This document shows positions 1 through 32,000 of a DNA stretch of 32,000 bases, one piece after another; the first letter of the stretch is position 1; each line of letters begins with the position of its first letter. The translations under genes were made by a program, and so were the position numbers. The notes beneath the pieces were generated by a model. The model made no database searches, was not told the origin of the DNA, and worked only from the letters and a program-made list of their open reading frames with translations. Source of the DNA: Acholeplasma laidlawii PG-8A. Its GTDB lineage: Bacteria > Bacillota_I > Bacilli_A > Acholeplasmatales > Acholeplasmataceae. The stretch spans positions 390,001 to 422,000 of the forward strand of contig NC_010163.1 in NCBI RefSeq assembly GCF_000018785.1, read 5' to 3'.

Positions 1-573
1 ATCGAATTACCACCGTTTACACTCATTGGTGCAACCACTAGATTTGGTGATTTATCACACCCGTTAAGGGAACGATTTGGTGCTGTATTTAGATTAAGTT
101 ATTACAAGTTAGAAGAAATCAAACAAATTGTAAGAAGAACTTCTAAAGTATATCAAAATGAAATTGATGAAAAAGCAGTAGATGAATTATCTAAGCGTAG
201 TAGAGGTACACCTAGAATAGCAAACCGTCTATTTAGACGCGTAAGAGACTTTGCTGAAATTATGACAGATGCCGTGATAACACTAGATATTACACAGTTA
301 GCATTGACCAAATTAGGCATTGATCATAAGGGTCTGGATGCATCAGACTATTTATATTTAAGAGGCATTGTAGAGCGATTTAATGGTGGTCCTGTTGGAC
401 TTGAATCACTGGCTTCTACAATTGGTGAAGAACCAGGAACAATTGAAGATGTATATGAACCTTACTTGTTACAGGAAGGTTATATTAAACGTACACCAAG
501 AGGTAGAGTTGCAACAGAACTTGCATACAACCTTTTAGGTGTGAAATATTATAAAGGATTATTAGACAATTGA
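1..573 (+). CDS. ruvB: Holliday junction branch migration helicase RuvB, C-terminal part (5' end outside window)
   Basis: Frame 1 is open from the window edge to TGA 571-573. The translation [27 protein letters not shown]...[18 protein letters not shown]...[17 protein letters not shown] matches the RuvB AAA+ sensor-2 region and C-terminal winged helix. Confidence 0.93.
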
Positions 574-1589
574 AATTAGAATTATTTGATTATGATTTAC
601 CCAAATCACATATAGCGCAACATCCAAAAGATAAACGAGACCACTCAAAATTATTGGTTGTTGATAGAGAAAAACAAACAACAAAAGATTGTTTGTTTTA
701 TGACATCTTAGATGAGTTAAGTAGCAATGATGTACTAGTTATGAATAACACAAAAGTTATCCCTGCAAGATTAATTGGTGAAAAGATCGATACGCATGCA
801 GTCATTGAAGTTTTACTACTTAAAGAGTTAGAAAAAAACACTTGGGAAGCTTTAACGAAACCTGCCAAAAAAATTAAAATTGGTACTGTAGTAAGTTTTG
901 GTGATGGTGCACTTAAAATGGAGTGTATTGGCATTAAAGATGAAGGTATTCGCATCTTTAAAGCAATCTATGAAGGTATATTTTTAGAAGTACTAGATGC
1001 TTTAGGTACCATGCCACTACCACCTTACATAACGGAAAAATTAGAAGATAAATCAAGATATCAAACTGTTTATGCAAAATATGCAGGATCTGCTGCAGCA
1101 CCTACTGCAGGACTCCATTTTACCAAAGAACTTTTAGAAAAGATTAAAGCCAAAGGTGTTCAAGTATTAGAAATTACACTCCATGTTGGTTTAGGTACAT
1201 TTAGACCAGTTCAAGTAGATGATGTATTAGAACATCAAATGCACTATGAAAGTTATGAGATAAACGAAGAGACTGCCCGATTATTAAACCAATATAAAAA
1301 AGAAGGTAAAAGAATTATCGCAGTTGGTACAACCACTGTAAGAACACTAGAATCTAACTATAATGATGGATTCCATGCAGGTAATTACTCAACCAACATC
1401 TTTATTTATCCGGGATATCAATTTAAGATCATTGGTGCGATTATCACTAATTTCCATTTACCAAAATCAACGCTCATCATGTTGATTTCAGCATTCTATA
1501 ATAGAGAAAAAGTGCTTGAAGTCTATGAAGACGCAGTGAAAAAAAACTACCGCTTTTTCTCATTTGGCGATAGTATGTTTATTAAATAA
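570..1589 (+). CDS. queA: S-adenosylmethionine:tRNA ribosyltransferase-isomerase
   Basis: The TTG start overlaps the ruvB stop (TTGA), with AAGGA 11 nt upstream. The N-terminus [19 protein letters not shown]...SKLLVV and the [10 protein letters not shown] and NFHLPKSTL motifs are typical of QueA. Length is 339 aa. Confidence 0.93.
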
Positions 1590-2415
1590 TATATAAAGTA
1601 ATTGAAACTAGACCAACTGTTAAAGCATATAGAGAAAACCAAATTAAATTTTTAACAGTGACATATTTGTGCATGATCTTTATAGTTAATAACGAGAAGA
1701 TAAAACTAAATATAAAAGCAAGACTAAATCCTGGGATATCACTCATTGTTCCAGGATTTTTTATTGCATCATATAATCCTAGACCTGAAACAGGTATACT
1801 AATAAGTAAATAACATAGAAATGAAAAACGCATAACTTTTTTGATTTCAATTTTTTGACTCAAACCACCCACTAAGGTAATACCTGATCTACTAATACCT
1901 GGGAATACTGCAAACATTTGAATTAAACCAATCACACCGGCATTTTTAAATGTAATATCATTTGAAAACTTTTTGTTTCTTAAAAGGAAAACTAAGAATA
2001 ATAAGAGTGATGTTATGATAAGAGAAATACCTATGCTTAATAAATTTGTAGGTAGATAGTCTTTAATGAGTAATCCTGCAATCCCAATAGGCACAATGGC
2101 GATAATAAGTTTAACTGCATAACTAATGTTTTCTTGAACTATTATTTCTTTTCTTTTTTCTTTATTGAAAACAAAATTAAACGAATCGACTACTAACTCT
2201 TTAACATCTTTGAAATAATAGATTAGCAAAGCTAGAAATGAGCCCATATTGGTTATCATTAAAAATAATGTAAGTGTAGCATTTATATCTTCTCCACCTA
2301 AAAATAAATTAGAAAATAATACTAAGTGGCCAGAGCTGGACACTGGAAATATTTCAGTGACCCCTTGAATAATACCTAAAATTATATATTTAATTAACTC
2401 TATAATGTAATCCAT
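1582..2415 (-). CDS. uppP: undecaprenyl-diphosphate phosphatase (BacA/UppP family)
   Basis: A 277-aa polytopic membrane protein. It carries the UppP signatures [18 protein letters not shown] near the N-terminus and [14 protein letters not shown] in the second half. Confidence 0.9.
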
Positions 2416-2436
2416 CCTATCAAAACCCTTCTAAAC

Positions 2437-2458
2437 GTTATAATAAAGTTATTATAAC
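2437..2458. promoter_or_regulatory. perfect 10+2+10 palindrome GTTATAATAA-AG-TTATTATAAC in the uppP / EIIB-like divergent region
   Basis: Read directly from the sequence. Each arm contains a TATAAT, one per strand. The minus-strand copy sits about 35 nt upstream of the uppP ATG. It could be the uppP -10 box, an operator, or an AT-rich coincidence. Confidence 0.35.
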
Positions 2459-2478
2459 ATATCAAGTTCATTAAAAGA

Positions 2479-2507
2479 TTGAAATTTTGGTGAAAAAAAC
2501 ATATAAT
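2479..2507 (+). promoter_or_regulatory. sigma-70-type promoter TTGAAA-17-TATAAT for the EIIB-like/ptsH operon
   Basis: TTGAAA lies at 2479-2484, a 17-nt spacer follows, and TATAAT lies at 2502-2507. An AAGGAA RBS at 2515-2520 precedes the ATG at 2530. Confidence 0.6.
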
Positions 2508-2529
2508 AAGTATTAAGGAATGTGATAGT

Positions 2530-2886
2530 ATGACAACTGAACAAATAATAGCATTAAGCATATCATTAGCAGTGATTGTATTAGGTGTAACTTACCTATA
2601 TATATATCACAGAAAAAATCAAAAAAGTTCTAAAGGAACTGCAGTTTTAGATGTACAAAGACTTTTAGAAGCACTTGGTGGTAAGGAAAATATTAATGGT
2701 ACATTTTTAGATCATAAAAGATTAAAAATCCAGCTTAATAATCCTAAACTGGTTTCACAAGCACTTTTAAAGACATTAGATATATCTGGCTTTTTAACTG
2801 GTAAAGAGTTGAAATTATTAATTAAAGATAATCCTATAGAGGTAAAAAATAATTTAGATAAGTTAAGAAATGAGGTAAGACAATGA
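2530..2886 (+). CDS. membrane-anchored PTS EIIB(Glc)-like domain protein lacking the phospho-acceptor cysteine
   Basis: There is an N-terminal TM helix (IIALSISLAVIVLGVTYLYIY). It is followed by LLEALGGKENINGTFLDHKRLKIQL, which parallels the EIIB signature GGxxNIxxxxHCxTRLR. The whole 118-aa protein contains no Cys. Its stop overlaps the ptsH start (ATGA). Confidence 0.6.
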   Translation: MTTEQIIALSISLAVIVLGVTYLYIYHRKNQKSSKGTAVLDVQRLLEALGGKENINGTFLDHKRLKIQLNNPKLVSQALLKTLDISGFLTGKELKLLIKDNPIEVKNNLDKLRNEVRQ

Positions 2887-3155
2887 AACAAAAATTTGTT
2901 ATCGTTTCAGAGTATGGGCTACACGCTAGACCGGCTACTCGTTTAGTAAATCAAGCAATGGGGTTCCAAAGTGAAATCACTTTAACCGCCTTTAACCGCA
3001 CAGTGAACTTAAAAAGTATCATGGGCGTTATGAGTCTTGGTATCTACAATGGTGAAATCGTAGAAATAAAAGCTGAAGGTGAAGATGCAAAAGAAGCTAT
3101 CGCTGGCATTACTGATTTCATGATATCCGAAGGATTAGGACAAATTAGCAAATGA
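2883..3155 (+). CDS. ptsH: phosphocarrier protein HPr
   Basis: 90 aa. The His15 motif is present (YGLHARPATRLV) and so is the Ser46 regulatory site (NLKSIMGVMSLG). Confidence 0.93.
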   Translation: MKQKFVIVSEYGLHARPATRLVNQAMGFQSEITLTAFNRTVNLKSIMGVMSLGIYNGEIVEIKAEGEDAKEAIAGITDFMISEGLGQISK

Positions 3156-4054
3156 TTAAAAAGGTACTCCAAGGTATGCTTATTGGTGTTGGAGCGATTT
3201 TACCTGGAGTAAGCGGTGGTATGATTGCTGCCGCTTTTAATATATATTCCAAGTTGATCGAAGCACTCGATAAAGTAACTAAAACGCCAATTAAGGCGGT
3301 CCTTTCAATATGGGAATACATTTTGGGCATCTTACTAGGTGTCCTAGTAGGATTTTTAGTGATTGCATATGTCTTTTACTTAATCCCTATTCCTAGTACA
3401 TTATTATTTATTGGTTTAATCTTAGGTGGTATACCTGAAATCTATAAACTAGCAGAAGAAAAGACTAGAAAATATAAGCCAATCATTATGTTTTTAATAA
3501 CCTTTATATTAATGATAAGTTTTACAATATTTGCACCATATCTTGCTCAAACAGATACATCCAATACGAACTTTGTACTTTGGATAGTTGTAGGGGTACT
3601 ACTGGCGGTCAGTTTAATTGTTCCAGGCTTAAGTGGTACGATGCTTATGTTAATTATTGGTTATTATGGACCACTCATCTTACTAGGTAAAACACTTATA
3701 GAAGCTGTATTTACTATTAATGTTGAGTTATTTATGAACAATATATTTTCTTTAGTATTTGTAGCAATAGGTATTATACTTGCATTTATTTTACTTGGTA
3801 AAGTATTTAATTATGTATTAAAGAAAGCACCAAAACTCTTCTATCAATTAATATTAGGTATTATTGTGGCTTCACCAATTAATATTATTTTTAGTTTAAA
3901 CGACGATTTACGACAAAGTGAAACACCAGTGCACATATTTGATTTTAGTAATCAGTGGTATATGTGGCTAATCGGTTTATTATGTATACCAATAGGTATA
4001 TATTTAGCCAGACTCTTTAGTAAGGAAGAAAAATATGAGACAAAAGAAAATTAA
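3152..4054 (+). CDS. DUF368 family polytopic membrane protein (PopT-type putative polyprenyl-phosphate translocase)
   Basis: 300 aa with about 8 TM segments. The DUF368 signature is duplicated: ILPGVSGGMIAAAF and IVPGLSGTMLMLIIGYY. The start overlaps the ptsH stop (ATGA). Confidence 0.75.
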   Translation: MIKKVLQGMLIGVGAILPGVSGGMIAAAFNIYSKLIEALDKVTKTPIKAVLSIWEYILGILLGVLVGFLVIAYVFYLIPIPSTLLFIGLILGGIPEIYKLAEEKTRKYKPIIMFLITFILMISFTIFAPYLAQTDTSNTNFVLWIVVGVLLAVSLIVPGLSGTMLMLIIGYYGPLILLGKTLIEAVFTINVELFMNNIFSLVFVAIGIILAFILLGKVFNYVLKKAPKLFYQLILGIIVASPINIIFSLNDDLRQSETPVHIFDFSNQWYMWLIGLLCIPIGIYLARLFSKEEKYETKEN

Positions 4055-4643
4055 AGATGCAACGATTGAAAATCTAGAAAAGTTAGGTGTTTTATTAGCG
4101 CCTACACCACTTAAAGTAGATGCTTCAAAAAAGATCACATTAGAAATTGGTAGTGGTAAAGGGCGTTTTATCACATCACTTGCTAATGATTTCCCAGAAG
4201 AAGTATTTATTGCAGTAGAACGTGATCAAAATGTGTGTTACCGTTTAGCGCAAAAAAAAAGTGTTTTAGAGTTGAAAAACTTGATTGTTATTATGGATGA
4301 TGCAGAAAAATTAAATGAATATTTAGTGGATGTAAAAGTAGATAACCTACATTTAAATTTCTCTGACCCATGGCCAAAGAAAAAGCACCATAAACGTAGG
4401 TTGACTTATCCTACGATGTTAAATCAATATAAAAACTACTTAAAAAAAGATGGAAAAATCATCTTTAGAACAGATCATGCAGATTTATTCGTTGACTCAT
4501 TTCAATACTTTAACGAAGCATCGTTCATTGTATCAGATTGTAACTGGGCACTTGCACCATCAGATTATATGACAGAATATGAAGTTAAGAAACGTGTAAG
4601 TGGTCCAATATATCAATTAATAGCGGAGCAAAATCATGACTAA
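4035..4643 (+). CDS. trmB: tRNA (guanine46-N7)-methyltransferase
   Basis: SAM-binding motif LEIGSGKGRF and the TrmB motif NFSDPWPKKKHHKRRL are present. 202 aa. It overlaps the upstream gene by 20 nt. Confidence 0.9.
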   Translation: MRQKKIKDATIENLEKLGVLLAPTPLKVDASKKITLEIGSGKGRFITSLANDFPEEVFIAVERDQNVCYRLAQKKSVLELKNLIVIMDDAEKLNEYLVDVKVDNLHLNFSDPWPKKKHHKRRLTYPTMLNQYKNYLKKDGKIIFRTDHADLFVDSFQYFNEASFIVSDCNWALAPSDYMTEYEVKKRVSGPIYQLIAEQNHD

Positions 4644-5682
4644 TCATTATAAAAATTTAAGTGTAATACCAGGGATATCTGGTAATGAAAATAGAGTACG
4701 TTCCTACATGGAAAGTGTAATGCAAAAATACCCTGATTTCGAAATTAAAAAAGATAGATTGGGTGGTATTTTTGCCTATAAAAAATCAACTAATAAAGAT
4801 GCAAAAACACTCTTAATTGCTGGTCACATGGATGAAGTTGGTTTAATGGTAAAACATATTAGACCAAATGGAGCTATTGAAGTACTTCCGATCGGTGGAC
4901 TATCAGGTGATGTTTTTATATCTCAAATCATGTATGTATATACAAATGATGGTAAAAAAATACCGGGTGTAATTGGTAGTATTCCACCACACCTAAAACA
5001 AAGTAATAATGTGGATATTGCAAATTTACTATTAGACGTTGGATCAAGCAGTAAAGAAGAAACATTAAGTTTTGGCATTAATTTAGGTGACATGGTGTTA
5101 TTTGATACACCTTACATAGAAACTATGAACGGTAAAAGGTGGATATCAAAGGCTATTGATAACCGCTTTGGTTGTGGCTTAGCACTAGAAGCTATTGAAC
5201 ACTTTAGTGGTAAGACATTTGATTATAACTTAATTATTGGTGCAACAACACAAGAAGAGGTGGGATTAAGAGGTTCTGAAATAGCGACTAACTTATTCAA
5301 ACCAGATATGTTTATTGCACTTGATTGTTCGCCACTTAATGATATTCATGATAAAGACTCTATGTCTAAATTAGGTGATGGTTTTTTATTAAGAATATTT
5401 GACCCCAAGAATATTATGTTATTTCCATTAAAAGAATATTTTAAGTCATTAGCTAACACACATCAAATTAAGTTTCAAGAGTATGTTTCAATGGGTGGAA
5501 CCGATGCTGCAAAAGCCATTGATATGCATGAAGGTATTCCTTCTACAACAATCGGTTTACCTGCAAGATATATTCATTCTAGTGCAGCAATTGCAGATTT
5601 ATTTGATTTAGCAGAGGCTAGAAAGATGCTATTTACACTCATTAGTGATTTAACTAGTGATAAAATTAAGTCATTCTACTAA
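4636..5682 (+). CDS. M42 family metallopeptidase (glutamyl aminopeptidase / CelM-like)
   Basis: The metal-ligand motifs GHMDEVGLMV, DNRFGC and QEEVGLRGS are present, with the typical length of 348 aa. It overlaps trmB by 8 nt. Confidence 0.85.
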   Translation: MTNHYKNLSVIPGISGNENRVRSYMESVMQKYPDFEIKKDRLGGIFAYKKSTNKDAKTLLIAGHMDEVGLMVKHIRPNGAIEVLPIGGLSGDVFISQIMYVYTNDGKKIPGVIGSIPPHLKQSNNVDIANLLLDVGSSSKEETLSFGINLGDMVLFDTPYIETMNGKRWISKAIDNRFGCGLALEAIEHFSGKTFDYNLIIGATTQEEVGLRGSEIATNLFKPDMFIALDCSPLNDIHDKDSMSKLGDGFLLRIFDPKNIMLFPLKEYFKSLANTHQIKFQEYVSMGGTDAAKAIDMHEGIPSTTIGLPARYIHSSAAIADLFDLAEARKMLFTLISDLTSDKIKSFY

Positions 5683-5693
5683 GGAGGTATAAT

Positions 5694-6533
5694 ATGGAAA
5701 CTTATACATTAAACAATGGTAAGAAAATTCCTAAATTCGGTTTAGGAACCTTTAGGGTTGAGGCTGGTGAATCAGCATATGATACTGTGAAACTCGCATT
5801 AAAGATAGGATACAGACATATTGATACAGCCATAATGTATGGCAACGAATCAGATATAGGTAGAGCTATAAGGGACTCAGGTATTCCAAGAGAAGAGATA
5901 TTTGTTACATCTAAGCTTGCTAAACACTATGATGGAGATATTGTTCTTATCAAAGAGGCTTTAGATAAATCTTTAAAAACATTAAATATCGGATATATTG
6001 ATTTAATGTTAATTCATTGGCCTGATCATGATCACCACATCAATGATTTAATTTGGAAAATTTTTGAAAGTTATTACCAGGAAGGATTATTTAAATCGAT
6101 TGGTGTATCTAATTTCCAAATTCACCATTTAGAAAATTTACTTAAAAAAGCTATAGTAAGACCAGTAATGAATCAAGTAGAATGTCATCCACTATTAAGT
6201 CAAGTACCTTTACAAAAATACTTAACTGATAATGATATTTTAATGACTTCCTACGGGCCACTTGCAAGAGGTGAAGTCTTTACTGGTAAAACACATGAGG
6301 TATTAGAAGAAATTGCGAAACAATATGGTGCAACAGTTGCACAAGTTATTGTTCAGTGGGGGCTAGCAAGAGGCATTGTAATGATTCCAAAAAGTGTCCA
6401 TGAGGAAAGGTTAATTGAAAACTTTAAGGGGCAAGAATTAGTACTTGCACCTGAAGATATTGAAAAAATTAATCAACTTAATAGAGGCAGAAGACTCTAT
6501 TCTGATCCAGATAACAACATCAATTTTTTATAA
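5694..6533 (+). CDS. aldo/keto reductase (YvgN/YtbE / 2,5-diketo-D-gluconate reductase-like)
   Basis: GLGTF, HIDTAIMYGNE (Asp/Tyr of the catalytic tetrad), SKL, LIHWP and NQVECHP are present. A GGAGG RBS lies 6 nt upstream of the ATG. Confidence 0.88.
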   Translation: METYTLNNGKKIPKFGLGTFRVEAGESAYDTVKLALKIGYRHIDTAIMYGNESDIGRAIRDSGIPREEIFVTSKLAKHYDGDIVLIKEALDKSLKTLNIGYIDLMLIHWPDHDHHINDLIWKIFESYYQEGLFKSIGVSNFQIHHLENLLKKAIVRPVMNQVECHPLLSQVPLQKYLTDNDILMTSYGPLARGEVFTGKTHEVLEEIAKQYGATVAQVIVQWGLARGIVMIPKSVHEERLIENFKGQELVLAPEDIEKINQLNRGRRLYSDPDNNINFL

Positions 6534-6558
6534 ATTAATACAGCAAGAAAATACTTTT

Positions 6559-6595
6559 AAAGATAATCATTCTTGTTATAATGATTATCTTTTAA
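6559..6595 (+). terminator. Rho-independent terminator after the aldo/keto reductase gene
   Basis: A perfect 13-bp stem, AAAGATAATCATT (6559-6571) with AATGATTATCTTT (6580-6592), encloses an 8-nt loop. The stem is AT-rich and runs into T residues. Confidence 0.55.
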
Positions 6596-6635
6596 TGTAT
6601 AATAGAGATATAATTTCAATGATTGGAGTACAACT

Positions 6636-8591
6636 GTGGCAAAAACAAATTATGACGAGACGAGTATTCAAATATTAGAAGGACTAGAGGCTGTACGAAA
6701 AAGACCGGGTATGTATATTGGTTCAACTGACCATAGGGGATTACATCATTTGGTTTGGGAAATCGTAGATAACGCGATGGATGAAGTATTAGCTGGTTTT
6801 GGTAGTGAAATTACAGTAACAATCAAACCTGACAATGCAATCGAAGTACTAGATGATGGACGCGGTATGCCATATAAAAAACATACATCTGGGGTTCCAA
6901 CTACCCAGGTTATTTTTACTGTTTTACATGCAGGAGGTAAATTTGGTGGCGATGGTGCATATAAAGTAGCTGGTGGTTTACACGGTGTTGGTTCATCTGT
7001 AGTAAATGCATTATCCTCTGTCTTGGAAGTTACTGTATATAAAGACGGCGGTATTTTCAGACAACGTTTTGAAAATGGTGGTAAAAAGATATTTAACCAA
7101 GAAAAAATAGGAGATACTAAAAAAACTGGTACACAAGTATACTTTAAACCAGATCCGTCTATTTTTTCTACAACGCTTTATAACTACGATACGATTAAAG
7201 AACGATTAAAAGAATCTGCTTACTTAATTAAGGGTCTAAAAATTAATCTTATTGATGAAAGAAATAATAAAAAAGAAACCTTTAAATTTGATGAAGGTAT
7301 TAAAGCCTACGTGGAGTTTATGAACACTGGTAAAAATGCACTACACGATGTAACGGATGTGGAGGGCACTTTTAATACTGCTAAAGATAGTGCAATTGAA
7401 GTCGAAGTTGCCTTACAGTATACAGATAGTTATAGTGAAAATATTATTTCGTTTGTAAATAACGTACGTACCAAAGATGGTGGTACCCATGAAATTGGGT
7501 TTAAATCTGCACTTACTAAAGTTATTAATGACTACGCTAGAAAATATAATCACATAAAAGAAAAAGATAGTAATATTGATGGCGTAGACATTAGAGAAGG
7601 GCTAACCGCTATTGTATCATTACGTATACCTGAAACAGTCCTAGAGTTTGAAGGGCAAACTAAAGGTAAGCTAGGAACACCAGAGGCAAGAAATGCACTA
7701 GAGACAGTATTTTATGAAAAGTTTAACACCTTTTTAGAAGAAAATTCGGATGCTGCTTTATCTATTATTACGAAAGCTGTTGCTGCAGCTAATGCTAGAG
7801 AGGCTGCAAGAAAAGCACGTGAAGAAGCTAGAGCTGGTAAGAAAAGAAGTAAAAAAGAAGTTATTCTTTCAGGTAAATTAACTCCTGCTCAAGGTAAAGA
7901 TAAATCAATTAATGAACTCTTCTTAGTTGAAGGTGATTCTGCTGGTGGTTCTGCTAAACAAGGTAGAAATAGACGCTTCCAAGCGATTTTACCGCTACGT
8001 GGTAAGGTGATTAACACAGAACGCACCAACACAGAAACCATCTTAAAAAACGAAGAAATTTCGACCATGATCTACACCATTGGTGCTGATTTTGGTGAGG
8101 ATTTTGATATTAAAAAGTGTAACTATAATAAAGTGATTATTATGACTGATGCCGATGATGATGGTGCGCATATTCAAACACTTCTTTTAACATTCTTCTT
8201 TAGATACATGAGACCATTAATTGAAGCGGGTAGATTATATATTGCACAGCCTCCATTTTATAAAGTAACTTACAAGAAAAACAAAAAAGAAGAAACTGTT
8301 TATGCTTGGAGTGATGAAGATTTAAAAGAAACACTTGAATCCATTGGACAAAACTACATGATTACACGTTTTAAAGGGTTAGGCGAAATGAACTTTTATC
8401 AGTTATGGGAAACTACAATGAATCCTGAGTCACGTACACTGATTCAAGTTACAATCGATGATTTAAACGTTAGTGATAAGCACATTAGTGTATTAATGGG
8501 TGACCAGGTTGCACCAAGACGTGAATGGATTGAAGCAAACGTTGATTTTGAAGTAACTGATGAATTTGACATAGAAGGTAAGGTAAGATGA
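6636..8591 (+). CDS. parE: DNA topoisomerase IV subunit B
   Basis: GTG start with a GGAG RBS. GHKL ATPase motifs ([29 protein letters not shown]) and Toprim motifs ([22 protein letters not shown]) are present. I called it ParE rather than GyrB because it is coupled by an ATGA overlap to a ParC-type partner. Confidence 0.8.
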
Positions 8592-11161
8592 GTAAAATTG
8601 ACAAAAAACTAGACAAATTCATAGAAGAAAAAATTGAAAAAGTTCTCTTAGAAGATATTATGTCTTCTAGATTTGGACGATACTCTAAATATATCATTCA
8701 AGATCGTGCACTACCAGATGCTAGAGATGGTTTAAAACCAGTTCAACGTCGTATTTTATACGCAATGGGACAAATGGGTTTAGCCTTTAACAAATCATAT
8801 AAAAAATCTGCAAGAATTGCAGGAGAAGTTATGGGGAAATATCACCCTCATGGGGATTCATCTATTTATGAAGCAATGGTTCGTATGAGCCAGGACTTTA
8901 AAATGAGAGTACCTCTAGTTGATATGCATGGTAACAATGGTTCCATAGATGGTGACTCTGCTGCGGCAATGCGTTATACCGAGGCTAGACTATCTAAAGA
9001 AGCAGAATTTTTACTTAAAGATATCGATAAAAGAACAGTAAACTTTGTACCTAACTTTGATGATGAGGAACAAGAACCTACCGTATTACCCGCACGTTTT
9101 CCAAACTTACTTGTCAATGGTGCAATGGGTATTTCAGCAGGTTATGCAACAAAAATACCACCACATAACTTAAATGAAGTCATTGATGCAACGATTGCTT
9201 TAATTGATAATCCAAATATTACAAATGATGAAATATTAAAGTATATAAAAGGACCGGACTTCCCAACAGGTGGTATTGTTCAAGGTAAAGCAGGTATTAA
9301 AGAAGCACTCACCACAGGTAGTGGGAAAATTATTATCAGGGCTAAGATGAATGTCGAAGAGATGAGTAAATCTCAAGACCGTATTGTGATTACTGAAATA
9401 CCTTATGAAGTTAATAAAGCAGATTTAGTGCGTCAAATTGATAATTTACGTATCAATAACAATATCGAGGATATCTTAGAAATCCGTGATGAAACGGACC
9501 AAGAAGGTCTAAGAATTGCCATTGATCTTAAAAAAGGTGCAGATGCACAATTTATTCAAAACTACTTATTAAAATCAAGTGATCTTCAAGTAAACTACAA
9601 CTATAATATGGTTGCTATTTTAAAACACCGTCCAGTTTTATCTGGTGCTTTTGAATTATTAAAAGTGTATTTAGAACACCAAAAAGAAGTAGTAACCAAT
9701 AGATCTAATTATGAATTAGAACGTGCAACAAAAAGAAATCATATTGTTGATGGTTTAATTCAAATGACTTCTGTTGTATCAGAAGTTATTGAAGAAATTA
9801 GAAAATCTAAAAATAAAGCAGACTCAAAAGAAAATATCCAAAAGCGTTTTGGTTTTTCAGAACTACAAGCTGAAGCGATTGTCATGCTTCAACTATATAG
9901 ATTATCTACAACCGATATCCAAGCACTACTAGATGAAAAAGATACTTTATATAAAGAAATTACTAGACTAGAACAAATATTATCGAATGAACGTATTTTA
10001 CTTAAGACCATCAAATCTGAACTTCAAGAAGTTCAAACACTACTTCCCTCACCTAGACGTACCGAACTAGAAGCGGAAATTGAAACGATAAAGATTGATG
10101 AAAAAGATCTCATCTCAGATGAACAAACCTATGTAGCTATCACTAAAGATGGTTACGTAAAACGTGCCTCACTAAGATCTGTTGTAGCATCTAAAGAAGT
10201 AGGTTTAAAAGAAAATGATGCAATGCTTTATGAAGAAGAATTAAACACACTAGATACCTTACTCTTATTTACAAATTTAGGTCAATATATTTATTTACCG
10301 GTATATAAAATAGAAGAACAAAAATGGCGTGATCTCGGTGTTTATATTAATAACATTGTACCTACCTCAAAAGGTGAAACTATTATACGTGTTTTAAAGG
10401 TCAGTGATTTTTCAATTGATCAAAAAATATTGCTTACAACAAAACAAGGACAAATGAAACAAGTAAATCTAGCAGATTTTGAAGTTTCAAGGTATAATAG
10501 ACCGTTACGCGCAATGAAGTTGTCAAAAGACGATGAATTAGTATCTGTTGACTATAACCAACTAGACAATATAGTAGCTATTTCTAAACATGGTTATGTC
10601 TTAAGATTCGATACAGAAGAACTGCCAGTATATGGTTTAACCGCTGGTGGGGTTAAATCTATGGCATTAGCAGAAGGTGATGAAGTTGCAGTAGCATTTT
10701 ACGCTAAAGAATCAGATGATTTTTACTTCTTAACATCACGCGGGCATATCATTAAAGATACAGTATTAGAATTACCTAAATACGCTAGAAATAGACGTGG
10801 TATTATTTTAGTAGATCGTATTAAAACATCTCCTCATTTCATAATCTCAGCATCTAGAGTATCCAAAACACAAATCAAAGAAGATGTAAAGGTACGTATT
10901 TTATCCACTAAAGAAGCGCTGATTACTACAGTATCTGACTTAAAATATGTTGCGAATAAATATGGAAAGAAAATGGTAGAGGACGGTTACTATTTAGAAA
11001 TATACCCAGCAGAAACTGAAGAAAAAGATACGCCAGTACAACCAAAAAAAGAAGTAAAAAAAGATGATACATTACAAGCTAAAGTCATTGAAGAAACAAT
11101 ACAAACAAAACAAAATCAAAAGTTAAGACTATCAAGGCTTGATTTATTTGATGAAGAATAG
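8588..11161 (+). CDS. parC: DNA topoisomerase IV subunit A
   Basis: [39 protein letters not shown] (the Gram-positive ParC-type QRDR with Ser-Ser-Ile-Tyr-Glu) and the active-site [10 protein letters not shown] are present. I saw no GyrA-box (QRRGGKG). The C-terminal tail is K/E-rich. Confidence 0.82.
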
Positions 11162-11171
11162 AGGAAAAAGT

Positions 11172-12806
11172 ATGAAACTAAAGATTAACAATGAAGTACT
11201 TGAGTTAAAAGAACCATTAACACTGGAAAAACTTGCTCAAAAATTAAATATTTCTAATGCAATATTTGCAACAGTAGATGGTCGCATGCGCGAGCTATCT
11301 TACATGATTGCAAATGATGCAGATATAGAATTTATGGGATTAGATAGTGACGTAGGTATGCGTATTTATGAAGCTACATTACGTTATGTATTTACAAAAG
11401 CGTTATATGAACTTGATCCAACAAAACAAATTCGCTTTAGTTATTCCATTTCAAGATCTATCTTAGCAACTATTGAAAATGATGACATGACCGTTGAGTT
11501 ATATGAAATGTTATTAAAGAAGGTTCAAGAAATTATTGAACGTAAGGTAGATATTAAACGAATTAAAGTATCTAAAGAAGAAGCTACTAAACTTTATACT
11601 AAACAAAACTATCTAGATAAAATTGAAACACTTAAACTAAGAAAAGAAAATCATGTAAACCTTTATCAATCAGATGATTTTATCAACTACATGTTCTCAT
11701 ATATGTTACCAAACACAAGTTACTTAACTAAGTTTGATACTAAGTTTTACAATCCAGGATTTTTAATTTTCTTCCCAAGATCAGAACTAAAAGGTGAATT
11801 ACCTGCATTTGTAGACCAAAAAACATTTGGTAACTCATTAAAACAAGCTTACAAGTGGAGTAAAATTATTGGTGGAGATACGATTGCAAATATTAACAAA
11901 CACAGTCTAACACGTGATAAACAAGTAGACTTTGTAAATCTTTGCGAAACAAAACACAATAACCAACTTGCTGATTTAGGTAACCAAATTTATGAAATTA
12001 AAGATGATATTAAATTAATTGCTGTTGCAGGTCCATCCTCATCAGGTAAAACAACCTTTACAAACCGTCTAAGAATCGAATTATTAAGTAGAGGTATCAA
12101 ACCAATGATGATTTCTATGGATAACTACTATAAACCTAAACATGAAGCACCAAAAGATAGTGATGGTAATCCAGACTTAGAACACGTAGAAGCATTAGAC
12201 GTTGAACAATTTAGTAAAGATATGGCTGATTTAGCAATGGGTAAATCAGTAAGTCTTCCAATCTTTGACTTTAAACAAGGTAAGCGTGTTGCTGGACCAA
12301 GTGTGAAGTTAGAAAAAGATTCACCAATTTTAATTGAAGGTATCCATGCATTAAACGAAAGATTGACAGAATTAATTCCAAGTCATCAAAAGTTTAATAT
12401 CTTTATTTCACCAAATACACAACTACACATTGATGATCATAACCCGATTTCATTAACAGACTTACGTTTAATTCGTCGTATGGTGAGAGATCAAAAATAT
12501 AGAAATACACCAGTTACAATGACACTAGATATGTGGTCAAGTGTACGCCGTGGTGAATTCAAATGGATATATCCACATCAAGAAACTGCAAACTTTGTTT
12601 ACAACTCAGAACTAAGTTATGAATTACTTGTGTTAAACAAGATTGCATTACCACATTTAAACGCAGTACCAAGAGATGATAAACACTTTATCGTAGCAAA
12701 CAGGTTAGTTAAGTTCTTAAAATACTTTAATGAAATTGATGCTACCCTTATACCATCAAACTCTATTTTATTAGAATTCATTGGTGGTTCACCTTTCCAC
12801 GACTAA
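11172..12806 (+). CDS. TGS-domain / uridine kinase family fusion protein (nucleoside kinase)
   Basis: I preferred the ATG at 11172 (GAGGAAAAAG RBS, MKLKINNEVLEL) over the ORF-track start at 11139, which lies inside parC. The N-terminus is TGS/ThrRS-like. The C-terminal half carries the P-loop AGPSSSGKTTF and a PRK/uridine-kinase-like core (ISMDNYY, LIEGIHALN). Confidence 0.75.
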   Translation: MKLKINNEVLELKEPLTLEKLAQKLNISNAIFATVDGRMRELSYMIANDADIEFMGLDSDVGMRIYEATLRYVFTKALYELDPTKQIRFSYSISRSILATIENDDMTVELYEMLLKKVQEIIERKVDIKRIKVSKEEATKLYTKQNYLDKIETLKLRKENHVNLYQSDDFINYMFSYMLPNTSYLTKFDTKFYNPGFLIFFPRSELKGELPAFVDQKTFGNSLKQAYKWSKIIGGDTIANINKHSLTRDKQVDFVNLCETKHNNQLADLGNQIYEIKDDIKLIAVAGPSSSGKTTFTNRLRIELLSRGIKPMMISMDNYYKPKHEAPKDSDGNPDLEHVEALDVEQFSKDMADLAMGKSVSLPIFDFKQGKRVAGPSVKLEKDSPILIEGIHALNERLTELIPSHQKFNIFISPNTQLHIDDHNPISLTDLRLIRRMVRDQKYRNTPVTMTLDMWSSVRRGEFKWIYPHQETANFVYNSELSYELLVLNKIALPHLNAVPRDDKHFIVANRLVKFLKYFNEIDATLIPSNSILLEFIGGSPFHD

Positions 12807-12834
12807 TTACAATATAAACAAGGAATAGATAACA

Positions 12835-13896
12835 ATGATTGCATTATCAAACATGAACAGACTTCAAGTATCAACAGACACATTGCTTCTTTTACTCAAA
12901 GTTTATGAAGCTAAAGGTAAAGAGTTTTATTATGATGAACTCTTTAGTAAAGATAAAGATGTGTTTACTAAAAAGGCAATTGAAAAGAATGTTTTTTACT
13001 TTGCAAAAATGTTAGATATGCCACTTACCGATGCAAGACTTAAACTGATGTCTCAAAAGAAGTTAGTCGCAAAAAATAAGACAGAAAATTTTTTAATTAA
13101 TATAAAAGATGCGCTTGCATCGATTCAAAAACACCCTAAGGAATTTGAACTTTTAACCAATGAGTTTGATAACCTTGCTAGAATGCTATCTAAAGATTAT
13201 GAGCCAATTAAGTTCAAGTCCGTGGAAAAGCAAAAGGGTGATACCTTATTTACAGCAAAAAAAGTAATGGGCAAAAAAGAAGACCTCGATAAAATAATCG
13301 AGGTCTACAATGCCCAAAATAAAACAAAACAATATGAACTAACCCAGTTATTTAGCAATTTTTACATAGATTTTATGAATCAAGATCTATTCACACTAGA
13401 AAATGAAGTGATTGCCTATATTGGTTTATATGCCATGTTACTAAGAGATTTTAGTGTATTTAAATATGTTTCATTCTATGAGTTATTCTTCAAACGTTTT
13501 GAACAATACAAATTAGCACTCAATCAAGCAAATTACTATTATCAAACAGGGTATCCAAATACTGATTTATTATCTAAATTTATATTAGATATCCTAGATG
13601 AAGCATATGAATCTGTTAATAATTATTCTAGAGAATATGCCTTTGAAATCAAGATGAACAAATCAGATAACATTGAAGCAACCATTAGAACAGGTAAAGA
13701 AATATTTTCTAAAGCAGATCTTAGAAGAGAACACCCAACTGTTTCTTTAATTACAATCGATAGAACATTAAAGAGATTAAAAGATGAAGGGGTTATTCAG
13801 TTACTAGGTAAAGGTAGAAGTTCTAAATGGCACCGTATCGATGAAGATAAAAGACGTGGTGGTCGTCAATTAGATATCTTTCAATTTACAGATTAA
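12835..13896 (+). CDS. Fic-fold protein with degenerate active-site motif and C-terminal winged-HTH
   Basis: 353 aa. The C-terminus ITIDRTLKRLKDEGVIQLLGKGRSSKWHRI resembles the wHTH tail of long Fic proteins. YVSFYELFFKRFEQYKLAL resembles the post-motif YLSxYIxxNRxxYYxxL helix. The position of HPFxDGNGR reads QDLFTLENEV, so the His, Gly and Arg are lost. Confidence 0.45.
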   Translation: MIALSNMNRLQVSTDTLLLLLKVYEAKGKEFYYDELFSKDKDVFTKKAIEKNVFYFAKMLDMPLTDARLKLMSQKKLVAKNKTENFLINIKDALASIQKHPKEFELLTNEFDNLARMLSKDYEPIKFKSVEKQKGDTLFTAKKVMGKKEDLDKIIEVYNAQNKTKQYELTQLFSNFYIDFMNQDLFTLENEVIAYIGLYAMLLRDFSVFKYVSFYELFFKRFEQYKLALNQANYYYQTGYPNTDLLSKFILDILDEAYESVNNYSREYAFEIKMNKSDNIEATIRTGKEIFSKADLRREHPTVSLITIDRTLKRLKDEGVIQLLGKGRSSKWHRIDEDKRRGGRQLDIFQFTD

Positions 13897-13911
13897 TTCG
13901 AGGGAAAATAC

Positions 13912-14784
13912 ATGAAAAAAATAGGTATCATGGCAGATTCATCAAGTGGATTAGCGTATGCACCATTTGATCATCATATTAAAATCACTAAGACAACTAT
14001 CCATTTTGGAGAAGAAACCTTAATTGATGGTGTAGATATTACTGCAGATGATTTTTATCTACGTCTTGAAAAAGATCCATGTGTCCCAAAGACTTCAGCA
14101 CCTGAAACAAGAGAAATATTAAATCAAATAGACATATTAAAAAATGAAGGATGTACACATATCCTTCATTTTCCAATTTCTACAAACCTTTCTGAATACG
14201 GTAAAAATCTAAAAAATAACATAGACAGTTTACTTGAAGATGTAACACTAGATGTTATAGATACCAAAGCGGCCACACTGCTTCAAGGTTATATGGCCTA
14301 TTTTGCAGAAATACTCATTCATAAAGGTTATGATATTGAAAGAGTTAAAGAAGAAGTACAAAAATTACGACAACAATCCAATGCTTACTTTGTTGTAGAT
14401 GATTTAAAGTATTTAATCAAAAACGGAAGACTTTCACAAATGAGTGGTACAGTAGGCATATTAGCTAAAATTAAGCCAATCCTTTCTTTAGATAAAGACG
14501 GAAGAATCACAACCAAAGAGAAGGTAAGAGTTCATAATAAGGCGATTAAACGCATGTATGAAATCATTAAAGAAGAAACAAAAGATGCTAAAAAAGTGGT
14601 TTATATGGTCTTACATACAAACCGTTTAAACGATGCGCTAGACATAGAAAAGATGATTAAAACAGAGTTAGATAATGTTAGTAAAACCTATGTATCAACT
14701 ATTACACCTACAGTGGGTGCACATATTGGTTCAAAGATACTGGGTATGGGTTATGTGATTGTGGATGATTATGACTTCTTATGA
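13912..14784 (+). CDS. DegV family fatty-acid-binding protein
   Basis: It has the N-terminus KIGIMADSSSGL and the typical 290-aa length, and ends with TPTVGAHIGSKILGMGY. A GAGGGA RBS is present. Confidence 0.85.
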   Translation: MKKIGIMADSSSGLAYAPFDHHIKITKTTIHFGEETLIDGVDITADDFYLRLEKDPCVPKTSAPETREILNQIDILKNEGCTHILHFPISTNLSEYGKNLKNNIDSLLEDVTLDVIDTKAATLLQGYMAYFAEILIHKGYDIERVKEEVQKLRQQSNAYFVVDDLKYLIKNGRLSQMSGTVGILAKIKPILSLDKDGRITTKEKVRVHNKAIKRMYEIIKEETKDAKKVVYMVLHTNRLNDALDIEKMIKTELDNVSKTYVSTITPTVGAHIGSKILGMGYVIVDDYDFL

Positions 14785-15040
14785 TAAATATTTACTGGTA
14801 TTTGATAAGTTTTATAAAGATTTAATACACTTAGATGATGAAACAACCATTAGAAAACTTATCACAGATTTCATGTTTTACTTAGAAAAGCATCGTTTAA
14901 TTGATAAAAACTATCTAGAACATAATCATTTGTTTTTAGCATGTGAAGTCGATCAAGAAAAAATCAAAGACCAAAGTTCTGAGATCTTATTAAGTTTTTT
15001 AACTATGATATATTATGATATATCGTATAGATTATATTGA
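14759..15040 (+). CDS. hypothetical small protein (up to 93 aa; the real start is probably ATG 14765 or 14771)
   Basis: An open frame overlaps the DegV stop. I recognised no motif and saw no convincing RBS. A hairpin follows it at 15075-15110. Confidence 0.4.
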   Translation: MWMIMTSYDKYLLVFDKFYKDLIHLDDETTIRKLITDFMFYLEKHRLIDKNYLEHNHLFLACEVDQEKIKDQSSEILLSFLTMIYYDISYRLY

Positions 15041-15074
15041 CCCAAATAGTGATGCATTTATGATATATTATAAG

Positions 15075-15112
15075 AATAAGATGTTAGAACATATTATGTA
15101 TCATCTTATTTT
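15075..15112 (+). terminator. possible terminator hairpin
   Basis: A 9-bp stem, AATAAGATG (15075-15083) with CATCTTATT (15102-15110), has an 18-nt loop and is followed by TT. It is weak and AT-rich. Confidence 0.3.
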
Positions 15113-15145
15113 AAAAATGAAAAAACTCAAAGGAGTGTAAAATCT

Positions 15146-15526
15146 ATGTTTCAATATACCTGGCAAAAAAGAGTAGTAGCAGCAACGCCACTTATCTCTT
15201 TACTCATATTCTTGTTTTTAGGATTTTTCTATAATTTATGGAATCCTGGATGGTTGGTATTTTTATTAATTCCAATTGTGCCATTTTTAGTGGGACTAAA
15301 ACAAATTAGAATTACTTTCCCTTTTTTAGTGTTTGTTGCATATATTGGTATTGGTGTAGCAGGCTATTGGCATCCTGGATGGATTATATTCTTACTTATA
15401 CCGATTCAAAATATTTTATTCCCACCAAAAAGCATCTCTAAATTTCTAAAAAAAGATGTGCCTAAAAAAGATTTTAATAGACCTAAAGATTATATGGATG
15501 CTGAGATTGATAAAGATTCTAAATAG
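15146..15526 (+). CDS. small 4-TM membrane protein with internal duplication
   Basis: A GGAG RBS lies at 15131-15134. Two copies of a TM hairpin carry the motifs NLWNPGWLVFLLIPIVPFL and GYWHPGWIIFLLIPIQNIL. The C-terminal tail is charged. Confidence 0.6.
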   Translation: MFQYTWQKRVVAATPLISLLIFLFLGFFYNLWNPGWLVFLLIPIVPFLVGLKQIRITFPFLVFVAYIGIGVAGYWHPGWIIFLLIPIQNILFPPKSISKFLKKDVPKKDFNRPKDYMDAEIDKDSK

Positions 15527-15543
15527 TAAAGGGTGGTAATTTG

Positions 15544-15888
15544 ATGAATCCTAGAATGTTTTCGGAAGTTATCAATAAAATACATGAAGCGTTTTATGGT
15601 GAAAAACTCACATTTAAAAGTATAGAAGATACTGAAGTTATACTTCTTAATAAAGATGAAATTTTCACAATTGAAAATCACATCCATACACGTTATCGTG
15701 TTATTTTTCCTGACTATGTGGGCAAAATATCGGCATTTAGAAACCTTTTTGGTCGCATTATGAATAATGGAGATAATATTTGTGATACTTCTGACTTTAT
15801 TGATTTACCAAAAAGTCATGTAGTTTCTATATATAATTACATATACCATAAAGATATTAATGATATCAAAAAACTAAAAGACTATTAA
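15544..15888 (+). CDS. hypothetical protein (114 aa from ATG 15544; the ORF track starts at TTG 15541)
   Basis: The open frame follows a GGGTGG Shine-Dalgarno-like sequence, 18 nt after the preceding stop. I recognised no motif. Confidence 0.45.
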   Translation: MNPRMFSEVINKIHEAFYGEKLTFKSIEDTEVILLNKDEIFTIENHIHTRYRVIFPDYVGKISAFRNLFGRIMNNGDNICDTSDFIDLPKSHVVSIYNYIYHKDINDIKKLKDY

Positions 15889-15931
15889 GTTTTTAGTTTT
15901 TTTTTACATTATTTTTTGTAGATGTTGAAAA

Positions 15932-15959
15932 TTGACGAAAAGTAAAGTATACTTATATT
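15932..15959 (+). promoter_or_regulatory. sigma-70-type promoter TTGACG-16-TATATT for the nucleoside ABC operon
   Basis: TTGACG lies at 15932-15937 and TATATT at 15954-15959. This is about 50 nt upstream of the AAAGGAG RBS and the ATG at 16012. Confidence 0.55.
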
Positions 15960-16011
15960 AACGGGTTATGAAAGCCCTACCAAGAAACATAAAAATAAAG
16001 GAGAATCAAGG

Positions 16012-17112
16012 ATGAAAAAACTGTTACTCTTAATGATGGTACTTGTTGCTGGCTTTGCACTAGCAGCATGTGGACCAAGTTCTTATGAAATCGCAATGAT
16101 CACTGATACTGGTGATATTGACGATGAATCGTTTAACCAAGGTACATGGGAAGGTATTAAAGCTTTTGCCAAAGATAATGACAAAACTCATAAATACTAC
16201 CAACCAGCTGGTGAATCAACTGCAGACTATCTAGCTGCAATCGACTTAGCAGTTGCTGGTGGCGCTAAAATCGTCATTACACCAGGTTTCTATTTTGAAG
16301 TGCCTATCTTTGAAGCACAAACTACTTACCCAGATGTTAAATTCGTAATTTTAGATGGTTCACCACATAATGGTGATTATAATAGTGTAGTCAAAGACAA
16401 TACATTATCAGTATTCTTTAAAGAAGAACAAGCTGGTTTCCTAGCTGCTTATGCAACTTATAAAGAAGGTTTTGATCAATTAGGATTTATGGGTGGTATT
16501 GCTGTTCCAGCAGTTCAAAGATTTGGTATTGGTTGGGTAGCTGGTGCTTATCAAGCCGCTAAAGATGCAAATGATACAGAATATGCATATAATCCAACTT
16601 ATTACACATATTTAGGTTCATTTGGTCCAAGTGATACAACTAAAACTACTGCATCAGCTTGGTTCTCACAAGGTGTTGAAGTAATTCATGCTGCTGCAGG
16701 TGGTGCTGGTTCATCAGTAATGGCTGCTGCACAAGAAGGTACAACTACAGCAAATCCTAAATGGGTTGTAGGTGTTGACTCTGACCAATCAGGTAACTCA
16801 CCAAGAGTATTAACATCTGCTATGAAGGGTGTTGGACAAGCTGCGATTCAAGCACTAGAAGCATTCTATGATGAAGATTTCCCAGGTGGAGAAACTTGGA
16901 ACCTAGATGTTAATGCAGATGCAGTTGGTCTACCAATGGCTAACTCAAGATTTGCTACATTTACTCAAGCAAACTATACAACTATATTTAACACATTAAA
17001 AGCTGGTACAATTACTGTCCCAACTACTGCTGCAGAATTAGAAGCATTCATCATTGCTCTAGGCTATGATGTGCCTGCTGGTTTATCAGCTAAAATTGCT
17101 CCGGAAGCTTAA
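16012..17112 (+). CDS. BMP family (PnrA/TmpC/Med-like) ABC transporter substrate-binding lipoprotein, probably nucleoside-binding
   Basis: A lipoprotein signal with lipobox is present (MKKLLLLMMVLVAGFALAAC-G). The conserved ITDTGDIDDESFNQ, GFLAAY and VVGVDSDQ motifs of the basic membrane protein family are present. The gene looks richer in GCT/GGT codons than its neighbours, consistent with high expression. Confidence 0.88.
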   Translation: MKKLLLLMMVLVAGFALAACGPSSYEIAMITDTGDIDDESFNQGTWEGIKAFAKDNDKTHKYYQPAGESTADYLAAIDLAVAGGAKIVITPGFYFEVPIFEAQTTYPDVKFVILDGSPHNGDYNSVVKDNTLSVFFKEEQAGFLAAYATYKEGFDQLGFMGGIAVPAVQRFGIGWVAGAYQAAKDANDTEYAYNPTYYTYLGSFGPSDTTKTTASAWFSQGVEVIHAAAGGAGSSVMAAAQEGTTTANPKWVVGVDSDQSGNSPRVLTSAMKGVGQAAIQALEAFYDEDFPGGETWNLDVNADAVGLPMANSRFATFTQANYTTIFNTLKAGTITVPTTAAELEAFIIALGYDVPAGLSAKIAPEA

Positions 17113-17142
17113 TAATAGATTAGAAAAAGATTAACGTTAAAT

Positions 17143-17176
17143 AAAGGGGGACATTAATTTGTTCCCCTTATTTAAA
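17143..17176 (+). terminator. intra-operon hairpin (partial terminator/attenuator) between the binding-protein and ATPase genes
   Basis: AAAGGGGGACA-ttaattt-TGTTCCCCTTA forms a stem of about 10 bp with one mismatch. It is followed by TTTAAAA. The ATPase RBS GGAGG follows at 17187-17191. Confidence 0.5.
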
Positions 17177-17199
17177 ATACAAATGTTGGAGGCGTTACA

Positions 17200-18705
17200 A
17201 TGGTATTAATGAAAGGTATCACCAAAAGGTTTGGTAAATTAGTTGCCAATGATTCTGTGGACTTTGAAGTTAAAAAAGGTGAAGTTCATGCACTTTTAGG
17301 GGAAAATGGTGCAGGGAAAAGTACTTTAATGTCTATTCTTTTTGGTCTATACACACAAGATGAAGGACAAATTTTTATTAATGGTGAATTGGCGCATATT
17401 AAGCATCCAAATGATGCAGCTAAATACCGTATTGGTATGGTACATCAACATTTTAAATTGGTAGAAATATTTTCTGTACTGGATAATATTATTTTGGGTT
17501 CTGAAGAAACCAAAAATTCTTTTATTGTGTATAAGAATGCGCGTAATAAAATCATGGAGATCATTGAAAAATATAATCTACAGATTGATTTAGATAAAAA
17601 GATTAGTGAATTAACCGTTGGACAGCAACAAAAAGTAGAGATTATTAAAATGCTGTACAGAGACAGCGATATTTTAATTTTTGATGAGCCTACTGCTGTT
17701 TTAACACCTCAAGAAATCAAAGAATTGATTGAGATTATTAAAAACTTTGCAAAAGAAGGTAAGGCTGTTATTTTAATTTCTCATAAATTAAACGAAATTA
17801 AAATGTCCTCTGATCGTTGTACGATTTTAAGACGTGGTAAAAAAATAGCTACACTGGATGTTAAGGATGTTACTACTGAAGAGATGGCAGAACTCATGGT
17901 AGGTAGACCTTTAATTCAAGAATATGAAAAAGGTGCATTTAACCCGAAAGAAAATATTTTAGAAGTAGAAAATCTTACGCTTCATGGTAAAGGTAAAGAT
18001 ATTCTAAAATCTATTAACTTTCATGTGAGAAGTGGTGAAATTGTAGGTATAGCAGGTATTGATGGTAATGGGCAAACAGAACTAGCAAATGCGCTGACTG
18101 GACTATCACCAATTTCATCTGGTTTAATTAGACTCAAAGATAAGGATATTTCAAGACTTAATATTCGTAAACGTTATGAGGCGGGCTTATCCCATATTCC
18201 AGAAGATAGACATAAATTCGGTTTGGTTTTGGACTTTAAATAATCTGAAAACTTAGTCTTACAAGAATACTATAAAAAGCCATACTCAAATTACGGTATT
18301 CTAAATCATGACATCATTGAAGAACATGCTAAAAAGTTAGTCGAAAACTATGATGTACGTTCATCCAATAGTATTGATACAATTGCTAGAAGCATGAGTG
18401 GTGGTAATCAACAAAAAGCCATTCTTGCTAGAGAAATCGAACGCGAACATGACTTATTATTAGCATTCCAACCAACTCGAGGTCTTGATGTTGGTGCAAT
18501 TGAAAATATTCACAAGAACCTAATTAAAGAACGTGATCGTGATCGTGGTGTTTTATTAATTAGCTATGAATTAGAAGAAATATTTAACCTATCTGACCGA
18601 ATCTTAGTCATGTATGAAGGTGAAATCACAGGTTCATTTAAAACAAGTGATATCACAGCCAATGAACTGGGACTATATATGTCAGGATCTAAAAGGAGCG
18701 TATAG
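17200..18705 (+). pseudogene. two-NBD ABC transporter ATP-binding protein of the BMP/nucleoside system, interrupted by one in-frame TAA (18241-18243)
   Basis: ORFs 17200-18243 and 18394-18705 are in the same frame. The stretch 18244-18393 is also open and reads SENLVLQEYYKKPYSNYGILNHDIIEEHAKKLVENYDVRSSNSIDTIARS. NBD1 is complete (GENGAGKST, LTVGQQQKVEI, ILIFDEPT). The NBD2 Walker A (GIDGNGQTEL) lies before the stop, while the signature MSGGNQQK and Walker B LLLAFQPTRGLD lie after it. Confidence 0.8.
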
Positions 18706-18707
18706 TT

Positions 18708-19853
18708 ATGGACAAGCAAGAAAATAAAGCAATTGTAACTTTCAAAGATAAACTACTACGCATTTTATTAAACTTATTTAATGTATTGAAACCGAGTTTA
18801 ATTTCAATTGGCGTAGGTTTAGCATTTGGGTTCATTATTATGTTAATCTTTAATCCCGGTGGTGCTTTTCCAGGTTTAATTACTTTATTAACCGGTGGAC
18901 TTGGCAGTGGTATTAAAGTTGCAGGTGACATTTTATTACATGCAGCACCGATTATCTTAACAGGGGTTGCTTTAGTAGTAGCATTTAAAACAGGCCTATT
19001 TAATATTGGGGCATCTGGTCAAATGATCGTAGCTGGTTATGTTGCTATTCATGTGGGTGTGTTATGGAATATTCCAGCACCATTTCATTGGATGGTTGCA
19101 CTATTACTAGGTACAGTTGCAGGTGCGATCTGGGGTGCAATTCCTGGTATTTTAAAGGCATTTACTAATACTAATGAAGTTGTATCAAGTATTATGCTTA
19201 ACTATATTGGTACATTCCTTGCAGTGTTTTTGATTAAAGCTAATGTTTATAACGGTGCTACAGCAAAATCTTTAAACATTCAAGCTAGTGCTGAACTTCC
19301 TAGATTAGGCGCATTATTCGGTAACTCTAAGGCAAATATTGGTATATTTATAGCAATTGCAGTAGCAGTTCTAATGTATTATGTCTTTAAGAAAACTACA
19401 CTAGGTTATGAACTTAAGGCTTCAGGATTTAACCGTGAAGCAAGTCGTTATGCAGGTATGAATGCAAAGAGAAATATCGTGTTATCTATGTTGATATCTG
19501 GTGCTATTGTAGGTTTAGGTGGTGCAATCCAGTTCCTAGTTATAGGTACAAACTTAGGTACAACATATGACTTATTACCACAAGGTTTTGATGGTATATC
19601 TGTTGCTCTATTAGGGTTAACAGAACCAATAGGTGCAGTCTTTGCAGGTACCTTCTTAAGTTATATCAGGCAAGGTGGATTCTATATGCAGGTTAATGGA
19701 TTCCCACAACAAATTATCGATATTATTATTGCAGTAATTGTATATACAACATCCATTTCTGTTGCAATTCAATTATTCTTTGCAAACTTAAAAACTAAGA
19801 GATTAATGAAGAAAGCATCAACCTCAGAAATTGAAGGAGGTATTGAACAATGA
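18708..19853 (+). CDS. ABC transporter permease (BMP/nucleoside system, first membrane subunit)
   Basis: A 381-aa polytopic protein that starts 2 nt after the ATPase stop, with an AAAGGAG RBS. The region FNIGASGQM...ASRYAGMN is typical of the family. Confidence 0.85.
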   Translation: MDKQENKAIVTFKDKLLRILLNLFNVLKPSLISIGVGLAFGFIIMLIFNPGGAFPGLITLLTGGLGSGIKVAGDILLHAAPIILTGVALVVAFKTGLFNIGASGQMIVAGYVAIHVGVLWNIPAPFHWMVALLLGTVAGAIWGAIPGILKAFTNTNEVVSSIMLNYIGTFLAVFLIKANVYNGATAKSLNIQASAELPRLGALFGNSKANIGIFIAIAVAVLMYYVFKKTTLGYELKASGFNREASRYAGMNAKRNIVLSMLISGAIVGLGGAIQFLVIGTNLGTTYDLLPQGFDGISVALLGLTEPIGAVFAGTFLSYIRQGGFYMQVNGFPQQIIDIIIAVIVYTTSISVAIQLFFANLKTKRLMKKASTSEIEGGIEQ

Positions 19854-20803
19854 CATTAATCGTACAGCTTACTTTAGTGAGTTTAGTGCCACTTTTAATT
19901 GTTGCACTAGGTGGACTCATGTCAGAAAAAAGTGGTGTTACAAACATCGCGCTAGAAGGTTTAATGTTACTTGGAGCATTTGTCGGAGTCTGGGTTATAC
20001 GTGATCTTCAAAATGCTACAAATCCACTACCTATGCAACTCATTTATCTAATTGGTATTATTGTGGGTGGTCTCGTAGGTGGTTTATTTGCGATGACGCA
20101 TGCGATTGCATCAATTAAATTTAATGCAGACCAAACAATTTCAGCAACAGCAATTAACTTATTTGCACCCGCTTTTGCAATCTATACAGCACGTAGTCTT
20201 CAAGGTGCTCAACAAATTCGTTTCTCTGCAGCATTTAGAATTGATAAGGTACCATTTTTAGGGGATATTCCTATTATTGGTGAATGGTTCTTCCAAAAAA
20301 CTTATATTAGTTTATTTATTGCAGCTGGTATCTTGGCATTTGTATGGATCTTACTGTACAAAACAAAATCAGGTTTAAGAATTAGAGCTGTTGGTGAAAA
20401 CCCACAAGCAGCAGATGCTCAAGGTATTAACATCTATAAAATTAGATATCTATCTGTATTTGCATCAGGTATCTTAGCTGGTATCGGTGGCGTTATCTTC
20501 GTTGTTACAACCTCTGCATCTTTTGATGCAACTGTTGCAGGTATGGGGTTCTTGGCAATTGCCGTTCTTATTTTTGGTAACTGGCATCCAGGTAGAATCT
20601 TACTTTCAGCAATCGTATTTGGATTCTTTAGAACGATTGCAAGTGCATACTCAGCGATTGGTTTCTTAAGAGATTTAGACTTAGATACAGAAATTTATCA
20701 AATGATACCTTTTGTCATTACATTGATTGTTCTAGCGATAACTTCTAGAAACTCTAGAGCACCTAAAGCAATCGGTCAAATTTATGAAATGGGTAAACGA
20801 TAG
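19850..20803 (+). CDS. ABC transporter permease (BMP/nucleoside system, second membrane subunit)
   Basis: A 317-aa polytopic protein with an ATGA overlap with the previous permease. SGVTNIALEGLML and RAVGENPQAADAQGIN are typical of the family. Confidence 0.85.
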   Translation: MTLIVQLTLVSLVPLLIVALGGLMSEKSGVTNIALEGLMLLGAFVGVWVIRDLQNATNPLPMQLIYLIGIIVGGLVGGLFAMTHAIASIKFNADQTISATAINLFAPAFAIYTARSLQGAQQIRFSAAFRIDKVPFLGDIPIIGEWFFQKTYISLFIAAGILAFVWILLYKTKSGLRIRAVGENPQAADAQGINIYKIRYLSVFASGILAGIGGVIFVVTTSASFDATVAGMGFLAIAVLIFGNWHPGRILLSAIVFGFFRTIASAYSAIGFLRDLDLDTEIYQMIPFVITLIVLAITSRNSRAPKAIGQIYEMGKR

Positions 20804-20815
20804 TTTATAAAACTC

Positions 20816-20856
20816 GCGTATAACTTGTCTTATTTAGATGAGTTATACGCATTATT
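20816..20856 (+). terminator. terminator hairpin after the ABC operon
   Basis: A perfect 10-bp stem, GCGTATAACT (20816-20825) with AGTTATACGC (20841-20850), has a 15-nt loop and is followed by ATTATTT. Confidence 0.5.
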
Positions 20857-20909
20857 TATATAGGCCCAAAGGTACATGGATTTGATAGCATTTACATTGG
20901 TTTTCATAG

Positions 20910-20937
20910 TTGACTTATCCTTCAAACTACTTAAAAT
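20910..20937 (+). promoter_or_regulatory. sigma-70-type promoter TTGACT-16-TAAAAT for the deoxynucleoside kinase gene
   Basis: TTGACT lies at 20910-20915 and TAAAAT at 20932-20937. The predicted transcription start falls at or after the GTG at 20943, which argues against that start. Confidence 0.5.
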
Positions 20938-20960
20938 AGTAAGTGAAGGAAGTGATGTAT

Positions 20961-21614
20961 ATGTTAATAGTTATTGGTGGCATGATTGGTTTAGGAAAAA
21001 CCTCAGTTGGGGAAGCACTGGCCGAAGAATTTAATGGAAAAATGTATTATGAAAGCGTAGATGATAATCCCATTCTACCTCTTTATTACACTGCAACAGA
21101 AGAAGAAACTCAAAAGAAACGTTATCCTTTTTTATTACAACTTTGGTTTTTGAATTCTAGATTTAAAGCACTTAAAGATGCAGCAAATCACGCTACAGAA
21201 GGTTTTTCAATTGTAGATAGATCCATTTATGAAGATTGGTATTTTGCAAAGATAAACCATGATCTAGAAAGAATGAATGACTTAGAGTTTTCTATCTACA
21301 AGGAATTACTAGATAATATGATGGAAGAAATCCAAGGGTTACCTAAAAAAGCTCCAGATTTGATGATCTATTTAAAAGGGTCTTTTCAATCAGTCATTGA
21401 TAGAATCCAAAATAGAGGTCGTGCATTTGAATTAGATGAAGGTCTAAAAAGTTATTATGAACTTCTTTGGAAAGGTTATGATGCTTGGTTAGAACATCAC
21501 TATAGACATAGTAAAGTATATATTCTAGATACAGATAAATATAATGTAGTACATAATTTAGAACATCGTCAGATTGTATTTAATGAGATTAGAAGTATCT
21601 TAGACATCAAATAA
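20961..21614 (+). CDS. deoxynucleoside kinase (dAK/dGK/dCK family)
   Basis: I preferred the ATG at 20961, which lies 8 nt after an AAGGAAG RBS. The ORF track starts at GTG 20943. The P-loop IGGMIGLGKTS, DRSIYED and the LID region IQNRGRAFE are present. Confidence 0.82.
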   Translation: MLIVIGGMIGLGKTSVGEALAEEFNGKMYYESVDDNPILPLYYTATEEETQKKRYPFLLQLWFLNSRFKALKDAANHATEGFSIVDRSIYEDWYFAKINHDLERMNDLEFSIYKELLDNMMEEIQGLPKKAPDLMIYLKGSFQSVIDRIQNRGRAFELDEGLKSYYELLWKGYDAWLEHHYRHSKVYILDTDKYNVVHNLEHRQIVFNEIRSILDIK

Positions 21615-21623
21615 AACATATAA

Positions 21624-21674
21624 CAGAGGTAACTAGTTCATGTTCAACCATGAAGTAGGTATCGCTGTTTTTTT
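21624..21674 (+). terminator. Rho-independent terminator after the deoxynucleoside kinase gene
   Basis: The 19-nt arms 21624-21642 and 21649-21667 form 15 Watson-Crick pairs, one G-U pair and 3 mismatches. The loop is 6 nt and a T7 run follows at 21668-21674. Confidence 0.65.
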
Positions 21675-21703
21675 ATACAAAAATACATGATAAAATAAAT
21701 TAT

Positions 21704-21740
21704 ACCAATAAAACATGGACTTAGATTGTATATTAAGTGC
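21704..21740 (+). promoter_or_regulatory. bipartite motif ACCAATAAAA-N12-TTGTATATTAAGTGC, copy 1 (candidate autoregulated ECF-sigma promoter)
   Basis: It exactly matches the motif at 23337-23373, with the same 12-nt spacer length. It abuts the GAGGAGA RBS of the sigma gene. The -35-position element is unlike TTGACA. Confidence 0.6.
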
Positions 21741-21750
21741 GAGGAGAGTT

Positions 21751-22263
21751 ATGGATCAAATACATGAGATCATAGAAGAGTTAAGGCAAAAAGACTATAA
21801 ATCATTTGATACATTCTACAACTTGACAAAGAATCAGGTTTTTTACGCAATCATAAATATTGTTAAAGATAAAGATCTGGCTCACGATATAATGCAAGAT
21901 ACATATATTAAATTTCTTGAAAAGATTGACCAATATAAGTCAGGTGCCAATCCATACGCATACATCTCAATGATAGGTAGAAATCTAGCGATTAATACTT
22001 ATAATAGGCAAAAAAGATTAATTAAGTCAGATGAGCTATTAGAGTCTATTCCTGCAGATAAAGAAGTAGAAAATGATGAAGATATATTTAAGATCCTGAA
22101 TTTACTAAATGATGATGAGAAAGAAGTTGTAACACTTCACGTCATTAATGATTTAAAATTTAAAGAAATAGCAAAAATTATGGAAAAACCACTAGGTACT
22201 GTCTTATGGATTTACAATAAGGCAATAAAGAAACTAAAGGATAAGGTAGGTGATGTCTTATGA
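21751..22263 (+). CDS. ECF-type (group 4) RNA polymerase sigma-70 family factor
   Basis: I preferred the ATG at 21751, after a GAGGAGA RBS at 21741-21747. The ORF track starts at 21715. Region 2 (DLAHDIMQDTYIKFLEKIDQY, PYAYISMIGRNLAINTYNRQKR) and the region 4.2 HTH (LKFKEIAKIMEKPLGTVLWIYNKAIKKLK) are present. There is no region 3. Confidence 0.85.
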   Translation: MDQIHEIIEELRQKDYKSFDTFYNLTKNQVFYAIINIVKDKDLAHDIMQDTYIKFLEKIDQYKSGANPYAYISMIGRNLAINTYNRQKRLIKSDELLESIPADKEVENDEDIFKILNLLNDDEKEVVTLHVINDLKFKEIAKIMEKPLGTVLWIYNKAIKKLKDKVGDVL

Positions 22264-23312
22264 AGAAAAATGAAGTAATCAATTTAATCAAAACTAAAGC
22301 CCAAGAAGTAGAGATTAAGGATTTAACTTCCAATATCTTAGAACGCGTTAAAAATATTTCTTATGAAGAAGAAGTTAAACCGCTACCTAAGTTTAGATTT
22401 AGACCTAGACTCGCATTTAGTGCATCTTTATTATCCTTGTTTCTAGTATTTATCTTTTCACTATTTATCTACCCTGAAATGACTAATCAAAATGTAGCAC
22501 CACAATTTGAAAATATGGAAAATGTTTTGATGTTTTCATCAATATCAACTTCTACATTATTAGATACATCAAATACATCTGACCTCTCCACTTATCTGTA
22601 TGACTTAAATGGTAGAAATAATAATGAAAATCAAAATAAAATAGATGATGAACTAACAGAACTTACTAAATATTTTGGAGTTATGGAAAAACTTTTTGCA
22701 AGTAAACATAACTTTGAGTTAAAAGTAGATGCAGCTAAAGCTGGATATGGTGAGTCTATGAGATTTAAGACTAAAGATTTCTTAAATGAAGAGACACAGT
22801 ATGAAATGAACTTAAACCAAAATTATGATGAGACATCTCATCAATACAACATTGATGGTGAACTTATTATAGGATCTTTGAACTATCAAGTACGTGGTAA
22901 GAGTTTAGATAAAAGATTAGAAACAAGAACCTCAATTGATGATCAAAACTATATGGATATGAATTATGAATTAATTGATGAAAAACATCACTTTGACTTA
23001 CTTCAAACTAAAGAGGGTATCCTTATAGAGGATGTTACACTAATCATTGAAGAAATAGATAATAAAAGAATTGTTGAATTATATATTAATAAAGATCAAG
23101 GTATATTAAGTTATACATTTGAAATGTCCATAGAATCCAATAATCGTGTATTAAAGGTAAATTATTTACTCGGTGATGAATCACTTGAAAGCGGAGAACT
23201 ATTAATTAGAATCAGACAAAATCAAGGCGAAAATATTTATTCAGTACTAGTTAAGCCAGATAATGGTATCCCTTATCAAATTAATAAGGGTAGAAAATCA
23301 CCACAAAAATAA
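22260..23312 (+). CDS. single-pass membrane protein, putative cognate anti-sigma factor (non-ZAS)
   Basis: It has an ATGA overlap with the sigma gene. About 58 aa are cytoplasmic, followed by one TM segment (LAFSASLLSLFLVFIFSLFIY) and about 270 aa of N/D/E-rich extracytoplasmic sequence. There is no His/Cys zinc motif. The assignment rests on position and topology only. Confidence 0.5.
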   Translation: MKKNEVINLIKTKAQEVEIKDLTSNILERVKNISYEEEVKPLPKFRFRPRLAFSASLLSLFLVFIFSLFIYPEMTNQNVAPQFENMENVLMFSSISTSTLLDTSNTSDLSTYLYDLNGRNNNENQNKIDDELTELTKYFGVMEKLFASKHNFELKVDAAKAGYGESMRFKTKDFLNEETQYEMNLNQNYDETSHQYNIDGELIIGSLNYQVRGKSLDKRLETRTSIDDQNYMDMNYELIDEKHHFDLLQTKEGILIEDVTLIIEEIDNKRIVELYINKDQGILSYTFEMSIESNNRVLKVNYLLGDESLESGELLIRIRQNQGENIYSVLVKPDNGIPYQINKGRKSPQK

Positions 23313-23336
23313 AAAAATAAAAAAAATTACAAAATC

Positions 23337-23373
23337 ACCAATAAAATCAATGCCTCGTTTGTATATTAAGTGC
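23337..23373 (+). promoter_or_regulatory. bipartite motif ACCAATAAAA-N12-TTGTATATTAAGTGC, copy 2
   Basis: It is identical to copy 1 in both conserved blocks and in spacing. An A-tract precedes it at 23305-23328. The AAAGGAGG RBS of the 310-aa gene follows it directly. Confidence 0.6.
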
Positions 23374-23389
23374 AAAGGAGGCATTTAGT

Positions 23390-24322
23390 ATGAAAAAAGG
23401 ACTAGCTATACTATTTGTAGTAACATCAATTATCGCGGTATTTGCATTTTTACCAAGAGCAAATGCAACTGATACATATGTGACACTGGATATTAATCCA
23501 AGTGTAGAATTAATCGTAACACCAGGTGATCGAGTTATTTATGCCAATGCATTAAATGAAGACGGTGTTGTATTACTAGCTGATTTAGAGTTAGTTGGTA
23601 AGAAAATTGACGTGGCAGTTACCTTAATCATCGATAAGTCCATTGAATTAGGATTTATTGTTGAGGGTGATGATGAAACTATCGTATCAGTTTCAACCAT
23701 ATCTGAAAATAATAAAATGGGTGAACTCATGAAAGAAAAAATTAAGACACGTATTAATGGTGCCTTAAATGATAAAAAAGTTCATGGTCATGCAGAAGAT
23801 AAACCAGACAACGGTTATCAACCATCATTTATTTTAGAAGCTAGATTACATAATGTATCACCGGGTTACCTATTCTTGGCTAAAAAAGCTGTGTATGTTG
23901 ATGGTGAATTAACACTTGAAGCTGCACTTGAAATGAATGTAAGTGATTTACAAACAATCATTCGAGAGGCTTTTGTAGCACAAAAAGAAGTAATTAGTGA
24001 TGCACGTGAAGTATTCTTAACTGCTAAAGCAGAACTTATCAACACCTACAAACCACAATTTGAAGCGTTTGAAACTCAAATTGCTGACTTAACAGCTCAA
24101 ATTGAAGCTACTGAAGATGAAACTGAAAAAGCAAATTTAGAAGCATCATTAGCTATAGTTGTTGATGATTATGAAACTTTAAGATTAGAATTTAAAACTG
24201 AACTTGAAGTGATTAAAGATGCATTTGTTGAAGAAATCATAAATCTAAAAGACGCACTTAAACTATTTAGATTTGGTTTTAGATTCAAGCATGGATCAAG
24301 CGTAGAATTTAACCGTCCATAA
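23390..24322 (+). CDS. exported or membrane-anchored protein with an RsgI-juxtamembrane (SEA-like) type domain and a C-terminal coiled coil
   Basis: A signal or anchor sequence is present (MKKGLAILFVVTSIIAVFAFLPRANA-TD). It is followed by YVTLDINPSVELIVTPGDRVIYANALNEDG, which parallels B. subtilis RsgI YMTIDINPSVEMALNSDYEVIELTPLNDEG (recalled from memory). The C-terminal ~130 aa are rich in heptad-like E/K/L/A repeats. Confidence 0.6.
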   Translation: MKKGLAILFVVTSIIAVFAFLPRANATDTYVTLDINPSVELIVTPGDRVIYANALNEDGVVLLADLELVGKKIDVAVTLIIDKSIELGFIVEGDDETIVSVSTISENNKMGELMKEKIKTRINGALNDKKVHGHAEDKPDNGYQPSFILEARLHNVSPGYLFLAKKAVYVDGELTLEAALEMNVSDLQTIIREAFVAQKEVISDAREVFLTAKAELINTYKPQFEAFETQIADLTAQIEATEDETEKANLEASLAIVVDDYETLRLEFKTELEVIKDAFVEEIINLKDALKLFRFGFRFKHGSSVEFNRP

Positions 24323-24375
24323 CTCTCCCTATTTATGGCATGAAACATCTTGCTATCTTCCAACAGGTAGCCAAA

Positions 24376-24424
24376 TAAAAAAGGAAACCAAGTTTTCAAT
24401 CCCCTAACTTGGTTTCCTTTTTTT
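24376..24424. terminator. bidirectional Rho-independent terminator between the sigma module and gcvPB
   Basis: A perfect 14-bp stem, AAGGAAACCAAGTT (24381-24394) with AACTTGGTTTCCTT (24406-24419), is flanked by an A-run upstream and a T-run downstream. Confidence 0.8.
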
Positions 24425-25880
24425 ATATGTGAGATAAATCTTTAAATTTTACAAGTGGATTTCTTGCAGCTTTTGCTTCATCAAGGCGTCTAACCACAGT
24501 ATGGTGTGGCGCATTTTTAATGAATTCAGGTTTTGTAATCGCATCATTTGCAATCGTTTTCATCGTATCAATGAAGTGATCTAGCGTTTCTAAACTTTCC
24601 ACTTCAGTAGGTTCAATCATGAGTGATTGACTAAATGTAAGTGGGAAATATATGGTTGGAGCATGTATACCATAATCAAGAAGGCGCTTTGCAACATCTA
24701 GTGTTTTAATGTCAGTTGACTGATCAATTAAGCCGTCAAAGACAAATTCATGCATTGCGTGTGCCTTAATAGGTAATTTAAATAAGTGTTTTAAGCTTTC
24801 TTTAATATAGTTTGCATTTAACGTAGCAAGTGGACCAATTTTACCTAGATATTCTTCACCAAGCGTTCTAATATATACATATGCTCTTAAATAAACAGAA
24901 GCATTTCCGTAAAAGGCTGATAAAGCACCGATTGTTTCTTTAGGTGTTTCAAAATGATATGTACTACCTTCTTTATAGACGACAGGACCTGGTAAATAAT
25001 CTTTTAAGAAGTCTTTAACACCAACTGGACCTGAACCTGGTCCACCACCACCGTGTGGTGTAGAAAAGGTTTTATGTAAGTTTAAGTGTGTAATATCAAA
25101 GCCCATATCACCAGGACGAGCAATACCTAATAAAGCATTAAGGTTTGCACCATCATAGTAGAGTAATCCACCACAATCATGGATAAGGTCTGCAACTTCT
25201 AAAATATCTTTTTCAAACATACCTACTGTGTTAGGATTTGTTAACATTAAACCAGCAACGGTATCATCTAAAGCTTCCTTTAAGGATTCAACATTAATTG
25301 TACCATCTAAATTAGATTTGACTTCAACAACATCAAATCCAGCAACCGTAGCAGAAGCAGGGTTTGTACCATGTGCAGAATCAGGAACAATGATTTTATT
25401 ACGTTTTAAGTCACCTCTATCATGGTGATACTTCTTGATAATCATTAAGCCTGCAAGTTCACCTTGTGCACCCGCATAAGTATTTAATGAATAAGCATCC
25501 ATACCAGTGATTTTGGATAAGTAACTACCAAGTTCAAAGTAAACTTGTAAGAAACCTTGGGACACATGATTTGGTTGGAGTGGGTGTATTTGTGAAAACC
25601 CAGGTAAAGTAGCAATTTCATCGTTTATTTTAGGATTATACTTCATCGTACATGAACCTAAAGGATAAAACCCAGTTTCAACACCAAAGTTTTTAAGAGA
25701 GACATTGGTATAGTGTCTTACGACATCAAGCTCTGTAACTTCTGGTAACTCGGCTGCGTCACTTCTTAATAACTCTTTTGGTAATTTAACTTGAGGAAAA
25801 CTATCTTTTGGTAAGTTATGGCCAATACGTCCAGGTTTGGAGATTTCAAATATTAATTTGTCATAGTATTTTGCTTTCAT
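24423..25880 (-). CDS. gcvPB: glycine dehydrogenase (decarboxylating) subunit 2
   Basis: 485 aa. The PLP-lysine region NLHKTFSTPHGGGGPG and the typical MKYNPK motif are present. It has an ATGA overlap with gcvPA. Confidence 0.92.
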   Translation of the reverse strand: MKAKYYDKLIFEISKPGRIGHNLPKDSFPQVKLPKELLRSDAAELPEVTELDVVRHYTNVSLKNFGVETGFYPLGSCTMKYNPKINDEIATLPGFSQIHPLQPNHVSQGFLQVYFELGSYLSKITGMDAYSLNTYAGAQGELAGLMIIKKYHHDRGDLKRNKIIVPDSAHGTNPASATVAGFDVVEVKSNLDGTINVESLKEALDDTVAGLMLTNPNTVGMFEKDILEVADLIHDCGGLLYYDGANLNALLGIARPGDMGFDITHLNLHKTFSTPHGGGGPGSGPVGVKDFLKDYLPGPVVYKEGSTYHFETPKETIGALSAFYGNASVYLRAYVYIRTLGEEYLGKIGPLATLNANYIKESLKHLFKLPIKAHAMHEFVFDGLIDQSTDIKTLDVAKRLLDYGIHAPTIYFPLTFSQSLMIEPTEVESLETLDHFIDTMKTIANDAITKPEFIKNAPHHTVVRRLDEAKAARNPLVKFKDLSHI

Positions 25881-27190
25881 TTGAAGTCACCAATCAATCT
25901 AACAAAACTATCAATTTCTTGTTTAGTACGTTTTTCTGTTACAGCAAAGGTTAATAAACCATCACCTAGATCAACAGGACCAAGAAACCCGTTTTCAACT
26001 AAATAATCATCTAAGGATTTCGTATTACCTTCATATTTTAAGGTAAACTCATTTAAATGTGGTTGTTTAAATGGGTCTTTAAATGAAGGTAGTTTAAGTA
26101 GTTCATGTTTTAAATAGTGAGCACCATTTAAAGATAAGTGAGCAATATCAATAAAGCCTTGTTTACCTAGGCTTGATAAGTAAATTGCTACACTTAAAGC
26201 CATTAAAGACTGATTTGAACAAATATTAGAGTTTGCTTTTGCACGTCTAATATGTTGTTCACGTGCTTGAAGTGTTAATACAAATGCACGTTTACCATCA
26301 ACATCTGTAGTTACCCCGCAAATTCTACCAGGCATTTTTCTAATGAGTTTCTTAGTGGTTGCTAAATATCCAGCATAAGCGCCACCAAAAGATAAAGGCA
26401 TACCTAAACTTTGAAGATCACCGGTTGCAATATCAACACCATATGCTTGTGGTGTTTTAAGCAACGCTAAACTTTGTGGGTTTTGATTTAAGATGAATAA
26501 TGCATTATTTTCATGTAATAAATCAGCAACACCATCTAGATTTTCGATATGACCGTATTTGTTCGGATTTTGAACAATAAATGCCGCAGCATCTGTGACA
26601 AGATTTTTTAGTTCACTTAAATGCGTAACACCATGTGATTCAGGTACCATCACAAACTCAACATCTCTATAAGTACCATAAGTTTTAATGATTTCTATAG
26701 TTCTAGGATGTAGTGTTTCTGAAAGAAGTACTTTTTTTCTTTTAGTTTCTGCAAGTGCCATAAACATAGCTTCAGCAGTTGCAGTAGGACCATCATACAT
26801 ACTTGCATTTGTAATATCCATACCAGTAATTTCACAAATCATGGATTGAAATTCAAATATATATTGAAGTGTACCTTGACTAACCTCTGGCTGATATGGT
26901 GTATATGATGTCAAAAACTCTTGTCTTGATGTTAAGGACTTGACAATTGAAGGGGTATAAACATCATATGCACCAAAACCTCTAAATATCGTTAGAGATT
27001 TATTTTTACTTGAAAGTTCGATAAGTTCTTTAGTGAGTTCCAAATCAGATAACTGATTTGGAATACCGTAAGGTTTATTGTATTTTAATGATTTAGGTAT
27101 ATGAGATGTTAAATCATCGATACGTTTAATACCGATTGTCTCTAACATATGCTCTATATCATGTTTAGTATGTGGTAGGTATTTATGCAT
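25877..27190 (-). CDS. gcvPA: glycine dehydrogenase (decarboxylating) subunit 1
   Basis: 437 aa. The N-terminus MHKYLPHT, YTPYQPEVSQGTLQ and the typical length and gene order are present. Confidence 0.92.
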   Translation of the reverse strand: MHKYLPHTKHDIEHMLETIGIKRIDDLTSHIPKSLKYNKPYGIPNQLSDLELTKELIELSSKNKSLTIFRGFGAYDVYTPSIVKSLTSRQEFLTSYTPYQPEVSQGTLQYIFEFQSMICEITGMDITNASMYDGPTATAEAMFMALAETKRKKVLLSETLHPRTIEIIKTYGTYRDVEFVMVPESHGVTHLSELKNLVTDAAAFIVQNPNKYGHIENLDGVADLLHENNALFILNQNPQSLALLKTPQAYGVDIATGDLQSLGMPLSFGGAYAGYLATTKKLIRKMPGRICGVTTDVDGKRAFVLTLQAREQHIRRAKANSNICSNQSLMALSVAIYLSSLGKQGFIDIAHLSLNGAHYLKHELLKLPSFKDPFKQPHLNEFTLKYEGNTKSLDDYLVENGFLGPVDLGDGLLTFAVTEKRTKQEIDSFVRLIGDFK

Positions 27191-27199
27191 AGATACTAC

Positions 27200-27568
27200 C
27201 TAGAGTGTAGCTTCGTAATCTGTTACATTTAATAATGAATTTGATTCTTCAGGATTTGAAAGTTCAATTTCTACAATAAAGTTTCCGAATGGATCTTCAT
27301 TAATAAGTTGAGGTTCTTGGTCTAGGGCAGTATTTACTGCAAGTACTTTACCAGATAAAGGCATATATAAATCAGATGCACTTTTTACAGATTCTACAGC
27401 TGCAAAAACATCACCTTTTTTAAATGATTGACCTACTGATGGTAAATCAAAGAAAACAATATCACCTAAGTGCATTGCAGCATAAGAAGAAATACCTACT
27501 TTAGCCTTATTACCCTCGATAAATACCCATTCGTGTGTGTCTAAATATAATACGTCGTTTTTGTTCAT
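27200..27568 (-). CDS. gcvH: glycine cleavage system H protein
   Basis: 122 aa with the lipoyl-lysine motif AAVESVKSASDLYMPLSG. An AAGGAG RBS is present. Confidence 0.92.
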   Translation of the reverse strand: MNKNDVLYLDTHEWVFIEGNKAKVGISSYAAMHLGDIVFFDLPSVGQSFKKGDVFAAVESVKSASDLYMPLSGKVLAVNTALDQEPQLINEDPFGNFIVEIELSNPEESNSLLNVTDYEATL

Positions 27569-27586
27569 GTTGATGTTCTCCTTTTT

Positions 27587-28663
27587 CTATATTTTATTAT
27601 TTTTATTTATAAATTTTTTATTTCTAACAACCGCTTTAACAAATTTGTTTCTAATTTTTATATCTATGATTGTACCTAATTTAGCATGTTTTGCATCAAT
27701 TAATGCAAACCCTAATGCTATATTCGTAGAAGGCGATAAGTAACCTGTAGTTACATGTCCAATAAGTTGATTGCCTACATAGATTTCATAACCAGATCTA
27801 GCAATATTCTTTTCTAATAACTCAAATCCGACATTTTTTCTTAGTGGATTTTCTTTATACGCTAATAATGCAGATTTACCAATGAAATCATCCTTTTTAA
27901 AATCAACAGCAAACCCTAATCCGGCTTCTATAGGATTTATCGTTTCATTCATTTCGTTACCATATAAGGGCATACCAGCTTCAAAGCGTAGCGTGTCTCT
28001 AGCACCTAAACCAATGGGTTTTACACCTAACTTATATAAGTCATCCCAAATTAAAGAAGCATAGCCATCATAAGTATATATTTCAAAGCCATCTTCACCT
28101 GTATAACCAGATCTGGAAATGAGTAAGGGACCATGTTCATTATGTGTAAACATAAAGTCTGATGAATGTTTTGGTAAATCTTGAAATAATTTACTCAAGA
28201 ATTTAAAACTGTTTGGACCTTGAACTGCAATACAGTTAAACTTATCACTGATATTTCTTAAGTGTATATCAAATGTATGTTTTATTGAAGAAAGATGATT
28301 GAAATCTTTTTCAATATTAGAAGCATTGACTACAAGTAGGATTTGATCAGAACTAAATGGATAAACCATTAAGTCATCAATGATACCTCCATCGTTTTGA
28401 AGGAGTAATCCATATTGGTTTTGAGGTCTTAACTCGGTAGTTGAAGATAACACATAATTTGTATAAGCTAGCGCATCTTTACCTTCAATTAAGATTTGAC
28501 CCATATGAGATACATCGAACATACCAACATCATTTCTAACCTGATGGTGTTCTAAGGCGATTGAAGTGTAATATAGTGGCATATGAAATCCACCAAAATC
28601 TATTAAGTTTGCACCTAAATCGACGTGTTTTTGATATAAACTCGTTGTTTTTAATTTATCCAT
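27587..28663 (-). CDS. gcvT: aminomethyltransferase (glycine cleavage T protein)
   Basis: 358 aa with TSLYQKHVDLGANLIDFGGFHMPLYY, SRSGYTGEDGFEI and GLGARDTLRFEAGMPLYGNE. Confidence 0.92.
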   Translation of the reverse strand: MDKLKTTSLYQKHVDLGANLIDFGGFHMPLYYTSIALEHHQVRNDVGMFDVSHMGQILIEGKDALAYTNYVLSSTTELRPQNQYGLLLQNDGGIIDDLMVYPFSSDQILLVVNASNIEKDFNHLSSIKHTFDIHLRNISDKFNCIAVQGPNSFKFLSKLFQDLPKHSSDFMFTHNEHGPLLISRSGYTGEDGFEIYTYDGYASLIWDDLYKLGVKPIGLGARDTLRFEAGMPLYGNEMNETINPIEAGLGFAVDFKKDDFIGKSALLAYKENPLRKNVGFELLEKNIARSGYEIYVGNQLIGHVTTGYLSPSTNIALGFALIDAKHAKLGTIIDIKIRNKFVKAVVRNKKFINKNNKI

Positions 28664-28766
28664 AAATAATTACCTTAATCCTTATGTTATGATATATCTA
28701 TTATAAACGATAAGTAAGTTTTTATCGTCGAATCTAAACTTTAAAATGTTAGAATGAATTTATGAG

Positions 28767-29468
28767 GTGATGTCTTTGAAAAAGTATTTTGTCTTTTCTG
28801 ATATTCATGGTAACTTAAGACCCTTAGTAGAAGCTTTACATAAAGCTGGTTTTGACATGGAAAATGAAAATCATATACTGTTATCTTTAGGTGATCATTT
28901 TGATCGTGGTGTAGAAAATTTAGAAGTATTAGGTTATTTAATGTATTTTAATAAACTAAATAGAATCATCATGATTAGAGGTAATCATGATGATTTCTTA
29001 CTAGATTTTTTAAAAGGAACTTCAGATGGTATATTTAATATCCAAAAAAATGGTTTTGGTAATACCTTAGCACAATTAGCCAGTAAAGATGCAACCACGA
29101 TACCTAAGATGAGAGATTCTATTAACGAAAGATTTCCAGATTTAATAGCACTTTTAGAATCCATGATACATGAGTTTCAGTTAGGTAAATATATATTTAC
29201 CCATGCCGGTTATGCCTATTGTAATAAACAAGGATGGTATCTATATAACTTTGCTTCTACACCTTACTTTTTAAAGCACTTTGACACAAAAGATAATTAT
29301 TATGTATTTGGTCATGCCCATGCAAGAGCCATGAATTATTATGAGTTAGGTGTTGAAAGTAATGATATCTTTGAAATGGATAATTTTATAGGTATTGATG
29401 CCAATACAGTATTAACTAAAGAAGTCCATATCTTAATTTTTGATGAAGAAGGAAATAGACTTTTATAA
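28767..29468 (+). CDS. calcineurin-like metallophosphoesterase (PPP/ApaH-like phosphatase)
   Basis: The motifs FSDIHGN, GDHFDRG, RGNHD and FGHAH are present. The start is ambiguous between GTG 28767, ATG 28770 and TTG 28776. TTG is best spaced from the GAGGTG sequence and gives MKKYFVFSDIHG. Confidence 0.8.
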   Translation: MMSLKKYFVFSDIHGNLRPLVEALHKAGFDMENENHILLSLGDHFDRGVENLEVLGYLMYFNKLNRIIMIRGNHDDFLLDFLKGTSDGIFNIQKNGFGNTLAQLASKDATTIPKMRDSINERFPDLIALLESMIHEFQLGKYIFTHAGYAYCNKQGWYLYNFASTPYFLKHFDTKDNYYVFGHAHARAMNYYELGVESNDIFEMDNFIGIDANTVLTKEVHILIFDEEGNRLL

Positions 29469-29492
29469 CATATAAATATTTGTATTTAATAA

Positions 29493-29522
29493 AAATCCGC
29501 TTAGGTTGTCCTAGGCGGATTT
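29493..29522. terminator. bidirectional terminator between the phosphoesterase gene and gpmI
   Basis: A 13-bp stem, AAATCCGCTTAGG (29493-29505) with CCTAGGCGGATTT (29510-29522), contains one G-U pair and has a 4-nt loop. A and T runs flank it on both sides. Confidence 0.8.
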
Positions 29523-29547
29523 CTTTATTTATATGTAGAAATACTAA

Positions 29548-31083
29548 TTATATTTTTTCGATTAATGATGTACCAGTCATTGCTTTAGGTTTTTCAATAC
29601 CTAGTAAATCTAATAATGTAGGTGCAACGTCACATAGTGCACCACTATTTAATTTAATACCTTTTTTAGTTACTACAACAGGTACTAAGTTTGTTGTATG
29701 TGCTGTATGTGGTTTACCTTCTTGATCACGCATTTGTTCTGCATTACCATGGTCAGCTAAGATGATTGCTACACCACCAAGTTCATTGATGATGAAGTCT
29801 GTAACTTTACCAACACACTCAACAGTTACTTCAACTGCCTTTTTAGTAGCTTCAATATTTCCTGTATGTCCTACCATATCAGGGTTTGCGAAGTTAAGAA
29901 TCATTGTTTGATATTCACCTGTTTTTAATGCTGCAATGACTTTATCAGTTAGTTCATATGCTGACATTTCAGGCTTTAGATCATAGGTTGGAACCTTTGG
30001 TGATTCGGCTAGAATTCTAGTTGAGTTTGCTAAAGGTACTTCTTTACCACCGTCAAAGAAGAAGGTAACGTGGGGGTATTTTTCAGTCTCAGCTGCACGG
30101 ATTTGTTTGAAACCATTTTTTTCAATAACTTCACCGTATAGATCATCAAAAGTTTGAAGTTCGAATGCTAAAGGACCTTTAACAGTTTCTTTATAATGCA
30201 TCATAGATACTAAGAAGATATTCTTTGGTGCTTTAGAAACATTTAACATTGGTTTACCTTCTGTGTAAATTGTTTTAGCAGCACTTGGATTAGATAATGC
30301 AGTGGCAATACGAATTGCTCTGTCAGGTCTAAAGTTTGCAAAGATGACAGCATCATCGTTTTCGATTAAACCTTTGTCGTTTACGATAAATGGTTTAATG
30401 AATTCATCTTGAATACCACTCTTATAACTTGATTCAATACCGTCTAGTGCACTATTAAAGTGTGGGCCATCGCCTAATGTCATTGCATCAAATGCTAATT
30501 GAACACGGTCCCAGTTGTTGTCTCTATCCATTGCATAGAATCTACCTGAAACTGTTGCTACATTAAAACCATAATCTACTAAAGTTTTAACGAAACCATA
30601 ACCAGATTCTTGTGGCGTATCACGGCCATCAGTGAATACATGTAGGTAAGTTCTGTCTAAGATGTTTTGTTGTTTAGCAAAATCGTATAATGCTAAATAG
30701 TGTCCCATTTGGGCATGTACACCACCATCAGAAACTAGACCCATAATGTGTAGTTTAGAATTATGTTTCTTAGCATGTGCTACTGCATCTAAAAATGCTT
30801 GATTCTTAAAAAAGGAACCATCTTTAATAGCAACATTAATTCTAGAAAGTGATTGCCAAACAATACGTCCAGCACCTAGGTTTAAGTGACCTACTTCACT
30901 ATTACCCATTTGACCTTCTGGTAATCCAACTGCCTCACCAGATGTTACTAGTGTGCTATTTGGATATTCTTTAAGTAAGTTGTCTAAATATGTTGTATCT
31001 GCAAGTGTTACAGAGTTTGAATCAGATGCTGGAGCTATACCAAGACCATCCATGATAATTAAAGCTGCAAATTTTTCTTTCAT
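29548..31083 (-). CDS. gpmI: 2,3-bisphosphoglycerate-independent phosphoglycerate mutase
   Basis: 511 aa. The N-terminus ALIIMDGLGIA, the catalytic Ser motif GNSEVGHLNLGAGR, and NFANPDMVGHTG and ADHGNAE are present. Confidence 0.93.
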   Translation of the reverse strand: MKEKFAALIIMDGLGIAPASDSNSVTLADTTYLDNLLKEYPNSTLVTSGEAVGLPEGQMGNSEVGHLNLGAGRIVWQSLSRINVAIKDGSFFKNQAFLDAVAHAKKHNSKLHIMGLVSDGGVHAQMGHYLALYDFAKQQNILDRTYLHVFTDGRDTPQESGYGFVKTLVDYGFNVATVSGRFYAMDRDNNWDRVQLAFDAMTLGDGPHFNSALDGIESSYKSGIQDEFIKPFIVNDKGLIENDDAVIFANFRPDRAIRIATALSNPSAAKTIYTEGKPMLNVSKAPKNIFLVSMMHYKETVKGPLAFELQTFDDLYGEVIEKNGFKQIRAAETEKYPHVTFFFDGGKEVPLANSTRILAESPKVPTYDLKPEMSAYELTDKVIAALKTGEYQTMILNFANPDMVGHTGNIEATKKAVEVTVECVGKVTDFIINELGGVAIILADHGNAEQMRDQEGKPHTAHTTNLVPVVVTKKGIKLNSGALCDVAPTLLDLLGIEKPKAMTGTSLIEKI

Positions 31084-31305
31084 ATATATACCTCGTTTCT
31101 ATTTCATTAGTATTATACTATACTTTGTAAAACGTTTAATTATTTTATATATATGAAAGGGCATACATTTTAAAAATAAAAAAAATATGTTAAAAATGAG
31201 CATATCTTAGGTGTTAAAACATAATATGATTAGATTGAACAAATCCCATAATTAATATACTTAAACCCATATTTACATTTAGAAATGTTTTAAATTATCG
31301 TTTCT

Positions 31306-31335
31306 TTGGTATATATTTGTGTAAGATGATATAAT
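31306..31335 (+). promoter_or_regulatory. promoter TTGGTA-18-TATAAT (with upstream TG) for the FMN riboswitch/ribU transcript
   Basis: TTGGTA lies at 31306-31311 and TGaTATAAT at 31327-31335, about 20 nt upstream of the riboswitch P1 helix. Confidence 0.5.
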
Positions 31336-31354
31336 TTTTACGAATCCAATTAAA

Positions 31355-31472
31355 TCATCTTCGGGGCGAGGCGCAATTCCTCACCGGCAGTTAAAGTCTG
31401 CGAGCAAATTTTACATTTGCAGGATCCTGTGTAATTCAGGTACCGACAGTATAGTCTGGATGAGAGAAGAAA
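31355..31472 (+). promoter_or_regulatory. FMN riboswitch (RFN element) aptamer
   Basis: ATCTTCGGGGCGAGGCGCAATTCCTCACCGGCAG...GTCTGCGAGC...CCGACAGTATAGTCTGGATGAGAGAAGAAAAT matches the conserved RFN core (CUUCGGGGCAGGGUGAAAUUCCC.ACCGGCGG ... CCGACAGU.AAGUCUGGAUG.GAGAAG). P1 closes through TCTTC and GAAGA. Confidence 0.9.
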
Positions 31473-31497
31473 ATTATTCCTTTTTTAGGTATTTTTG

Positions 31498-31535
31498 GTT
31501 ACCCGAACTTTATTTTGTTGGGTAACTTTTTATTT
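31498..31535 (+). terminator. riboswitch expression-platform terminator
   Basis: GTTACCC(G)AAC (31498-31508) pairs with GTTGGGTAAC (31517-31526) to form a 10-bp stem with one bulge. It is followed by TTTTTATTT. The ribU RBS AAGGAGG follows at 31539-31545. Confidence 0.75.
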
Positions 31536-31552
31536 ATTAAGGAGGTTGCCAC

Positions 31553-32000
31553 ATGCAACAAATTATAGAGTTTCTACAAAACAATATGCAAATTATAGAG
31601 ATAAGTTTAATTACTATCTTTGCGATTGCATTAATCATCTTATTTATCTTCGCTTTTAGAGTAGAAGGTAAAATCGAAAGTCATACTAAGAGAGTGAAAA
31701 AAATGGTTACCATATCCATTTTATCTGCTATCAGTGTGATACTTTATTATTTCATAAAGTTCCCGCTGGGCTGGATCATACCATTTATTCCACAATTTTT
31801 GGATATTCAATTCTCGGCAGTACCAATTTATATTGGTGGATTTATGTTTGGTCCAATTAGTGGTAGTATAATTGCTATTATTAGGTTCATTGTAAAATTA
31901 CCTGGATCCTCCACACTTGGTACAGGAGAATTAGCTGACTTACTTATTGGACTTGCTACTGTATTAGTATCTTCAATCATGTATCATAGAAATAAGACAA
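31553..32000 (+). CDS. ribU: riboflavin transporter, ECF S-component RibU (3' end outside window)
   Basis: This ORF is not in the ORF track because no stop falls within the window. My own translation from ATG 31553 is MQQIIEFLQNNMQIIEISLITIFAIALIILFIFAFRVEGKIESHTKRVKKMVTISILSAISVILYYFIKFPLGWIIPFIPQFLDIQFSAVPIYIGGFMFGPISG... The FLDIQFS..P..IGGF.FGP region is RibU-like, and an FMN riboswitch lies directly upstream. Confidence 0.8.
   Translation, partial: MQQIIEFLQNNMQIIEISLITIFAIALIILFIFAFRVEGKIESHTKRVKKMVTISILSAISVILYYFIKFPLGWIIPFIPQFLDIQFSAVPIYIGGFMFGPISGSIIAIIRFIVKLPGSSTLGTGELADLLIGLATVLVSSIMYHRNKT

Follow-up and report, generated by a model that had tools for sequence, protein, structure and literature searches.

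SEAL domains have so far been known as the built-in site-1 switch of the RsgI anti-sigma factors of walled Firmicutes, where the pull comes from the cell wall or from plant polysaccharides. In the SigI/RsgI systems of Bacillus subtilis and Clostridium (Hungateiclostridium) thermocellum, the extracytoplasmic SEAL domain (PF23750) with its invariant D-x-N-P-S hairpin lies right after the membrane anchor and is genetically linked to a sigma factor, which in C. thermocellum controls secreted degradative enzymes. The N|P cleavage site of RsgI has been mapped experimentally (PMC10556640). SEAL proteins that lack an anti-sigma domain, the SEAL-PepSY fusions, have also been mentioned already (Brogan et al. 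2023, PMC10556640); in these the SEAL domain is found off the cytoplasmic anti-sigma domain, sometimes with no TM segment, and autocleavage is predicted or shown. Eukaryotic SEA domains (such as MUC1) and microbial MAIN/GAIN domains (bioRxiv 10.64898/2026.05.12.724683) are autoproteolytic as well. They are cut in a loop that joins two strands of the same sheet, the distal fragment stays bound non-covalently to a stub in the membrane, and a part in force-dependent release has been suggested for them.

The second point of comparison is the autoregulated ECF operons, such as B. subtilis sigW, sigM and sigX and E. coli rpoE-rseA-rseB, in which a sigma factor with regions 2 and 4 is translationally coupled to a single-pass protein and the sigma's own operon carries an AAC-like -35 element, an N17 spacer and a (C/T)GTA -10 element. 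An N17 spacer between AAC/CGT-type elements is the canonical ECF promoter geometry, and sigM and sigX have sigmaA and ECF promoters in tandem. Here we describe a three-gene unit of Acholeplasma laidlawii PG-8A that resembles both types of system, in a host that had been suspected of being wall-less, as A. laidlawii indeed is, unlike the SigI/RsgI hosts. All coordinates refer to the window, a 32,000-nt stretch of the genome (NC_010163.1, positions 390,001 to 422,000), and, except for one bidirectional terminator, to its forward strand.

A conserved three-gene cassette

The elements of the unit follow in the order terminator, P0 (sigmaA-type promoter), P1 (ECF-type promoter), sigma gene, gene for a 350-aa membrane protein, P2 (ECF-type promoter), gene for an exported SEAL-domain protein, terminator. 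At the upstream end, a terminator-like hairpin and U-run ending the dNK gene (21625-21674; -13.7 kcal/mol, z -2.86, then U7) is predicted to insulate the cassette, and orthologous sigma genes have an equivalent hairpin and T-run upstream. At the downstream end lies a strong bidirectional terminator common to the convergent gcvPB gene (24377-24424, no strand assigned; -22.1 kcal/mol, z -6.26, with an A-run on one side and a U-run on the other). The initial annotation had taken the SEAL gene for an orphan, which was wrong, since the three genes form a conserved cassette that is collinear at 43 loci, with nine more loci cut inside the 350-aa gene. In the relatives the 350-aa gene comes after the sigma gene every time. 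The same annotation had taken the placing of the candidate sigma-binding function and the proteolysis/sensor domain on separate polypeptides for an undescribed arrangement. SEAL proteins without an anti-sigma domain are known from the SEAL-PepSY fusions; we found no description in the literature of a cassette of ECF sigma, 350-aa protein and SEAL protein.

The sigma factor (ACL_0392, 170 aa, 21751-22263) had been read as a minimal sigma with regions 2 and 4 only, and the profile searches agree, with matches to Sigma70_r2 (3.9e-10), r4_2 (2e-8, with r4 also matched) and TIGR02937 (2.2e-19, 69.7 bits, cutoff 42.9). Its small size and the presence of regions 2 and 4 only place it among the ECF (group 4) sigmas, and its best PDB relatives, SigH, SigE, RpoE and AlgU, are all ECF sigmas, SigI not being one of them. 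SigI was also absent among the best 25 of the 94 NCBIfam families matched. Since the mechanically called ORF start at 21715 falls within the promoter and all orthologues have 170 aa, that start is spurious and translation is assigned to the ATG at 21751, behind the ribosome-binding site GAGGAGA (21741-21747).

As in the classical ECF operons, the sigma gene is coupled to a gene for a single-pass membrane protein (ACL_0393, 350 aa, 22260-23312), the start of which overlaps the sigma stop in an ATGA at 22260-22263. From this coupling and the constant adjacency to sigma, the 350-aa protein is presumed to be the cognate anti-sigma factor. Residues 1-48 are its cytoplasmic N-terminus and residues ~49-71 its TM segment, after which come two helices and an ectodomain of 14 beta strands (AF2 pLDDT 65.5 overall, 75-90 within the beta domain). 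For the cytoplasmic part only two short helices are predicted, at low confidence. Cys and His are absent from residues 1-48, consistent with the earlier remark that there is no zinc (HxxxCxxC) anti-sigma motif, and neither Pfam nor NCBIfam matched a Class I/II anti-sigma domain (ASD, zf-HC2). In this the protein differs from those of the classical ECF operons, as it does in its ectodomain, which comes from a beta-rich family so far undescribed. The family has 492 cluster representatives and a conserved juxtamembrane segment, PQFENMxNVLMFSSIST. Sequence and profile searches gave the 350-aa protein no Pfam, NCBIfam or PDB match, and 37 diverse members of the family were likewise without a hit in Pfam. 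With Foldseek against the PDB the model had only a weak beta-barrel likeness, the best hit being nitrobindin (E 1.5e-2, query TM <0.2), to which we give no interpretation.

The exported SEAL-domain protein

The third gene (ACL_0394, 23390-24322) encodes a 310-aa protein consisting of a signal peptide (residues 1-26, 23390-23467), a SEAL domain (residues ~29-187, 23474-23950) and, C-terminal to it, a helical hairpin (residues 184-302, 23939-24295). Residues 29-137 match PF23750 (RsgI_M) at 3.6e-23 (83 bits, cutoff 25.3), RsgI chains in the PDB match at 1e-8, and the AF2 model (pLDDT 87.5) has a SEA-like alpha/beta fold for which each of the ten top PDB hits in Foldseek is a SEAL or periplasmic domain of RsgI (among them 8T9N, with 2.5e-6; target TM 0.65-0.76). 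Together with the N|P motif, these results bear out the proposal of an RsgI-type juxtamembrane, SEA-like domain followed by a long helical region, and the domain is a bona fide SEAL domain. Residues D34, I35, N36, P37 and S38 (DINPS) are unchanged in 50 of 50 homologues, residues 35-37 form the modelled hairpin, and the cleaved RsgI chains in the PDB begin at the residue aligned with P37. The protein is therefore predicted to cut itself between N36 and P37 (codons at 23495-23500), in the beta1-beta2 hairpin.

By the parallel with RsgI drawn in the initial annotation, the SEAL domain would prime regulated intramembrane proteolysis (RIP), which was not borne out. A lipobox in 40 of the 50 homologues makes these proteins lipoproteins without a TM segment or cytoplasmic part, and an RsgI-style role as RIP substrate is therefore impossible in most species. 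The A. laidlawii protein has no lipobox, the SEAL proteins of its clade carry an SPase-I-like P[KR]xxA signal, and in the 310-aa protein only about three residues precede the hydrophobic segment. Unlike in SigI/RsgI, the SEAL domain is thus on a separate chain, lipoprotein or secreted, and since this chain has no cytoplasmic part its cleavage cannot prime a RasP/RseP cut of the same chain. RsgI_N (PF12791) was absent from both the 310-aa and the 350-aa protein at E<=1 in the Pfam search, and is found nowhere in the cassette. With no RsgI_N on the SEAL chain, no TM helix in most orthologues of that chain to become a site-2 protease substrate, and a partner sigma that is ECF-type rather than SigI type, the SEAL protein is not an RsgI anti-sigma factor.

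The helical hairpin also sets the protein apart, as the C-terminus of RsgI is an IDR or a carbohydrate-binding module, and the SEAL-PepSY proteins have another partner domain and are not lipoproteins within an ECF cassette under an ECF promoter. The SEA, MAIN and GAIN domains belong to other fold families with other catalytic motifs and are not tied to a dedicated sigma factor. In the SEAL proteins of the cassettes, the N-terminal region and a C-terminal xRP are conserved, and the hairpin brings the latter back toward the membrane. Position 23694 is polymorphic, with a C here (Ser102) and an A (TAA stop) in other A. laidlawii assemblies, and 11 contigs carry the split gene in a 101-aa plus 197-aa version. 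Since this nonsense allele is common in the sequenced A. laidlawii strains, the SEAL protein is dispensable in culture.

Promoters and transcription starts

A bipartite motif of 37 nt, ACCAATAAAA-N12-TTGTATATTAAGTGC, occurs in two exact copies, at 21704-21740 (P1) and 23337-23373 (P2). As the initial annotation had noted by eye, there is no third: only these two matches are found in the window even with three mismatches allowed, and shuffles expect 0.00. Each copy is directly followed by a ribosome-binding site, as had been described, that of the SEAL gene being AAAGGAGG at 23374-23381 ahead of the ATG at 23390. The two N12 spacers are wholly unlike (CATGGACTTAGA and TCAATGCCTCGT), and since the blocks are identical this points to constraint on the two blocks and not to a recent duplication. 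We read the motif as an ECF-type promoter, ACCAAT-N17-TGTATA. In P1 ACCAAT lies at 21704-09 and TGTATA, after the 17-nt spacer, at 21727-32, with a predicted start at about G21739; in P2 they lie at 23337-42 (-35 to -30) and 23360-65 (-12 to -7). The geometry is that of the classical ECF operons; the differences lie in the -35 element, CCAAT, in the -10 element, TGTAT, and in the main target, here a SEAL-domain protein.

The motif lies upstream of sigma and SEAL genes alike in approximately 100 distinct orthologous promoters, with the consensus aCCAATAAAa...ttGTATatta.gtG (100 unique promoters). In 535 kb of related loci, all 80 coding-strand occurrences of the core motif are directly 5' of a sigma or SEAL gene, with one occurrence on the other strand. 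SEAL genes distant from any sigma gene still have it (L044, L054, L012, L017), and in relatives it precedes an S8 protease (subtilase) operon at all seven S8 protease loci examined, a parallel to the secreted degradative enzymes of C. thermocellum; no S8 protease orthologue from A. laidlawii was among the best 120 matches. The genome-collection scan did not return A. laidlawii itself, and for this species the regulon is that defined within the window. A second, distant clade has its own duplicated motif, GCAACAAA...CGT(A/T)TAATAAGCG, 5' of its sigma gene and of its lipoprotein-SEAL gene, and this promoter, GCAAC-N17-CGTAT, co-varies with the diverged sigma. The anti-sigma-like protein of this clade carries its own SEAL domain, in addition to the separate SEAL lipoprotein. 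The N-termini of the 350-aa family and of these proteins look alike by eye; hhalign gave no homology between them over what is a short region. For the L092 lipoprotein, an HMM of 37 family members matched at 2e-20, and hhalign was negative with the single sequence.

The published PG-8A transcription start map was placed on the window by an offset of 390001, the calibration being perfect on 11 anchor starts. The ACL_0394 start (413373) falls on G23372, exactly 6 nt past the TGTATA of P2, with counts that are very low throughout (control 0/0.45; heat shock 1.35/3.08). The ACL_0392 start (411703) falls on A21702 (control 2.21/1.8; heat shock 11.45/12.32) and belongs to P0, a sigmaA-type extended -10 promoter at 21688-21702 (TG at 21688-89, TAAAAT at 21691-96). 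Both starts thus go up on heat shock. P0 just upstream is the sole mapped start of the sigma operon, and the map reports none at P1. Initiation downstream of the motif, ahead of the SEAL gene as presumed target, is mapped at copy 2; the proposed autoregulation is suggested by a P1-type motif kept 5' of the sigma gene in all orthologous loci, while the published map gives only the 21702 start. In 82% of 45 sigma promoters a TAWAAT lies no more than 70 nt 5' of the motif; the proportion is 30% for shuffles and 20% among SEAL promoters. A sigmaA promoter in tandem with an ECF promoter is also the arrangement of sigM and sigX. A sigma-70 consensus scan of the region gave no enrichment (16 found, 18.4 expected), having missed P0 because P0 has no -35 element.

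The spacer of P2 (AAUGCCUC) can pair with the Shine-Dalgarno region of the SEAL gene (GAGGCAUU) in a hairpin (23349-23385; -20.4 kcal/mol, z -5.96) that exists only in transcripts begun upstream of P2. Its arms show five or six compensatory variants across lineages. Of 43 unique SEAL promoters, 19% have a helix of 8 bp or more, against 0.3% with shuffled spacers and 0% of sigma promoters.

Proposed mode of action and significance

The motifs, the identities of the domains, the synteny and the start sites at P2 and P0 are established. On this basis we propose that Acholeplasmataceae have in this cassette a conserved ECF sigma module that is complete in itself, with the SEAL protein as its releasable surface output, and we consider this scheme probable. 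P0 would provide basal sigma and presumed anti-sigma. An extracytoplasmic cue would inactivate the membrane protein, and the freed sigma would bind ACCAAT-N17-TGTATA. It would then use P1 to transcribe the sigma operon, P2 to transcribe the SEAL gene and, in many relatives, the copy ahead of the S8 subtilase operon. The SEAL protein would be exported and then, by homology, cut itself at N36/P37. The large C-terminal fragment, made up of the rest of the fold and the helical-hairpin stalk, would be held, with no covalent bond, on a tiny N-terminal anchor; in most species this would be a lipopeptide, whereas A. laidlawii would have a signal-anchor or a short peptide. Such a surface protein could come off under force or by shedding, and it would not be an RsgI-like RIP substrate. 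In A. laidlawii, the anti-Shine-Dalgarno hairpin would limit SEAL translation to mRNA initiated at P2.

It is also possible, though in our view doubtful, that the SEAL protein acts upstream of sigma in a split RsgI-like sensor, in essence the reading of the initial annotation, its ectodomain docking on or shielding the 350-aa anti-sigma, so that loss of the cleaved fragment through force or a ligand exposes the anti-sigma to proteolysis and frees sigma, with SEAL resynthesis as a homeostatic feedback. Such a role would fit the persistence of the SEAL gene beside the sigma and anti-sigma genes across Acholeplasmataceae, and even in the distant clade with a SEAL domain in the anti-sigma-like protein itself, as well as the very small regulon centred on the SEAL gene and the conserved membrane-proximal segments of both the SEAL protein (N-terminal region and C-terminal xRP) and the 350-aa protein. 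However, SEAL genes are in some cases found elsewhere than beside sigma (L044, L012), many strains tolerate the nonsense allele, and a plain output gene would equally be a sigma target. In its most specific form, which we put forward tentatively, the lipoprotein SEAL/helical-hairpin protein would be a trans-acting, sheddable mechanosensor guarding a SEAL-less anti-sigma, with loss of the ectodomain by force, ligand or the co-regulated S8 protease leading to anti-sigma degradation and resynthesis resetting the system. CpxP (on CpxA) and RseB (on RseA), exported proteins encoded or induced by the pathway that modulate a membrane sensor, are analogous for this feedback reading alone, and the cassette proteins are not related to them in sequence or structure.

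Our preferred scheme further assumes that the motif depends on the sigma of the cassette. The motif might instead be a sigmaA promoter with a TATATT-like -10 element and a conserved upstream site for another regulator. The mapped start of the sigma operon is indeed sigmaA-type, TATATT (23362-67) overlaps TGTATA and weakly resembles TATAAT, so that sigmaA might contribute, and TATAAT itself occurs in the -10 region of clade 2. Yet TATATT is just 4 nt from the start at G23372, outside the distance of 5-7 nt between -10 element and start that has been reported for A. laidlawii (PMC5138195). In addition, the hexamer at -12 to -7 is TGTATA, without A-11 and T-7, the invariant -35 block does not resemble TTGACA and becomes GCAAC alongside the diverged sigma, and the AAC/CGT-type geometry with N17 is the canonical one for ECF promoters. 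The sigma is moreover the sole DNA-binding protein of the cassette. We therefore regard the sigmaA explanation as very improbable, and the initial view of a dedicated alternative-sigma promoter for the sigma operon and a target gene gains support from the phylogenetic footprint, the co-variation between clades, the extra regulon members and the published start at copy 2. A functionless chance match, or a recent local duplication or gene conversion, has nothing but the AT-rich composition in its favour and is refuted by the comparative data, with no matches expected by chance, identical blocks around unrelated spacers, some 100 distinct promoters in divergent species keeping the motif and a start mapped at copy 2, so that we give it practically no credence.

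The probable use by a sigma factor of one special promoter type for both its own operon and the neighbouring exported SEAL protein, in a wall-less bacterium, is a previously undescribed arrangement. It adds to the Mollicutes an undescribed ECF promoter and regulon, consisting of the sigma operon, the SEAL protein and the S8 protease operon, and it identifies a large unannotated ectodomain family in the 350-aa protein. The finding of SEAL as a separate lipoprotein, probably under an ECF sigma, in wall-less organisms widens the known use of SEAL domains, and the cassette offers a small, genetically simple system with natural null alleles for asking whether SEAL cleavage products are force- or shedding-sensitive tethers. 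If the SEAL protein were a trans-acting mechanosensor, this would amount to an RsgI-like mechanotransduction split over two polypeptides, in bacteria that have no wall.

Composition and proposed working of the cassette

The 310-aa protein (ACL_0394; 23390-24322, + strand) is a member of the RsgI-type SEA-like autoproteolytic (SEAL) domain family by profile, fold and motif. It matches PF23750 (RsgI_M) at 3.6e-23, in its AF2 model (pLDDT 87.5) a turn at 35-37 joins strands 29-34 and 38-43, with an alpha/beta core after them, and the best ten Foldseek PDB matches are all RsgI SEAL structures. The initial annotation was therefore correct in recognising an RsgI juxtamembrane-like domain here, with its DINPS hairpin. 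Across 50 homologues there is no variation at D34, I35, N36, P37 or S38, and the first residue of the cleaved C. thermocellum RsgI ectodomain PDB chains aligns to P37 (E 1e-8); the autocleavage of RsgI has been mapped between the conserved N and P of the hairpin (Brogan et al. 2023; PMC10556640). In the AF2 model the SEAL core is followed by a pair of long helices (184-240 and 244-302) folded back onto one another. The tip of this helical hairpin varies in length, but most homologues share an xRP at the extreme C-terminus (NRP in the window, at 24314-24322), which might be a docking or recognition tail.

A lipobox is found in 40 of the 50 homologues, 8-12 residues before the first strand, and judging from these sequences the membrane-bound piece after cleavage would be a lipidated peptide of ~17 residues. 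The A. laidlawii clade has instead a signal peptide ending P[KR]xxA (in the window LPRANA, followed by TD), and there the N-terminal piece would either stay as a signal-anchor stub or be a free decapeptide. Since the SEAL protein lacks a cytoplasmic domain and, in most cases, a TM helix, it cannot itself be an RsgI-like substrate of regulated intramembrane proteolysis, and the earlier idea that its domain is primed for such proteolysis as in RsgI is contradicted by the lipobox of most homologues and by the missing cytoplasmic domain.

Nor is the gene an orphan, as had been thought, but part of a conserved cassette. With HMMs and phmmer applied to six-frame ORFs of all fetched loci, the sigma gene (ACL_0392), the gene of the 350-aa family (ACL_0393 in the window) and the SEAL gene were collinear in 43 loci, and 9 more contigs end inside the 350-aa gene. 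The genes flanking the cassette vary between lineages. The SEAL gene is located elsewhere in two loci (L012 and L044), and a Clostridia-like homologue (L007) is without a neighbouring sigma gene and is preceded by a sigmaA-like promoter. In the window the flanks are housekeeping, with dNK and a nucleoside ABC transporter upstream and a convergent glycine-cleavage operon downstream. The ABC ATPase of the PnrA-type nucleoside transporter is represented by a 347-aa ORF (17200-18243) and then a 103-aa ORF (18394-18705) with no domain match, and this gene (17200-18705) may be split or frameshifted.

The sigma gene (21751-22263, + strand) encodes an ECF sigma whose only domains are Sigma70_r2 and r4 (TIGR02937, 69.7 bits against a cutoff of 42.9), the minimal sigma that had been described. 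None of the NCBIfam equivalog models passes, and its closest solved relatives are SigH, SigE, RpoE and AlgU, with SigI not among them. A sigma start at 21715 in the ORF list was rejected; this ATG lies inside the promoter spacer, and all orthologues are 170 aa, starting MDxIH. The ATG of the 350-aa protein gene (22260-23312, + strand) overlaps the sigma stop as ATGA, consistent with the coupling first noted. Its product has no match in Pfam, NCBIfam or PDB. The model (pLDDT 65.5 overall, 75-90 in the beta domain) has two short N-terminal helices, a K/R-rich stretch, a TM helix at ~49-71 and a conserved juxtamembrane segment, and in its distal part two helices followed by a 14-strand beta meander (155-345). 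An exhaustive profile search gave 492 cluster representatives of the family, many without the cytoplasmic part, and none of 37 sampled members had a Pfam domain. From its translational coupling, invariant adjacency and topology, the 350-aa protein is presumed to be the anti-sigma.

In a distant clade (clade 2; L064, L070, L072, L077, L081 and L084) the ECF sigma is followed by a SEAL anti-sigma-like protein of 450-463 aa, which consists of a cytoplasmic N-terminus, TM, SEAL and helical region and has no RsgI_N. A lipoprotein of 407-501 aa that combines a SEAL domain with a coiled coil is encoded separately in this clade, and GCAACAAA...CGTATAATAAGCG is common to both promoters.

We consider it probable that the cassette is an ECF module in which the 350-aa protein holds the sigma and the SEAL protein is an exported surface protein. 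The sigma would be released by an envelope or extracellular cue and would then transcribe P1 and P2, the promoters at the two motif copies ahead of the sigma and SEAL genes, and, in relatives, a protease operon, while the SEAL protein would be exported, self-cleaved and tethered non-covalently at the surface. The main alternative, which we regard as a good deal less likely, is that the SEAL protein is part of the sensor and acts in trans on the anti-sigma. Tight genetic linkage, the tiny regulon and the retention of a SEAL protein in the distant clade, where the anti-sigma-like protein contains a SEAL domain itself, all point that way, circumstantially. As an ECF module, the cassette belongs with the ECF systems but has an unrecognised type of anti-sigma. 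The 310-aa protein shares the SEAL domain with RsgI but lacks RsgI_N and the TM substrate helix, and it is partnered by a sigma other than SigI. SEAL proteins that lack an anti-sigma domain had already been noted (SEAL-PepSY; Brogan et al. 2023; PMC10556640), and a literature search found no description of an ECF cassette in which a SEAL lipoprotein is encoded in trans, nor of the cassette's promoter.

The duplicated motif and the mapped transcription starts

The 37-nt pattern ACCAATAAAA-N12-TTGTATATTAAGTGC is found at 21704-21740 (P1), followed by the RBS GAGGAGA and ATG 21751, and at 23337-23373 (P2), followed by the RBS AAAGGAGG and ATG 23390, so that each copy does precede a strong RBS as reported. 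With up to 3 mismatches allowed, no further copy was found in the window, as had been seen by eye (expectation 0.00 from dinucleotide shuffles), and a chance origin of the pair is excluded. Since the 12-nt spacers are unrelated in sequence, it is two separate blocks that are conserved, not a single duplicated segment.

The blocks CCAATAAA and TTGTAT(A) precede both genes in every orthologous locus, with the spacing fixed and the spacer sequence free. In 535 kb of loci the core motif has 80 coding-strand copies, each directly 5' of a sigma or SEAL gene, and occurs once on the opposite strand. The consensus of 100 unique promoters is aCCAATAAAa...ttGTATatta.gtG, with a median distance from the -10 to the start codon of 25 nt (sigma) and 31 nt (SEAL). 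SEAL genes displaced from the sigma still carry the motif (L044, L054, L017, and L012 with CGTATAC). In clade 2 (L072, L077, L081 and L084) the diverged ECF sigma is accompanied by a different duplicated motif, GCAACAAA-N13/14-(C)GT(A/T)TAATAAGCG, again 5' of both the sigma gene and the lipoprotein-SEAL gene. The AAC/CGT of this motif is the textbook ECF promoter signature, and CCAAT/TGTAT is a variant of it with the N17 geometry unchanged.

A scan of species-representative genomes with ACCAATAAAA-N12-TTGTATATTA returned 30 stretches, ~25 of them Acholeplasmatales-like and ~5 chance matches elsewhere. The genes that follow include sigma (12), SEAL (9) and, in four genomes, a secreted S8 subtilase of 832 aa that carries Listeria-Bacteroides (Flg_new) repeats and an Ig-like domain. 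The motif also precedes three further divergent orthologues of this protease, making seven genomes in all (L090 4273-6832; L099; L112; L104; L120-L122), and in L120-L122, the loci with downstream genes listed, a 175-aa Ig-like protein gene follows. No A. laidlawii orthologue was found among the best 120 matches. In an Anaeroplasmataceae genome (MAG065; L092 7203-8000) the motif precedes a lipoprotein that matches the 350-aa-family HMM (E 2e-20) and is a stand-alone version of the 350-aa ectodomain. The scan did not return A. laidlawii itself, though the pattern is present twice in the window and in GCA_013389475.1; the species representative may be masked or different at the motif.

Transcription start sites (TSSs) of PG-8A have been mapped by 5' ends (Fisunov et al. 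2016, Supplementary Table 1; PMC5138195). The window was placed on the genome by the spacing of three minus-strand TSSs (ACL_0372, ACL_0398 and ACL_0400), and the offset was fixed at 390,001. At this offset each of the 11 anchor TSSs starts with a purine and is preceded, at 5-7 nt, by a TAnnnT box (score 16.5/16.5, next-best offset 11.5), with no indel relative to the published coordinates. The TSS of ACL_0394 (413373; PMC5138195) is window G23372, with TGTATA at -12..-7 and ACCAAT at -35..-30, and its counts are low (controls 0 and 0.45, heat shock 1.35 and 3.08). Elsewhere in the window, TSS 421343 (PMC5138195; window 31342) lies 11 nt upstream of an FMN riboswitch (31353-31475; Rfam RF00050, 102 bits). 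For ACL_0392, the sigma gene, the map gives a single TSS (411703; PMC5138195), at window A21702. The perfect extended -10 that drives it, TGaTAAAAT (21688-21696), belongs to a sigmaA-type promoter (P0, 21688-21702) directly upstream of motif copy 1, and counts at this TSS rise from ~2 to ~12 in heat shock, about 6-fold. No start is listed at the position predicted for P1 (~21739) in the same map (PMC5138195), so that of the two motif copies only copy 2 has a published start.

Of 45 sigma promoters, 82% have a TAWAAT at most 70 nt upstream of the motif, compared with 30% of shuffles and 20% of SEAL promoters, and P0 itself is conserved before sigma genes. Since the A21702 start is P0 and P0 is conserved ahead of motif copy 1, the sigma operon would have tandem promoters, P0 and P1. 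In this it resembles several Bacillus ECF operons, for which tandem promoters are known. Terminator hairpins border the cassette (21625-21674 and 24377-24424).

Six lines of evidence converge on the motif being the promoter of the cassette's sigma, among them the footprint, the co-variation with the sigma, the displaced genes, the extra targets and the mapped P2 start. That the motif is instead a sigmaA promoter plus a site for another regulator fits the promoter geometry poorly and is very improbable. The dedicated alternative-sigma promoter first proposed, serving the sigma operon and a target gene, is thus supported; autoregulation of the sigma operon through P1 is something we infer, its published start being P0.

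In a hairpin at 23349-23385 the SEAL Shine-Dalgarno region GAGGCAUU is paired with the P2 spacer AAUGCCUC, which together with an inner helix gives -20.4 kcal/mol (z -5.96); P1 has no equivalent structure (z -1.0). Matched, compensatory arm variants occur in several other lineages (AATTCCTC/GAGGAATT, TATTCCTC/GAGGAATA, AAATCCTC/GAGGATTT and AATACCTCC/GGAGGTATT). Of 43 unique SEAL promoters, 19% have a helix of 8 bp or longer, against 3.6% of cross-locus pairings, 0.3% of shuffled spacers and 0% of sigma promoters; it is confined to certain clades, many lineages being without it. Since the G23372 start lies 3' of the left arm, the RBS would be masked in read-through mRNA from P0 or P1 alone, and the hairpin would block translation of that mRNA only.

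Natural variants in a wall-less host

Acholeplasma is a wall-less Mollicute, as had been suspected of the host, whose assignment to A. laidlawii agrees with a 100% identical protein at NCBI. The window also encodes UppP/BacA (1582-2415, - strand) and a DUF368 undecaprenyl-phosphate translocase-like protein (3152-4054, + strand), which presumably serve the synthesis of lipoglycan or another polyprenol-linked glycan.

The window carries the intact SEAL allele at 23694. In 11 other A. laidlawii contigs (for example L119 2662-3594) a C-to-A change at this position (Ser102 to TAA) splits the gene into 101-aa and 197-aa ORFs, of which the NCBI annotation retains only the 197-aa tail; GCA_013389475.1 is one assembly with this stop allele. 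An A. laidlawii assembly differs from the window by 2 SNPs over the compared cassette. In Logan assemblies of an A. laidlawii relative, a 189-aa protein (P0096) has sigma residues 1 to ~122 fused to the final ~65 residues of the SEAL protein, which implies that region 4 of the sigma, the 350-aa gene and the greater part of the SEAL gene have been lost in a natural deletion; it is also possible that P0096 is an assembly artefact. Given the nonsense allele in 11 contigs and the P0096 deletion, the cassette appears to be dispensable in some settings.
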